Source: Desulfomonilia bacterium (GTDB taxonomy: Bacteria > Desulfobacterota > Desulfomonilia > UBA1062). From it: a DNA stretch of 64,000 nt. Below, piece by piece: positions 1-64,000 of the stretch. A program made the translations under genes and the position numbers. Where the stretch lies: positions 320,001-384,000 of the forward strand of contig CAXXDQ010000007.1 of assembly GCA_963664325.2 (NCBI GenBank), in the 5' to 3' direction. The notes beneath the pieces were generated by a model. That model saw only the letters and a list, made by a program, of their open reading frames with translations, had not been told where the DNA came from and made no database searches. How positions within the stretch are numbered: position 1 is the stretch's first letter; each line of letters begins with the position of its first letter.

Positions 1-393
1 AAAAGCGGTTTCAAGCGGAATGCCGGAGCGTATCAGAGTCGTGCGCGGTCTTATGTAGGCAAACAGGCCGGCCGGAAGGTTTACACGTTCGATTGTCTGG
101 AAAAGCAGATATTCTCCCTCTTTAATCGTATAGATGCCGTCCGGTGCGGATTCAATATCCATGAGCTTCTCGATTTCCGGGGTAATCCTGGTGTCCCGCA
201 AAAGTTCCGCCCTGCCGAGAGGTTTGAAAATGGCCCCCAGCCTGAGGTCAAGGGTTGTCCCCTCGATCCCTTCCGTCTGATCCGGTGAGAGCAGCTCGAC
301 AAGCGGCTTAAAGGTCATTTTGCCCGTTTCATGGTCTTCGACTTCAACTCCGTTCTTCACAAGGTCGAGAATCCTGTCCGCACCCAATATCAC
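1..393 (-). CDS. dCTP deaminase / trimeric dUTPase superfamily protein (3' part outside window)
   Basis: Not in the ORF track. Manual translation from GTG at 393 gives MILGADRIL...GTTLDLRLG...TIERVNLPAGLFAYIRPRTTLIRSGI..., open to base 1. The start overlaps the upstream stop (GTGA). Confidence 0.75.
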   Translation of the reverse strand, partial: MILGADRILDLVKNGVEVEDHETGKMTFKPLVELLSPDQTEGIEGTTLDLRLGAIFKPLGRAELLRDTRITPEIEKLMDIESAPDGIYTIKEGEYLLFQTIERVNLPAGLFAYIRPRTTLIRSGIPLETAF

Positions 394-950
394 TGAATCC
401 TCCTTCGTGATGTGTCTGGCTGCAGGAACTCAACCGCGTATTTAATTATATTTTCAGTCAATTTTTTCTCTTCAAGTTTTACCTGACTAAGGGATAAGAC
501 TTTTTTCCAATAATTATCCCGTTTTGCAACAGGAGACTCATATCCATACTCATAAATGATTTTTGAAATTCCTGACATGACAATAAGTTTTGCGCAGGTG
601 ATGCAGGGCTCCAGCGTACAATAAATGGTGGCTCCTTCAAGCGAGACTCCTATTTTAGCAGCAAGGGCTATAGCATTTGCTTCAGCATGAGCCGAACGGC
701 ACATATCATATTTATCAGATTTTATTGCCTTGGTATGGGCACGTCGAAAACATTTATTTTCCTCAGAACAATGTGCTTGCCCCGGCAGGGAACCGTTATA
801 TCCTGTTGTTAAAACCTGTTTATCCTTGACGATGATTGCACCTGTTGGCCTGGATAAACAAGTTGAACGTGAAGCTGCAAGCTTGGCCAGCATCATGAAA
901 TACTCATCCCATGTGGGTCTCTTCACTTTAGGCTCTCCTGAACTGGGCAT
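390..950 (-). CDS. dCMP deaminase (ComEB/DCTD family)
   Basis: RPTWDEYFM, RSTC, TGYNG, HAEANA and PCxxC zinc motifs. Confidence 0.93.
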   Translation of the reverse strand: MPSSGEPKVKRPTWDEYFMMLAKLAASRSTCLSRPTGAIIVKDKQVLTTGYNGSLPGQAHCSEENKCFRRAHTKAIKSDKYDMCRSAHAEANAIALAAKIGVSLEGATIYCTLEPCITCAKLIVMSGISKIIYEYGYESPVAKRDNYWKKVLSLSQVKLEEKKLTENIIKYAVEFLQPDTSRRRIQ

Positions 951-1084
951 TCTATCCCGGAATCGGATATGTAAAAAAAATCATGTGCAGTCATTCCGGG
1001 AAATAATTCCATAACTCTATCAGAACTGGATATCAAAGCAAGTTTTAGGTTGAAATTTTTTCTTAAAAAAAAATATTTTAGTGC

Positions 1085-1098
1085 TTGACTCAAGTCAA
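1085..1098. promoter_or_regulatory. Crp/Fnr-family (HcpR-type) operator TTGAC-N4-GTCAA
   Basis: Palindrome TTGACtcaaGTCAA 56 bp upstream of the cupin-hcp operon. It resembles the HcpR motif described for Geobacter/Desulfuromonas. Confidence 0.7.
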
Positions 1099-1154
1099 AC
1101 CTGTTACCATCCACTCGTGTTATTTAAATGTTAATAAATTAAAGGAGAGAGAAA

Positions 1155-1481
1155 ATGATCAACCTGTATAAAGATATACCCTATGAATCCGAAACCATGG
1201 GTAAAAGGTTTCTTGTAATGAGGGATGACCTCAGGATCGTCCAGGTGGCTTTGAAGGCAGGCCAATCGATACCTGAACATGTCACGGACGGCAATGTCAG
1301 CATCCTTGTACTTAAAGGTGAACTCAATATATTTGCATCAGGCAAAAGCGAACCTGCCGCCGAAGGGTCTTTCACCGGCATCCAGTCAGATACGAAAATG
1401 CGGGTAAGCAACAACTCGGTCAATGACGCGACATTCATGATCATAAAAACGCCAAAACCCGGAACCAAGCTGCAGATATAA
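1155..1481 (+). CDS. cupin domain protein
   Basis: LKAGQSIPEH...VLKGEL cupin pattern; AAGGAG RBS; lies directly upstream of hcp. Confidence 0.85.
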   Translation: MINLYKDIPYESETMGKRFLVMRDDLRIVQVALKAGQSIPEHVTDGNVSILVLKGELNIFASGKSEPAAEGSFTGIQSDTKMRVSNNSVNDATFMIIKTPKPGTKLQI

Positions 1482-1503
1482 AAAATCAAGTAAGGAGGAA
1501 TAT

Positions 1504-3126
1504 ATGTTCTGTAACCAGTGTGAGCAGACGGCCAAAGGAACCGGATGCAACATATCCGGAGTGTGCGGGAAGAAACCAGAGGTATCAGCCCTAATGGATA
1601 ATCTGATTTTCGGTCTTAAGGGTTTGTCGGTTTACATGGCCATTCTAAAAGAACAGGCCGGGATATCCGATGATGCAATCAACCGTTATACTCTCGAAGC
1701 CCTGTTCAGCACCGTAACGAATGTGAATTTTGACCCTGAAAGGCTTGTGGAAATACTGAAAAATTGCCGGACCATGATCAATGCCGCAAAAAAACTCTGT
1801 GAAAGTTCAGGCGTAAAGGTCCCTGCAAACGAATATACCTCATGGGATCCGGGAACCGGTACGGATGCAATGATTGAGCAGGGTAATGCACATGGCCTGA
1901 GCACATGGAGTTCCGATCCAGATATTCTTTCGGCTATCGAAATTCTGCTTTTCGGAATAAAGGGCGTTGCAGCTTACACGGACCATGCATACCTGCTCGG
2001 GAAAAAAGACGATGAGATATTCGTCTTCATACACAAGGCCCTGGCTGCCATGACTGACAGATCGCTGAGCCTTAATGATTATGTTGAGCTTATCCTGGAG
2101 TGCGGGAAAATAAATATAAGGGCCATGGAAATTCTTAATAACGGCCACAAAGAGCATTTCGGGACCCCGGTTCCCACTTCTGTCAGCCTCGGTACCAAGG
2201 CCGGCAAGGCTATCCTTGTATCGGGCCATGATCTGCTGGATCTTGAATGCCTGCTAAAACAGACCGAAGAAAAAGGCATAAACATCTATACGCATGGAGA
2301 AATGCTGCCGGCGCATGCATATCCAGGACTTAGGAAATACAGTCATCTGGCAGGCAACTATGGCAGCGCCTGGCAGAACCAGCAGAAGGAATTTCCTGAA
2401 TTCCCGGGTGCAATTCTCATGACGACCAACTGCATTCAGAAACCTCAGGAAAGCTATTTGGAAAATATCTTCACGACAGGTCTCGTAGCCTGGCCTGGTG
2501 TGAAACACGTCACAAGGGATGATTTTTCCGCCGTGATAAACCGCGCCCTTGAACTGCCGGGTTTCACAGAACAGCCCGGCAGAAATATCACGGTGGGTTT
2601 CGGGCATGACGCAGTGCTGGGCGTCGCGGAAAGGGTCATTGCCGCAGTAAAGGACGGAGATATTAAACACTTCTTTCTAGTCGGAGGCTGCGACGGAGCA
2701 AAACCGGGCAGGAATTACTTCACGGAATTTGCCGAAAAGGTGCCTAAAGACTGTTTAATACTGACACTTGCCTGTGGCAAATACCGCTTCAACAAACTGG
2801 ATTTCGGCGACATCGGGGGCATTCCCAGGCTTCTTGATGTCGGCCAGTGCAATGATGCCTTCTCTGCTGTTCAGATTGCGCATGCTCTGGCAAACGCATT
2901 TAAATGCGGGGTAAATGATCTTCCGCTGTCATTTGTCCTGTCATGGTATGAGCAGAAGGCGGTCGCAATACTGTTGAGCCTGCTTTTCCTTGGTATTAAA
3001 AATATCAGGCTCGGTCCCACACTGCCGGCATTTGTTTCGCCAAACGTGCTTGAATTTCTGGCAAATAACTTCAATATCATGCCGATTACGACACCGGATG
3101 AGGACCTGAAGACAATCCTTGGATAA
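1504..3126 (+). CDS. hcp: hybrid cluster protein (hydroxylamine reductase)
   Basis: MFCNQCEQT...C...GVCGK N-terminus; SGHDL, YTHGEMLPAH, GGCDG, GQCND and SWYEQKAV motifs. Confidence 0.98.
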   Translation: MFCNQCEQTAKGTGCNISGVCGKKPEVSALMDNLIFGLKGLSVYMAILKEQAGISDDAINRYTLEALFSTVTNVNFDPERLVEILKNCRTMINAAKKLCESSGVKVPANEYTSWDPGTGTDAMIEQGNAHGLSTWSSDPDILSAIEILLFGIKGVAAYTDHAYLLGKKDDEIFVFIHKALAAMTDRSLSLNDYVELILECGKINIRAMEILNNGHKEHFGTPVPTSVSLGTKAGKAILVSGHDLLDLECLLKQTEEKGINIYTHGEMLPAHAYPGLRKYSHLAGNYGSAWQNQQKEFPEFPGAILMTTNCIQKPQESYLENIFTTGLVAWPGVKHVTRDDFSAVINRALELPGFTEQPGRNITVGFGHDAVLGVAERVIAAVKDGDIKHFFLVGGCDGAKPGRNYFTEFAEKVPKDCLILTLACGKYRFNKLDFGDIGGIPRLLDVGQCNDAFSAVQIAHALANAFKCGVNDLPLSFVLSWYEQKAVAILLSLLFLGIKNIRLGPTLPAFVSPNVLEFLANNFNIMPITTPDEDLKTILG

Positions 3127-3132
3127 ATGATC

Positions 3133-3161
3133 TTCATCTCCCCTTTATGAGGGGAGATGAA
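3133..3161. terminator. hairpin between convergent genes
   Basis: 12-bp inverted repeat TTCATCTCCCCT / AGGGGAGATGAA just after the hcp stop. Confidence 0.6.
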
Positions 3162-3202
3162 TCTCTCCCCCTGAATGTTTCTCCAGCCATCGACATGCGT
3201 CT

Positions 3203-3610
3203 TCAGGATGGCAGAACAACTGTTGTAAAAGTGCTGGTATAACGCTCTCCAAACACGTTACCAAAAACATCTTCAACCACGGCAGTTATAATGATGGTAT
3301 ACTGAGTATCACCTTCAAGATCATCATCGGGTGTGAACAATATCGCATTTGCAGATGCCTCGGTCAGGATTCCGCTGACAGGCACTCCTGTTGCGGTGTT
3401 GAGAACATTGAAGCCAGCTCCCAGAACGATCGTATCCCAATTCAGATTGCTGTTGAACGTCACAGTTATCGCTTGATTCAATGGAACATTCGTAGCACCG
3501 TCTGGCGGATCTACTGATGTAATCCCGAACTCCCAGCTAGAAGAATCCGTTCCGCAGGAACTTGTTATGAAAGCAAAAAATACAAGGAAAATAATATGTC
3601 TTATCTTCAT
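3203..3610 (-). CDS. lipoprotein with bacterial Ig-like (Big_5-type) domain
   Basis: Lipobox ITSSC; P.DGATNVP.N..ITVTFN, LFTP...L...TQYT pattern; AAGGAGG RBS favours ATG 3610. Confidence 0.8.
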   Translation of the reverse strand: MKIRHIIFLVFFAFITSSCGTDSSSWEFGITSVDPPDGATNVPLNQAITVTFNSNLNWDTIVLGAGFNVLNTATGVPVSGILTEASANAILFTPDDDLEGDTQYTIIITAVVEDVFGNVFGERYTSTFTTVVLPS

Positions 3611-3725
3611 ATGAGACACCTCCTTTAATATATGTTTCTGTTATCGGAATTTACCTGGCAATTAGTTAATACTTTTTGGGATTGAAATGACGGCCACCGG
3701 TTGTACCGGCGGCCGGTTGGAAGGT

Positions 3726-5516
3726 TTACGCGTAAAGCGAATCGATCATGTCCATATACTTCTTTAAAACCTCACGGCGCTTGAGCTTCAGTGTGGGTGT
3801 AAGCATTCCGTTCTCTGTAGTGAAGCCTTCACTCAGAAGTAAAATCTTTTTAGGAAGCTCGTAACTGGCAAATGCGTCTTTCAGATGGTTGTATATCTCT
3901 TCCTCATACATCTTGATTACGGCCGGATTCTTGACAAATTCATTCCTGTCCGCTGGCAGCCCTTTTTCCTTGGCTACCTTTTCCATAACCAGAAAATCAG
4001 GAACTACCACGCAAACCGTAAAAGGTTTGTTGAGCCCGAAAATCATCGCCTGCTCTACACTGGGCAGTAATTTTACATGCTCTTCCATTGCAGAGGGATA
4101 AACAAATTTTCCATTTTCAAGTTTGAACTGCTCCTTGATCCTGCCAGTTATATAAAGGAACCCATCCTTGTCGACAAAGGCCCTGTCACCTGTCCTCAAT
4201 CCTCCGTCTTCAGTCATTGTAGCCTTTGTTTCCTCCGGTTTGTTGTGGTAGCCCTGCATGACATTCGGACCGTAGACAACGAGCTCTCCCTCTACTGAAT
4301 CATCATCCATGCCGGTCCTGTCTATTACCAGCCTGACCTTGTCAATCGCCTTGCCGCAGCTGCCTATTTTGTAATCGGCAGGTGTGTTGACTGTCCCGGC
4401 AGGAGAAATCTCGGTCATTCCCCAGGCCTCATAGACAGGGATGCCGATATCAAACATGAATTGTGCTATATGTGCGCTGAGCGCCGCGCTTGAACTGATG
4501 GAAAGCTGAAGGTTCCCGCCGAAAAGCTCCCTCAGTTTGCTGTAAACGATCTTATCAACAATAGCCAGCTTGATAGAGTTTATCAGGCTTGATTTTCCCT
4601 GTTTAGCAAGTTCACGTTTCTTCTTGTGTTCCTCTATACCCATGTTGAAGAGCTTCTGTGCAAGACCTCCCTTATCGCTGATTTTTTTCTGGATTCCGTC
4701 ATACACCCTGTTAAATATGCGCGGAACAGAAACGAGCATGGTCGGTTTTACAAGCTGCAGATCGCCTACTATCGTTGCAGGACTTTCCGCAAAACCCGTT
4801 GAACCGCCTAGCTTGAGCAGTGTATTAAGCTCGGCGGTCTGTCCGTACGAATGCGCCCAGGGAAGGAATGACAGGGTACTGGTTTTATCATTAAGCATAT
4901 GGAATGATTTGCACAGGGCATGCACCTGGCTTGAGAAGTTGCCATGGGAAAGCAGGACCCCTTTGGGATCGCCCGTTGTCCCTGATGTATAGATCAGTCC
5001 CGCTATGTCGTCAGCTGTCGGCCTTATTGCAGGAACGATTTTTTTCAAGCCGTTATCCATGAGCTCCTGGTAGCTGTTGGGACCTTTTTCGTCGATGATT
5101 ATTACATGTTTGAGAGTTTCGATCTCTTTCATCCACGCCTGAGCGCTTTCATATATTGTCCTCTTTGACACAAACAGCACCTTCACTCCGCTGTCCTTGA
5201 GTATATATTTCTGAACCTTCTCAAGCTCGGCCTCGTACATGGGCACGAACAGGGCTCCCACACCGTAAGAGGCATAGCAGCAGACCGCCCACTCGGTACG
5301 GTTGTTTGCGATTATGCCCACAGCATCGCCCTTTTTGACTCCAAGACCTGCAAGCCCGCTTCTGATGCCGTCAACCATACGGCTGACATCCGAATAGGTT
5401 ACCCATTCATAAACCTGGCTGCTGTTTTTTGTCCCGAAAAGACGGTTGTTTGCATACTTTTTAACGCTGTCTTCAAAAATCTCAACAAGGTTATCCGGTT
5501 TATCCAATACGTACAT
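3726..5516 (-). CDS. long-chain fatty acid--CoA ligase
   Basis: YTSGTTGDPKG AMP-binding motif; WGMTE, RTGD and TPTLKLKR motifs. Confidence 0.93.
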   Translation of the reverse strand: MYVLDKPDNLVEIFEDSVKKYANNRLFGTKNSSQVYEWVTYSDVSRMVDGIRSGLAGLGVKKGDAVGIIANNRTEWAVCCYASYGVGALFVPMYEAELEKVQKYILKDSGVKVLFVSKRTIYESAQAWMKEIETLKHVIIIDEKGPNSYQELMDNGLKKIVPAIRPTADDIAGLIYTSGTTGDPKGVLLSHGNFSSQVHALCKSFHMLNDKTSTLSFLPWAHSYGQTAELNTLLKLGGSTGFAESPATIVGDLQLVKPTMLVSVPRIFNRVYDGIQKKISDKGGLAQKLFNMGIEEHKKKRELAKQGKSSLINSIKLAIVDKIVYSKLRELFGGNLQLSISSSAALSAHIAQFMFDIGIPVYEAWGMTEISPAGTVNTPADYKIGSCGKAIDKVRLVIDRTGMDDDSVEGELVVYGPNVMQGYHNKPEETKATMTEDGGLRTGDRAFVDKDGFLYITGRIKEQFKLENGKFVYPSAMEEHVKLLPSVEQAMIFGLNKPFTVCVVVPDFLVMEKVAKEKGLPADRNEFVKNPAVIKMYEEEIYNHLKDAFASYELPKKILLLSEGFTTENGMLTPTLKLKRREVLKKYMDMIDSLYA

Positions 5517-5675
5517 ATTTATATCCTCCAATCATTTATTGATTTCTGTTGTTATCATATTTCCTGTTCACGGTAATGCTATTTTAACAACTGATGATTC
5601 CAACCTGGGTTTCATTGGATCTTAAGCCTTCACTAAAAATAAGACATCTTATCAAAAAAGGAAGGGGCAGACCTA

Positions 5676-6602
5676 CTATTCTTTTATCCGCCCTGAGCTT
5701 TTCATTTTATCATACACATCCGGATAAAGTCTATTAAGACAATCAGGACACAGGCCATGTGACATATCCGCATATGAATGGTTCTGTATGTATACTGCTA
5801 CATCCTCCCAGAATCCTTCGTCGTTTCTGATTTTTTTGCAGTACATGCATATGGGTACTATGCCGCGCAGGGTTTTTATCTCCTCCAATGAAACCTGAAG
5901 TTTACGTTTTTCCAGGACAAGCTGTTCTGCATTTTTTATTATATCATCGGTACTTCTTTCGGTATGAAGCACATAAACGGTTATCGGCATAAGGCTGGCG
6001 AAAACAACGCTTATGAGAAAATACAGGGACTGTACTGTTGTCTGGGAAATGTAAAAATGTTTTTCCCAGGCGATATCAAAAGAGGCGTATATCGCCCTTA
6101 CAATCCCTATGAAGGCATAGATGGCAAACACTAAAATCCCCACAAGCCTACCCGAACCATATATCTTTTTATCCAGCCTGGACAGAATGTATGCCCCGTA
6201 ACCAAGACCGAAAACCATCGATGCCGCACTGCTTTGAAGTGCAATTATATTCTTTTTGAAAAGCACCACACCTGAAAGTGATATCAGGGAAAAACCGGCC
6301 GCTGACAAAACGTACATCCTAACCCTTGTGCCGGGGTTTTCAAAAACATTTACTGCAAAGGCAAAAAACGGCCATAGAAACGTCAGCAGGCAGATATATA
6401 TTTTCCAGATTACCGGAATTTCTGTGTATGAATAATAAAAACCGACAATATTTACAAAAATCATATACATGGTAGCAAAACTGAATATCAGTGCGGTTTT
6501 AGAATTCGTGTTCTTCCAGAGTATCAGGTAATAAATCAGCGAGAACAGCTCTATTATGTAAAGGACAACTGTTAAAGTCGGTATACTTAATTGCTGCAAC
6601 AC
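5676..6602 (-). CDS. multi-pass membrane protein with C-terminal Cys-rich (PICxxCKKIR...SHGLCPDC) domain
   Basis: About 7 hydrophobic segments, a short coiled coil, then CMYCKKIR...W...SHGLCPDC. Confidence 0.8.
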   Translation of the reverse strand: MLQQLSIPTLTVVLYIIELFSLIYYLILWKNTNSKTALIFSFATMYMIFVNIVGFYYSYTEIPVIWKIYICLLTFLWPFFAFAVNVFENPGTRVRMYVLSAAGFSLISLSGVVLFKKNIIALQSSAASMVFGLGYGAYILSRLDKKIYGSGRLVGILVFAIYAFIGIVRAIYASFDIAWEKHFYISQTTVQSLYFLISVVFASLMPITVYVLHTERSTDDIIKNAEQLVLEKRKLQVSLEEIKTLRGIVPICMYCKKIRNDEGFWEDVAVYIQNHSYADMSHGLCPDCLNRLYPDVYDKMKSSGRIKE

Positions 6603-7169
6603 AGGAAACGTCCTTCCCCCCGGTAAAGTTTTTTAATGTGCGGCAATCATCGTGGATGTTTCAAATTCCGCATTGTATAAAGCTTCCGAGCGCCCGGTCC
6701 GGCAATCGCCAATATATTCTTTCAAAATAAATTTGCCTGTTTCCTCATCATCGCCGGGTGCTGATGAATCGCCAGGGTATGTTTTAACATAAGCTGCAAA
6801 AATGTCTTCAAGATTCTCCCATTCGATTTTCTCATCCTCTTTCAGGAGAGCTCATGTACCGATATATTCAAGCTATTAATAAAGCCCTGAAGCCCATTCA
6901 AAAATCGAGTTTAAACGTTTATGATGGTAGTGGATCAAATAAAACCATCTTGGATAAATTTCCCGTGGTTGTTATACAATCGACAAACCTATTGGTATGA
7001 AGCTCATAAGCTCTGTTAAGCCTGTATTTGACCTGGGCCTTCGGAACAAATACAAACTTTCCGCTTGTTTCTACAGAATCTAGCACTTTTCTTTCTCAGA
7101 ACGGTTGCCGTGCAATTGCTCACTTTCCAGGTTAGACACTCATTGCTTTACTACGAATAATTACAAGCA

Positions 7170-7478
7170 TCATTGAACAAAAATTATCCATGTCCTGTTC
7201 TGAGAGCTGCCACGAGGGTCTGTCACTTCAAGCTTCATCTGGTATGCGCCCTCCTTGTCAGGCGTGAATGTATAATGAAGTCCGTTGGCAGTATCCTCGA
7301 CATCCCCATAATACAGTGTCCATAAAGCATTGCTTGATTCCGGAAATACAGAGACACTGAATTCAAGGGTATCTCCCTTATCCATTGTAATAATAAAATC
7401 AGAAGGAGATGTTGAAACTATGCAGCCGTTAAGAATTAACAATGAAAGGACCAGCACCATCAGAGTAACTCTTTTCAT
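7170..7478 (-). CDS. small lipoprotein, PKD/Ig-like
   Basis: Lipobox LNGC; YTFTP..EG.Y...LEVTD pattern. Confidence 0.7.
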   Translation of the reverse strand: MKRVTLMVLVLSLLILNGCIVSTSPSDFIITMDKGDTLEFSVSVFPESSNALWTLYYGDVEDTANGLHYTFTPDKEGAYQMKLEVTDPRGSSQNRTWIIFVQ

Positions 7479-7588
7479 TGGATCCTCCTGTTAATGTAAT
7501 TGAATACTCGGATGCAGACTTACCGTTTCACATATACCATATGGCTCAGGCATATGCAAAAAATATATGATCTTTAATTCATAATATT

Positions 7589-9055
7589 CTACTGATGCTG
7601 AACCTCTTTCATTATCTGTGCATAGAACTGGATCATCTTTATATAGCTTTCAACCGGCGTACGTTCATTCGATGAATGTTCGGAATCTATCTCCTCGTCG
7701 GTAAGATATAGAGGCAGAAAGCCATAGACATCCGGAGTCAGATCTTTGTAAAACCTTGAATCCGATCCGCCGTTGTTTATGTAGGGCGAGAATACCAGAT
7801 CACGGTTATCTTTAAGAATCTGACATGTTGTTTTGACGATCAACCTATAGGCTGGCGAAGTAACGCTTGAGATGGGAGTCGGATCGTTTTTTACAGGTCT
7901 GGAAGAGATTTTCACCCTAGGGTCATCAATTACCTTTCTGGTCCTTGCGATCACCGAATCCATTGTGTCGCCCGGTTTGATCCTGAAGTTAACCGTTGCA
8001 CTGACCCTCTGGGGAAGGACATTCTCGGCGACGCCACCTTCAAGCATCGTTATTGCCGTTGTCGTTCTCTGCATGGAATCCATGAACGGGTCTCCCGACA
8101 GTATCGACTTTACCAGGGGGCCGGTCAGCCATGTGTTGTTGAGAACAAAGCTCAGGTAAGCGGGCATCTGGGGCGTCAATGGAGTTATCATGGTTTTAAC
8201 GGCCTTCAGGTCAGCAGGAAACTGGTTTTCCTCAAGCCTGATTATGGCCCTTGCAAGTATGGCGGCAGGCCCGTGCTGGCCGGGTACGGACGAATGGCCT
8301 CCCTTGTCTTCGACAACAAGATCCAGGGTCAGATAGCCTTTTTCCCCGATTGCAATGCCTGCTATCGGGCATCTAACGCCTATATCGGGAAATCCGTCAG
8401 TCTTTACCGCCCCGCCCTCATCAATGACAAACTCGGGGCTGACACCCTCGTTTTTAAGACGTTCGACAATCTTTGCAGCCCCGCCATATCCGCTGGTCTC
8501 CTCATCATAACCGAAACCCAGATAAATGGTACGGTCCGGTTTTAATCCCTCTTTCAAAAGTGTTTCCACCGATTCAAGCAGACCGGTCAAACAGGCCTTG
8601 TCATCCTGAGACCCTCTCCCCCATACAAAACCTTCTGCGGCTTTTCCGCTGAATGGGGGATATTTCCAGGTACTTTCAGTACCCCGTTCGACTGGCACTA
8701 CATCCATATGGGCAATGAAGATTCCAGGCTTTAATGCCGGGTTGCTCCCCTGCCATTTGAACAGGAGCGCATATTTGTTGATCACTTCAAGCTTCAGGTT
8801 GGCGTTTACCAGCGGGAACGCGCTTTTCATCCAATTTTGCATGTCTATGAAAGGCTGCGCATCGAATGCCTTGCCTTCTTCAGGCGAAATTGTTTTGAAT
8901 TGAACAGCCTCGCTCAGGTGTTTTATCGCAAGGTCTTTATCTACCTTTACCGTGTCGACCTTCGGATATTCCTCAACTTTTGCCGTATGGGCACAGCCTG
9001 CAATCAGTAAAGCCGCCAATAACGTCAAAAAGATATTTCCAACCGTATTTTTCAT
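7589..9055 (-). CDS. M20 family metallopeptidase/amidohydrolase lipoprotein (PM20D1/CPS1-like)
   Basis: Lipobox IAGC; AHMDVVP, WGRGSQDDK, DEE, DEGG, GGHSS and C-terminal H..NER motifs. Confidence 0.9.
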   Translation of the reverse strand: MKNTVGNIFLTLLAALLIAGCAHTAKVEEYPKVDTVKVDKDLAIKHLSEAVQFKTISPEEGKAFDAQPFIDMQNWMKSAFPLVNANLKLEVINKYALLFKWQGSNPALKPGIFIAHMDVVPVERGTESTWKYPPFSGKAAEGFVWGRGSQDDKACLTGLLESVETLLKEGLKPDRTIYLGFGYDEETSGYGGAAKIVERLKNEGVSPEFVIDEGGAVKTDGFPDIGVRCPIAGIAIGEKGYLTLDLVVEDKGGHSSVPGQHGPAAILARAIIRLEENQFPADLKAVKTMITPLTPQMPAYLSFVLNNTWLTGPLVKSILSGDPFMDSMQRTTTAITMLEGGVAENVLPQRVSATVNFRIKPGDTMDSVIARTRKVIDDPRVKISSRPVKNDPTPISSVTSPAYRLIVKTTCQILKDNRDLVFSPYINNGGSDSRFYKDLTPDVYGFLPLYLTDEEIDSEHSSNERTPVESYIKMIQFYAQIMKEVQHQ

Positions 9056-9085
9056 ATTGAATCCTCCAAAATTATTAAAAACGAT

Positions 9086-9844
9086 TTATATTACTTTTGC
9101 AAGAAACGACTTTATACGCGGATGTTCCATTCTCACGGAGAAAATATCATCAGGATGCCCCTCGAATATGAAGCGGCCGTTATCCATGAATATCACCCTG
9201 TCGGCAAGCTCCCTTGCAAAACCCATCTGATGCGTCACTATCAGCATGGTCATCCCGTCTTCGGCCAGGCCGTGTATAGTGTTCAACACCTCACCGACAA
9301 GCTCGGGGTCCAGAGCCGAGGTCGGCTCGTCAAAAAGCATTATCATGGGCTGCATGGCCAATGCCCTTGCAATTGCCACGCGCTGTTTCTGCCCTCCAGA
9401 GAGGAACGCCGGGTATGCATTCTCCTTGTCAAGCAATCCGACCTTGCCGAGCAGTCCGAGTGCGTTTTTCCTTGCATCTGTCCTGTTCACCTTTTTGACC
9501 GTCACCGGGCCTTCCATGACGTTTTCAATTACGGTCATATGCGGGAACAGGTGAAAATGCTGAAATACCATTCCTATTTCCGAACGCAGCCTGCAGATGT
9601 TTTCCTGCCTGTCAAAAACAAGCTTTCCGCGCTTGTCAATTTTATATCCTGCTTCCCTTCCGTTCAGAAATATCTTCCCGTCATCAATTTTTTCCAGGAA
9701 ATTGATCATCCTTAACAGTGTCGATTTCCCGGAGCCTGAAGGGCCTATGATTACTATCTTCTCACCCCTGTCTATATTCAGGCTTACATTATCTACGGCC
9801 GTAACAGTGCCGAAGCGCTTGACGACATTTCTGAGCTCAATCAT
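9086..9844 (-). CDS. polar amino acid ABC transporter ATP-binding protein
   Basis: [35 protein letters not shown]. Confidence 0.96.
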
Positions 9845-10878
9845 CGGTTTTCATAGACCCCCAGCCTGTCTTCGATCCTTTTAAAAATAAGGGTGAAGAT
9901 GCTCGTCATGATAAGATAGATGATGGCAGCCTGAATGAGAATGAAGATGTTGAATGTCGCATTGAAAATCTGGTCCGCGGAACGCATAAGTTCAACCATT
10001 GCAATAGTCGAGACAAGCGCAGTATCCTTGATCAGCGCAATAAATTCGTTTCCGACCGGGGGTACGAGCCGCTTGTATGTCTGAGGTATGATGATCCGCC
10101 TCATGGCCTGCGGGTATGTCATGCCGATTGATTTTGCCGCCTCCATCTGTCCGGGATCGATGCTCTCGATTGCTCCCCTTATTATTTCGGCCAGGTAGGC
10201 CGAATAATTGATCCCTAGTCCCAATGCCGCCGCCGTAAAAGGTTTCAGCGTGATCCCCAGCTGCGGCAGTCCGTAATAGATGAAAAACAGCTGGAGCAGC
10301 AGGGGGGTTCCCCTGAATATCCATATATAAAGCCAGCAGGCATATGAAACGGGTCTCATCCGGCTGATCCGGCCCAGTGCCGTGAAAAGCCCTCCGAGAG
10401 GCGATATCAACATGGTCATGAAAACCAGGATCAATGTCATTGCCGACGCCTTCAGCAAGGTCGGCAGATAAGTTTTCATGTCTTTTAAAAACTTGAGCCA
10501 TCTGGGCATGCTGGCCGCATCGATCTGTGACATGAGATTGTTTGCTTCAATGTTATCGGGATAAAGACGCATCACTTCCCGGCAGACATCAGCTGATTTT
10601 GAATATTCCTCACGGCTGAAATATATCTTGGCCGCTTCCATTCTTGCACGGACATAGGTCCCGGGTTCTTCACTATCACGGGGTGCAGGAACAGCCTTGA
10701 AAAATTCCAGCGCTTTATCGAGCCTGCCTTCCTGCTGGGCCTTTGTCCCCTCTCCCAGCAGTTCACCGGGAGTCGGGGCAGCATATGCATGAATTGAAAG
10801 AAGGCAAAGAACTATTAATAAAGCAAAAGGCGTGAAAGATATCACGCCCTGATAATTACCTCTTTGTCGTGATGTCAT
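9841..10878 (-). CDS. amino acid ABC transporter permease with N-terminal signal peptide and TPR-like domain
   Basis: C-terminal [20 protein letters not shown] and GQMEAA (EAA) motifs; N-terminal hydrophobic segment and TPR-like helices. Confidence 0.9.
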
Positions 10879-11650
10879 CCCCGAACCATTTTATCGAAAG
10901 CTTTTTCATCGTCCCGTCTGCAAACATACCATCGAGTGTTTTCTGTATTTGATTTCTGAGCGCCAGATCCGGTTTTCTGAAACCTATTCCGATAGGTTCC
11001 GAAGTAAGGGGCTCCGGCAGGATTGTATATTCACCGGGACGCTGTGAAAGATAGTACCGTCCGACAAGTTCATCAACGGCAAGGGCTTCAATCCTGCCGA
11101 TCTTCAGGTCCATAAAGGCCGAAGTGTTCTTGTCGTAGCGTTTGACTTCCTTGAATTTTTTATTCAGCTTCTTTAATGCCTCTTCGGAAGTGCTCCCCAG
11201 CTGCACGCCAACGACATTCTTTTCACTCAAATCCTTGACGCTCTTGATTTTTTTGTTTCCCGCTTTTACAACCATGATCTGTTTTTCCAGGATGTATGGC
11301 CTTGAAAATGAAATTTCTTTTTCCCTTTCACGGGTAACCGACATCCCCGACCATATGATGTCGAACTTGCCTACCTTGAGTGACATGATAACACCTTCCC
11401 ATGCCGTCGGGAGATGTGTAACCCTGATGCCGAGACGCTTTCCCAGTTCTTTTGAGGCATCTATGTCAAACCCGACAAGTTCGTTTTTATCGTTGCGGAA
11501 TTCCATGGGGGGGAAGGAATCATCAATCCCGATAACGATTTCCCCCTTTGTCTTGACCTTGTTCCATGAATTGTCGGCTGCCTGAATGTTTCCCGAGACA
11601 ATCACAAATACGAAAAAGCTGAAGACCGTGATTGCAATCTTTTTATTCAT
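10856..11650 (-). CDS. amino acid ABC transporter substrate-binding protein
   Basis: Signal peptide; FPPMEF...GFDID, VGVQLGST, KWFG (SBP family 3). Confidence 0.95.
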   Translation of the reverse strand: MNKKIAITVFSFFVFVIVSGNIQAADNSWNKVKTKGEIVIGIDDSFPPMEFRNDKNELVGFDIDASKELGKRLGIRVTHLPTAWEGVIMSLKVGKFDIIWSGMSVTREREKEISFSRPYILEKQIMVVKAGNKKIKSVKDLSEKNVVGVQLGSTSEEALKKLNKKFKEVKRYDKNTSAFMDLKIGRIEALAVDELVGRYYLSQRPGEYTILPEPLTSEPIGIGFRKPDLALRNQIQKTLDGMFADGTMKKLSIKWFGDDITTKR

Positions 11651-11849
11651 AAAGATTTCCCCCTCGATTTAGTATCAGTCGTTCATAAAACAATTATTAT
11701 TTCTTTTCAATATATTGAGCAAGATGCCTGCAATGCAGTGCATTCAAGGATGCGGTTATGTCCATCAACATACAGGGGTTCATCCCCGCGAACTGCCCGG
11801 CAACATAATGGGTGTCCATCCTTATTTTTCCGTCCCTTCCAGTTTCATA

Positions 11850-12746
11850 TCACTTAATTCTCCCGTCCATCCTCAGTTTATCGATGATGGATTGAATCTG
11901 AGGAAGGGCTGCCTGGGCGGCTTTTTCGCCTTCGAGTATTGCTTCGCCCCTTTTTTCTATCTCAGCCGAACCTATCTGGCCTACCTTCGGCCTGATAACG
12001 ACATCGGCATTTTTAAGCTGATACGTGGATATTTTAGCATACATTATATCTATTGCCTGCAGGATTATATCCATAATTCCTTGAGGGACCGAATCCGCAA
12101 CACCACCCGATATGTCGACTGCTATTACAACATCCGCGCCTATCCTCCTGGCAGCATCCACCGCAACTGGACTTACGACGCCTCCATCTACATAAGTCCT
12201 GCCTGAAATCCTGACTGGCTGGAAAATACCGGGGATAGACGAGCTTGCCCTGACGGCCTTCCCTGCATTTCCAGACCCGAAAACAACCTCCTCGCCTGTT
12301 ACAAGGTCAGTAGAAACCGCATAAAATTTTATCTTGAACTTTTCAATAGGCGTATTGCCAAGAGATCCGTTGACAAAATTCTCAAGCTTTTCACCTTTTA
12401 TAAAACCGTTCTGGGGAATCGTCAGATCTACCACGTCGCTTTTTTCAACTTTCATTGCCAGAGCCTGGAGGTCATAGGCATTATACCCATAAGCATAAAA
12501 AGCCCCAGCAACACTGCCTGCACTTGTACCTATAATAAAATTAATCGGTATTTTATTTGCCTCCAGGACCTTCATTACCCCGATGTGCGCAAATCCCTTT
12601 GCGGCGCCTGCACCAAGGACAAGGGCAACTTTCGCAGGTTTCGGAGGAGTGACCTCCACCTTGACGGGAGTCTCTTTAAGTGCACAGGCGGAAATCAGAA
12701 CCATAACCATGCATAAGATCAAACCTGCAATCTTTTCCTTTTTCAT
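11850..12746 (-). CDS. patatin-like phospholipase (lipoprotein)
   Basis: LGAGAAKGFAHIG, GTSAG and DGG motifs; lipobox ISAC. Confidence 0.93.
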   Translation of the reverse strand: MKKEKIAGLILCMVMVLISACALKETPVKVEVTPPKPAKVALVLGAGAAKGFAHIGVMKVLEANKIPINFIIGTSAGSVAGAFYAYGYNAYDLQALAMKVEKSDVVDLTIPQNGFIKGEKLENFVNGSLGNTPIEKFKIKFYAVSTDLVTGEEVVFGSGNAGKAVRASSSIPGIFQPVRISGRTYVDGGVVSPVAVDAARRIGADVVIAVDISGGVADSVPQGIMDIILQAIDIMYAKISTYQLKNADVVIRPKVGQIGSAEIEKRGEAILEGEKAAQAALPQIQSIIDKLRMDGRIK

Positions 12747-12761
12747 ATCGTATAACCCTCC

Positions 12762-13829
12762 TTATTCTGCAGCATATGCAGCGGCTCTGTCCCCGACCTC
12801 GCTTGTCGTTATGCCCATCTGTCCTGCATACTGCGATTTCATATCTCGCGATATGACCTTTTTGATTGCGTTTTCCATTCTGGCCGCTGCCTTCTCCTCT
12901 CCAAGAGTCTTCATCATCATCTGCGCGGCGCCAATTGCCGCAAGCGGGTTGATTGAATTCTTGCCGGTCCACATCGGAGCCGTACCCCCTATCGGCTCAA
13001 ACAGGCTTACACCCATGGGATTGATGTTACCCCCGGCAGCAATGCCGAGCCCGCCCTGGGTTATGGCACCCAGATCGGTGATTATATCTCCGAACATGTT
13101 TTCAGTAACAATGACGTCAAACATCTCGGGACTGGAGACCATATAAAGGCATGTCGCATCCACATGGTAATATTCACGCTTTATATCGGGATATTCCATG
13201 TCACCCATCTCACTGAACACCCTGTTCCAGAGGCCAAATACATTTGTCAGGACATTGGATTTCCCAACAAGCGCCAGGGTGTTGCGTTTGGAGTGTTTCC
13301 TCGTATATTCGAATGCATATCTCAGGCATCTTTCAACCTGGAAGTAGCTGTAGACCATTTCCTCAACGGCTATTTCCTGTCTGGTTCCCTTCAGGCAAAC
13401 GCCTCCCATACCTGAATAGAGGCCGCCGGAATTCTCTCTTACAACTACATAATCGATATCGGCAGGCCCTTTGTTCTTGATCGGTGTTTCAACATTGGGA
13501 TAAAGTTTTACGGGTCTTAAATTTATGTACTGATCGAGCCCGAACCTTAATTTTAGCAGAATCCCTTTTTCGAGAATCCCCGGTTTAACGTCAGGATGAC
13601 CTATCGCCCCAAGATAAATGGCATCGAATTTCTTGAGTTCATCGAGTGTACTTTCAGGAAGAGTTTCACCGGACTTCAAATATCTCTCTCCACCGAAATC
13701 ATAATTTGTGAAATTGATTTTAAGGCCTTCGACCATGGTAACGGCATTGAGAACCTTGACACCTTCCGCAATGACTTCGGGGCCTGTCCCGTCACCGGGG
13801 ATCACGGCAATATTGTATGATTTCAGCAT
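12762..13829 (-). CDS. leuB: 3-isopropylmalate dehydrogenase
   Basis: IPGDGTGPEV, NLRP, VRENS, NMFGDIITDL, EPIGGTAP. Confidence 0.85.
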   Translation of the reverse strand: MLKSYNIAVIPGDGTGPEVIAEGVKVLNAVTMVEGLKINFTNYDFGGERYLKSGETLPESTLDELKKFDAIYLGAIGHPDVKPGILEKGILLKLRFGLDQYINLRPVKLYPNVETPIKNKGPADIDYVVVRENSGGLYSGMGGVCLKGTRQEIAVEEMVYSYFQVERCLRYAFEYTRKHSKRNTLALVGKSNVLTNVFGLWNRVFSEMGDMEYPDIKREYYHVDATCLYMVSSPEMFDVIVTENMFGDIITDLGAITQGGLGIAAGGNINPMGVSLFEPIGGTAPMWTGKNSINPLAAIGAAQMMMKTLGEEKAAARMENAIKKVISRDMKSQYAGQMGITTSEVGDRAAAYAAE

Positions 13830-13921
13830 GAATTCTCCTTCTGGTTTCCGGTAATGAGAAAATGATTCTGCAAAATGCTGATACTCGAAAACCTCTTGAA
13901 ATTACTTTAATGGGCTATGCT

Positions 13922-14605
13922 TCATCTTGGATAATTGTCAAGATAACTTTGAATATACTTTTTCACTCTTTCCCCAGGCGAGAATATTCCGAAATGGCCT
14001 TCACACAATATATCCGCCTCAAGCCGGAGAACCTTTCCCATGGATTCCCGCCATTTTAAAATGTCAGAATCGAAGTCAGGATGGAACGGCCCGTGAATAT
14101 CCTGGCCGAAAAGTATTCTCTGCCCGGCCTCATCAATATAAACTACAATCGAACCCGGAGTATGACCCGGGGTATGAAGCCAGTTGATCTTTCTGTCACC
14201 TATTTCAATCATTCCATCAGGCCCTTCAAGCCTGACGTCAACCCTGGTCCCGGGCAGCCTGACACCATACCAGTTTGATGCTGTTTTTTTAGGATCACCG
14301 GATTCGATTGCATCCGAATCAAGGCTGTGCGCCAACACTCTGGCCTGATATTTTTCCTTGAAAAATGTGGCTGCGCCGATGTGGTCGACATGACAGTGCG
14401 TAAGTATCAAAGTTTTTATTTTGGAAACATTCAGGCCGGTTTCTTCAATATTCTCGATTATGAAACCGGCGCTTTTGCCTGCCCCGCAGTCGATCATGCA
14501 GAGTTCACTGCCGCAGTCTACTATAAAAACCGATGCGTCCTCGGGGTTTGAAATATCAGACCCGCCGACCATGTAGATGCCCTGTGAAATTTTTTCCGAT
14601 TCCAT
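13922..14605 (-). CDS. MBL-fold metallo-hydrolase
   Basis: THCHVDH, TPGHTPGS and C-terminal GH motifs. Confidence 0.9.
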   Translation of the reverse strand: MESEKISQGIYMVGGSDISNPEDASVFIVDCGSELCMIDCGAGKSAGFIIENIEETGLNVSKIKTLILTHCHVDHIGAATFFKEKYQARVLAHSLDSDAIESGDPKKTASNWYGVRLPGTRVDVRLEGPDGMIEIGDRKINWLHTPGHTPGSIVVYIDEAGQRILFGQDIHGPFHPDFDSDILKWRESMGKVLRLEADILCEGHFGIFSPGERVKKYIQSYLDNYPR

Positions 14606-14616
14606 GACCTGTACGC

Positions 14617-14642
14617 AAAAGGGAGGCTTTCACGCCCCCCTT
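14617..14642 (-). terminator. rho-independent terminator
   Basis: Minus strand reads GGGGGGC-GTGAAA-GCCTCCC-TTTT just after the S8 gene stop. Confidence 0.65.
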
Positions 14643-14650
14643 GTTTATCC

Positions 14651-17600
14651 CTAAAGACTTACAGCTGAATTAACAAAGCACAACCCTGAAGAACCGCCGC
14701 CTCCCCCACTGTCAGAAGAAGCCTCTCCCGCCGCCTTGATCTGCTCCTTTGTCATCGGCCCGCCTTCAAGCATCAGCTGGCTTGTATTGCCTGCTTCATC
14801 TTTTGCAATAACCGCATAGTAGGCAAAATCATTTGGCATGTTTACATAGACAAGCTGATTGCCTGCCGCCGGATTTGCTATTGTTTTCAATACGGTAGCC
14901 TCATTGAAGTTACTGACATTTATCGGAGAAGAATATCCCAGAACCTTTATTTCCTTAGCCCTTCCATTTAAACCGTCATCACCGGGGCACCTGAAGGTCA
15001 GACCATCGCTTGTCCATTCGTATTCGGTTATGCCTGCCGGCGCCACCGCGTCATAGCCAAGATTCGAGGTATTCATGTTATCATGCCCGAAGGTAGGCCA
15101 CGTCTGAGGCTTTCCATTGCTTCCAGCCGTATATTTGCCTTCGGTGTCCCATATGAATATTCCGCCTTCCCTTGTGACTGCGGCGACTTCATTTTTGCCG
15201 TCATTGTCAATATCAGCAACAGCAGGCGTCATCATTATCCAGCCTGCAGTCAGTTTCGGAAACACGCCCCTGTCAAGACCATCCGCGCCGATTGCATGGA
15301 GAAGGTAAAGCCCCGAACCCGTAAGAACCTCATTGACGCCGTCACCGTCAACATCAGCGATTGCAGGCTCCGCATAAAGCGAGAAATCATCAATCGGTCT
15401 CGGGAAAGCATCTTCGAAACTGCCGGATTTTGAGTCCCATACCTGCATGACATGGTTGAACGGGAAGTTCTGTCCGGCTATGAACAGATTGAGTGCCCCG
15501 AAAAGAGAAAGCCCTCCCTGTGCGATCTCTATGTTGTCGTCCCTGTCCAGATTTCCCAAAGCGACGCTGCTGAAAAGGTTTAGAGAAACCGATTTGTCAT
15601 CAAGATATTCTTTCGCTTTGCTTCCCATGGGTGCACGCTTCATTTTGTTCAATATTTTTCCGTCACCGTCAATGATGGCTGTCTGGGATGATGTCGCGCA
15701 TGCAACAATCTCATCCGCTTTGTCATTGTCATAATCAAACGCCGCAGGTTTGGTTGATGGCCCGAGGAAGGGCAGTATATCGGGAAGCAGCGCTTTCAGG
15801 CTAACAGGCCAGCCTGTTACAAATGACCTTTTGCTGAAATTGTAATCCCTCCCTCCATCACTGTAATCCCCGTTGCCCGCACCCTGGATTGCATAAACAA
15901 GGCAGTCTTTTCCTGCCACATTTGTTATCGTATCAAGAGTTGAAGCCAGAAGCGTACCTCCGGGCTGGCTTGTGCTTGAGCCCGCCAGAACACTTTGGCC
16001 AAGCATCGCACTGCGGACATTATTTATGAGTGATTTCTGTTCGCTTGTTGTAACAGGCGTATCATCACCAGCTCCGACGACCTCGTTTGTCGCTACGACC
16101 AGTTCGGGTTTTCCATCCCCGTTGAGATCGGCTATACAGGGCGAATATATGATTTTCTGGCCGGATTTTTCATATGCCCTTGCATAAACAGGCCATCCCG
16201 GGCACATCCTGCCGTATTTATCCCATGCATATATTCTCTGGTCACCGGCCGCTACTATGATTTCCTTGAACCCGTCGTTATTGATATCAAAAAGAACAGG
16301 CGGTGCCATGGCGCCCGGAGAAATCGGATTTTCAGTACTGTTGCTGTTTTCATAACCTGGGTAATCGGGGTCATGATCGGCGTTGTGCACCTTTCCCTGC
16401 AGAACATCCAGTTTGAAGTTTGCGCTTATGTCGAACTTCATCGGGGGCCTGTCTGGATCGAGATAGAAACAGTAGACCGTCCCGCCGGCAACATCGACAA
16501 TCTCTTTGACTCCGTCATTGTCGATATCCGCAATTGCCGGCGTTACAAATGAAGGCCTGTAAACCGGCAGACGTCCAAGCGACCTGTACATGTCTGAACG
16601 GATATATTCAATATCGACCTTTCCATTACCGGCAAAATTGATTTCGTCGGCCGCAAATTCGATTTTCCTGCCCTTGTATGTAAACGGAGAGCCGTCATGC
16701 CTGTATATCAGTATCCTGCCGTCCGATGTGGCGATAATGACTTCTTTGAGGTTGTCTCCATCAAGGTCTTCCAGCCTGGGCGCGGATTCCCCTCCTACGC
16801 CCAAGAATTTGGGCCATCCTGCATGAAGGTCCTTGTCTTCGCACATGAAGAACGCCCTGCGGTCTTCGGCAAGCACTTTATCTTTCCTGGGATTATTCGG
16901 GTCTGTTCCCATGACCCTGAGCCTGATTGTGAACATGTGCCTGTTGGCCTGGATGCTGGCGCTTCCCCTGTAAGTCGTGTCAGGCTCCTTCGAATACCAG
17001 CCCATGTCAAGACCTGAGGGCATAACTTTCTGCCTGATGTCTGCAAGGCTGATCGGCCCGCCGAAGTCGATATCTTCACCCTGAGATGATCCTTTTCTTA
17101 TTTCCTGAAAAGCACTGTTGTCGGGTTCAACACCATATCCTGATTCGATTACCCAAGATTTTGCGGAAGTATCTGCAAAGAGAATATCCCCCTTCAGCTC
17201 AAGGAGGTCCTTCCTGGGATCAAGATACTGCGACCACTGAGGCGCGGTTATCCTTGCGACAGGCGGTATCTTCCCGTCATTCAGCATCTTGACAGCCCAA
17301 TACAGATTTACCCTTCCGTAACCGAAATGCTGGTCCCAGCCGACCTGAGACGGATCAGGTGTTCCCGTGCCCTGTGTATCTTCAGGCACAACATCCTCGG
17401 CAGACATTGTCAGTAGCTGTTTTATCTGGTCAGGATGGACAGGCATGCCGCTGCCGTAGCTGAACTGCTTTTGGATTTCCTTATTTTCGAGCATGCGCCT
17501 TGCATGCGATATCAGAAGCCCTCCTGCACCTGATGACAGGGCCGTGGAGTGTGAACCGGAACTTACCTCAAAGGAAATATGGTTTTTGGCGCCGAACTGA

Positions 17601-18838
17601 CACAAACCCGAATTTCTGAACCATGTGTTCACACCTGAAAGGGGAACTCCTTCAATATATGTGTCAGGTACGACCCCTGTGCAGTATATGGGTTCATTAA
17701 GGTACGTCGGCCAGTTGTGGTTTGCGCTGTTTATGTCGGAAGAAACCATGAATACTGCCATGCCTTTTTTGTAGGCATACTCGACCGCATCTCTGCATAA
17801 CCCGGAATTGCTCAACCCGCCGAGCGCCCCTTCAATTACATGGGCTCCATTGAAGGCTGCATAAAATACCGCCTGTCCGTAATAATTTGTATCCTGGACA
17901 AAGGAATCCCAGGTCTTGAGAGGCATTATCATGCAATTGGGACAAGCCCCTATTTCATCTATCGATTCGGGATCGTCGAAAAATTCCCCGCCTGCCGCAA
18001 GGGACTGGCCCGTACCATGATACAGGGCAGTACTGGTATAGCTGGACACATCATCGGCGTCATTGTCGCCTGCGAAGAAATCCCAGCCGCAGATATCATC
18101 CGCATAGCCGTTCAGGTCATCATCAATTCCGTCACTGAAAGCCCTGATGAGGTGCTGGGGGGTGTACGGGAGGTCTGGTATCGTTCCGTTGAACGACCCC
18201 TTGCCGTGTTTTTCTTCATAATCCCTGATAAAATTGAACTCATAGTGACTCTTGTCTTCCTGATAGTATTTATTGCGTGCATCAATGATCTTATCAAGCA
18301 CATCATCAGTTAACTGGGGATTAATTTTCTTCATTTCCTGATAGCTTTTGATCGCATCCACATAATCCTGCATGTTGAAGACGCCGTCATTGTTGTAATC
18401 GAATACAGGGTTTCCATCATTGTCTCTGGAAGGAGGATAGTTTTTAAGCTCGCCCCTGTTAAGATAAAACTTGTTGACCAGCCCCGGTTTGTACCACTGT
18501 ACACCGGTATCGATTATTGCGATTATGGTCCTTGGATCGCCGGTCTCGATAGTCCAGGCCTTGTCAACCGAGGAGCCGGCCGGAACAGTTTTACCTTTCA
18601 TTGAATTTCCATCCGGATCCCTGACATAATCGGTTTTATATTTTTGGGAAGCGCCGAATGAATCGCTTGTCAGCCAGTACTGGTCGCCTATAATTTTTTT
18701 GAAACCGTCATTAAAACCTTTTCCGATGTCATTGGGATCAACCAGATAATAGATGATATTCTTTGTTTCAGGAAATGATGCGAATACTATCCCGGATGCC
18801 GTTATCAAAAATACTGTTACTACGATCAATCTCCTCAT
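14651..18838 (-). CDS. large secreted S8 (subtilisin-like) peptidase with FG-GAP/VCBS repeats and Gly-rich CFx tail
   Basis: Signal peptide; IAIIDTG, GWDF and HGT motifs; many DxDxDGxxE repeats; ends SGGGGGSSGLCFVNSAVSL. Confidence 0.85.
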   Translation of the reverse strand: MRRLIVVTVFLITASGIVFASFPETKNIIYYLVDPNDIGKGFNDGFKKIIGDQYWLTSDSFGASQKYKTDYVRDPDGNSMKGKTVPAGSSVDKAWTIETGDPRTIIAIIDTGVQWYKPGLVNKFYLNRGELKNYPPSRDNDGNPVFDYNNDGVFNMQDYVDAIKSYQEMKKINPQLTDDVLDKIIDARNKYYQEDKSHYEFNFIRDYEEKHGKGSFNGTIPDLPYTPQHLIRAFSDGIDDDLNGYADDICGWDFFAGDNDADDVSSYTSTALYHGTGQSLAAGGEFFDDPESIDEIGACPNCMIMPLKTWDSFVQDTNYYGQAVFYAAFNGAHVIEGALGGLSNSGLCRDAVEYAYKKGMAVFMVSSDINSANHNWPTYLNEPIYCTGVVPDTYIEGVPLSGVNTWFRNSGLCQFGAKNHISFEVSSGSHSTALSSGAGGLLISHARRMLENKEIQKQFSYGSGMPVHPDQIKQLLTMSAEDVVPEDTQGTGTPDPSQVGWDQHFGYGRVNLYWAVKMLNDGKIPPVARITAPQWSQYLDPRKDLLELKGDILFADTSAKSWVIESGYGVEPDNSAFQEIRKGSSQGEDIDFGGPISLADIRQKVMPSGLDMGWYSKEPDTTYRGSASIQANRHMFTIRLRVMGTDPNNPRKDKVLAEDRRAFFMCEDKDLHAGWPKFLGVGGESAPRLEDLDGDNLKEVIIATSDGRILIYRHDGSPFTYKGRKIEFAADEINFAGNGKVDIEYIRSDMYRSLGRLPVYRPSFVTPAIADIDNDGVKEIVDVAGGTVYCFYLDPDRPPMKFDISANFKLDVLQGKVHNADHDPDYPGYENSNSTENPISPGAMAPPVLFDINNDGFKEIIVAAGDQRIYAWDKYGRMCPGWPVYARAYEKSGQKIIYSPCIADLNGDGKPELVVATNEVVGAGDDTPVTTSEQKSLINNVRSAMLGQSVLAGSSTSQPGGTLLASTLDTITNVAGKDCLVYAIQGAGNGDYSDGGRDYNFSKRSFVTGWPVSLKALLPDILPFLGPSTKPAAFDYDNDKADEIVACATSSQTAIIDGDGKILNKMKRAPMGSKAKEYLDDKSVSLNLFSSVALGNLDRDDNIEIAQGGLSLFGALNLFIAGQNFPFNHVMQVWDSKSGSFEDAFPRPIDDFSLYAEPAIADVDGDGVNEVLTGSGLYLLHAIGADGLDRGVFPKLTAGWIMMTPAVADIDNDGKNEVAAVTREGGIFIWDTEGKYTAGSNGKPQTWPTFGHDNMNTSNLGYDAVAPAGITEYEWTSDGLTFRCPGDDGLNGRAKEIKVLGYSSPINVSNFNEATVLKTIANPAAGNQLVYVNMPNDFAYYAVIAKDEAGNTSQLMLEGGPMTKEQIKAAGEASSDSGGGGGSSGLCFVNSAVSL

Positions 18839-19107
18839 ACCATTAAACCCCCATTAGATAATTGAAACATGAGTGAATATATATACGATTTTTCTTATAA
18901 AAAATCAACTTTATTATATAATTACCTTGGAATGAACACATGTCATAAAATGCAGTATAATTCAACGGGATGACGACAGCACCTCTGCTCAAAATCATAC
19001 GGCAATACAGCCAATATCTTGAATTGGAATGATCGTTTTTAAAATGCGCTTTTAAACGCATATTTTACAGGTTTACCTGACTGCAGATTTGATATAAAAT
19101 TATTTTC

Positions 19108-19449
19108 ATGACAAGCTTTCTCATCAAATGGGCCGTATCTGCCATATCGCTTGCAGTTGCGGCCAAATTAATCAAGGGCATCAACATCGACAGCGGATGG
19201 ACGCTTCTCATAGCCGCGCTGGTAATAGGACTCCTTAATGCCACGTTGAGATGGGTCCTGATTATCCTGACGCTGCCGATAAACATTCTTACGCTCGGGC
19301 TTTTCACCTTTGTCATCAACGCCGTCATGATCATACTGGCTTCCAAACTGGTCAACGGATTCCAGGTCGATGACTTCTGGACCGCTTTTCTGGCAGCAAT
19401 ACTGATGTCGATCGTGGGCTTTTTCCTGAATATCCTTTTTGATTCCTGA
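19108..19449 (+). CDS. YvlD/DUF360 'phage holin family' 4-TM membrane protein
   Basis: GLLNA...LTLPINILTLGLF..VINA...GF.V..FW.A pattern. Confidence 0.9.
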   Translation: MTSFLIKWAVSAISLAVAAKLIKGINIDSGWTLLIAALVIGLLNATLRWVLIILTLPINILTLGLFTFVINAVMIILASKLVNGFQVDDFWTAFLAAILMSIVGFFLNILFDS

Positions 19450-19455
19450 TGCCGG

Positions 19456-21728
<2,273 letters not shown>

Positions 21729-21903
21729 TTATAAATCTTGGTTGAACATGTAAACCCGATAAAAATAAAATATTACATTAAAGAAAGAATGGTTTTTGGC
21801 CGAAAGGTATTTTTTAAATAAAATAAAACAGCTTGATTTTGTTGTGCGCTTGATGAATAGAAGAAAAGCGTTTATTACAATCTATCAAGATAAGGAGATT
21901 GTT

Positions 21904-22140
21904 ATGGCAAAAGTTGTATTCAATGTTCAGGACCAGTTTTTAAATCAGGCACGCAAGGAAAGAGTGTCCATCGTGATAACGCTTCTTGATAACGTAAAAA
22001 TGGAAGGGCATGTAAAAAGCTTCGACCCGTTCTGCATACTTCTGCAGACAGATAAGCCAGTCCTGATTTACAAGCACGCAGTAGCAAGCATCGAGCCGCT
22101 TGAGGTGAATTCCAAGTTAAAGGATTTCCTGGCAGGATGA
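21904..22140 (+). CDS. hfq: RNA chaperone Hfq
   Basis: QDQFLN, SFD.F and IYKHA motifs; AAGGAG RBS before ATG 21904. Confidence 0.9.
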   Translation: MAKVVFNVQDQFLNQARKERVSIVITLLDNVKMEGHVKSFDPFCILLQTDKPVLIYKHAVASIEPLEVNSKLKDFLAG

Positions 22141-23228
22141 GCTTGCCAAATGGTTTGAGGGCGGCCGTTATTCTGGCCGCCAGCCTGTTAATATCCTTAC
22201 CAGCCTACCCTGCTGAAACAACCCTGACCTCACAAGGCACGGGTATAATCAACAGTCCGAATATTCAGAAGGCGGAAGAGGCGGCAAAACAGGACGCATA
22301 CACAAAGGCCCTGACGCAATATGTTCTTAAACTCGTCCCTCAAAGCTCGGCTTACGCCGTTCTGAACAAGCTTCCGGGGCTTATAACCGAGCGCGGCATG
22401 CAGGATGCCACGGTAATAAGACTTGTTTCAAAAAATCAGCAGCTGAATTTTGTCTATGCCACCTATGAATTCACCGTGAAAGATGACTTCCTTAAGCAAT
22501 GGATTTCAACAAACAGGTTTGATGTGGCGGCCGAATTCAGACCAAGGGTCATGCTTGCCGTGACAACAACGGCACCGGGAGAAAGCAGCCGCGAATGGTG
22601 GAACTCTCCCGGGAAAAAGAAATATTCGGGTTTTGAATCAAAACTCGCATCCGAGCTGGCCCAATGGGGTGAAAATATTTTTACCGAGGCCCCCGAATCA
22701 AGGGCCGGAGGGGTAGAGGCCATAACAATAGCATCATTGTTCAAGGCCGACCTGCTTTTATCCGGCAGCATACGGATTCAGCCTCTGGGCGGTACTATGA
22801 ATCAATGCACATTGAAATTGAACCTTGTTACAGTACCGGGCAAGGCGGTAATAGGCTCATGGAATCTCTCAAAAAAGGCGGAACTGCCTGTCAAGGACAT
22901 GTACGGCCTTGTAATTTCATCCATCCTTGACGAACTCAGACAAAAGATAGACCAGAAGATAACAACAGCATCGATCCCTTCATTCGAAACAACAATCTGC
23001 ATCGATAATATAAAAAATCATGAATCGTATCAGAAGGTTTATGACGCCGTTGCCTCGACTAATGGCGTACTCGAGATTCAGATAAGCAGCATATACTCCC
23101 ATTCCATCTGCCACAGGGCAAAAATCAGGGGCACCCTTGATGAAATAATGCAGAACTTCAAAAGCAAAAACATCCCCGGTGTAGATATCCAGATAAAAGA
23201 CGATTCCGCCCGGCTTGTAATCGAGTAG
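22137..23228 (+). CDS. exported hypothetical protein (possibly DUF2066/FlgT-N-like)
   Basis: Signal peptide; start overlaps the hfq stop (ATGA); family call is tentative. Confidence 0.6.
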   Translation: MSLPNGLRAAVILAASLLISLPAYPAETTLTSQGTGIINSPNIQKAEEAAKQDAYTKALTQYVLKLVPQSSAYAVLNKLPGLITERGMQDATVIRLVSKNQQLNFVYATYEFTVKDDFLKQWISTNRFDVAAEFRPRVMLAVTTTAPGESSREWWNSPGKKKYSGFESKLASELAQWGENIFTEAPESRAGGVEAITIASLFKADLLLSGSIRIQPLGGTMNQCTLKLNLVTVPGKAVIGSWNLSKKAELPVKDMYGLVISSILDELRQKIDQKITTASIPSFETTICIDNIKNHESYQKVYDAVASTNGVLEIQISSIYSHSICHRAKIRGTLDEIMQNFKSKNIPGVDIQIKDDSARLVIE

Positions 23229-23429
23229 AAAAACCATATTCTTTTAAGCCTGTTGTATAGATAACCTGCCATCACCTATATTCTTGCTGGGTTTGCTTTC
23301 AGTGCATATCTGCGGCAGCGATATATGATTTATAAACTGTCTGAAAATGAAGATATCATCAAGTAATTTTGATAACTATTGCAGGATCCATGTAGTATCC
23401 TGAAGTATTCATTGTTGCAGGCGACATGG

Positions 23430-23479
23430 TTAGTCATATTATCATGAACGTCCCCAAGTCACACCACCAAGTCACACCA
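23430..23479. repeat. dispersed repeat copy with 13-bp tandem duplication
   Basis: 23430-23459 is 25/30 identical to 63894-63923; CCAAGTCACACCA occurs twice at 23454-23479. Confidence 0.75.
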
Positions 23480-23562
23480 CATGCCAGACGCTGCTCCAGT
23501 GATGCTTTTGGTGGCATTCTGTTTTCTTTATGCCAGTCTTTGTTTAGTTTGGAATTCTTCAT
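23434..23562 (-). pseudogene. small gene apparently truncated by the repeat
   Basis: MKNSKLNKDWHKENRMPPKASLEQRLA, then runs into the repeat; TAATG coupling to the upstream gene. Confidence 0.5.
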
Positions 23563-23894
23563 TATGGGCCTTTTGGGGAATCATAAGCCTTGATTGCTGC
23601 CGGCAGAGAGCGAGTGACAATGTTGCCTGCAGCGGGGAGACCTAACAAAACCGCACTGATGACTTCTTCTCGTGATGCTCCTACCTCTCTTGCCTGCATG
23701 ACATGGAAGGGAATACCACTGTCGAGACCTAATACTGCAAGGACGGCAATGTACCCAAGGTATTCTGTCTTCTTGTCCAGTGCACAGGCTTCATCGAGGT
23801 TCTTCGCTGCAGTCATCCATGCCTTAGCGTGTTTAGGTGCTTCCATCATGAATAACTGAAAGGCATTGCTCATTAGTTCTTGATTGTCGGACAA
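23562..23894 (-). CDS. carboxymuconolactone decarboxylase/AhpD-like protein (integron cassette gene)
   Basis: ALDKKT...IAVLA...GIPFHV..A...GASREEV pattern; TTG start after AAGGAG, immediately following the attC GTT. Confidence 0.85.
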   Translation of the reverse strand: MSDNQELMSNAFQLFMMEAPKHAKAWMTAAKNLDEACALDKKTEYLGYIAVLAVLGLDSGIPFHVMQAREVGASREEVISAVLLGLPAAGNIVTRSLPAAIKAYDSPKGP

Positions 23895-23912
23895 ATTTCT
23901 CTCCTTTCTGGT

Positions 23913-23976
23913 CCCCAACGCCCCGGTTCAGCGGCGGGCCGCGCAGCGGACCGTCCGCTGCAACCGGTTGTTAGGT
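23913..23976 (-). mobile_element. integron attC site (64 bp)
   Basis: Minus strand: ACCTAAC-AACCG-GTTGCAGCGG...CCGCTGAAC-CGGGGC-GTTGGGG. R'', L'', L' and R' boxes with internal dyad, 6 bp after the TIR gene stop. Confidence 0.92.
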
Positions 23977-23982
23977 CGCCGG

Positions 23983-25395
23983 TCATTTGTCCCACGACAC
24001 CCATGATTGAGCACCATCGCCCTGATCAAAGTTCGGCATCTTGAAAAACTCCCGCAGCTCCGGCATGTCACGGAAGATCTGCGGGAGGTCGTTGCCTTCG
24101 TCAGCCGCAAGTACCTGGTTAACGAAGAGCTGGAGACGGTTCTCAGGTTTATTGGAGAGCCCGCACAGTCCTCCAATGGCTTTGGCCAAATCCTCGATGG
24201 CGTGCTCGAGACTGCGGCGACCACTCCCCGCCTTGTCGGCTTCTTCCCCGTACGTCCGACGGACATGCAGAAGCGCCCTTAGCGAGTGGATGCTCTTCTC
24301 GACAACATGCCTGTTCTCCTCCGGTGAGCCTGCAGGGAAAGGAGCTTCAAGGTGCCGGCCAAGAGCGCGTGAGAATTCAGCGGCAGCCTGCGAGACGTTA
24401 CCGGACCGAAGATCAATGTACTTGACGTCGCGTAGCACCGGCGGGAGATCAACGTCATCGAGCAGAATCGGAATTACTATCGGCCCCTTGCCGTGCGCGG
24501 AGAGTCTCTCTGCCGTGACGATGCTCAACTCCTGCAGCACCCACCGACTTCGGACCGACGCTTCCGACATGAAGAACGCTAGACACTCGGCCGAGCGAAG
24601 GCCATGTGAGATTGTCTCCAGCAGGCTATCACCTGGCGAGATGCGTTCCTCGTCCATCCACACCTCGACACCGTGGGATCGGATCGCGTCGGCAAACGGG
24701 CGGATCCGTCCTTTGTCGGTATGTGTATGACTGAAAAACACGAGCGGATGTCGTTTGCCTTCCGACCTCGCAAGCCGATCAACAGCCCGCCGTATCTCCG
24801 CAGATAGCAAGGCTTCGTCGATCCCCTGCTTCAACGCCGAGGTGACAATGTCATCGAGGTGATCGAGCACTGGTCGAGGCTCGGGCAGGTGCTGCTCGGC
24901 CTGCAGCCTGGCGGCCTCCTGAAGGTCCTGGACCGTGCGGGAGAGGTCGGCCACGACGCCAACAGCAAGGTCGTCAGGTGCCTCAAACGGGGCACACGTA
25001 TGGCGTTCTCGAAGAGTGACCTTCAGCCGCTCCAAGGCACGAATACCATCGGGATCGCGCTCGACGTGCCGCGGCAAGACCGGGACGTCATCTCCTCGAA
25101 TGTAGATCAAGCAGGGTTTCCGGAGGCGATGGCCCTCTTGGTACTCAGACTCGGTGTAGGAGATCTTCTGGCCCGGTACAAAGGTGCCGTATCGGTGCCC
25201 GACCACGACGACCAGGATGTCGCTCTTGCGCACTTCCTCGAGGCACGTCTCCAAAGGCCTGCCCTCTCGCGCACCGAAGAACTCCATAGCGTCGTGCTGC
25301 AACTGGAGGCGCCTTACGGCAGCAAGCACCGCCTCGCGTTCGGGCCCCAGGTCTGCCTGAGTGCTACAAAGGAACACTGTCAGCGTTTGTGCCAT
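23983..25395 (-). CDS. DUF4062 + TIR domain protein (integron cassette)
   Basis: N-terminal VFLCST..DL..ER...AMEFFGA...CLEEVRKSD...GHRYG...SYTESEY; central VFFSH...VWMDE..I.PGDS...S.WVLQEL...IPILLD; visibly more GC-rich than the flanks. Confidence 0.88.
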   Translation of the reverse strand: MAQTLTVFLCSTQADLGPEREAVLAAVRRLQLQHDAMEFFGAREGRPLETCLEEVRKSDILVVVVGHRYGTFVPGQKISYTESEYQEGHRLRKPCLIYIRGDDVPVLPRHVERDPDGIRALERLKVTLRERHTCAPFEAPDDLAVGVVADLSRTVQDLQEAARLQAEQHLPEPRPVLDHLDDIVTSALKQGIDEALLSAEIRRAVDRLARSEGKRHPLVFFSHTHTDKGRIRPFADAIRSHGVEVWMDEERISPGDSLLETISHGLRSAECLAFFMSEASVRSRWVLQELSIVTAERLSAHGKGPIVIPILLDDVDLPPVLRDVKYIDLRSGNVSQAAAEFSRALGRHLEAPFPAGSPEENRHVVEKSIHSLRALLHVRRTYGEEADKAGSGRRSLEHAIEDLAKAIGGLCGLSNKPENRLQLFVNQVLAADEGNDLPQIFRDMPELREFFKMPNFDQGDGAQSWVSWDK

Positions 25396-25408
25396 GTCTC
25401 TTCCTTCG

Positions 25409-25497
25409 ACTTAACGGCGAGTTGAGCGGTTTGGAATCGGGCTGGCGAGCTTGCTCGCCAAGTCCGAGGACGAATGTGCTCGAACGATTTGTTCGGG
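25409..25497 (-). mobile_element. integron attC site (89 bp)
   Basis: Minus strand: CCCGAAC-AAATC-GTTCGAGC...TGGCGAGC-AA-GCTCGCCA...GCTCAAC-TCGCC-GTTAAGT, 13 bp before the TIR gene start. Confidence 0.85.
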
Positions 25498-25580
25498 CGT
25501 GCGAATCAGCACGCATCGGAACAAATCGGGCGAGTGCGTCCGTGCAACTCACCGTTCCGGCGCGTGCAGCGCGCCGGAAC
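25491..25580 (-). repeat. two gene-less GTT...AAC hairpins separated by a degenerate attC-like segment
   Basis: Perfect 11-bp inverted repeat GTTCCGGCGCG-N5-CGCGCCGGAAC at 25554-25580; imperfect hairpin at 25491-25522. Confidence 0.6.
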
Positions 25581-25801
25581 AATTAATATACCCTGTGGTA
25601 CTTTTTAGTATTTTTTTGAAATTTTATACTATATGACGAAGAAATGGAAAGATAAATATGTCATAAAATCAATATAAACAAACTTTCACCAGCGAGTAAT
25701 TTTTGTTAATAACAAAAGGTGCTTGGCCTTGATCCATGACAAATTGATTATTTGTACCATTTCATGGCATGACACGGGATTTTTCTCTGGTTCGTTAAAA
25801 T

Positions 25802-26140
25802 TCATAACAGAATACCTCTATTAAAGAACAAGTCTTTAATTTGATTTTCTTCCATGTATTTGAACATTTTCTTTGCTGTTTTTGTCCCAATAGGGAAACC
25901 AAGCATTAATATGTAGAGATAGAACTTCAAGAGATAGAAACCCCAAATTTTTCTTATGATAATACCAACTCCAGTTAAAAGATGCCAAGCAACCATGCAT
26001 ATAAAAAAAACTTTGAATGGTGACACAAAGTTAGGACTATTGTGCATCAGGAAATAAATAAATACACCAGCCGCACCAATAAAAAGCAAAGAGATCCCGA
26101 AAGTTTGAATTGGTTTAAACTTTGTTAGATCGAAGATCAT
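25802..26140 (-). CDS. AT-rich hypothetical membrane protein
   Basis: 112 aa with about 3 hydrophobic segments; AAAGGA RBS. Confidence 0.65.
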   Translation of the reverse strand: MIFDLTKFKPIQTFGISLLFIGAAGVFIYFLMHNSPNFVSPFKVFFICMVAWHLLTGVGIIIRKIWGFYLLKFYLYILMLGFPIGTKTAKKMFKYMEENQIKDLFFNRGILL

Positions 26141-26169
26141 ACGAAATCCTTTTACTGGTGTTGCCTTTT

Positions 26170-26200
26170 CTCACCACTCACAACTGACCACTCACCACTA
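26170..26200. repeat. heptamer tandem repeat
   Basis: CTCACCA CTCACAA CTGACCA CTCACCA CTA abutting the SDR stop codon. Confidence 0.75.
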
Positions 26201-26950
26201 GTTCCTGATCGTCATCCCTCCGTCAACCACCATCGAATGACCAGTTATAAACGATGAATCTTCAGAGGCAAGGAAAAGAGCGGCCCCTGCTATATCCTCA
26301 GGCCTGCCGAGGCGTTTGAGCGGCACGGCCTTTACCATCTTCTGTCTGTATTCGTCAGAGCTTATAAGAGGGGCCAGCATGTCGGTCTCGATGGGCCCAG
26401 GACAGATCGCGTTGACGGTGACCGAGAATTTTGCAAGTTCCATGGCATTGGCCATAGTAAGACCGATGACACCGGATTTCGTCACGCAGTAGACCGGAAG
26501 GAAGGCTGAACCGCGTATGCCCTCAACGGAAGACATGTTTATGATCCTGCCCCTGCCGCTTTTTTTCAGGTAAGGCACACACGCCCTTGTTACACGCATG
26601 ACCCCGGTCAGATTGACCCCGAATGCACGGTCAATCTCGGGGTCGGATATCTGCTCCATATAGCCTATGGTACCTGTTCCTGCGTTGTTCACGAGAACAT
26701 CTATGCCTCCCATGGTTTCTGCAGCCAATGCTGCAAGACGCCTGACATCATCCTCTTTTGAAACGTCGGCGATAGTGCCGGAGGCTTTCCCTCCGGATGC
26801 GTTTATCTGGTTAACGGTATTTTCAAGCCTCTCGGTGTTTATGTCAGAAATGAACACATGCGCCCCTTCCGATGCAAACCTTACAGCAATAGCCTTTCCA
26901 ATGCCTGATGCGGCGCCGGTTACAACTGCCTTGACTCCTGAAAGTTTCAT
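26198..26950 (-). CDS. SDR family oxidoreductase (FabG-like)
   Basis: TGAASGIG, NNAG, YCVTK, VDGG; true start is ATG 26950. Confidence 0.93.
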   Translation of the reverse strand: MKLSGVKAVVTGAASGIGKAIAVRFASEGAHVFISDINTERLENTVNQINASGGKASGTIADVSKEDDVRRLAALAAETMGGIDVLVNNAGTGTIGYMEQISDPEIDRAFGVNLTGVMRVTRACVPYLKKSGRGRIINMSSVEGIRGSAFLPVYCVTKSGVIGLTMANAMELAKFSVTVNAICPGPIETDMLAPLISSDEYRQKMVKAVPLKRLGRPEDIAGAALFLASEDSSFITGHSMVVDGGMTIRN

Positions 26951-26960
26951 TACGCCATCC

Positions 26961-28034
26961 TTATAATTTTGTTTTATCGACAATATCCTTTGCCGTCTCT
27001 TCCAGTATCTGCACGGCGAATTTAAGCATGCCGAAACGCTCGTCCTTTGTCTGGCCGTTATAGAAGCGGTAATAGATCTGCTGGGCAATGACCGCGAGCC
27101 TGAACAGCCCGAAACAGTAATAAAAATCAAAATTATTGATTTTTATGCCGGACCGTTCGGAATATCGCTCTATTATCTCCTTCCTGCTCATCATGCCGTC
27201 GATATTGCTCGGCATCATTCTTATCATGAGCATGTTCGGCGAATCGTTCTTTTCAACCCAGTATGCGAGAGAACTGCCAAGGTCCATCAGCGGGTCGCCT
27301 ATTGTCGCCATCTCCCAGTCGAGCACGCCAACGATCGTCAGAGGATCATCCTTGTCAAGCACCACATTATCGAACTTGTAGTCATTGTGGATTATGCCCG
27401 GCTTAGCACTTTCAGGCTGCATCTTTTCAGCAAGCCAGGCCATCACATGTTCGAAATCAGGCACATCCGGCGTCCTTGCCTTCCTGTATCTTTCGCTCCA
27501 ACCTTCAATCTGACGCTTTACGTAACCCTCTGGCCTGCCGTATGATTCAAGGCCTATCGCATGGTAGTCAATTGAATGCAGCTCGAGCTGGATATCAATG
27601 AGATTTTCAGAGAGCTTCCTTGCCTGCTCTGCCGAGAGGTCCATACCCCTGGGCAGGTCTTTCCTGAGGATAATACCCTTAAGACGCTCCATCACATAAA
27701 ACGGGCAGCCCATAACACTTTCATCTTCCGAATAGAGAAGGGCCTCTGGACAGTACGGAAATACGGGTTTCAAGGCCTTCAGCATCCTGAATTCCCGGCC
27801 CATATCGTGTGCCGATTTTGCCTTTGTTCCGAAAGGAGGCCTTCTTAAAATCATCTCCTTTCCGCCTGAAGTGACAAGATAGGTAAGGTTTGAAAACCCG
27901 CTGGGGAACTGTTTTATCTCAAGCTCTGAGGTAAGCCCGGGGATCGAGTCCCTGAGGAAAACGCCGACCTTTTTAAGGTCTATCTCCTCACCCTGCCTTA
28001 TATCCTTCGGCTTGTCGATATAGTCATCCGTCAT
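26961..28034 (-). CDS. phosphotransferase family protein (ACAD10/11 N-terminal kinase-like)
   Basis: GFSNLTY, LRRPP, AHDMGRE, HNDYKFDN, LDWEMATIGDPL. Confidence 0.92.
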   Translation of the reverse strand: MTDDYIDKPKDIRQGEEIDLKKVGVFLRDSIPGLTSELEIKQFPSGFSNLTYLVTSGGKEMILRRPPFGTKAKSAHDMGREFRMLKALKPVFPYCPEALLYSEDESVMGCPFYVMERLKGIILRKDLPRGMDLSAEQARKLSENLIDIQLELHSIDYHAIGLESYGRPEGYVKRQIEGWSERYRKARTPDVPDFEHVMAWLAEKMQPESAKPGIIHNDYKFDNVVLDKDDPLTIVGVLDWEMATIGDPLMDLGSSLAYWVEKNDSPNMLMIRMMPSNIDGMMSRKEIIERYSERSGIKINNFDFYYCFGLFRLAVIAQQIYYRFYNGQTKDERFGMLKFAVQILEETAKDIVDKTKL

Positions 28035-28046
28035 CTAGCATCCCTT

Positions 28047-29240
28047 TCAGGCATAGGCCTTCAGCGCCCTTCTGCCGAAGGACACCTTATGCACCTCATC
28101 CGCACCGTCATAGATCCGCGCCGCCCGCTCATGGCGGTAGAAGTACGCCAGTATGGTGTCATCGGTCATGCCGAGTCCTCCATGCACCTGCAGGGCCCGG
28201 TCCACAACGCGCTGCATGGCGTTGGCGACAACGAATTTTATAAGGCCGATTTCATCCCTGGCCGCCTTTGCGCCCTCGGTCTCGATCTTCCAGGCCGCAT
28301 GCAGTGTCATAAGCCTTGCAGCCTGGATATCCGCCGCACTCTCGGCTACCCAGGACTGGATGATCTGTTTTGAGGCAAGCGTCTTTCCGTCAGGAGATAT
28401 AAGCCTTTTGGCCGCCCTGCTGCACATGAGGTCATAGGACCTGGCGCATATGCCCAGCCATCTCATGCAGTGATGGATCCTGCCGGGTCCGAGCCTTTCC
28501 TGCGCGATCACAAAGCCCCACCCTTCCGGGCCAAGCAGATTTTTCTGCGGGACCCTGCATGACTGGTAAAGGATCTCGGCATGGCTGGCATAATCGCTCC
28601 CCTCATGTCCCATCACAGGGATGTTCCGCACAAGGTTGAACCCCGGCGTATCGGTCGGGACGATTATCATGCTCGCCCTCATGTATGGCGACTCGGACGG
28701 GTTTGTCACAGCCATGACTATGGCGAATCTGGCCCCGTCGGCCGAGCTCGTATACCATTTCTGGCCGTTGATGACATAGTCGCTGCCGTCTTTGACTGCG
28801 GTCGTATCCATCATTACCGGGTTCGAGCCGGGGAGCTCGACTTCGGTCATCGAAAAGCAGCTTCTTATCTTTCCCTCGATGAGGGGTTTGAGATATTCCT
28901 TTTTCTGTTCTTCCGTCCCGTACTTGTGAAGGATTTCAATATTGCCTGCATCGGGAGCCTGGCAGTTGAAAACGTAATGTCCCAGGGGTGTGCGGCCCAG
29001 CTCTTCGGACACAAGCGCATGTTCCATCAGGTCGAGCCCCATGCCGCCATATTCTTTCGGGTGGTTCGGAGCCCACAGCTCCATCTGTTTGACTGTCCGG
29101 CGCTTTTCTTCAAGAACGCCCAGCATGTCCCTGAATTCCTTTTTGACAAATTCGGGTTCAAGCGGAATGAGTTCCCTGTCCACAAATTCGCGGATCATGG
29201 AAAGGATTCTCTGCATTTTTTCCGATACCGAAAAATCCAT
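28047..29240 (-). CDS. acyl-CoA dehydrogenase (ACAD10/11, FadE2-like)
   Basis: FNCQAPDAGN.E, CFSMTE, AQERLGPGRIHHCMR, RIYDGADEVH. Confidence 0.94.
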   Translation of the reverse strand: MDFSVSEKMQRILSMIREFVDRELIPLEPEFVKKEFRDMLGVLEEKRRTVKQMELWAPNHPKEYGGMGLDLMEHALVSEELGRTPLGHYVFNCQAPDAGNIEILHKYGTEEQKKEYLKPLIEGKIRSCFSMTEVELPGSNPVMMDTTAVKDGSDYVINGQKWYTSSADGARFAIVMAVTNPSESPYMRASMIIVPTDTPGFNLVRNIPVMGHEGSDYASHAEILYQSCRVPQKNLLGPEGWGFVIAQERLGPGRIHHCMRWLGICARSYDLMCSRAAKRLISPDGKTLASKQIIQSWVAESAADIQAARLMTLHAAWKIETEGAKAARDEIGLIKFVVANAMQRVVDRALQVHGGLGMTDDTILAYFYRHERAARIYDGADEVHKVSFGRRALKAYA

Positions 29241-29410
29241 TCTGACCTCCATGCGGTTGATCTGACAGATGATATGCCTATGATTATTTTTGCGCAAGCC
29301 CCGCATGAGGCATGTCCGAATAAATCTCCGGGAGAAACAATATGAGCGGCTCGAAGGTAACCACAGTGTACGGTAGCGTCAATATGGGATAATACCCTGT
29401 ATAGTCCGGT

Positions 29411-30118
29411 TTACCTGAACGTCACCATATCTCTATGCCCTGTTTCCAGATGGGGCCATGCGTTGAATGAACGCAGCGTGATGCGGTCCTCGCTGTAAAC
29501 CAGAGTTGAGATTGACGTGTTTGCCATTTGCCAGCAGAGGTGCTGCGCAGTTTCATCGCTGATGCCGGTCACGTCCTGAATGCATGCCGAAATCGTCCCG
29601 CCTGATGCGACAATCAGTATGGTCTTGCCGCTGCCCATTTCAGCTGCTATCCTCGATACAGCCAGTGAAACGCGGGTCTTCACTGAATTCCAGCTTTCAA
29701 TGCCTTCCACCGCGTCTTCTTTTGAAACCCACCTGAGCATCGAGCTTTCGAATATCTTCTGAAAGGCCTTGCGGCTGGTAAATATCTTTTCAAATGCACT
29801 TTTTAACGCCGGGTCTTCTTCAAGGAGTTCAGGCGCAAGTGCTGTTATGATGGCCCTTGAGTCATACTCATTGAATTCCGGCATTATTTTAAGCCCCGGC
29901 AGGATATTCCTGTTTGATCTGAACCCCTCCATAACGATTTCTGCCGTGCGGGTTTGCCTGTCCATGCTCCCGGAATAAACGGCATCAAATATAATCCCCG
30001 CTTTCATGAAATATTGTGCAAGGAGCCTTGACTGTTCTGCCCCTACATCCGAGAGCACATCATAATTTTCTTTCCCGAATGACGCCTGGCCGTGCCTGAC
30101 AAGATATATTATGCTCAT
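29411..30118 (-). CDS. histidine phosphatase family protein
   Basis: LVRHGQASF (RHG motif), FNEYD, SGG.I. Confidence 0.9.
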   Translation of the reverse strand: MSIIYLVRHGQASFGKENYDVLSDVGAEQSRLLAQYFMKAGIIFDAVYSGSMDRQTRTAEIVMEGFRSNRNILPGLKIMPEFNEYDSRAIITALAPELLEEDPALKSAFEKIFTSRKAFQKIFESSMLRWVSKEDAVEGIESWNSVKTRVSLAVSRIAAEMGSGKTILIVASGGTISACIQDVTGISDETAQHLCWQMANTSISTLVYSEDRITLRSFNAWPHLETGHRDMVTFR

Positions 30119-30206
30119 TGGATGCTTTTGCGGCAAAGGGCCGTTTATGTCAAGCAACAGCTCATAAGCGCTTGCCTTTTAATCATTACAATGAGAACAT
30201 CCACCC

Positions 30207-30968
30207 ATGAAAATCCTCGCATGCATAAAACAGGTTCCCGATACCGGCTCACTCATAACGATCGGCTCCACAGGCAAATGGATCGACGAATCAAAGGCCT
30301 CCTTCAGGATGAACCGCTATGACGAACACGCCCTTGAAGAGGCCCTTAAAATCAAGGACAGCCACCCGGGAACACTTGTACATGCATTGTCAGCAGGGCC
30401 TCAGAGAGCTTCGGCCGTTGTCAGGAGGGCGCTGGAGATGGGCGCGGATGATGGCTTTCATATTATTGCACCGGCCGGATTCATCGACCCGCACGCAACG
30501 GCGTCGCTGATCGCCGGTTATGCGGACAGAAATTTCTATGACCTGATCCTGTGCGGGCAAATGGCTGAGGACGACATGCTCTCCCAGGTCGGGCCCATGA
30601 TTGCCTCGATTCTGGACCTGCCGTTTTCGACATCGGTGATTTCCCTGAACATAAACATCAGAGAAAAGACGGCCCTTGTCGAACGCGATTTGTCCGGCGC
30701 AAGAAGGCAGAGACTCGATATAGAGCTGCCGTGCCTGCTTGCAGTCCAGACCGCCATCAACCGCCCGAGATACCCGTCCTTGAGCAATGTCATGAGGGCG
30801 AAAAAACAGTCGATAAAAACCCTTGAATCAACAGGGCCTGAGGTGCTCCAGAATATGTTCACCTTGGACTATCCTGAGAAATCGGCTTCAGGCATATGTC
30901 TTGAGGGAGACATCAGCAGCAAAGCCGGACAGCTCGTGCAGATTCTGCATGAGCATTCGCTGATATAG
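30207..30968 (+). CDS. etfB: electron transfer flavoprotein beta subunit
   Basis: CIKQVPD, D..ALEEAL, ALEMGAD, N.PRYPS. Confidence 0.94.
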   Translation: MKILACIKQVPDTGSLITIGSTGKWIDESKASFRMNRYDEHALEEALKIKDSHPGTLVHALSAGPQRASAVVRRALEMGADDGFHIIAPAGFIDPHATASLIAGYADRNFYDLILCGQMAEDDMLSQVGPMIASILDLPFSTSVISLNINIREKTALVERDLSGARRQRLDIELPCLLAVQTAINRPRYPSLSNVMRAKKQSIKTLESTGPEVLQNMFTLDYPEKSASGICLEGDISSKAGQLVQILHEHSLI

Positions 30969-30976
30969 GGATCGCA

Positions 30977-31912
30977 ATGCTTGCCGCAATCATATCTGAA
31001 ACAGCGCAAGAAACTGGTGAACTCGCAGGCTTCGCCTCCATGCTGAATGCCGGTGAGCTGAAGATATTCAGCCTGCCTGTTCATGAAGAGTGTACGCCTG
31101 AGACGTATTTAGATCTGCTTACGGCTCATCTTAAAGAATTGAGCCCAGATGCCATTATAGTGCCGGAACTTCCGGCCTTCTCCGGTATAGCCCCCGCACT
31201 TGCCGTCAAGCTCGATATGCAGTGCATTACTTCAGTAGAGGGAATAATTAAGAATGGCGGCTCACTGAAACTAATGCGGTCGGTTCTGGGCGGCAAGGCT
31301 GTCATGGAAATCATCCCGGAATTTCCTGCCGTCATAACCGTGCTGCCGGGGGCGTTTGAAAAATCCGAAGCTTCCTGTTCATTGAATATGCCGGTCATCC
31401 GCCTCTTGCCATCTCTATTTACAGAAGGGGGCAAGCAGCCCGTCAGGATCAATAACCTGGGGACAATAGAATCGGAAATGCAGCAATCAGGTTTGCCCAT
31501 CACCGAGGCCGAGGTTCTTGTTGCAGCGGGCCGCGGAATCGGAAAACCTGAGAACCTGGAGCTGATACGCTCTCTTGCCGGACATTTCAGACATTCAACG
31601 TTTGCCGGCTCCAGGGCCGTTGTCGACGCCGGATGGCTTCCCTACAGCGCACAGGTGGGATTGACCGGCAAGGCCGTAATGCCGAAGCTTTATATCGCAT
31701 GCGGCATTTCAGGTTCGCCTCAGCATATCGCTGGCATGAAGAATTCGCACCTCATCATCGCAATAAACAAAGACCCCAATGCAGCAATATTCAATTACTC
31801 TCATTACTGCATTGTCGAAGACCTGCTAGAGTTTATTCCGGCACTGATTGAGGAATTGGAAAAACAGGTGGTGGGTCGTACTGGGATTGAACCAGTGACT
31901 TCTACCGTGTGA
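30977..31912 (+). CDS. etfA: electron transfer flavoprotein alpha subunit
   Basis: GRG, SRAVVDAGW, QVGLTGK, YIACGISG..QH.AGM, AINKD. Confidence 0.93.
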   Translation: MLAAIISETAQETGELAGFASMLNAGELKIFSLPVHEECTPETYLDLLTAHLKELSPDAIIVPELPAFSGIAPALAVKLDMQCITSVEGIIKNGGSLKLMRSVLGGKAVMEIIPEFPAVITVLPGAFEKSEASCSLNMPVIRLLPSLFTEGGKQPVRINNLGTIESEMQQSGLPITEAEVLVAAGRGIGKPENLELIRSLAGHFRHSTFAGSRAVVDAGWLPYSAQVGLTGKAVMPKLYIACGISGSPQHIAGMKNSHLIIAINKDPNAAIFNYSHYCIVEDLLEFIPALIEELEKQVVGRTGIEPVTSTV

Positions 31913-31943
31913 AGGTAGCGCTCTCCCGCTGAGCTAACGACCC
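31869..31943 (-). tRNA. tRNA-Val(CAC)
   Basis: GGGTCGTTAGCTCAGCGGGAGAGCGCTACCTT-CAC-ACGGTAGAAGTCACTGGTTCAATCCCAGTACGACCCACCA; cloverleaf with encoded CCA. Confidence 0.97.
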
Positions 31944-31997
31944 GTTCAACGATTCCTCGTGTTTAATCAGTACGGCTTTTTTATGTCAAGGATATTT

Positions 31998-32127
31998 TAG
32001 CTGACAAGATAAAAGCAGCCGTTAAGCTGATAGGCTTTTGAGCTAATAAACTTAAAGAATCCAAATAGAATCAAAAACTGTTTTGCTAATCAGCATAACA
32101 GCTAATCAGTTTAACAGCTCAACAACT
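31998..32127. repeat. octamer-periodic inverted repeat element, copy 1
   Basis: Left arm of TGWTAAGC-like units; right arm of GCTAATCA/GCATAACA/GCTCAACA units. Confidence 0.7.
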
Positions 32128-32177
32128 GCTACTATTAACATAGTAAAATTAGCACCTTTGTGATAGTAAAACCCTCT

Positions 32178-33047
32178 ATGGAAAACATCTACCAGAGCAT
32201 GCTTGAGTTGATCAGGAAGGCCTGTACGGTTATTCCCGGCGATGTCATTTCAGCATTGGAAAATGCCCTCAAGAATGAAATTCCCGGCTCGCTTGCACAT
32301 GAATCACTTAATACGATCATCAAAAGCACAGGGCTTTCATCATCAGGAATGCTGCCCATCTGCCAGGACACCGGCTCTGTTTTCGCAATAATCCGTTCAC
32401 ATCCGAAAATGGCTCTTCTCATCCGGGAATCCATAGTGGATGCCATGAGGGAACTGACGCATGAAGGCATCCTAAGGCAGAACTGTGTCCATTCACTGAC
32501 CGGCACGAATACAGGCGACAACACGGGAGAGCATGTCCCGCATATTCATATCGAACCATATGACGGAGAGCCCCAGGTGAGCCTGATGCTGAAAGGAGGC
32601 GGCTCTGAGAATGTCAGCACCCAGTACAGCCTTCCGAATGATACGCTCAAGGCAGGAAGGGACCTGGAAGGCGTCAGGCGATGCGTTCTCGATGCGGTAT
32701 ATAAAGCCCAGGGCAAAGGCTGCGCCCCGGGCATTACAGGCGTGTGCATCGGCGGCGACCGGGAGTCCGGATACCATATCGCCAAAGAGCAGCTCTTCAG
32801 AAAGCTTGATGATTCAAGCAGCAACCAGGAACTGGCATTGCTCGAATCCCGCCTTTTAACCGAAGCAAACTCACTGGGAATCGGACCGATGGGGCTTGGC
32901 GGGAGAACAACCCTGCTCGGTGTAAAAATAGCCGCGGCCTGCCGCCATCCTGCAAGCTTTTTTGTAACAGTGAGCTATTCATGCTGGGCAACCCGAAGGT
33001 ATGCTGTCGAACTCGATTCATCAGGGAGAGTTTCATCATGGCTGTAA
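32178..33047 (+). CDS. Fe-S hydro-lyase (fumarate/tartrate) alpha subunit
   Basis: PICQDTG, KGGGSEN, GCAPG, GIGPMGLGG, HPAS, CWA.R. Confidence 0.92.
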   Translation: MENIYQSMLELIRKACTVIPGDVISALENALKNEIPGSLAHESLNTIIKSTGLSSSGMLPICQDTGSVFAIIRSHPKMALLIRESIVDAMRELTHEGILRQNCVHSLTGTNTGDNTGEHVPHIHIEPYDGEPQVSLMLKGGGSENVSTQYSLPNDTLKAGRDLEGVRRCVLDAVYKAQGKGCAPGITGVCIGGDRESGYHIAKEQLFRKLDDSSSNQELALLESRLLTEANSLGIGPMGLGGRTTLLGVKIAAACRHPASFFVTVSYSCWATRRYAVELDSSGRVSSWL

Positions 33048-33622
33048 AACGCATAACATCTCCAATCAGTGAAAACACAGCCAGATCGCTTAATGCCGGC
33101 GACGATGTCCTGATTACAGGCCTGATCGTGACGGCAAGGGACGCCGCACATAAACACCTGGCCTCAACCGGAGAATCGCCGATCGATCTAAGAGGGACGA
33201 TAATCTACCATTGCGGTCCTGTCGCCATCAAACCGGGCGATACATGGAAAATCCTGGCCGCAGGGCCGACAACCTCGATGCGCGAAGAACCCTATGAAGC
33301 GGATGTCATCAGGCATTTCAGGCCTGCTGCAATCATGGGTAAAGGCGGCATGGGCCTTAAAACCCTTGAAGCGTTTAAAGAAACCGGTTGCGTCTACCTG
33401 CATGCGACCGGCGGCGCGGCAGCGTATCTTTCGGACTGCGTCAAGGCTGTCAGAGACGTGTATTTTTTGGATGAATTCGGACAGCCCGAGGCGATGTGGG
33501 TTCTTGATGTAATCGATTTTCCGGCCATAGTCACAATGGATTCCTCCGGCAAATCCCTGCATGAAAAAATTGAAAACCTGTCCCGCACTAATTTTGAAAA
33601 ACTTGTAAATCTTAAAAAATAA
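33038..33622 (+). CDS. Fe-S hydro-lyase (fumarate/tartrate) beta subunit
   Basis: TARDAAH, YHCGP, AGPTTS.R, GKGGM, PEAMW. Confidence 0.92.
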   Translation: MAVKRITSPISENTARSLNAGDDVLITGLIVTARDAAHKHLASTGESPIDLRGTIIYHCGPVAIKPGDTWKILAAGPTTSMREEPYEADVIRHFRPAAIMGKGGMGLKTLEAFKETGCVYLHATGGAAAYLSDCVKAVRDVYFLDEFGQPEAMWVLDVIDFPAIVTMDSSGKSLHEKIENLSRTNFEKLVNLKK

Positions 33623-33645
33623 ACCCCGATAGAGGAGGATATACA

Positions 33646-34431
33646 ATGAACGTCAAAGATCTGTTCGACCTGAAAGGCAAGGTTTCAATAGTAACAGGCG
33701 GCGGCAGGGGCATAGGCTCGTTTATCGCCAAAGGGCTTGCTGAGGCAGGCAGCAGTGTTGTCATCGCATCACGCAAGCTGGCAAACTGCGAGAAAGAAGC
33801 CGCCGAGCTGTCGGCGCTCGGGATAAAGGCCCTGGCCGTCAAATGTGACATGGGATCAGAAGCTGATATAACAACCCTGGTTGACACCACGATGAAGGAA
33901 TTCGGGCGCATTGATGTGCTTGTAAACAATGCGGGCGTGACCTGGGGTGCGCCGACTCTAGATTTCCCGCTGGACGCCTGGGACAAGATATTCAGCGTGA
34001 ATACAAGGGGCGTATGGATAATCTGCCAGAAGGTGGCAAGGATCATGAAGGATCAGGGCGGCGGCAAGATGATAAATGTATCGTCTATTTACGGCTCGCG
34101 CGGTTCCCTCGAGGAGGCTCACCCTGCGGTTGCCTACAACCCGTCCAAGGCCGCGGTTGAGATCCTGACCAAGAATCTGGCAGTAAAACTTGCCCGCTAC
34201 AAGATATATGTAAACTGCATGGCGCCGGGCTTCTTCAAGACCGACATGATGGCCTATGTATTCAAGCCTGAGATGAAGCCCATCCTCGATGCAATAGTTG
34301 GTGAAATACCTCTGAGGATGTGGGGGGATGAGGACGAAATCAAGGGACTGGCCGTTTTCCTGGCATCAAAGGCATCCGATTACGTAACCGGAGGCATCTT
34401 CCCTGTTGATGGAGGCTTGGGGGCGAAGTAA
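33646..34431 (+). CDS. SDR family oxidoreductase (gluconate 5-dehydrogenase-like)
   Basis: LFDLKGK, TGGGRGIG, NNAG, YNPSK, VDGG. Confidence 0.92.
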   Translation: MNVKDLFDLKGKVSIVTGGGRGIGSFIAKGLAEAGSSVVIASRKLANCEKEAAELSALGIKALAVKCDMGSEADITTLVDTTMKEFGRIDVLVNNAGVTWGAPTLDFPLDAWDKIFSVNTRGVWIICQKVARIMKDQGGGKMINVSSIYGSRGSLEEAHPAVAYNPSKAAVEILTKNLAVKLARYKIYVNCMAPGFFKTDMMAYVFKPEMKPILDAIVGEIPLRMWGDEDEIKGLAVFLASKASDYVTGGIFPVDGGLGAK

Positions 34432-34437
34432 ATTAGA

Positions 34438-34558
34438 TGATAAGCTGATAAGCTGTTGAGCCAGAAAGAGCTAAGTAGCTGTAAAGCTGATTAACTTAAA
34501 CAAAGCCTTTTCAGATTATGCTTAACAGCTTATCAGCCATCTGCTTAGCAGCTCAATA
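34438..34558. repeat. octamer-periodic inverted repeat element, copy 2
   Basis: TGATAAGC TGATAAGC TGTTGAGC ... GCTTAACA GCTTATCA ... GCTTAGCA GCTCAATA, between convergent genes. Confidence 0.75.
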
Positions 34559-35452
34559 GAACCAGTAGATATCCTTTTTTATTTCATCAATCTTCGCTTT
34601 TCCCGCCGCATAGCCCTGGTCTATAAAATAATCGATATGGTCAAAGTCATACCAGTGCTGAAAATGGATTTCAGGGGTAATGACGCAGTCGATGTCCTTG
34701 CACAGGTATACATCCATATATTCCCTGGTTATGTCATAACTTCTGAAAATAACGTCAAAGGTGTTCGTGAGTTCATTGTCAGAATCGGCAATAACTTCGA
34801 CCGCTTTCCTGACATTTACCCCGATTATGTAATCGGGATTAAAGGTCTTTGCTAGGTGCACCGGCATCATCTCCGCAACCCCTCCGTCGACCAGCAGCAT
34901 GCTGCGCATGTTTATTGGCGGAAAATATCCGGGAATTGCACTGCTTGCCTGAAGCGCCCCGCACAGGTCGCCTTCCGAGAACACTATCGGGTCTCCGGTT
35001 ATCAAATCGATCGCCTGGCATTTGAAAGGTATCTTCATATCATCAAAAGACCTTTCACCGATAAGGGCACTCATATTCATAACGAAAGATTCCTGAGTCA
35101 GAATGGAAAGGTTGTTGATCGCCTTTGAGTAAAAATACCCTTTTTTAACGGTCGCCTGAATGCGCTCGAAAAAGCTATGGGCCGATTCCCTCTCCATTGA
35201 TTTTATCTCTTTCTGTGCATCCTTGAAAACAGGAGAATCCATGTAATCCTTAATCCTGTTTTTAACGTCGTTTATATCCATATAAATGCTGTAAAGTGAG
35301 CCGATTATTGCCCCGAATGACACCCCTGCAACAGCATCGATAGGGATTTGAGCCTCTATAAGGGCCTTTAACACCCCGATATGTGCAAGCCCTCTTGCGC
35401 TTCCTGCGCCAAGGGCCAGCACAACTCTTCTTTTTTTTCTTATTTTCATCAT
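34553..35452 (-). CDS. patatin-like phospholipase
   Basis: LGAGSARGLAHIG, GVSFG, DGG. Confidence 0.9.
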   Translation of the reverse strand: MMKIRKKRRVVLALGAGSARGLAHIGVLKALIEAQIPIDAVAGVSFGAIIGSLYSIYMDINDVKNRIKDYMDSPVFKDAQKEIKSMERESAHSFFERIQATVKKGYFYSKAINNLSILTQESFVMNMSALIGERSFDDMKIPFKCQAIDLITGDPIVFSEGDLCGALQASSAIPGYFPPINMRSMLLVDGGVAEMMPVHLAKTFNPDYIIGVNVRKAVEVIADSDNELTNTFDVIFRSYDITREYMDVYLCKDIDCVITPEIHFQHWYDFDHIDYFIDQGYAAGKAKIDEIKKDIYWFY

Positions 35453-36762
35453 TTTCTTATTATAAAGGTGTCATTATCCATGTCCTGCATTTGAACACAG
35501 GCAAAGCCCTTGGCCGAATTGAACCATTTGATTCCCTGTGACCTGCAGTCAGCGCATGCGCCTCTCGCTATATGGACACAAACTGCGTTATTTCCGGTTG
35601 ACGCCTTGGTCTCTATTCTGAATACCCCGGGGCAACTGCACATTTTCTTGTACTCGACCTGAATGTCGGTTATATTTTCAGTATCATACATTATTGTCTT
35701 GCGCCGCTCAACGATACCTTCCTTTTTAACAGGTATCCCGCTTCTCTTCTGCCAGTAATGAAGTATCGAACTGCATATGTCCGCGATATATTTCATCTCC
35801 ATGGACGCCGGTTTGAACCTGCCCGGTTTGAAATCAGGTTCTCTGAGATATGAATAATCAAGTCCTGCAAGAGATAGTATTATCCCGGTATTTATATACG
35901 GAAGGGCCATCTCGATCGAGTACCCGCCCTCGAGAACGCAAATGTCAGGCGATATAATCTCTGTGAGTCTGGCATAGCCCCCGGCAGTAATTTGCATATT
36001 GGTAATGGGGTCGGAATAATGATTGTCCTGCCCGGCCGAATTGATAACAATATCGGGTTTGAATTCATCAAGAACCGGTCTTATAAGGTTTTCAGCCACA
36101 TATATGAAGCCATCGTCAACCGTTCCAGGAGGAAGCGGGATATTGAGCGTCATTCCTCTTGCACCGGGCCCGCCGAGGTCTTCGGTAAATCCCGTCCAGG
36201 GGTACAGCGTCCTGCCGTCCTGATGTACCGAAATAAACAGGATATCAGGGTCGTGCCAGAAAATGTCCTGCGTGCCGTCGCCGTGATGACAGTCGGTATC
36301 GACAATTGCAATTTTTTTTATGTGCGGATAATTCGTCCTGATCCATTCAACCATGATCGCTTCCATGTTGATATTACAGAAGCCCCTGCAGCCGTGCACA
36401 ACACGCATGGCATGATGTCCCGGCGGCCTGACCAGGGCAAAGGCCTTGTCCACCTTTTGCTCCAGCACAAGCCTGGCAGCCTCTATGCATCCCCCTGCGG
36501 ATATCCTGTGGGAATCCGTGATGACTGAATATATATCAGGTATGCAGAAATGAACCCTCGATATATCATTGTCTTTGGCGATACCGGCCTTGAATTCCCA
36601 GATACCTTCAATGTCGAGTAGACCTTCCTCAATCACCTGGTCCTGAGTATACAGCAGGCGCTCTTTCCTTTCAGGATGAAAGGCTGATATCTCCCAGTCA
36701 TAGGCCGGAAAGAAAATCAGGCCTGTCCTGTTTTTAGCTTTTATCCTGCCTGTTTTCATCAA
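35449..36762 (-). CDS. histone deacetylase family protein
   Basis: HPER, RPPGHHA, GFC, DTDCHHGDGTQ, SAGQD, LEGGY. Confidence 0.93.
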   Translation of the reverse strand: MMKTGRIKAKNRTGLIFFPAYDWEISAFHPERKERLLYTQDQVIEEGLLDIEGIWEFKAGIAKDNDISRVHFCIPDIYSVITDSHRISAGGCIEAARLVLEQKVDKAFALVRPPGHHAMRVVHGCRGFCNINMEAIMVEWIRTNYPHIKKIAIVDTDCHHGDGTQDIFWHDPDILFISVHQDGRTLYPWTGFTEDLGGPGARGMTLNIPLPPGTVDDGFIYVAENLIRPVLDEFKPDIVINSAGQDNHYSDPITNMQITAGGYARLTEIISPDICVLEGGYSIEMALPYINTGIILSLAGLDYSYLREPDFKPGRFKPASMEMKYIADICSSILHYWQKRSGIPVKKEGIVERRKTIMYDTENITDIQVEYKKMCSCPGVFRIETKASTGNNAVCVHIARGACADCRSQGIKWFNSAKGFACVQMQDMDNDTFIIRK

Positions 36763-38417
36763 AAAAGCATCTTCCTGAATTCCGAAATAATCCCGGGTCT
36801 GGTCTGGAGTTTTAGTCTCATGTTCAGGCCTACGGTCCGAAATCCGTTGACCATGTTAAAACATTGCTCCTCTATAATATCAATTCCGTAGTCATCCGCA
36901 AGCCCCAGGAATACGGCATGCCTGTTTAAGAACCTTTCGCCTGCGCTTCTTAAATCTTCTATTGTAAATGTTGAAGGTATGCCCTCGTCGGCGCCGAGTT
37001 CAGGGCACACCATCAGCCTGCGTTGCGTATCTGCAAGAAGAGTTATCCGGGCAGTCGTCTTTGACACCGCAGCCCCTATTGCATTCGCCACATCATAATT
37101 TTGCGGCACATCACAGGGAATTCCCAATTCCGCCTCCAGAAAAGGTTTGAACGCCAAGGCAGGGGCCCCGATCAATATTATCTTTTCCGGATCAACCGTT
37201 TCAGGATGAAGCATCTCATAAATGGTGTAGACAGGATTTGCATTTACCTCGTCAAGGAAGTCTCTGTATGCCTGTTTTATTGAAACTACCGTTTGCCTGA
37301 GAATGGTCTTCGCAGTCTCCTCGATGTTCATGCCGCAGGCAGAGCCGATATTCTTGATGGCTTCGCATGCCCTTTCTTCACTGCCGATTTTCACTGCTCC
37401 GAGCACCCTGAAGGCATCCATAACAGTAGGAATCCTCCCCCCGAGACAGCATGGAGGGCCTTTCCTTGCAGGTCCGACAGTTATCACACCCTTGGAAACC
37501 GAGACCGCCGAATCGCCTCCGACACCGACGGAAACGGTCTTGAGTCCTCTGACAAGGGTTTTCAATCCTTTTATGCTTATGCCCTTTGGCTCAAATAACG
37601 GCAGGCCGAGTACGATTATTCCGATATCGGTTGTGGTACCGCCAATATCCATTACCGCGGCGCATTTCTCACCCGGCCTTAATGCAAGCGCCCCCATTAT
37701 GCTTGCAGCGGGTCCGGAAATTATTGTTTCCACAGGCAGTCTCTTTGCAGCAGAGGACGAGAACGTTCCACCGTCCGCCTTCAGGAAAAGAAGTTTGGAG
37801 CCGATTCCCAGTACTGTAAGGGCCTGATATACGGAAGATATGAACCGGGACTGTATCGGCAATACACCGGCATTAAAAAATGTCGTATGGATACGTCTGG
37901 GAAAATTAAGGCTTCCGCTCATCTGGTGTCCCATCGTTATATATTTGAACCGTTCCTCAACCAGGGTCTTTATCCTGACTTCATGAGATTGATTTCTTAT
38001 TGAAAACTTCGAAACTATTCCGAGTGATTCAATGCCGGAATCCCTGAGCAGGCCGGCACTCTGTTTCACTCCCGATTCATCGAGGGGCCTGTACTCTCTT
38101 CCCCTGTGGTCTATGGCCCCTTCAACAAGATAGAAATCCTTATTTAGAAAAAACAGATCCGGGTTAACGCCAGGGCCGGCACTTACGATCATTCCCCCTC
38201 TTTCAAGCCTGTCTTCAATAATAGCATTAGTGGTAAGGGTTGTCGAAAGCACAACCCTCCTGATGTTATTGTAATCAACATTCAGGGAGGACACACCTGC
38301 GTTTATTGAGGCAACCAGATCAGGGGACGTCTCAACCTTTGAAAAAGAAACGACTTCTCCTCCGGTTATGCATACAACATCAGTATGTGTGCCGCCAACG
38401 TCAATGCCAAGTATCAT
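36759..38417 (-). CDS. hydantoinase/oxoprolinase family protein
   Basis: GIDVGGTHTD, STTLTTNA, SGPAAS, DIGGTTTD, ANAIGAA. Confidence 0.92.
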   Translation of the reverse strand: MILGIDVGGTHTDVVCITGGEVVSFSKVETSPDLVASINAGVSSLNVDYNNIRRVVLSTTLTTNAIIEDRLERGGMIVSAGPGVNPDLFFLNKDFYLVEGAIDHRGREYRPLDESGVKQSAGLLRDSGIESLGIVSKFSIRNQSHEVRIKTLVEERFKYITMGHQMSGSLNFPRRIHTTFFNAGVLPIQSRFISSVYQALTVLGIGSKLLFLKADGGTFSSSAAKRLPVETIISGPAASIMGALALRPGEKCAAVMDIGGTTTDIGIIVLGLPLFEPKGISIKGLKTLVRGLKTVSVGVGGDSAVSVSKGVITVGPARKGPPCCLGGRIPTVMDAFRVLGAVKIGSEERACEAIKNIGSACGMNIEETAKTILRQTVVSIKQAYRDFLDEVNANPVYTIYEMLHPETVDPEKIILIGAPALAFKPFLEAELGIPCDVPQNYDVANAIGAAVSKTTARITLLADTQRRLMVCPELGADEGIPSTFTIEDLRSAGERFLNRHAVFLGLADDYGIDIIEEQCFNMVNGFRTVGLNMRLKLQTRPGIISEFRKMLF

Positions 38418-38526
38418 AATCTACCTCGTAACACTTACTAATGAATATACAACTTTTATCATAACTTGAAGCTTTTATTTCTATCTGATATTAAACCTCC
38501 AATATTTTAACGGAGGAACAACCCCT

Positions 38527-39837
38527 GTGAGAACTCCTTTCTTTTTGTTTACAGTATTATTTGCATTATTTTTCGCCGCATGCTCAGAGAGCAGACCAGA
38601 TATCACATCTGCCACCCAGTCGGATTATGCCCCTGTCACCGAACAGAAAATTATTCTGGCTGTAACAAGTCTGACAGATAATCCGCCCATGACCTACACC
38701 TGGAATTACGACAATACAAACAGCACCCTGCTTGACGGTTATGGGAATATAATAGTTCCGGGAACTCAAACCAGCATGTACGGTGCATACTGGATTGCAC
38801 CTCAAGAACCGGGGATATATACAGTATCATGCACTGTCGGTGATAAGAGGAACGGAACGGATACGGCGTATTTCGAAATTCAGGTTATAAAACGGGGCAT
38901 CATCGAGCTTATGGATGCAAACCCGGCAAGCGCTAATTCCATCAGTTACGATATTAATGCGGTGTTAGGCGGAATATTCGCTATGGTGTCCAATGACAAG
39001 GACAGCCTGGGCAATCCTACCAACAATATAAAGATGTTCTCATCAAGTCTTTTCAAGCTCGATACTTCATGGGGAAGCGGATATCCTCTGACCGCACTTT
39101 ATCCCGTAAACTACTCTTCGGTATATACGTACTTCTATTCCTTCTGGGGCAGCTATATAAGTGGCAGCACCATAAATCTCATACAGCACGGTTCAACCGG
39201 GGTTGATGTACCCTTTGCACAGCCGACTACCGCAAACGATTATGTCAGGAACTTATCACTTATCAACAATAACATATGGATCTCTGCCGATTCGGGTTTA
39301 TGGAAATTTGACACCACAACAAACGGTTTTTCGAATACTCTTCCGGTATCTTCATATAATGCGGACGCTGCAGGCAGCCTTTCGGCAGTAGCGACGTCCA
39401 TGGGCGTATACTACTCCACAACAGGCGACATGAACTGGCAGCCTCTTCCAAGCGATCAGGGCAAGGCGATTTCAGTCGTCACACTTGCAAACCCGTTTAA
39501 TATCTTCGCACTATTGTTTGACGGTACAACAAAAAAACTTATGCAATACTTCAAGGATTTGAACACCGGCAACTGGACATACTATGATGTACCGCTGCCG
39601 GATGACGATCCTACTCTCGGCAGCATAACAAGGATATCGAAGGATTGGAAGGGAAGGATCTGGTGCGGAAATAAAAGATGGGACGGCGCATCCTGGTTCT
39701 ATCCCGACAAGCAAAACACCATCACAAATGCCATAGACTATACAATTGCCAGCTCCGAGGGCCTTGCATATTTCAAGACTACCAGCGGACAGCTCTGGGT
39801 CTGGGGGAAGACTCCTGCTCCATATTATCCAAGATGA
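38527..39837 (+). CDS. hypothetical lipoprotein (Ig/PKD-like plus beta-propeller-like)
   Basis: Lipobox FAAC; P..PGIYTVSCTV.D; stop overlaps the miaB start. Confidence 0.7.
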   Translation: MRTPFFLFTVLFALFFAACSESRPDITSATQSDYAPVTEQKIILAVTSLTDNPPMTYTWNYDNTNSTLLDGYGNIIVPGTQTSMYGAYWIAPQEPGIYTVSCTVGDKRNGTDTAYFEIQVIKRGIIELMDANPASANSISYDINAVLGGIFAMVSNDKDSLGNPTNNIKMFSSSLFKLDTSWGSGYPLTALYPVNYSSVYTYFYSFWGSYISGSTINLIQHGSTGVDVPFAQPTTANDYVRNLSLINNNIWISADSGLWKFDTTTNGFSNTLPVSSYNADAAGSLSAVATSMGVYYSTTGDMNWQPLPSDQGKAISVVTLANPFNIFALLFDGTTKKLMQYFKDLNTGNWTYYDVPLPDDDPTLGSITRISKDWKGRIWCGNKRWDGASWFYPDKQNTITNAIDYTIASSEGLAYFKTTSGQLWVWGKTPAPYYPR

Positions 39838-41144
39838 GAGGACTGGTTCAGATATTCACTTACGGCTGCCAGATGAACGACCTGGACAGCCAGAAAATGT
39901 ATTCCGAACTGAGCGCTCTCGACTATGTGGCCACCGCTGAGACTGAAAAGGCCGATGTCATAATCCTAAATACCTGTTCAGTCAGAAAAAAGGCCGAGGA
40001 AAAGGCCTTGAGCAACCTGGGCCGCCTGAAATTCCTGAAAAAAAGAAAGCCTTCGGTAGCAATAATCGTTGCAGGATGCGTGGCCCAGCAGGAAGGTTCG
40101 TCCCTGATCGCCAGGATGCCATATATCGATGCGGTAATAGGCACCCACCAGATCCACAAACTTCCGGAAATACTTGACATGGTTAAGGAAACTCACTCCC
40201 AGGAAGTCCAAACGGAATTTTCAGAGTTCATACCTTCGCTGGAACTTGTCCCGGACAAAGCGTTTATCCAGCCTGTTCACAGGGCTTACATAAACATCAT
40301 GCAGGGATGCGATAATTTCTGTTCATACTGCATTGTGCCTTATGTGAGAGGACGCGAGATCAGCCGGGACTGGAGAAATGTAATCGACGAAGTCAGATTA
40401 CACGCTGAAAGAGGGGCCAGGGAAATCTTCCTGCTCGGGCAGAACGTAAATTCGTATTCGGGCGGTATCAGCTTTGATACACTCCTTAAAAGAATTGCCG
40501 GAGTTGACGGCATATCAAGGATCCGCTTCACGACCTCGCACCCAAAAGATGTAAGCCCGGGGCTCATCGCATGCTTTGCAGAATTCGAGACCCTGTGCAG
40601 CCATATCCACCTGCCCTTTCAGTCCGGCTCGGATAAAATCCTCAAGGCCATGAACCGCCACTACACATTCGATTCCTATATGAAGCTGGTCAATGAGCTA
40701 AGGAAAGCCAGGCCTGATATTGCCTTCAGTGCGGATACCATGGTCGGTTTTTCCTCTGAAACGGATGACGACTTCAGGAGAACTCTCGACCTGATTGAAG
40801 CGGTCAGGTTTGATGTGCTTTATTCTTTCAAGTATTCACCGAGACCCGGCACCGCTGCCGCCGGAATTGAAGATGATGTCCCGCTTGGTGTCAAAAAGGA
40901 ACGCCTTTCAATACTGCAGGGGCTTCAGAACAGAATCACACTCGGAATAAACCGCTCAAGGACCGGCCGGATATTTGAAGTGCTTGTTGACGGTCCGAGC
41001 CAGAAAAACCCTTCTCAGATATACGGGCGCACCACGCATAACACGATTGTTAATTTCGAAGGCCCGTTATCCATTATCGGCGATGCCGCCACAGTCAGGA
41101 TCGTCCGCGGCAACAAGAACACCCTTACCGGCGAGCTTATTTGA
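39834..41144 (+). CDS. miaB: tRNA-2-methylthio-N6-dimethylallyladenosine synthase
   Basis: TYGCQMN, NTCSVR.KAE.K, GCDNFCSYC, LLGQNVNSY, RFTTSHP, TRAM domain. Confidence 0.96.
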   Translation: MRGLVQIFTYGCQMNDLDSQKMYSELSALDYVATAETEKADVIILNTCSVRKKAEEKALSNLGRLKFLKKRKPSVAIIVAGCVAQQEGSSLIARMPYIDAVIGTHQIHKLPEILDMVKETHSQEVQTEFSEFIPSLELVPDKAFIQPVHRAYINIMQGCDNFCSYCIVPYVRGREISRDWRNVIDEVRLHAERGAREIFLLGQNVNSYSGGISFDTLLKRIAGVDGISRIRFTTSHPKDVSPGLIACFAEFETLCSHIHLPFQSGSDKILKAMNRHYTFDSYMKLVNELRKARPDIAFSADTMVGFSSETDDDFRRTLDLIEAVRFDVLYSFKYSPRPGTAAAGIEDDVPLGVKKERLSILQGLQNRITLGINRSRTGRIFEVLVDGPSQKNPSQIYGRTTHNTIVNFEGPLSIIGDAATVRIVRGNKNTLTGELI

Positions 41145-41979
41145 ACATCACGGAATCTTTTCGACCTGTCATGGCCTTGGATGATGTGGCAATGCCCAGC
41201 ACCCTGCACACGAGATCCATTGCAGATACGGGCAGGACAGCCTTGATGAGCGGCAGCAGGTAAACGCCCGGCGGCACGCCGATCATGGCCCTGCCCTTTT
41301 TGATTCCTTCGATGACCTTCACTGTGACATCTTCAGGCTTAAGCATTTTCGTGCCCTTTACTGGCCGTGCTCCTGAAAACATGCCAGTTGAAACCGTATT
41401 TGGGCATACATAGATGAACTTTATCTTTTTCTGCCCGGCAAGCGCCATTTCCTGCCTTAAGGATTCGGTAAGCCCGATAACAGCAAACTTGGAGGCACAG
41501 TAATCGGAAATATAGGGCACTCCGAGCAACCCGCCGGCAGAGGCCATGTTAACAATGACGCCCTCTCCTTTTGAAACCATGTCCGGAAGAAAAGCCTTTA
41601 TTGACCAGAAAATAGACATCAGGTTTACGGATAAAAGCTTTTCAATCGACTCGTCCGATTTCTGCAAAAAGGGTGCTGATCGGACGACCCCCGCATTATT
41701 CACCAGGATGTCAATCAAACCGAATTCCTTTTTGATTTTTTCCGCAAGCCTGTAAATATTATCCCTGCCCGAAATATCGCATATATATGCAGCAACTGGT
41801 CCTGACACGGAAAGCTCTTTGGACGCGGCAGCAAGTTCAGCCTCCCTGATATCAGCTATTGCCACACGCGCCCCTTCCTTCAGGAAAAGCCCGGCAATCG
41901 ATTTCCCCATGCCCATTGCACCGCCGGTTACAAGTACATTCTTTCCTTTCAAATCAATCCTGAAGCGGCTCATATGCAT
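41137..41979 (-). CDS. SDR family oxidoreductase (retinol dehydrogenase-like)
   Basis: TGGAMGMG, NNAG, DYCASKFA. Confidence 0.92.
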   Translation of the reverse strand: MHMSRFRIDLKGKNVLVTGGAMGMGKSIAGLFLKEGARVAIADIREAELAAASKELSVSGPVAAYICDISGRDNIYRLAEKIKKEFGLIDILVNNAGVVRSAPFLQKSDESIEKLLSVNLMSIFWSIKAFLPDMVSKGEGVIVNMASAGGLLGVPYISDYCASKFAVIGLTESLRQEMALAGQKKIKFIYVCPNTVSTGMFSGARPVKGTKMLKPEDVTVKVIEGIKKGRAMIGVPPGVYLLPLIKAVLPVSAMDLVCRVLGIATSSKAMTGRKDSVMFK

Positions 41980-41992
41980 ACTCTTGTCGGGA

Positions 41993-42460
41993 TTATTCGA
42001 TTGTTTCAGGTTTTATGTTTTCAACACCTAAAATCCCGCCCATATTTTTCGCCGTATCGATAAAATGACTGAGCATACCAGAGTCATAAAGTCTCGATGT
42101 CTCGGATATTATCTTGTAGGTATCGTCTTCAATCTTTTCCACAACCTCCTCACCGCTTCCGGTAAGGTAGACATGGACGCCACGCCTGTCGTCTTCGGCA
42201 TAAACCCTTTTCACATAACCCGCCTCTTCAAGCTTTCCGAAAAGACGTGTGGCGCTGCTGAAAGGCAGTCCCAGCCCGTTGACAAGTTCACGCATCCTCT
42301 GGGGGTTTTTTCTTCTAAGCATCTGCAGGGCAATTATGGCGGTATAATCAAGTCCGAATGAATTGATCTTCTGCCTTTCAAACCTGTAAACCGCTAGGAG
42401 TGACCTGAACAAAAGGTCATCAAGCTCTTTTCTCGGAATATCAATCGGAAATTTCTTCAT
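41993..42460 (-). CDS. MarR family transcriptional regulator
   Basis: SSATR...LE..GYV.R....DDRR...V.LT..G. Confidence 0.9.
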   Translation of the reverse strand: MKKFPIDIPRKELDDLLFRSLLAVYRFERQKINSFGLDYTAIIALQMLRRKNPQRMRELVNGLGLPFSSATRLFGKLEEAGYVKRVYAEDDRRGVHVYLTGSGEEVVEKIEDDTYKIISETSRLYDSGMLSHFIDTAKNMGGILGVENIKPETIE

Positions 42461-42749
42461 GACAGAAGGCTAGCACTTTTATTTCCATTGTGCAATTATA
42501 TTAATATGGAAATATTACCTTATGCATGACGGCTCTCAAGTATATTTATTAAAAAGTATTATCCGTATCTGATTTTTCTTGATTACAGGCTGGAACAAAT
42601 AACTCAGTCAATAACATATAAGACACTAATGGGATTTGTTCTTACAAGCACTATGCAATTATGATTGAATTTGTTATAATTAAATTTGTCACGCGGAAAC
42701 GGAGCTTCTTTTAAGAACGAAGCGGTTTAATATGGAAGGAGGTTCTTCA

Positions 42750-44468
42750 ATGAAAAACAATCAATTTCTCGGCATTCTGAATTCTTTTTTGCTTGTCTGC
42801 ATACTTGCTCTTTCAGCGGCCTGTGGCGGTGCGGGTGGAGGTGGAGGGGGTGTTGACGTTACCGGGGAAAGCAGCACGCCGCCTCCGGCTCCGACAGGCC
42901 TGACGGCTACAGCCAAGTCAGCTTCCAGGATTGATCTTTCATGGAACGCGTCGACCGATGCTGTAGGTTATAATATATACCGTAATGGCGATTACAGTCT
43001 CGCCATTGCCAACGTTTACAATCAAACCACTTATTCGGATGCCAACCTCACTGCAAATACTCCTTACAGTTACACAGTGAAAGCCTATAATTCAAATGGA
43101 AATGAATCAGGCCCGAGCAATCCGGCAAACGCAACAACACTTAATACAGCGACGATACTTTCGGGGACAAGCTCCAACGATTACGGTCGGGGTGTGGCAG
43201 TTGACAGCAGCGGCAATATCTTTGTCACCGGCTGGACCGCCGGTAACCTTTACGGGATAGGCAATCCCAACAACGCTGATGTCTATCTTACCAAGTATAA
43301 TTCATCCGGAATCAGACAGTGGACCAGATTGCTGGGTACCACGGGAGTCGTTGACCCGAGTCCAGACACTTCTCCACCGGACATGGGAAACTACGGCCTC
43401 AATGTGGCTGCAGATGGCACCTATGTATATGTGGCCGGTTACACTACCAATGGGATAGATGGGGTCGGTGCGAAAGGCTATAAAGATATTTTCCTTGTAC
43501 GGTACAACAAGTTAAACGGTGATGGCAAATCATCGATAATAGCGGGCACCACAAGTAATGATGCTGCCAATTCAGTCGCTGTTGACACAAGCGGGAATGT
43601 TTACATCGCAGGTTACACAGAAGGAGAAATGGGTGGAGCAGGCACGCATATAGGAGGAAAGGACATAGTTCTGTTAAAGTATAACTCTTCGCTTGTTCAA
43701 CAGTGGGTCAAGCAGATCGGATCAACAGGAGATGATGTCGCCACCGGTGTGGCCGTAAGTGCAAGCGGAAACAAAGTAGCCATAACAGGACAGGCCGGAG
43801 GGTCATTCTCATTCCTTGTTAATGAGCCGGGATGGGATTATTCAGGCGGTGTCAGCGATCTCTTTGTAGCCAGATTCGACAGTGCCGGCCTCAATGGAAG
43901 TCTGGTTTTCAGGGGTTCAAGCAGCAGCGACCCAGATAGAGCCGCGAGGACCACTGCGGGACTGGCAATTGCTATCCATAACGACGATTACATTGCAGTG
44001 GCCGGCATAAGCAATGGTGAATTCGGCGCGTCAAACCGTGGAGGATTTGACGTTGTTGTAGCATACTTGAAACTTACAAGCTTTACCGATTCGACCGGCC
44101 GCTGGATTCAACAGATAGGTACGGCGGAGGATGATGTCGCCTATGGCATCACGGTTGACAGCGATCCAGGGAATGTTTATGTCACCGGTTTCACGAGTGG
44201 AAGCTGGCCGCCATTCTTTACAAATAAAGGCGAGGAAGACATATTTCTAGCAAGATTCGGCTTCGGCGGCGGTCCGCCGTTTTCTGTTACCCATGCAGGG
44301 ACGTCAGGAGATGACGAAGGCAAGGCGATTGCCATCGATACAAGTAATAATTATCTATACATTGCAGGATTCACAAATGGCAACCTTGACGGGATTCCAA
44401 ATGCGGGAATTAACGACACATACGATATGTGTTTGCTGAAATTTAACACAGCAGGTACAGAGCAATGA
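42750..44468 (+). CDS. lipoprotein with fibronectin type III domain and SBBP beta-propeller repeats
   Basis: LSAAC-GGAGGGGG; P.APTGL...IDLSW...GYNIYR...Y.VKA.N..GNES; repeated AVD.SGN.Y.AGYT.G. Confidence 0.88.
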   Translation: MKNNQFLGILNSFLLVCILALSAACGGAGGGGGGVDVTGESSTPPPAPTGLTATAKSASRIDLSWNASTDAVGYNIYRNGDYSLAIANVYNQTTYSDANLTANTPYSYTVKAYNSNGNESGPSNPANATTLNTATILSGTSSNDYGRGVAVDSSGNIFVTGWTAGNLYGIGNPNNADVYLTKYNSSGIRQWTRLLGTTGVVDPSPDTSPPDMGNYGLNVAADGTYVYVAGYTTNGIDGVGAKGYKDIFLVRYNKLNGDGKSSIIAGTTSNDAANSVAVDTSGNVYIAGYTEGEMGGAGTHIGGKDIVLLKYNSSLVQQWVKQIGSTGDDVATGVAVSASGNKVAITGQAGGSFSFLVNEPGWDYSGGVSDLFVARFDSAGLNGSLVFRGSSSSDPDRAARTTAGLAIAIHNDDYIAVAGISNGEFGASNRGGFDVVVAYLKLTSFTDSTGRWIQQIGTAEDDVAYGITVDSDPGNVYVTGFTSGSWPPFFTNKGEEDIFLARFGFGGGPPFSVTHAGTSGDDEGKAIAIDTSNNYLYIAGFTNGNLDGIPNAGINDTYDMCLLKFNTAGTEQ

Positions 44469-44534
44469 AAGCTTGTATACAGGTAACTGTATAAGTATTA
44501 CCGTTTACGATACTTCACAACCGGTAGTAAATTC

Positions 44535-44568
44535 AAGGCAGGGTTTTAAGCCCTGCCTTTGTTTTTTT
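44535..44568 (+). terminator. rho-independent terminator
   Basis: AAGGCAGGG-TTTTAAG-CCCTGCCTT followed by a T run. Confidence 0.75.
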
Positions 44569-44710
44569 CTGTAGGAACATGGAATTATCAAAGCAAAAAA
44601 ACGTTTGGCCTGGCTATGCCGGTTTATGTCGGTCGTTAGATATCAGTATAAACAAATTCCAACAAGTTAATCGTCCCGCTGAATGTCCCTTTACTTGCTG
44701 CACATGGTCC

Positions 44711-44989
44711 CTACAGGCAGAGAATTTCGTCGATTGTTAGATCCTGAACTCTTACCGGGTCAATCCCCTTAAGTCGTGCCGCAAGCTCTTTAGCGGATAT
44801 TTCCTTCAGCGTGCTGATGATCCTGTACTCATGATCGTCAAGCCACAAAAAGAATTTCCATGCCTTGCATTCCTTGCATTGGGTTCTTTTTTTCTCAAGA
44901 TAGGCATTGCCTTGCAGAGATTCGAGGTCCTTATGCTTCGGGCATTGAATATCAATACAAAAAGTACCGGACTTGTATTTCTTTGTCAT
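44711..44989 (-). CDS. small Cys-containing hypothetical protein
   Basis: FCIDIQC...CKECKAW; AAGGAG RBS. Confidence 0.65.
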   Translation of the reverse strand: MTKKYKSGTFCIDIQCPKHKDLESLQGNAYLEKKRTQCKECKAWKFFLWLDDHEYRIISTLKEISAKELAARLKGIDPVRVQDLTIDEILCL

Positions 44990-45175
44990 CGCCTTACTCC
45001 TTGTATGTTTATATGTAATTTCAATATCATTTTCGAAATTTTAACTCAACGATATTAGTTCCGGCCTCTGCCCTGTCAAACCGGCCATGAACAAACAGCC
45101 GGTCCCGGCCACCTCATTCAACATGAACCATAATCATTTTCCCTGATCAAAACAGAAAGGGTCCTGAAATTCCTT

Positions 45176-45976
45176 CTATTTTATCAGCGACACAGAAGCC
45201 CTGTCAGGCGGAGAAGAGCCTTTCTGATACATGAGCAGATACTCAAGGGGTACGATCGTGAATCCCTTGCCTCTGATACCGGCTATAATTTCCTCCAGCT
45301 CGTCGGCTGTCCATGGTGTTTCATGAAAGAGGACAATGTCGCCGTTCTGAACATTTGACACCACCCTTCCGGCCAGCATGCCGCCGGAAAGTTCGGTCCA
45401 GTCCAGCGAATCAAGGCTCCACAGGATGCCGGTAAGATCATTTTCTTCAAGTGAGTCTTTCAAATCATTATTAATGGCGCCGTACGGAGGCCTGAAATAT
45501 TTTGATTCGATGCCCGATGTTTCAAACGCGATTCGCGCCTTACGCACTTCGGCAAAGCACTTTTCCCTATTGTACGTAGAGAAATTATCATGGGAGTATC
45601 CATGCATGTACGTCTCAAAAAGCGGATCCCTGTACTGTCCGATATTCTCAGGCCCGATATTCCCGGCGACAAGGAAAAATGCAGCCGGGCATTCAAGCCT
45701 CTTCAGTATCGATAATATCTTTTCGGAATTCATTGAAGGCCCGTCATCAAAGGTTATTGACACAATCCTTTCCTGGCTCATCACGCTGAAAACAAATGCG
45801 TCTTTAAGGGACATTTCCTTTCGTCCGAGATAATCGGCATACTGATCATGAAGCAAAAACCTGTTCGGTCCTGCAATGCCTGTTTCCTTAATTTTAATAT
45901 CAGGCCCTGCGCATCCGCTTAAACAAAGGACGATCACCGTCAGCCAGACTGCAAATGTTCTGTTAATCTTCATCAT
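45176..45976 (-). CDS. polysaccharide deacetylase family lipoprotein
   Basis: TFDDGP, H.YSH, FRPPYG, DSLDW, IVLFHE; lipobox LSGC. Confidence 0.9.
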   Translation of the reverse strand: MMKINRTFAVWLTVIVLCLSGCAGPDIKIKETGIAGPNRFLLHDQYADYLGRKEMSLKDAFVFSVMSQERIVSITFDDGPSMNSEKILSILKRLECPAAFFLVAGNIGPENIGQYRDPLFETYMHGYSHDNFSTYNREKCFAEVRKARIAFETSGIESKYFRPPYGAINNDLKDSLEENDLTGILWSLDSLDWTELSGGMLAGRVVSNVQNGDIVLFHETPWTADELEEIIAGIRGKGFTIVPLEYLLMYQKGSSPPDRASVSLIK

Positions 45977-46066
45977 CTACTCTGATTTGCATTTTATATC
46001 TTGTGGCGTCAACAATGCCATCCTCTGCAGCCCGTGTTTCCTCCAGTAAGGAACGATACCGGGGAT

Positions 46067-46489
46067 TCATTCCGTAAAACCCCTTTCAGCCATTACCGAA
46101 CCTTTTCTGAAGAGCGCCATGCCAGTCTTCATCTTTCGAAATCCAAGCCCCTGGTAAAATCCCTCTTTGCCGGGGTTGGCATATAAGATTATGCTGCAAT
46201 GAGAGAGCCTCCCCTGGATGTTTTTCATAATGGCAGTCCCGATGCCCATTTTCTGTAAATCTGGGACCACTGCGATATCATAGACGGCAGCCTGATAGAC
46301 ACCATCGGAAATCGCCCGGCCGAAACCGACCAGCCGGCCGGAATGATAGGCAAATGCCGCCACATGGCTGGCTTCAAACGCTTTTTTATGCATTTCAGGA
46401 TCATCGTAAGTCATGCCAACCCGCTTCAGCGTTTCAGATACCGTCTTCCAGTCAACCCCCGAACAGTCGTTTTTAATGTCTATCTGCAC
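46067..46489 (-). CDS. GNAT family N-acetyltransferase
   Basis: GFGRAISDG..QA..YD.AV.P..Q..GIG...FY...GF; GTG start with GGAGG RBS. Confidence 0.9.
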   Translation of the reverse strand: MQIDIKNDCSGVDWKTVSETLKRVGMTYDDPEMHKKAFEASHVAAFAYHSGRLVGFGRAISDGVYQAAVYDIAVVPDLQKMGIGTAIMKNIQGRLSHCSIILYANPGKEGFYQGLGFRKMKTGMALFRKGSVMAERGFTE

Positions 46490-46681
46490 CAAAGCCTCCC
46501 CTGGAAAGTTTGCCTGATTCAGGAAACTCCACCTGCATATTATATAATACCAGATCTTTTTCAAATTGATTTGACTATTCGGACTGACTTACCGTACATT
46601 TTGAAACAGTGTCTTTGATTTTTCTGTCCCGAATAAAAGTCACGGGAAGGGACGATAAATAAAAATTATACGGGATTTCAG

Positions 46682-47929
46682 GTGAGCAAAACGAATACGA
46701 AAAAATCAGGTTCAAATGACGCGAATATCCTGCGGATGCCTGAAGACACGTTCCCGAGTAATCTGAGCGTCAGCATATCAAGGACCGTTACCATGCCTGA
46801 TCTTAAAAACCTCGCGGCCTTCAGAAAGGCATACAAGAAATCATGGGGCATAGACCTGCAACTCACAGGGCCGGAAGGCAAAGAGTATAACGAGGATATC
46901 GACTGTCCCTATTGCGGGCTGCCGGAATGCCTCAATATCAGGAGGCTTGTAATAATCGAGGCCTTGAGATGGGGCGAGCCCGTCATAAAGCTCTGCAGCC
47001 GGAAGCGGTTTCTATGGGGGCTTCCCCTGATGGCCAACCGCCATGTCACCGGCGGAGTCATAGCCGAGATTTCCGAAGATAAGGTCTTTCCTGATGACTC
47101 GGGCAAACCCGGGCTTGATATAGTCAAAACAGCGGCCGATCTGCTGAGGCTTGCGGGCATGTATAACCTCACAAACATAGATCTGATGGAAAATAAACAG
47201 GCCTATTATAAAAAAGAGGAATTGAGGGCGCACTCAATCCAGTATTTCAAGGCGCTCGGCATATCGGAGATAAGGGATATGTATTCACGGATCGAACCGG
47301 ATCTGCTGCTCGCAATCAGGCAGGGTAACAAAAAGGAGGCCAGGGGTCACATAAACACACTGCTTACCGCCATTCTGCACCAGGCCCAGGGAAAGTTCGA
47401 ACTAATCAAGGGGCTGTTCATCGAGCTGGTAAGCACAATGTACCGTACGGCCATCGAACTGGGAGGGACTGCGGATATGCTTCTGGGAAAGAACTATGCC
47501 TCTCTTGTTCAATTCTCGAAGATAACAAGCGAAGAGGATCTGTCTTTCTGGCTATCAAACACCCTTGACACGATAATGGATTCCATCCACCGTCACAGCC
47601 TTGATTCAAAACCCTTTCAGATTCAAACGGCGGTCAATTATATGAAGGAGCGCCTGACTGAAGATATCTCGAGGGAAGATGCGGCGCGCGCTGCCTGCAT
47701 GTCCGTCTCGCACTTTTCCCGCCAGTTTAAAAGACATTACGGCTGCTGTTTTTCCGAGCTTTTAAACAGGCTCAGGGTTGACAAGGCCCGCGAACTTCTG
47801 GCCGACAGCAACCAGACCATCGCCGAGGTGGCCCAGAATGCCGGATTTAATGACCAGAGCTATTTCAACAAGGTCTTTCGCCGTTATGTATCGGCCACAC
47901 CCCAGCAATACAGGAATTTCAACAGGTAG
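46682..47929 (+). CDS. AraC family regulator with PocR-like sensory domain
   Basis: N-terminal CPYC...C...EALRWGEP...C; C-terminal HFSRQFK...GF.DQSYF.KVFR...TP.QYR; start codon uncertain. Confidence 0.88.
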   Translation: MSKTNTKKSGSNDANILRMPEDTFPSNLSVSISRTVTMPDLKNLAAFRKAYKKSWGIDLQLTGPEGKEYNEDIDCPYCGLPECLNIRRLVIIEALRWGEPVIKLCSRKRFLWGLPLMANRHVTGGVIAEISEDKVFPDDSGKPGLDIVKTAADLLRLAGMYNLTNIDLMENKQAYYKKEELRAHSIQYFKALGISEIRDMYSRIEPDLLLAIRQGNKKEARGHINTLLTAILHQAQGKFELIKGLFIELVSTMYRTAIELGGTADMLLGKNYASLVQFSKITSEEDLSFWLSNTLDTIMDSIHRHSLDSKPFQIQTAVNYMKERLTEDISREDAARAACMSVSHFSRQFKRHYGCCFSELLNRLRVDKARELLADSNQTIAEVAQNAGFNDQSYFNKVFRRYVSATPQQYRNFNR

Positions 47930-48030
47930 TGCTCTACCCTCCCCCGCCACTTTTCTCCTGGAAGTGAAGATCCCCGAATATGCTTTTATTCTGGGAATTC
48001 ATTTTGTATAAATTTCTTTTCTTCATATAG

Positions 48031-48066
48031 AGCACAATATTACAAAACAATGGATTAATACTCCAA
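48031..48066 (+). promoter_or_regulatory. putative AraC-type tandem direct-repeat operator
   Basis: AATATTACAA (48036) and AATACTCCAA (48057) are 21 bp apart, upstream of the corrinoid gene. Confidence 0.4.
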
Positions 48067-48131
48067 GCCCAAGTTTTACAAGTGTGATATTTTACTGCAA
48101 TTAATCAGGCCTTAAAGAAGAGAGGTGGGCT

Positions 48132-48764
48132 ATGAATGTCCTTGAAGCATTGTCGGAATCAATACAGAAGGGAAGCCTTACTGATACGGTTGGACTTGTA
48201 ACAAGCGCATTGAACGAAGGGATAGCTCCTCAGATAATTCTAGATGAAGCCCTGATAAAGGCAATGGGGATAATCGGAGACAAATTCAAAGAAGGTGAAA
48301 TTTTTGTGCCCGAAATGCTGATTGCAGCACGTGCCATGAACAAAGCCCTGCAGATTCTTGAACCCGTAATGCTTAAAAACAGCGTAAAGGCCAAAGGCAG
48401 GCTTCTCATAGGGACTGTTCAGGGCGACCTTCATGATATAGGCAAAAACCTGGTCTGCATAATGTATAAGGGTGCTGGTTTTAATGTCATTGACCTGGGC
48501 GCGAATGTAGCTGTCGAAACCTTTGTCGCTGCAGCAAAAGAGCACAAGCCGGACATAATAGGACTTTCATCGCTGCTGACGACGACCATCAATTATATGC
48601 AGCTTGTTATTGAAGGGCTTCGTAAAAACGGGATTCTTTCAAAGGTCATCATCGGCGGAGCGCCGGTGACTCCCGAATTCGCTGCGAAAATAAATGCTGA
48701 CGGTTACGCCGACAACGCGGCAACCGCGGTCAATCTTGGAAAAAGCCTTTTAGGGTTGGCTTAG
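48132..48764 (+). CDS. corrinoid (cobalamin-binding) protein, MtbC/MttC-like
   Basis: FVPEML.AARAM cap; GTVQGDLHDIGKNLV (DxHxxG); SSLLTTT; GGAP. Confidence 0.95.
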   Translation: MNVLEALSESIQKGSLTDTVGLVTSALNEGIAPQIILDEALIKAMGIIGDKFKEGEIFVPEMLIAARAMNKALQILEPVMLKNSVKAKGRLLIGTVQGDLHDIGKNLVCIMYKGAGFNVIDLGANVAVETFVAAAKEHKPDIIGLSSLLTTTINYMQLVIEGLRKNGILSKVIIGGAPVTPEFAAKINADGYADNAATAVNLGKSLLGLA

Positions 48765-48805
48765 ATGAGAATCACAACCATGTATTTTGAAAGGAGACGG
48801 ATTTC

Positions 48806-49810
48806 ATGAAAATTAATATGGAGCAATGGCGAAATTCCATCATGAACTCGGGCTGGATTCAGGCATTTCCTATAATGAGCAACTTCGGCGTAAGCCTCAA
48901 AAACATGAGCATAAAAGATGCGGTTACAGACGGGGATAAACAGGCCGCATGCATCAAAGCCGTTTCGGATGCTTTCGATATGTGCGCCGGCAGCACCCTC
49001 ATGGATCTTTCGGTTGAGGCTCAGGCCTTCGGCTGCGAAGTTGTTATGACCGATAGCGAGACCCCTTCTGTAAGCAAAGGCATAATAACGGACATGGATT
49101 CCGCCCTCGGGCTTAAAATACCGGACCCTGCCGCTGAAAGGACCTCGGTTAACCTGAAGGCGGCCTCCATAAGTGCCGCTGAAATAAGCAGGCCTCTTTT
49201 TGCCTGCATTATCGGTCCTTTTTCCCTGGCCGGGCGGCTTATGGATATGACAAAGATCCTCATAAGCCTTTTTAACTCGGCCGATACGGTTCATCTCGTG
49301 CTGGAAAAATGTACGGAATTCCTGATTGCCTATGCATCGGCCTTCAAAAAAGCGGGCGCCAACGGAATAATCATGGCAGAACCTGCGGCAAGCCTCATCT
49401 CTCCGAAACAGTGCGCGGAATTTTCTTCGGCATATATCAAAAAGATCGCCGATGCCGTGCAGGACGACGGGTTCATCATGGTCCTTCACAATTGCGGAAA
49501 AACCCTGCGGCATGTTGAGACCATGCTTTCAACCTCGGCGCGCGGCCTCCATTTCGGAAACGCGGTCGACCTTAAAGAAATCGCCCCCAAGATACCGGAC
49601 GACATACTTTTCATGGGGAACATTGACCCGGTCTCGGTCTTCAAGGACGGAACCCCTCAGGATGTTTCCGGCAAAACGACCTCTCTGCTTGAAGCCATGA
49701 AAAGCTACACGAATTTCATAATTTCATCGGGGTGCGACATTCCGCCGGGAATAAGCAGGGCGAATTTTGACGCTTTCTTCAAAGCGGTATCGGACTTCAA
49801 CAAAAGGTGA
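48806..49810 (+). CDS. uroporphyrinogen decarboxylase family methyltransferase (MtaA/CmuA-like)
   Basis: DLSVEAQAFG, GPFSLAG, LHNCG, GNIDP, SSGCDIP (H-x-C and C zinc ligands). Confidence 0.9.
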   Translation: MKINMEQWRNSIMNSGWIQAFPIMSNFGVSLKNMSIKDAVTDGDKQAACIKAVSDAFDMCAGSTLMDLSVEAQAFGCEVVMTDSETPSVSKGIITDMDSALGLKIPDPAAERTSVNLKAASISAAEISRPLFACIIGPFSLAGRLMDMTKILISLFNSADTVHLVLEKCTEFLIAYASAFKKAGANGIIMAEPAASLISPKQCAEFSSAYIKKIADAVQDDGFIMVLHNCGKTLRHVETMLSTSARGLHFGNAVDLKEIAPKIPDDILFMGNIDPVSVFKDGTPQDVSGKTTSLLEAMKSYTNFIISSGCDIPPGISRANFDAFFKAVSDFNKR

Positions 49811-49863
49811 ATCTGAACCAGTCGGAAAATCAGCTCCCACGAATTGTCGTATTTCTTACTGGC

Positions 49864-50154
49864 TCAACCTGCCCCGCTTTTAATGCGCCTTTTCCGTTCC
49901 CCGGTGAACGACCACCAGGGAAGAGGAGAGCCGCCTTCCATGAAATGAACCGCCGCCATAAACACATCGATGACGCACGGATCATGTCTTTTGCCCGTCA
50001 CCCTGTTAAGCGCCTCGTACAATTCAAACGGGTCTTTCCCGATCAGCTTTAAGGGATTATCAACACCGATCAGCATAAGGTCGGCAGCCATCGCCCTGCC
50101 GATATTAGGAAGATCTTCAAGTCTTTTTGCCGCCTTTCTGTCCGGATTCTTCAT
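49864..50154 (-). CDS. helix-hairpin-helix protein (Cdd1/mitomycin-resistance-like)
   Basis: LEDLPNIG.A.A.DL..IG...DP.ELY...HDPCVIDVF...PWW. Confidence 0.88.
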   Translation of the reverse strand: MKNPDRKAAKRLEDLPNIGRAMAADLMLIGVDNPLKLIGKDPFELYEALNRVTGKRHDPCVIDVFMAAVHFMEGGSPLPWWSFTGERKRRIKSGAG

Positions 50155-50221
50155 CTCAAATTTTCCCTTAAATAATGATCCACGTTCTCTGCGGGCAAAA
50201 CAACTCCGCAGAGGACCATGC

Positions 50222-50593
50222 TCATGCTAGAAAACCCGCCGACAAATACAGCAGACATGACCCTGATAAAATATTCAAATATATTATTGCATTTGATATT
50301 ATCAGGCTGAACTGGCCATTTCTTTTGACGATTATTTTATGCACTACAAATGGAATCAGCCCGCCGACACCAGTTACAACGCCCAATACGAATCCTAGAG
50401 GAGAGCCTTTTTCGATTTCAATCAATCCATAGAAGATAACAAGAATTATTGGAATATGAAGCAGCAGGAAGCCGGTTACTTTTCCGGGCAGTCTTAACAG
50501 TTCCCATTCCTTTTCATAGGCCGATTCTATCTCATGCAGGATCAGTAGCGTCGCATTTATGACATACAGCATCGAGACAATTTTCATTTTCAT
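50222..50593 (-). CDS. small membrane protein (DUF6713-like)
   Basis: NATLLILHEIESAYEKEW.L..LPG...FLLLH pattern. Confidence 0.7.
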   Translation of the reverse strand: MKMKIVSMLYVINATLLILHEIESAYEKEWELLRLPGKVTGFLLLHIPIILVIFYGLIEIEKGSPLGFVLGVVTGVGGLIPFVVHKIIVKRNGQFSLIISNAIIYLNILSGSCLLYLSAGFLA

Positions 50594-50631
50594 CTCCTCC
50601 GTGTTGAGGGACTTTTGATGCCCTTCTCAGC

Positions 50632-51600
50632 TTACTCTGCCTGTTTTACTGAAAGATTATCTATCGCCTTATCCAATGCAAGGTTGAATTCTTCAGGACG
50701 GTCCATCATCAGGAAATGGTCGGCTTTCCTGATAACGATTGCATCGAAAGAAAGCATATGCCTTCTGTTGGCCTTATAGTTGATCGCCGACATATCCCCA
50801 TCCACAGTAATGACCGGAATGCGGATTTTATCGAATATCTTCGCAGCATCCCCTGTGATATACTGCATCATCATCTCGTTTATGGCACTTAACGCCACTG
50901 CCGGCGGTGCGGCCGACATATCTGTGAGAATCCAGTCGCTCAGTTCCTTATCGGTTCCTGGCAGAATCATCCGGCTGATGAATTGACGGCTTCCGGTCCG
51001 AAAATCCTTTTCCATCGGCTCTGTCATTGATTTAAGCTCTTTTGATGTCAATTTATATTCTATGTCCTGAAGCGTATCTATGCCGATCAGGCCTATGACC
51101 TTATCCGGCATGAGACTGGCGGCTTCGGCAATCACCGAACCGCCCATAGAATGGCCTATCAGGATGACCTTGCCGCTGCATGCCGCAACAGTTACCGCCT
51201 TGACATCCTCGCCGAAAGACTCCATCGTATAGCTCTTGCGCGACAACCCTGAATTTCCATGCCCTGCAAGGTCAAGAAGGACTATGCGGTGTTTTTTGGA
51301 AAAATAAGGTATTTGCGCACGCCAGTATCGCTCATCGCAGCTCCACCCGTGCACGAAGACGAGAGCGGGCTCTCCTTCGCCATAGACATCATATGATATC
51401 GGAACGCCGTCTTTTGACGGGGCCATATGCGGCCAATTCGTCTGAGCCTGCAGAGTTCCGCAGATTAAAGCCAGAAACACCAGAAAACCGAACATGCATT
51501 CTGATAGTTTTATAATCTGTTTACAATAAGGTTTTCCGACAGTCTCATTATCTACCTTTGCTTTCATTATATATTCCTCCTTTGGCAGCTTTATCATCAA
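50632..51600 (-). CDS. alpha/beta hydrolase
   Basis: FVHGW, DLAGHG, GHSMGG, HFLM; start uncertain. Confidence 0.92.
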   Translation of the reverse strand: MMIKLPKEEYIMKAKVDNETVGKPYCKQIIKLSECMFGFLVFLALICGTLQAQTNWPHMAPSKDGVPISYDVYGEGEPALVFVHGWSCDERYWRAQIPYFSKKHRIVLLDLAGHGNSGLSRKSYTMESFGEDVKAVTVAACSGKVILIGHSMGGSVIAEAASLMPDKVIGLIGIDTLQDIEYKLTSKELKSMTEPMEKDFRTGSRQFISRMILPGTDKELSDWILTDMSAAPPAVALSAINEMMMQYITGDAAKIFDKIRIPVITVDGDMSAINYKANRRHMLSFDAIVIRKADHFLMMDRPEEFNLALDKAIDNLSVKQAE

Positions 51601-51625
51601 AAGCTGTCTGCTTCACATGATACCT

Positions 51626-52003
51626 TTATATTACCTGACCTGACGGCCATAAGCGGTCTTCGTAATCCTTCGTGAAGCCGGGCGAATTTGCCGTCAGGTA
51701 TTCCAGAACTTCGTTTCCTGTATTTCTAATACCATGCCTTTTATTCGGGGGTATATGAACAGCGTCTCCTGCAATCATTTCCCTGGTCTCATCTTCTATT
51801 ATCATAAGACCTTTTCCTTTAATGATGTAATAGCACTGCTCTGGATCATGGTTATGGACCGGCTGCTCCGATCCGACAGGGATCTCCGAAACCTGCATTG
51901 AAATACCCCGGCTCATCGAAATACCTGCGCTTATAAGCATCCAGGACTTCAGTGCCGTCAATTCTCCCGTGTTTCTGGAGTTGCCCCTGTTGAAAATTTC
52001 CAT
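51626..52003 (-). CDS. cupin domain protein
   Basis: H.H..EQ.YYI..G.G...GD...IP.N..H.I.N. Confidence 0.9.
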   Translation of the reverse strand: MEIFNRGNSRNTGELTALKSWMLISAGISMSRGISMQVSEIPVGSEQPVHNHDPEQCYYIIKGKGLMIIEDETREMIAGDAVHIPPNKRHGIRNTGNEVLEYLTANSPGFTKDYEDRLWPSGQVI

Positions 52004-52025
52004 ATATCCCTCCGAAATAAGCCTG

Positions 52026-52305
52026 TCATATAATTTCCAGAAATTCTTTTGTAGTCAGGACCCTGGCAAAAGGAGCCTTTAGAGAAGCCATAAAGGCGTC
52101 TTGAACAGCAGATGCCTTTATAGTCCTTACTTCATACTCGGGATCCTTTGTTGCGCAGGCGTCGGAAATCACGCTGCAGGCATATCCGAGATCAAAGGCG
52201 GCCCTGACAGTTGCATCTATGCACATATGGCTCACCGGCCAACTCCATTCTTCCTCTTTTGAAGTAGTCATTCTGGACATCGACAACGACCAGACCTTTT
52301 TTCAT
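52026..52305 (-). pseudogene. isochorismatase/cysteine hydrolase pseudogene with internal deletion
   Basis: MKKGLVVVDVQNDYFKRGRMELAG joins out of frame to SHMCIDATVRAAFDLGY...DACAT. Confidence 0.85.
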
Positions 52306-52351
52306 TCATTTCTCCGTTCACTCCGTCCGGCATTTAGATATCAGGCCTTAT

Positions 52352-52780
52352 TTAGCCGCCTGCAGGATCAAGAATCGCCATGGTGGCGCTTGCCTTTGAC
52401 ACCAGACGTTCTTCACCTAATGACATGCAAAAAACCTCTGACTCAACAAAGGAGAACTTTCTCCCAGGTTTTATAACTCTGGCCCTGCAGATCAGCCGAT
52501 CGCCTTTCGCGGCCCGCAAAAGGCTGATCTTAAACTCCACAGTCATGACATGCAGCCCTTCCTTTGCCAGTGTTCCTGCCGCTGCACCTGCCGTGTGGTC
52601 GGCCATGGTTGCCTGGACTCCTGTATGTACAAACCCGTTCTGCTGCAGGTGGCGAGGCTCCAGGTTGAGCAAGGTCACGCATTCTCCTTTTCCGAACGAT
52701 TCGAGTTCCAGGCCCAATTCGACTATGAACGGAGCACTTCGGAAAAGCTCCCTGAAGGTGCCATGATGATTATCATTCAT
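52352..52780 (-). CDS. PaaI family thioesterase
   Basis: HLQQNGFVH.G...TMAD...G.AA; hotdog fold pattern. Confidence 0.9.
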   Translation of the reverse strand: MNDNHHGTFRELFRSAPFIVELGLELESFGKGECVTLLNLEPRHLQQNGFVHTGVQATMADHTAGAAAGTLAKEGLHVMTVEFKISLLRAAKGDRLICRARVIKPGRKFSFVESEVFCMSLGEERLVSKASATMAILDPAGG

Positions 52781-53485
52781 AAATTACCCTCCATCAGGTA
52801 CCTGCACCTGAGATATTCTATGCCGACATCAGGAACCAGCGAAATCCCAGGCTTGGCCAGCAGCTCAATAAAGCGGGCTCCTTTCGAGGGGTGAAACAGG
52901 TTGGACGAAGCACTGCCCTTTATGGCCCATGCCGTATCAAGTCCGCGTTCAGTCCCGGCCATTGCCAGGACTTCCTTGCCCTCCGGAATCACTCCGGCAT
53001 CGACAGCCATGAGAACACATTCCAGACAGACCAGTGTCCCTGTTTGATATCAATTCCAGGGTCTTTGCCATAAGGTCGAGACCGGTAACCTTCTGAAGAT
53101 GCACGCGCATGGAAAAAGTAGGGCCGAAAAACGGTATGGTGCCCTGAACCACCCTGACTTTCATTTGTTCAAGCCGTTTTCTGTTCCCCGGAGCAATCTC
53201 CATGGGCACTCTTGTCAACCCTTGTTCTGCCCATTCGTCCCGGATCTGCCCCAGTTCCGGGATAACATTAAAAGGCCCCTCAGCCATCTTGCCGACTTCC
53301 CAGTTCATCCCCTGAGGACATGAAACACAGATTATTTCTCTGTCCTTTATTTTCTCCGCCAGCCTGAGCGCGGAATCTCCTGTGATTGAAGCCACCACCA
53401 GATATTCATATTCGGAGGCAGCGGCCGTGACAATCTCTATTACTTCTTCCGTGTTGACAGGCCCGGGCCTTTTGAAAACTTTCAT
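52777..53485 (-). pseudogene. pyruvate kinase C-terminal-like (MTH1675-type) protein, frameshifted
   Basis: N-terminal F..PG..NT...VVASITG.SA and C-terminal MAVDAG.IP...V.A.AGT.RG.DTA lie in different frames; one extra base near 53044. Confidence 0.8.
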
Positions 53486-53549
53486 AAAACACCCCTTACC
53501 CTTTTAAATTAGTGAAACTTGGTACACAACGAGCCTGCTAACCGGTTCA

Positions 53550-54077
53550 TTATTCAGGCTTGTCCGGGTCAAGAGCCTTGCCGGAAACCGCTGGTTCCTG
53601 CGGCTTCATACTGCTGATCACGAGCAGCAGCATCCCCGCCATGATTGCGACATCGGCGGCATTGAATACACCCGTGCGCAACCGGCCGATACCGAGGTTC
53701 ATAAAATCAACCACGCTGCCGCGGTATGCGATACGGTCCAGCAGGTTGCTGAGACCGCCGCCGAGCACCAGGGAAAAAGCAATTACGGTCTCTGTGTTGA
53801 TCCTGGATGAAAGCAGAAGATAGCAGAAAACAAGAACCAGGAAACAGGAGACTCCGCCGATAAATATAAGCCCCCTCCATTTTTGGGGAAGAGATGCTCC
53901 GAGACTCAGGAAAGCCCCGTTGTTTTCAGTATACTGGATCCTCACAGAATCCCCGAAGTAGGATAACATTATTGAATGCGGCAAAAAGGATTTCACGATC
54001 GATTTCGAGGCCTGGTCACAGCCGATACAGGAAACAACGATCAGCAGTATAAGAAGGGTCTTCTTCAGTCTAGCCAT
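53550..54077 (-). CDS. lspA: signal peptidase II
   Basis: DQ.SK, N.GAF, GG..NLLDR, VVDF, VFN.AD. Confidence 0.92.
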   Translation of the reverse strand: MARLKKTLLILLIVVSCIGCDQASKSIVKSFLPHSIMLSYFGDSVRIQYTENNGAFLSLGASLPQKWRGLIFIGGVSCFLVLVFCYLLLSSRINTETVIAFSLVLGGGLSNLLDRIAYRGSVVDFMNLGIGRLRTGVFNAADVAIMAGMLLLVISSMKPQEPAVSGKALDPDKPE

Positions 54078-54245
54078 TTTTCCTCCGTTCATTGTCTGTT
54101 CCCTGCAGATGAGCGCTCTTTACGTCAGCCCTTGAATAAAAATATCACGGCGAACCGGCTGACGCAAGCAGCGCCGGATAACCTGATATAAGAAACTGGA
54201 CCTGGAGGTTTTATAAGGTCTCCTTCCGTAGGCATTCCACGCATG

Positions 54246-54563
54246 CTACAGATAATCCTTCCTGGGCGGACTGAAGAAGTCCAGCACCTCACCCGGCTCA
54301 ATGATTAAAATGCGGTGCTCCACATCACGGGGAATGGAATATGAATCACCGGGGCCTATCGTATGCTCGATATTCGCGAATATGATCCTGTATTTGCCGG
54401 ACAGCACATAACCGCTCTGTTCATTTGCATGTTTATGAAGCGGAACATCATCTTCTTTCTTGTAAATCATTTTAGTCACCATTGATTCAGGACCGTGCGA
54501 GAGCAGGACAAAGTCAACTCCCAGGAAATTTCTTCTCTGTGCATCATTCGATTTAACTACCAT
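54246..54563 (-). CDS. cupin domain protein
   Basis: H.H.NEQSGYV.SG...GDSYSIP....H...FSPPRKDY; GGAGG RBS before ATG 54563. Confidence 0.88.
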   Translation of the reverse strand: MVVKSNDAQRRNFLGVDFVLLSHGPESMVTKMIYKKEDDVPLHKHANEQSGYVLSGKYRIIFANIEHTIGPGDSYSIPRDVEHRILIIEPGEVLDFFSPPRKDYL

Positions 54564-55057
54564 ACAGCCTCCTTCGGCAAAGCGCTTGCCTGTTTCTTTA
54601 TCCGGCCAGCCAGAACACCCCCAAAAATGAATATCGGATACCCCACTCCTATCTCTGAAATGAGAACGGTTTCGCAAAGCGCCCCTGGAATGTCCGGAAA
54701 CATCTGCATGATGATCGAATAACCGAGAAACGTCGAAGAACCGAATGCCGAGCAGAAAACGACTGCCCCCTGCTGTGCCCTGCTGAATTTGAGCATGGCA
54801 CTTGTAACCCAGGCCAGGGCGATGCATAAAATTTCCAGACCAAGCATGACAAGGGCCGGAACGGCCTCTTCCGGCTTGATGGTCTGTCCTGCCAGACTCA
54901 CAAAGACTATGGCCGGCAGACACAGGTCGGTGACGATGCGGGCGAGGATCAGGGAATGCTCTTCTGTCAATACGCCTTTTTTCCGCAGAATAATGGCCAG
55001 TACATAAATAAGCGCAATGACCAGGACTGCGTTTATAAGACTATGAAAAACATTCAT
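54557..55057 (-). pseudogene. AEC (auxin efflux carrier) family transporter, C-terminally truncated
   Basis: LPA.VF...FGSSTFLGY N-terminal half only; 166 aa against roughly 300 aa typical. Confidence 0.7.
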
Positions 55058-55295
55058 GAATTAGCCTTCCTTCCTCAAACTCTGTGATTCTTTAAATATC
55101 CTATAAACCATCAAACCAGTCCGCTCAAGATTGATTGTCCCGGAATCCAACTAATACTAAATGGTAGCAAGGAAGATGGAATCCCCTGAAGGCAGAGGCA
55201 TTGTAACAGGACCGCCGTATATTAATGCAAATAGTTATACGGAAAAAAATATGTTAGATAATCATGATAATTAATATTCCTGCAAGGAGGTGAAC

Positions 55296-55976
55296 ATGTA
55301 TCATCTCATCCCGGTTCCTTTCGCCGTTGCCGGTATCGTTATTTACTGGTGGGCGCGCCAGCACAACGACCTGGCCACGGTAGCGGTGGTCCAGCCGGTT
55401 ATAACCATACTGTGTATTGTCACGTCCCTGCTCTCTCTCACACGTCCCGGCACAAACCGCAAACTCACGGCATGGCTCTGTGCAGGCCTCGCAATCGCCC
55501 TGTTGGGCGACTTCCTGAACCTCAACATGACCGATCCGGCCGTCGTTATAAGAGGCCTTGTGATCGCCATCATCGCCTACATGACCTATGCCGTAGGACT
55601 CACTGTCATAAACGGTTTTCACAAGGAGGACCTGTACGTCGGTGCGGCGGCTATTGTCGTATATGCAGGAGTCATGTCATACCTCTGGCCTTACCTGGGC
55701 AGCATGAGGATTCCCGGCCTCATCTACGGACTGGTGCTTCCCTTTGTAGTAACCAGGGCCATTTCAACATTTTTCGGCGACAAAATATCGAAAGCGCAGG
55801 CAGTATTCCTCACTGCAGGCACTGCAATGCTCTATGTCGGGGACGTCGAGTTCGCGCTGCATACCTATTCCAGGGTTGTGCCGATTCTATTCGGGCCGTT
55901 CCTTTATTCAGGAGGCCAGCTCATGATTGCGCTCAGCGCATCATACGGAAAGATAAAGGAAAACCGGAAAGCTTAA
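55296..55976 (+). CDS. YhhN/lysoplasmalogenase family membrane protein
   Basis: GL...LLGD..L, Y..GQ..IA.S; about 8 TM segments. Confidence 0.75.
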   Translation: MYHLIPVPFAVAGIVIYWWARQHNDLATVAVVQPVITILCIVTSLLSLTRPGTNRKLTAWLCAGLAIALLGDFLNLNMTDPAVVIRGLVIAIIAYMTYAVGLTVINGFHKEDLYVGAAAIVVYAGVMSYLWPYLGSMRIPGLIYGLVLPFVVTRAISTFFGDKISKAQAVFLTAGTAMLYVGDVEFALHTYSRVVPILFGPFLYSGGQLMIALSASYGKIKENRKA

Positions 55977-56085
55977 AAAATTTACAGGGACCTGTTCAAG
56001 GTCTTAAGGGTTTTGTCCTCATCGCCTCTTCTGTATGGACAAGAAATACTTTGTTCATACAAAGACTGCCGATCGGGTCATACTT

Positions 56086-57153
56086 TCACTGCTGTTTCAG
56101 GTTCTGGTCAAAAAACCGGAACATCTGATCGTTGCGCTCGGCGGTATGATAGTTGAAGGAATGGCCGCAGACGCAGCCCGGAGAGCCATCACGGCAGAAA
56201 ACAACCTCCTGTTTTGGTCCCTTGAGTTTGTTGAAAAATGGCACATGCTGCGAGGCATAGGGCACGGTCCTGTCATCGGCACCTATTATCATCATGATGG
56301 GGGCATCGTTGTAAATTAAAGTGCCGGGGCTGGACTGGTAATACGGGCTTGCATAGGCAAACACCCCGTAAGGATGAGGACTTCCAGACTGTACAACCTC
56401 CTGTATGCAGCTCCCTGTATTGTAATCGCAATAATGGTCGTGTTCAAAATCGCAATCCGAGCCCAATATCCCGCTATAGGACAGTACCGGGTCAGGGTTC
56501 AACAGGGACATGATGTAATCCTTGGGGCTGGAATAGTCGTCCTGAGACTCGAAGTATTCGGAAAGATAGTGGGTCGCACCGGCCAGCGAACAGACAGCCT
56601 GAACATCACCGAGGGCGCTGTACTGGTAATAAGGATTGTGCATGGTGCTGTTGGTCAGGCCCACCATCAGGGCCGTGTGCGCACCGGCCGAATAGCCGGC
56701 CACGCCGATAGCGTTGGATTTCACGATCTGATTCAGGTTGTAGTAACGGCCGTTGAAATAGATGCTCTGGCCGCTCCGGAGCCATTCAATTGCTTTCCTG
56801 GCGTCGCTCAGCTGTTCCGGCCATACCCTGCCATTGGCATTCCCGAGATATGGCGTCAGGTGATAATCGATTGATACGGCTATATAGCCTCTTTCGGCGG
56901 CATCCCGGCATTCATTGTAAAACTGGTTATAGTCCCCCGAAACATACCATCCGCCATGGATGAAGACAATCGCCGGATACGGCGCCGCTGTCAGGTTATC
57001 AGGCAGTTTCAGAGCCACGTTATGGTAATGCATGGGACTCTGCATGTCGTTCTTGTACATGGTCACAACATCCCAGTCCTCATTGCAACCAGAAAGCCCC
57101 GCTCCTAAACAAATCAACAGAACTGCAATTATAAAACGATATGATTTCATCAT
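56086..57153 (-). CDS. alpha/beta hydrolase (HSL/BD-FAE-like) lipoprotein
   Basis: Lipobox LSGC; HGGW, GYSAG, G..D.TVP, GH.F. Confidence 0.85.
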   Translation of the reverse strand: MMKSYRFIIAVLLICLGAGLSGCNEDWDVVTMYKNDMQSPMHYHNVALKLPDNLTAAPYPAIVFIHGGWYVSGDYNQFYNECRDAAERGYIAVSIDYHLTPYLGNANGRVWPEQLSDARKAIEWLRSGQSIYFNGRYYNLNQIVKSNAIGVAGYSAGAHTALMVGLTNSTMHNPYYQYSALGDVQAVCSLAGATHYLSEYFESQDDYSSPKDYIMSLLNPDPVLSYSGILGSDCDFEHDHYCDYNTGSCIQEVVQSGSPHPYGVFAYASPYYQSSPGTLIYNDAPIMMIIGADDRTVPYASQHVPFFNKLKGPKQEVVFCRDGSPGCVCGHSFNYHTAERNDQMFRFFDQNLKQQ

Positions 57154-57451
57154 AGCCGCAATCCCCTTGTGGACATATACGTTTATTCAACATATCACAA
57201 AACAGTACTTCCGTAAATTGAAACTGATGCGGTAGAACCTGCGATGGATATCAGATTATTTCTTTGAAACCTGATGAACTCTCCGGCGTTCTGTCATGAT
57301 CCGGTTGAAATCACGGGCAGAACGCATGAACACCACGCATTCCTCCTTACACTTCTTGCATGAGAGTTGAGAACAGTCCTGATATATGACTTCATACCCG
57401 GCAACCCATCCTCATTGACAACACTCAAGTTCCAGATCTAATGATGTCATC

Positions 57452-58441
57452 ATGAAACGGATTCTTATACCCGTACGGCATCACCCCGGGCGACACTGTG
57501 CAAGCACGGCCCTGTGCAACATGGTCGGCTTCCATGGCATGTCATTCTCAGAGGCCCTGTGCTTCGGCATCGGCGCAGGTCTCGGGATATGGTATCTGGA
57601 AACAGGCGCCACGAAATCAGGCCGGATGATCCATGTCCGCTCCGCAGACATCGAGGTGCAGTTCTTCAGGCGGATGGGATATGATTTTTCCTGGCAGCAG
57701 TTCAAGCAACCCGAAGAGGCAGAAAAGGCCCTGTGCGCAAACCTGGACAGGGGACTGCCGTCAATCGTGCAGACGGACATATATCACCTTCCATATTACG
57801 GCTCTAAAACACATTTCCCGGGCCATGACGTCACGGTCTGGGGCTACGATAGCCAAGACGGGACCTTCCTCATCACCGATACTGAAAGGACAGGCCTTCT
57901 GGCCGTCCCGTTTGATGACATGCGCAAGGCCCTCTATTCCCGGAACGGGTTCTTCACCATGGAAGGCAACCAGTTCTCGCCCGAAACCCTAATTCCTCCT
58001 GACGATATGCCGGGGGTAATCCGCAGTGCGATCGTTCACAACAGCCGAGTGATCCTCTCCCCTGTACACGATTTTCAGGGCCTAGCGGGTCTTGAAAAAT
58101 GGATGGGAGAACTTGACCGGGTATGGCCCGACCTATCCGACTGGAAGTGGACCGCCCGCTTCGCTTATCAGGTCATAGAGCGCAGGGGCACCGGGGGCGG
58201 AGGTTTCCGGCTAATGTATGCGGACTTCCTGAAAGAGGCTGAAGCCTGCTGTCCCGAGGTTAAAGCCCGAGGTCTTCATGCTGCCATGAATGAGGCGGCC
58301 AGTGCATGGACATGGCTGGCCCTTGCGCTGAAAGACGCTTCGGAACAGGCTGCTCCTGATTTCAGTTGCGTGCACGACAGTCTCATGCAGGTCCACAAGT
58401 TCGAATCTGCCTATCACCGTGAGGCCCGGGAACTCAAGTAA
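57452..58441 (+). CDS. BtrH N-terminal domain / DUF4872 papain-like protein
   Basis: HC.S...SEA..FG.G.G; D.YHLPY...HFPGH...GYD; IE.RGTGGGGFR.MYA.FL. Confidence 0.85.
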   Translation: MKRILIPVRHHPGRHCASTALCNMVGFHGMSFSEALCFGIGAGLGIWYLETGATKSGRMIHVRSADIEVQFFRRMGYDFSWQQFKQPEEAEKALCANLDRGLPSIVQTDIYHLPYYGSKTHFPGHDVTVWGYDSQDGTFLITDTERTGLLAVPFDDMRKALYSRNGFFTMEGNQFSPETLIPPDDMPGVIRSAIVHNSRVILSPVHDFQGLAGLEKWMGELDRVWPDLSDWKWTARFAYQVIERRGTGGGGFRLMYADFLKEAEACCPEVKARGLHAAMNEAASAWTWLALALKDASEQAAPDFSCVHDSLMQVHKFESAYHREARELK

Positions 58442-58525
58442 AGGAAGAAATTGGGCGGTCACGCTTCATTATTCAAATCTACATGGACCAAGGCCAAATA
58501 TCCCTGATTATCCTTCAGCATATGC

Positions 58526-59077
58526 TCATCTGCCGCCGGATTGCATTTCTTTTAATGAAGCGAGAAAGCGGCCGTTTTGCATGAAACGCTTGAATGAGTC
58601 GTCCACGGCGGGGTCCGGAAAGGTTTCGCCGGCCATCATGTTATTTTTGTACCTGTATGCTTTTCTCAAGAATGAAATCGCATTCTCCATATCGTTCATC
58701 TCAGCATAAGCACATGCCAGGTTGTAGTAGAACATCGGATACTCTCCATCTCTCGAAAGCCCGTATTCGAATGTCTCCTTCGCCTTCTTGAGATCGCCGG
58801 AAATCCCGTAGGCCATGCCCAGGTTGTCAACCAGTATCCTCCATGAACGCCTGTCAAGGGTGGGATTGGCTTTTTCCATTTCCAGGGCTTTGCTGTATGG
58901 GATGACTGCTGTGGCGAAGTTGTCCTTAAGGTAATAATAGCTGCCCTGGCGGAGCAGTTCCATGACTGCGGCTGAAGGTTTCGGGTTTTTCTTTACAGGT
59001 TCGGCATGAACGGTCAAACCGACTGACATCGAAGCCGCCAGCAATACCGCACAAGCCCGGAGGAAATTTTTCTTCAT
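58526..59077 (-). CDS. exported TPR protein
   Basis: Signal peptide; DNLGMAYG, YYNLACAYA, DP..D..F. Confidence 0.85.
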   Translation of the reverse strand: MKKNFLRACAVLLAASMSVGLTVHAEPVKKNPKPSAAVMELLRQGSYYYLKDNFATAVIPYSKALEMEKANPTLDRRSWRILVDNLGMAYGISGDLKKAKETFEYGLSRDGEYPMFYYNLACAYAEMNDMENAISFLRKAYRYKNNMMAGETFPDPAVDDSFKRFMQNGRFLASLKEMQSGGR

Positions 59078-59205
59078 ATAACGCTCCTTTGACAATATTA
59101 ATTAATCATATTGAGGTTCATTGCAGATAGTTTATTTATCAATTTCAAAGACAGACACAGCTTGCATATAAATGTTCCTTGTAATTCAAGCAAGCTTGCC
59201 TTGGA

Positions 59206-59697
59206 TCAGGACCGGGCGCCTTTTGTCAGTTTGGGCAGGAAACGGCCCGTATTCTTCTGATACTCAACGTATGTCTCCCCGAAAATGTCAATCATCATTC
59301 TTTCTTCATATTTTACCATGAAGTGCCATACCGGGTGCAAAAGCGCAGCCCAAAGGATAAATATGAAGCTGTTTAGATAGACAGCCAGTCCAAAGTCGAA
59401 TACCGACAGAAATGCGGCGTACAGAGGATGACGGAAATATTTGAATGCGCCGGTGGTGATGAGCCTGTTGCCCCTGTCGGCAGCGGGCAGCGATTTAACG
59501 CTCCAGACAATCATGGCCAGCGTTATCAAAATAGAAACAATGAATATCGAGTTCAGGAGAAGCCGGTTGTTCGATATACAGGGTAGATCAAAACGCCTGT
59601 TGAGCCAGACTGCAATAAAAAAAAGAACAAGGCTGATCATCAGCGCGATTGGGCCGCTGCCAAAAATCTTATTGAATTTCGTGGAGTTCTTTCCCAT
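59206..59697 (-). CDS. isoprenylcysteine carboxylmethyltransferase/PEMT family protein
   Basis: L.TTG.F.Y.RHP.Y, EE......FG..Y..Y....GRF.P. Confidence 0.88.
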   Translation of the reverse strand: MGKNSTKFNKIFGSGPIALMISLVLFFIAVWLNRRFDLPCISNNRLLLNSIFIVSILITLAMIVWSVKSLPAADRGNRLITTGAFKYFRHPLYAAFLSVFDFGLAVYLNSFIFILWAALLHPVWHFMVKYEERMMIDIFGETYVEYQKNTGRFLPKLTKGARS

Positions 59698-59756
59698 TTT
59701 TCTGCCAATATATTATATGCTGAAGTGAACCGTATAACTTTCTTTTCACAAGTTAA

Positions 59757-60266
59757 TTATTTCTCATTGTTCCCTGGATTCCGGTCCCTGTTCCTTGTTG
59801 ATCTGAGTATCTCGGGAAGTATTCCGAACTCGTGCCGGGCATGTTCGTTCAGTTCAGATTCCAGGTTCCTCGGAATAAACAATTTTATTATTGGATCCAG
59901 TACCGAAAGGATTCCTTTGAAGCCGATTAAAAGAGAATGCTTCAGGATAACATCATTATTTTTCTGTTCCGTCTGCAGGACAAGCTTTGCAGGCAGCAGG
60001 ATCAGTTTCTTCATCTGCCATCCGATCATTTTATCGGGAATATAGTCGGAGATGACGGCATGAAATTTAAGTCTTATAGGGCCGACAAATTCATCAAAAT
60101 ATACCAGACTTCCTATGTTGCCAGGTTTGTGATCAAGTTCATGAAATGTTATATGGGTTCCCGGCCACCAGTTATTATATTCAGCATCCGTGCATGTGAT
60201 CATAAAATCGATTATCTGATTTGAAGTAATGCCTGCCACTTCGATTGTCGTTGTGTATTCGATCAT
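59757..60266 (-). CDS. hypothetical protein (SRPBCC-like)
   Basis: Y..WWPGTH...GS...FDE..G...H...EF pattern. Confidence 0.65.
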   Translation of the reverse strand: MIEYTTTIEVAGITSNQIIDFMITCTDAEYNNWWPGTHITFHELDHKPGNIGSLVYFDEFVGPIRLKFHAVISDYIPDKMIGWQMKKLILLPAKLVLQTEQKNNDVILKHSLLIGFKGILSVLDPIIKLFIPRNLESELNEHARHEFGILPEILRSTRNRDRNPGNNEK

Positions 60267-60366
60267 GGGCCGAACATTATCTCAGGCCATTTGAATTTTC
60301 AAGCGTGAACCACTGTGTTTTTTAGATGTGCGCAAGTCGTTATCCGCAATGCCGTTTAAAAGGACC

Positions 60367-60768
60367 TTATCCGCCTTGCCGCCCGGGGCCTGCCTTTACG
60401 CAGATGAATGCCGCCACGAACGCCTCCAGAAGGCTGAACGGAATCGCATATGCAAGGATGGATACGGGCAGCACTCCAAGATTCCAGATGACGAGCCACA
60501 TCAGTACGAAAGCCATGATCCAGCTTATTATCGCGGTCATGACAAGGCCGTATCTTCGTGATATCAGGTAGACCGCGACAGCGAACACGAATCCCCAGGT
60601 GACCCACACCATGCCGTTTACGGGTTTTGACGGGAAGACCATGCCAAGTGATTCATAATGGCCGGTCCAGTAGCTTTTGAGCAGGACACTGTTCCTCAAG
60701 AATTCGCATGCATTGACCCACAACCCTGCCAGAAAGATTGAAACGGAGACTTTTATTTTCCCCTTCAT
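60367..60768 (-). CDS. hypothetical membrane protein
   Basis: 4 TM segments; W.N..EF.RN...W..HY...G..FP; GGAGG RBS before ATG 60768. Confidence 0.75.
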   Translation of the reverse strand: MKGKIKVSVSIFLAGLWVNACEFLRNSVLLKSYWTGHYESLGMVFPSKPVNGMVWVTWGFVFAVAVYLISRRYGLVMTAIISWIMAFVLMWLVIWNLGVLPVSILAYAIPFSLLEAFVAAFICVKAGPGRQGG

Positions 60769-60823
60769 CGAGCCTCCCTTCCCTTGTGTTATGACGCTCA
60801 AAAGGCGGCGCACAAAAGTTTCT

Positions 60824-61027
60824 CTAAATCCTCCCCCTGGTGACGAGTTCCGCGAAATGTTCGAAAGAGCGGTTGTGCGATTTTTCTTCATCTCCCGGAA
60901 AACAGCAGGCGGGAAGCTTCCTAATCTTCAGATGATGCTCGATGCATTCGCAGCATATGCCTTTCCTGCTGCACGGCTCTGTTGAACAGATGCATTTCTC
61001 CATGTTTCTCTCTTTTCTGCATTCCAT
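60824..61027 (-). CDS. small Cys-rich protein (DUF6485-like)
   Basis: C.C...PC.RKG.CCEC..HH.....LPAC.FP. Confidence 0.75.
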   Translation of the reverse strand: MECRKERNMEKCICSTEPCSRKGICCECIEHHLKIRKLPACCFPGDEEKSHNRSFEHFAELVTRGRI

Positions 61028-61045
61028 GACATATCCCTTGCTTTT

Positions 61046-61396
61046 CTATCCCTTACCTGAGCCCGCAAGCTCTTCCCATACCGGACGAACTTCAACCACA
61101 GCAGCCTTTGCCATCGGGTGCGATAATGCTATCTTCACGGCTTCATCCATGTCACGGCAATCTATCAATACATAGGCTGAGATTTTTTCTTTTGCACGTG
61201 TCGAAGGTCCGTTTACAGCCCTGAGCTTTCCATTGCGGACCCGGACGGTTTTTGCCTCTTCAGCAGGCCGCAATGGATTCCCATGTACCATGATTCCGCG
61301 TTCCATCATCTCATCCATCCATCTGAAGATTTCTTCAACAAGTCCTTCCGTCGGCCTGAAATGTTCGTCGTGGCTTATTATCAGCAGGAATTTCAT
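61046..61396 (-). CDS. YciI/DGPF family protein
   Basis: L.P...A.TVR......NGP....KE...VEVRP. Confidence 0.85.
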   Translation of the reverse strand: MKFLLIISHDEHFRPTEGLVEEIFRWMDEMMERGIMVHGNPLRPAEEAKTVRVRNGKLRAVNGPSTRAKEKISAYVLIDCRDMDEAVKIALSHPMAKAAVVEVRPVWEELAGSGKG

Positions 61397-61596
61397 TCTT
61401 CCCCCGTACGGCTGAATTTCTATTTATGTCACGCATCATGTGCTTCATTCGCATCATGATCTAAAATACATCATTGAAACCTGAGCTTGAAATTTCCTGG
61501 TCACTTTATTCACTTTTTCTTCAAATCGTATTTCCAAGTGCCTTATGAAAAATGCAGTGCCCACAATCCCGTATCAATGGGGCCGGTCCTGACCGC

Positions 61597-62727
61597 TTAC
61601 TCGAACAGTTCAGATCTCCTTATTTCGCGGCCCTCCCTTGACGAGCGATACGCTGCCAGGGTCCACGCAACTGCTATTGCCGCGTCCTCGGTTTCAGCGG
61701 CCCATTTGCCGGTGAAATCTCTTTTGATGCTGTCGCAGCCGGTGAGCCTGTCTATGAAGTGCCTCATCTGCCGGAAATAAAGGGTATTGCTTATCCCCCT
61801 GGGAAGAAAGACAGGTGTGAATACGTCCGGTATCATGTTCAGATGCCTGTAAACGCCCAGCTTCATGGGCCTGTGCTCATATTCCTGGAAGGCTTCGAAA
61901 CGGACGCGCGCCTTCTCGGCGTTTATCATCCCCTTTTCATAGCCCTCCGGCCTTCCGATCGCCAGGCAGCTTTTTTCAATAACGGCCAGCGCCCCGTTCG
62001 ATAGCGTGAAAACCGCTATTGCCTGGTCTTCGAATTTGCGGCCCGGATATGAAAAGCCGGTCTTGGCGTAGACGCTTTCTATTTCGCCAAAGAAAAACCT
62101 CATCAGGTCTATGTAGTGCGGCCCGTGGTCGAAGAAATCTCCACCGCCGGTGCGTTCATCGAAATAGCGCCAGACGCCGTATTTTTTTTCGAAATCGATC
62201 CCTGCCTTTTTGAAGAAGTCGAGCGTCTTTCTCAAAAAGCCCTGTGTAAAGTCAGGGATATAATAATGCCAGTCCAGACTCATCTGGTATATCCTGCCCA
62301 GGGAGCCGCTTTCGCACATTTCCTTTATCTTCTGGAATCCGGTTTCAAACCGCTTGGAGTGGCAGATCTGGATAATCCTGTCTGTCGTCTTCGAGATCTC
62401 TGTCATGCGCATGCAGTCTTCGACTGTCGTTGCCAGGGGCTTTTCGCAGAGTATATGCACGCATGCGGCTATGCAGTCTTCGAACATCTGCCTGTGCAGC
62501 CAGGGAGGGGAAGCTATGACCACCGCGTCGAGACCGGCATTCGAAAGCATTTCCCGGTAGTCTTTGAAAACACGGTTCGCCTTGAACTTCCGAGCGAACG
62601 ATGTACGGTTGCCTTCATCCGGGTCGGCAACGGCCTCTATTGTTGCGCGGCTGTCCACCGCTATCGCCGGCCCATGGCCTACGCGGCTTACCTGTCCGCA
62701 GCCTATAATGCCAAATCTTAATGCCAT
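61597..62727 (-). CDS. Gfo/Idh/MocA family oxidoreductase
   Basis: GIIGCG, CEKPLA, GGG...D.G.H.ID. Confidence 0.92.
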   Translation of the reverse strand: MALRFGIIGCGQVSRVGHGPAIAVDSRATIEAVADPDEGNRTSFARKFKANRVFKDYREMLSNAGLDAVVIASPPWLHRQMFEDCIAACVHILCEKPLATTVEDCMRMTEISKTTDRIIQICHSKRFETGFQKIKEMCESGSLGRIYQMSLDWHYYIPDFTQGFLRKTLDFFKKAGIDFEKKYGVWRYFDERTGGGDFFDHGPHYIDLMRFFFGEIESVYAKTGFSYPGRKFEDQAIAVFTLSNGALAVIEKSCLAIGRPEGYEKGMINAEKARVRFEAFQEYEHRPMKLGVYRHLNMIPDVFTPVFLPRGISNTLYFRQMRHFIDRLTGCDSIKRDFTGKWAAETEDAAIAVAWTLAAYRSSREGREIRRSELFE

Positions 62728-62863
62728 GACAGCCTCCCGATACTGAATTTTGAAACATCAGTTTGTACCGTCTTAAACAGCGCATGCTTCTGCTGACGCC
62801 ACACGGTTTCAAATGCGCTTTTCATATACCATCCGGGAGCAGAGATTTGTATTTATATTTGCA

Positions 62864-63088
62864 CTAATAACGCCTGACCGCTTTGAAATTGAAGACGATA
62901 TGCATACAGCCCGTTATCAGGAAAACAAGTCCGAGCGAGTTGTGAGTGATCATCCAGATATGTATTGATTCCGCAGCCAAGGCATGCCTGGCCAGATGAA
63001 GCATCGCGCCTGATACCGGAAGCCCTATGAAGCTCAGGGCCATAAGCAATGTCACCCATTTTCTCTTTTTAAAACCCGTACTTTTCAT
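62864..63088 (-). CDS. DUF4405-like small membrane protein
   Basis: 2 TM segments; SG..L...W...H.......H...N. Confidence 0.7.
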   Translation of the reverse strand: MKSTGFKKRKWVTLLMALSFIGLPVSGAMLHLARHALAAESIHIWMITHNSLGLVFLITGCMHIVFNFKAVRRY

Positions 63089-63112
63089 GGCCTCTCCTTT
63101 TTAAGTTGCATG

Positions 63113-63174
63113 AATGTGAGCAACAGCTCATATTATGGGATGATTATTCAAACATGTGCGATTGTCTACTCGCA
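63113..63174. promoter_or_regulatory. two putative TetR operators
   Basis: AATGTGAGC-aaca-GCTCATATT (63113-63134) and TGCGATT-gtct-ACTCGCA (63157-63174) in the divergent promoter. Confidence 0.6.
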
Positions 63175-63191
63175 TTGAAAGGAGCCATATC

Positions 63192-63809
63192 ATGAAAGGC
63201 GGCAAACTGCTGAACCCGCGAAAAAAGCCTGCCCAGCCGCGGTCGATAAATACATGTGAGGCAATACTCGAGGCGTCTGCTCAGGTTTTCACAGGCCTGG
63301 GTTACGTCAGGACCACCACCAACCGCATTGCCGAGCGCGCCGGAGTCTCAATAGGCTCGCTTTACCAGTATTTTCCGAACAAGGACGCAATACTGGTGGC
63401 CCTGCTCGAAAGGCACATGGCGTCCGGACCCGAAATACTGTCCGGAAAGATCCGTCCGGGAATGAGCCTCAAGGAAATCATAACCGTTGCCATCGAGACG
63501 GCTATCGAGGTAAACGAGCGCGATCCCGAACTCCACAAAATACTTGACGAAGACGTCCTCTACCCGCCGCACATACAGAAGATTATCCGCTCGAACGAGA
63601 AGCTGTATTCAAAGACGATCGAAGAAAGGATGACTGCTGAATACCCCGGAAAATATGAAAACCCGGCCCTCTCTTCAGAACTGGTTGTCTTCGTGATCAA
63701 GATGTCCTGCCACTGGCTCATCATGGAAAGGCGCGACGAATTCGACAAAGGCGCATTCATCGGCGAACTGAACCGCATGATCTGTTCTTATCTGGGGATT
63801 GATTATTGA
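63192..63809 (+). CDS. TetR/AcrR family transcriptional regulator
   Basis: PRK.P.Q.RS...TTNRIAERAGVSIGSLYQYFPNKDA. Confidence 0.95.
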   Translation: MKGGKLLNPRKKPAQPRSINTCEAILEASAQVFTGLGYVRTTTNRIAERAGVSIGSLYQYFPNKDAILVALLERHMASGPEILSGKIRPGMSLKEIITVAIETAIEVNERDPELHKILDEDVLYPPHIQKIIRSNEKLYSKTIEERMTAEYPGKYENPALSSELVVFVIKMSCHWLIMERRDEFDKGAFIGELNRMICSYLGIDY

Positions 63810-63893
63810 ACCGTCGGATGCTGTCATAATATCATCAGCATCCCTTCGAGGCTCCATTCTTGCACTAATCATCTTTCTATAGCTGGACAACAA

Positions 63894-63958
63894 TTAATCA
63901 TATTTTCATGAGCGTCCCTGAGTTGTCCCTATTTTCATGAGCGTCCCTGAGTTGTCCC
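63894..63958. repeat. dispersed repeat copy with perfect 29-bp tandem duplication
   Basis: TATTTTCATGAGCGTCCCTGAGTTGTCCC occurs twice (63901-63929 and 63930-63958); related to 23430-23459. Confidence 0.85.
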
Positions 63959-64000
63959 GAAGCGTTTTTTAGCTAGAGCTGCCTGTATTTTGAAGCAAAT

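What the first reader, a model, noticed from the sequence alone, without database searches (positions are those of the whole stretch)
23983..25395. Candidate single-gene anti-phage system: DUF4062-TIR-unknown domain fusion on an integron cassette
Seen: a 470-aa protein with an N-terminal DUF4062-like domain (about aa 6-155; SYTESEY, E84), a helical linker, a TIR domain (about aa 218-345; WVLQEL, E289) and about 120 C-terminal residues I cannot assign. The gene is visibly more GC-rich than the host and has an attC on each side. Established: bacterial TIR domains use this Glu to cleave NAD+ or make signals in Thoeris, CBASS, Pycsar and short-Argonaute systems. DUF4062 is a TIR/deoxyribosyltransferase-like fold often found on NLR-like proteins, and integron cassettes are enriched in defence genes. 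Inference: two nucleotide-processing domains in tandem, with no STAND ATPase or partner gene, suggest a self-contained sensor/signal/effector. The C-terminal domain could be the phage sensor or oligomeriser.
Basis: partly seen in the sequence, partly recalled or inferred. Interest (0 to 1): 0.85.

Follow-up and report, generated by a model that had tools for sequence, protein, structure and literature searches.

The report
Two-NADase defence gene on lone integron cassette

Summary
The ORF is real: window 23983-25395 (-), 470 aa. It has DUF4062 (aa 7-86, E 4e-22), a helical stalk, TIR_2 (aa 219-340, E 2e-27) and a helical tail of about 120 aa with no fold match. E84 aligns with the mutated catalytic Glu of the solved KpSwz E97A chain. 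E289 aligns with the Glu of the AbTir and Cat1 motif. They are kept in 79/80 and 77/80 relatives.

The gene lies on an integron-type cassette. A 64-nt attC follows the stop codon (23913-23976), and DNA homology to two related cassettes runs exactly from a GTTAAGT core (25409-25415) to that attC. There is no full attC upstream, and no integron integrase in the genome.

Eight of 27 homologue loci have an adjacent attC-like site. Their neighbours include bSEFIR, AbiJ and restriction-modification genes.

Three 2026 preprints show that DUF4062 ("NIR") is an anti-phage NADase (Swarozyc, Evangelion, Vulcan/Vesta). The "unknown system" claim is therefore weakened. The NIR-TIR tandem itself is not described in the main texts I could search.

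Verdict: a new variant of a known kind, most likely a single-gene abortive-infection NADase. No function was tested.

The parts
23983..25395 (-). Intact gene for the 470-aa NIR(DUF4062)-stalk-TIR-tail protein (stop codon 23983-23985)
   Evidence: ORF. Pfam. Full-length homologues of 49-88% identity.
24985..25395 (-). NIR/DUF4062 NADase-like domain, aa 1-137. Catalytic-type E84 is at codon 25144-25146, and the F8 and S79-Y-T motifs are present.
   Evidence: PF13271 E 4e-22. The family profile matches KpSwz chain 10wc_A at E 6.5e-17. E84 aligns with the Ala of the E97A chain. E84 is kept in 79/80 relatives. The model shows a beta/alpha fold at pLDDT about 90.
24751..24984 (-). Helical stalk/linker, aa 138-215
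   Evidence: Helices 140-167, 176-189 and 194-211. The profile match to KpSwz runs on to query residue 183.
24349..24750 (-). TIR_2 domain, aa 216-349. Catalytic-type E289 is at codon 24529-24531.
   Evidence: PF13676 E 2e-27. Foldseek top hit is AbTir 7uxu, E 1.9e-6, TM(target) 0.79. E289 aligns with the Glu of the AbTir and Cat1 motif. E289 is kept in 77/80 relatives.
23986..24348 (-). C-terminal tail, aa 350-470: a small helical bundle (helices about 362-452) specific to this lineage
   Evidence: Models. No Foldseek match at E<=0.001. Best VIA Z is 8.1, below the helical noise level stated by the tool. It was found only in 10 DUF4062-TIR proteins. It forms one clade on the core tree.
23913..23976 (-). 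attC recombination site of the cassette (R'' ACCTAAC ... R' GTTGGGG)
   Evidence: It aligns with the attC sites of five homologue loci; 7 of 21 pairs are kept through changes on both sides.
25409..25415 (-). 5' cassette boundary: R' core GTTAAGT, 13 nt before the ATG, with the RBS (about 25398-25407) in between
   Evidence: Sequence. DNA homology to L054 and L055 starts at 25415 and 25413. L054 begins with GTTAGGT at the same distance from its ATG.
25416..25577 (-). GC-rich non-coding leader with three strong hairpins. It is foreign to the host and is not shared with the related cassettes. Its origin is unknown.
   Evidence: Folds with z -4 to -7. No homology in L054, L055 or L060. Host-type repeats start at 25577/25578.
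23273..26150 (.). Variable island between two conserved host genes (a 363-aa protein and an SDR). It holds a CMD-family gene (23562-23918), the cassette, and a 112-aa membrane ORF (25802-26140).
   Evidence: The site is empty (238 bp) in G003 and holds other content in G001 (3.8 kb) and G002 (5.3 kb). Pfam for the island genes.

Best explanation
The segment from 25414 to 23919 is a 1.5-kb integron-type gene cassette, acquired horizontally and now fixed in a small variable hotspot of a genome that has no integron integrase. Its single gene encodes a self-contained anti-phage protein of the DUF4062/NIR class.

Proposed mechanism:
1. The protein rests in an auto-inhibited oligomer. This is inferred by analogy with KpSwz and with TIR NADases.
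2. A phage cue is sensed by the regions outside the NIR core, namely the TIR and stalk surface and, in this lineage, the helical tail. This step is inferred.
3. Both catalytic centres then hydrolyse NAD+. These are NIR E84 and TIR E289. The residues are shown to be conserved; activity is inferred.
4. The infected cell arrests and phage spread is aborted.

Shown here: the domains, the catalytic residues, the cassette anatomy, the horizontal origin, and the defence-rich company that relatives keep. Inferred: the defence phenotype, the NADase activity of either domain, the trigger, and oligomerisation.
For: - The N-terminal domain belongs to a family whose members are NADases needed for phage defence by experiment: KpSwz E97, PsAvs2 E108, Vulcan E98, VstA E103 and Eva01 E87 (texts read).
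- The family profile hits KpSwz at E 6.5e-17 over residues 3-183. E84 aligns with the mutated catalytic position. The F8, S-Y-T and E-Y motifs named for Evangelion are present.
- The TIR domain is nearest to AbTir, BtpA, PdTIR, Cat1 and SPARTA TIR.
- E84 is kept in 79/80 and E289 in 77/80 relatives.
- The cassette is established.
- Eight of 27 homologue loci have an attC-like site within 150 bp of the ORF. At most 0.9 is expected from the site density of the same loci.
- Neighbours of homologues include bSEFIR directly beside L025 and L055, an AbiJ ORF between two attC-like sites in L023, and a type II restriction-modification pair between two attC-like sites in L032. Across 110 neighbour ORFs, 53 PADLOC families were hit at E<=1e-5.
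- Distribution is patchy. A two-domain match was found in 0 of 400 other sampled genomes of the phylum and in 0 of 3 same-genus genomes. GC is 0.60 against about 0.48 in the host.
- Integron cassettes are documented stores of defence genes: Kieffer 2025, Darracq 2025 and Getz 2025, as cited in passages read.
Against: - No experiment exists for any NIR-TIR protein.
- PADLOC models hit only the TIR part, residues 196-345, so no known system covers the architecture.
- In this window the neighbours are housekeeping genes (LigA, Hfq, APH, acyl-CoA dehydrogenase, ETF). No convincing defence gene lies within about 10 kb. The only PADLOC hits there are a BRCT-region match of LigA and one at E 2e-4.
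- Expression is not shown. Cassettes are normally promoterless and no integron promoter is present. Promoter-like sites upstream are no more frequent than in shuffles: 5 found against 2.6 +/- 2.0.
- The closest NIR modules also occur fused to PAS, GGDEF, HD and SpoIIE domains. That mix of partners could point to signalling roles other than immunity.
- Why two NADases would be needed is unexplained.
Confidence: 0.6

Rival explanations
1. Division of labour, 'Thoeris in one chain'. The AbTir-like TIR makes a cyclic ADP-ribose isomer or another NAD-derived signal on sensing phage. That product, in cis or between protomers, switches on the NIR executioner, or the reverse.
For: - The TIR is closest to AbTir-type TIRs. 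From recall, these make cADPR isomers.
- Both active sites are conserved.
- Osinski et al. note that DUF4062 proteins with extra enzymatic domains may work by mechanisms more complex than plain NADase activity (discussion read).
Against: - No recognisable signal-binding module (SLOG, Macro, SAVED, STING) is present.
- ThsB_TIR scores 18.3 bits, below its cut-off of 21.2.
- 31 of 80 relatives are just NIR plus TIR with no tail, so any receptor would have to lie in the NIR or stalk.
Confidence: 0.13
2. NIR is the only executioner. The TIR takes the place of the 'AUX' region of Swarozyc and Evangelion, as a sensing or oligomerising scaffold, and its NADase chemistry is not needed for defence.
For: - In KpSwz and Eva01 the region after the DUF4062 core is the sensor and is essential.
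- Here the TIR occupies that position.
- The nearest NIR modules carry many alternative partners, such as pentapeptide repeats, TPR, PAS and NB-ARC.
- From recall, TIR domains are classic homotypic assembly modules.
Against: - E289 is kept in 77/80 relatives, and W285 in 69/80. A purely structural role would not require this.
Confidence: 0.12
3. The gene is not an immune gene. It could be an NAD/nucleotide-turnover enzyme used in stress or growth control, or a toxic 'addiction' cargo that stabilises cassette arrays.
For: - Close NIR modules are fused to signal-transduction domains: GGDEF, PAS (5 of 60), HD and SpoIIE.
- Some family tails are AsnC-type ligand-binding (PF01037) or HTH_8 (PF02954) domains.
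- No defence neighbours occur in this window.
Against: - Every DUF4062 protein tested so far in bacteria acts in phage defence, except Eva02, which gave no protection.
- Relatives are flanked by bSEFIR, AbiJ and restriction-modification genes.
- No cognate antitoxin-like partner is conserved.
Confidence: 0.1
4. The gene is a silent passenger. The cassette is stranded without an integrase or promoter, so the gene is not expressed and does nothing in this host.
For: - No IntI is present.
- There is no canonical upstream attC or attI.
- Promoter-like sites are not enriched.
Against: - The frame is intact and full length relative to its 470-aa homologues.
- It has its own RBS.
- An AT-rich host repeat with sigma-70-like hexamers lies about 200-350 bp upstream on the same strand.
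Confidence: 0.05

Closest known systems
Swarozyc (KpSwz, Klebsiella pneumoniae; Osinski et al. 2026 preprint, 10.64898/2026.05.01.722283; PDB 10wc)
   Same: Both are single-gene systems. Both have an N-terminal DUF4062 NADase core followed by helical stalks. The family profile aligns residues 3-183 to chain residues 4-181 at E 6.5e-17. The catalytic Glu is in the same column.
   Different: The match stops at chain residue 181 of 326, so the portal-sensing AUX domain of KpSwz has no counterpart. Here a canonical TIR enzyme and a helical tail follow instead. The single-sequence match is weak (E 7e-4, residues 6-88). The trigger is unknown here.
Evangelion (Eva01 and related lineages; Ibarra-Chavez et al. 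2026 preprint, 10.64898/2026.06.25.731849)
   Same: The logic is shared: 'conserved DUF4062 core plus diversified auxiliary region' in one gene carried on mobile elements. The conserved F, S-Y-T and E-Y motifs are shared.
   Different: Staphylococcal plasmid DUF4062 proteins, which I take to be the Eva01 lineage, match only residues 7-136 at 27-29% identity. None of the 223 matching plasmid records (of 72,556 in the collection) covers >=80% of this protein. Evangelion AUX regions 'lack recognizable conserved domains', whereas here the region is a TIR. The carrier here is an integron cassette and not a plasmid.
NIR-containing systems Vulcan (NIR-HEAT), Vesta (NIR protein plus phosphatase) and PsAvs2 (NIR-STAND-TPR); Le Mouellic et al. 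2026 preprint, 10.64898/2026.09.04.749371
   Same: All carry an N-terminal NIR effector whose Glu is needed for NAD+ depletion and defence. The partner modules are swappable.
   Different: None of the architectures named in the main text pairs NIR with a TIR. This protein has no HEAT repeats, STAND ATPase or phosphatase partner.
AbTir/BtpA/PdTIR-type bacterial TIR_2 domains, and the TIR effectors of SPARTA, TIR-SAVED and Cat1
   Same: The fold and motif are shared: 7uxu at E 1.9e-6 and TM 0.79; 7uxr profile E 2.5e-18. E289 is in the catalytic column.
   Different: Those TIRs are coupled to coiled coils, APAZ/Ago, SAVED or CARF-like sensors. None is coupled to a second NADase fold.
Thoeris ThsB
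   Same: Both have a TIR domain. PADLOC ThsB models hit at E down to 4e-8.
   Different: ThsB_TIR is below its Pfam cut-off. No ThsA-type effector gene was seen within about 10 kb.
Defence cassettes of integrons, and attC sites without an integrase (from recall, IntegronFinder's 'CALIN' class)
   Same: A promoterless single ORF is followed by an attC. Its 5' edge lies at a G|TT core. Neighbouring cassettes in relatives carry AbiJ and restriction-modification genes.
   Different: Here there is one lone attC, no array, and no IntI, attI or Pc in the genome.

Membership tests
DUF4062 / NIR (TIR-like NADase) family | Match to PF13271 above the curated cut-off | tested here: met
   78.7 bits against a cut-off of 24.7, residues 7-86.
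DUF4062 / NIR (TIR-like NADase) family | Catalytic glutamate in the E-Y motif, aligned with a Glu validated by experiment | tested here: met
   E84-Y85 aligns with the Ala-Phe of the KpSwz E97A chain. It is kept in 79/80 relatives.
DUF4062 / NIR (TIR-like NADase) family | NAD+ hydrolysis to ADPR and nicotinamide | not testable with these tools
   This needs an enzyme assay.
Swarozyc | C-terminal AUX domain like that of KpSwz (the portal sensor) | tested here: not met
   The profile alignment to 10wc_A ends at chain residue 181 of 326. Residues 216-349 here are a TIR.
Evangelion (Eva01 lineage) | Placement in the Eva01 clade of DUF4062 cores, with an AUX region lacking known domains | tested here: inconclusive
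   Staphylococcal plasmid DUF4062 proteins match residues 7-136 only, at 27-29% identity.
TIR NADase (TIR_2) | Match to PF13676 above the cut-off, a TIR fold, and the catalytic Glu | tested here: met
   96.5 bits against a cut-off of 28. AbTir 7uxu at TM 0.79. E289 lies in the Glu column of AbTir and Cat1. It is kept in 77/80 relatives.
Thoeris | A ThsB-type TIR together with a ThsA effector gene (SIR2/SLOG or Macro-TM) | tested here: not met
   ThsB_TIR scores 18.3 bits, below its cut-off of 21.2. The Pfam and PADLOC scans of the island ORFs and the roughly 10-kb flanks listed no SIR2, SLOG or Macro family.
Integron gene cassette | attC 3' of the ORF on the same strand, built as R''-L''...L'-R' in an imperfect palindrome | tested here: met
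   The site is at 23913-23976. It aligns with five other attC sites next to homologues, with 7 of 21 pairs compensatory. It was found with my own pattern-and-fold scanner, not with IntegronFinder's model.
Integron gene cassette | A mobile unit bounded at G|TTRRRY cores, with the same unit found in other contexts | tested here: met
   Homology to L054 and L055 runs from 25415/25413 to 23914/23924 and stops there.
Integron (complete) | intI, attI and Pc next to the array | tested here: not met
   TIGR02249 best hit is 84.3 bits against a cut-off of 265. Only Xer-like recombinases were found, in a genome 95.6% complete.

The most novel reading that the evidence does not exclude
The two NAD-cleaving folds are not redundant. 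On activation the AbTir-like TIR turns NAD+ into a cyclic ADPR isomer or another product, while the NIR makes ADPR. This could work in either of two ways. One product could gate the other active site, giving a complete sensor-signal-effector circuit in one 1.5-kb cassette. Alternatively, the mixed products could starve phage NAD-reconstitution pathways that need ADPR plus nicotinamide. On this reading the swap-in tails set the trigger: six unrelated tail types were seen, and the core tree needs at least 14 gains or losses of tail state (eight classes, counting tail-less and short tails).
Probability: 0.15. Interest if true: 0.8.

Novelty: new variant of a known kind. Interest (0 to 1): 0.5.

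Why it matters
DUF4062/NIR was recognised as an immune NADase only in 2026. The tested systems pair it with sensors: an AUX region, HEAT repeats or STAND-TPR.

This family instead pairs it, across many phyla, with a second catalytically intact NADase fold. It then adds interchangeable tails. That combination gives a compact natural system for three questions:
- Why would an immune protein carry two NAD-consuming sites?
- How do TIR and TIR-like folds cooperate?
- How are triggers swapped?

The finding also adds NIR-TIR genes to the list of integron-cassette cargo. It further shows that lone cassettes can seed defence genes into genomes that have no integron of their own. The only other attC-like site in this genome follows a NACHT gene and an Mrr-like nuclease gene.

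Tried and rejected
- Upstream attC. I folded 25396-25600 on both strands and scanned it with my attC pattern-and-fold script. I found strong hairpins but none with the R''...R' arrangement. One stem, GACTT-GGCGAG...CTCGCC-(GTT)-AAGTC, is attC-like only loosely, and I do not call it an attC.
- Rfam at gathering thresholds found only the tRNA-Val gene in the window.
- Homodimer prediction with full length x 2 and alignment A2: no answer (score 0.08, mark 0.42). This is neither for nor against oligomerisation.
- ESM Atlas look-up of the tail: no usable hit.
- Fold searches of the tail: only generic helical bundles. The best Z was 8.1, where the tool itself gives about 13 as the noise level for helical models.
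- Sequencing runs: no RNA holder listed, so nothing can be said on expression. I did not lay reads.
- Viral contigs: one remote hit to the NIR domain only, so I dropped a phage-borne or counter-defence reading.
- Plasmids: none of the 223 matching records (of 72,556 in the collection) covers >=80% of the protein.
- I considered a TcpB/BtpA-like secreted virulence TIR and rejected it. No host-associated context was seen, and the fusion partner is an immune NADase.
- Supplementary files and figures could not be seen. Osinski et al. Fig. S1D/E ('auxiliary enzymatic domains') and Le Mouellic et al. Fig. 2 may already draw a DUF4062-TIR architecture. My statement that it is undescribed rests on two searches and on the term searches and 93 of main texts only.
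- DefenseFinder and IntegronFinder could not be run.
Full report
**Observation.** The minus strand of window 23983-25395 holds an intact 470-aa ORF. An RBS lies 6-7 nt before its ATG.
- Pfam places DUF4062 on residues 7-86 (E 4e-22) and TIR_2 on residues 219-340 (E 2e-27). Both are far above their curated cut-offs.
- GC is 0.59-0.62 across 24000-25599. It is 0.30-0.34 just upstream and 0.39-0.49 just downstream.
- An AlphaFold2 model built on 80 relatives has mean pLDDT 84 and pTM 0.46. The low pTM means the relative orientation of the domains is not reliable.
- The model shows four parts: a beta/alpha domain (aa 5-137); three long helices (140-167, 176-189, 194-211); a second beta/alpha domain (218-349); and a helical bundle (362-452).

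**The two catalytic centres.** A profile of the family hits the solved Swarozyc protein KpSwz (10wc_A) at E 6.5e-17. The match covers query residues 3-183, that is the core plus the stalk.
- In the pairwise alignment, E84 falls on the Ala of the deposited E97A mutant. E84 is therefore the homologue of a glutamate shown by experiment to be required for NADase activity and defence (text read).
- The F8, S79-Y-T and E84-Y85 motifs match those named for Evangelion.
- The TIR part is closest to AbTir, a TIR domain protein (7uxr), PdTIR, BtpA/TcpB, Cat1 and the SPARTA TIR.
- E289 sits in the Glu column of the AbTir and Cat1 motif. That this Glu is the AbTir catalytic residue is my recollection, not a tool result.
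- I aligned 80 relatives, picked by hand from the roughly 270 proteins listed to span the identity range. E84 is kept in 79 of them; the one exception is a fragment lacking the N-terminus. E289 is kept in 77.
- Neither domain looks like a decayed scaffold.

**The tail.** Residues about 350-470 match no Pfam, NCBIfam or PADLOC model.
- A separate model has pLDDT 75. It gives no Foldseek match at E<=0.001 and only generic helical-bundle matches by VIA-align. The best Z is 8.1, below the tool's stated noise level for helical models.
- A word-based search with the tail alone found 10 proteins, all DUF4062-TIR.
- Among the 80 relatives, 31 have no tail (<=25 aa) and 44 have tails longer than 60 aa. 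Those tails fall into six mutually unrelated BLAST clusters. Two of them carry PF01037 (AsnC-type ligand-binding) or PF02954 (HTH_8) by the precomputed annotation.
- I built a tree of the NIR-TIR core with 79 rows, leaving the fragment P0136 out. This tail type forms one clade (SH-aLRT 90), nested among tail-less proteins. The eight tail-state classes (six tail types plus tail-less and short tails) together need at least 14 changes.
- The tail is a lineage-specific add-on to a self-sufficient two-domain core.

**The family.** The two-domain core is widespread. All 120 proteins listed carry both Pfam domains.
- HMMER over 1.84 billion cluster representatives gives 146 hits at E<=1e-30. Some of these share only the NIR module.
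- Among the 150 listed there, every protein matched across both domains is 470 aa or shorter. No long STAND-type form was seen.
- The nearest NIR modules (45-62% identity over residues 1-165) are joined to very different partners. In 60 such proteins, PAS and TIR_2 each occur in 5, pentapeptide repeats in 4, TPR in 3, HD and NB-ARC in 2 each, and GGDEF in at least one (member 1, P0141).

**The cassette.** My scanner looks for the RYYYAAC...GTTRRRY pattern, folds the segment with DNA parameters, and requires the ends to pair.
- In the 64-kb window it gives one strong site, 23913-23976 (-): 64 nt, dG -23.1, 78% paired. It starts 7 nt after the stop codon.
- With stricter thresholds the whole 4.3-Mb genome holds only two such sites.
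- DNA homology to two related genes in other contexts (L054 at 79% and L055 at 78% protein identity) begins at window 25415/25413. That is inside a GTTAAGT core 13 nt before the ATG. The homology ends at 23914/23924, at the end of the attC.
- L054 starts with GTTAGGT at the same spacing and has a canonical attC whose stem differs from ours by paired changes.
- An alignment of six attC sites next to family members keeps the classical structure. Seven of 21 pairs are maintained through changes on both sides.
- The mobile unit is therefore 25414-23919, about 1.5 kb: one ORF plus its attC.
- Upstream there is only the R' core. The GC-rich 160 bp beyond it (25416-25577) folds into three hairpins but is not attC-like. 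It is not shared with the related cassettes.
- Host-type repeats begin at 25577/25578.
- The genome has no integron integrase. The best TIGR02249 score is 84.3 bits against a cut-off of 265, on Xer-like genes, in a genome 95.6% complete.
- 'On an integron cassette' is right. 'An attC on each side' is half right, and the cassette is not in an integron.

**The locus.** The cassette lies in a 2.9-kb island (about 23273-26150) between a conserved 363-aa gene and an SDR gene.
- The island is absent from one same-genus genome (238 bp at the site). Two others carry 3.8 kb and 5.3 kb of different DNA there.
- The protein was not found in the three same-genus genomes.
- No two-domain match was found in 400 other sampled genomes of the phylum. 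The 21 that matched did so in one domain only.
- The surrounding genes are housekeeping: LigA, Hfq, APH-family kinase, acyl-CoA dehydrogenase and ETF. No convincing PADLOC hit occurs there.

**Company kept by relatives.** Eight of 27 two-domain loci have an attC-like site within 150 bp of the ORF (21 loci from species-representative genomes, 6 from metagenomes).
- At most 0.9 is expected from the site density in the same loci. Several contigs end too close to the gene to be judged.
- L023 has three attC-like sites in a row.
- I took up to three ORFs on each side in 22 loci, leaving out five short contigs. The ORFs are my own longest-ORF calls of >=80 aa, 110 in all.
- PADLOC hit 53 families at E<=1e-5 among them: bSEFIR in 3, mad3 and AriA in 2 each, and AbiJ, Old, GajA, a type II restriction-modification pair and a Pycsar-type TIR effector in 1 each. 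Pfam shows SEFIR, TIR_2, GmrSD_N and Abi_C. No control set was run.
- Looked at singly: bSEFIR lies directly beside the gene in L025 and in L055. An AbiJ ORF lies between two attC-like sites in L023. A restriction-modification pair lies between two attC-like sites in L032.
- No neighbour family recurs widely. Only two cross-locus pairs of similar neighbours were found. The gene therefore works alone.

**What is known.** Three 2026 preprints establish DUF4062 as a TIR-like NADase used in phage defence.
- Swarozyc is portal-activated and requires E97 (Results part 1 and the Discussion read).
- Evangelion is a DUF4062 core plus a diversified AUX region on plasmids (section 11 and passages read).
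- NIR occurs in Avs2, Vulcan and Vesta (part 1 of the Results, which covers the Avs2 and 'immune module' sections, plus section 7 and passages).
- None of their main texts mentions a DUF4062-TIR fusion or integrons. Two literature searches found no other paper that does.
- Osinski et al. state that some DUF4062 proteins carry additional enzymatic domains, shown in a supplementary figure I could not see.
- That integron cassettes store defence systems is documented: Kieffer 2025, Darracq 2025 and Getz 2025, seen as citations and summaries.

**Reading.** The most likely function is a single-gene abortive-infection system in which both domains consume NAD+ once a phage cue releases auto-inhibition. 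I put this at 0.6.
- Rivals: a signal-then-effector division of labour between TIR and NIR (0.13); TIR as a non-catalytic sensor or scaffold (0.12); a non-immune NAD-linked role (0.10); a silent passenger (0.05).
- The protein fails the membership test for Swarozyc, because the AUX domain is not matched. It also fails for Thoeris, which needs a ThsA effector and a ThsB-type TIR above cut-off. It meets the tests for the NIR and TIR_2 domain families and for an integron cassette.
- It is best filed as a new, untested variant of the NIR-based single-gene defence class.

Noticed in passing
G000:C3:695807-695930 (locus L075:2308-2431), outside the window: This is the only other attC-like site in the genome (124 nt, dG -40 to -44). 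It lies directly 3' of a 214-aa Mrr_cat nuclease-domain ORF, which is preceded by a 407-aa NACHT ATPase ORF. It looks like a second stranded defence-type cassette. Its R''/L'' motifs resemble those of the window's attC.
   Followed up: partly
window 23273-26150, and L019, L020, L021: The interval between the 363-aa gene and the SDR gene is a hotspot that differs in all four genomes of the genus. It is empty in G003. In G002 it holds a DUF6994 protein and others. In G001 it holds an AAA_14/DUF4143 ATPase.
   Followed up: partly
window 23261-23460; 25578-25712; 25706-25778; 26163-26200: These are short host-specific repeats at the island's edges. The 200-bp element has a 97% copy at C4:122845-123044 and an 88% copy at C4:170532-170723. 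The roughly 70-bp element recurs at least 5 times in G000 and many times in G001-G003. Their nature (MITE or REP-like) was not determined.
   Followed up: no
window 23562-23918 (-): A CMD-family (AhpD-like) gene starts right at the end of the attC, on the same strand and with its own RBS, as the next cassette of an array would. No attC was found after it.
   Followed up: no
window 25416-25577: This 160-bp GC-rich leader has three very stable hairpins (z down to -7), including a perfect 11-bp stem. It is foreign to the host, is not part of the shared cassette, and has no Rfam match.
   Followed up: partly
window 19108-19449 (+): A 113-aa ORF matches Phage_holin_4_2 (E 2e-35) and sits alone between a 1395-aa FG-GAP/subtilase-like protein gene and ligA.
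   Followed up: no
L025:8415-9920 and L055:7637-9139: bSEFIR-type proteins of about 500 aa lie directly beside NIR-TIR genes in two unrelated contigs (30% identical to each other). This may be a recurrent pairing of NADase defence genes.
   Followed up: partly
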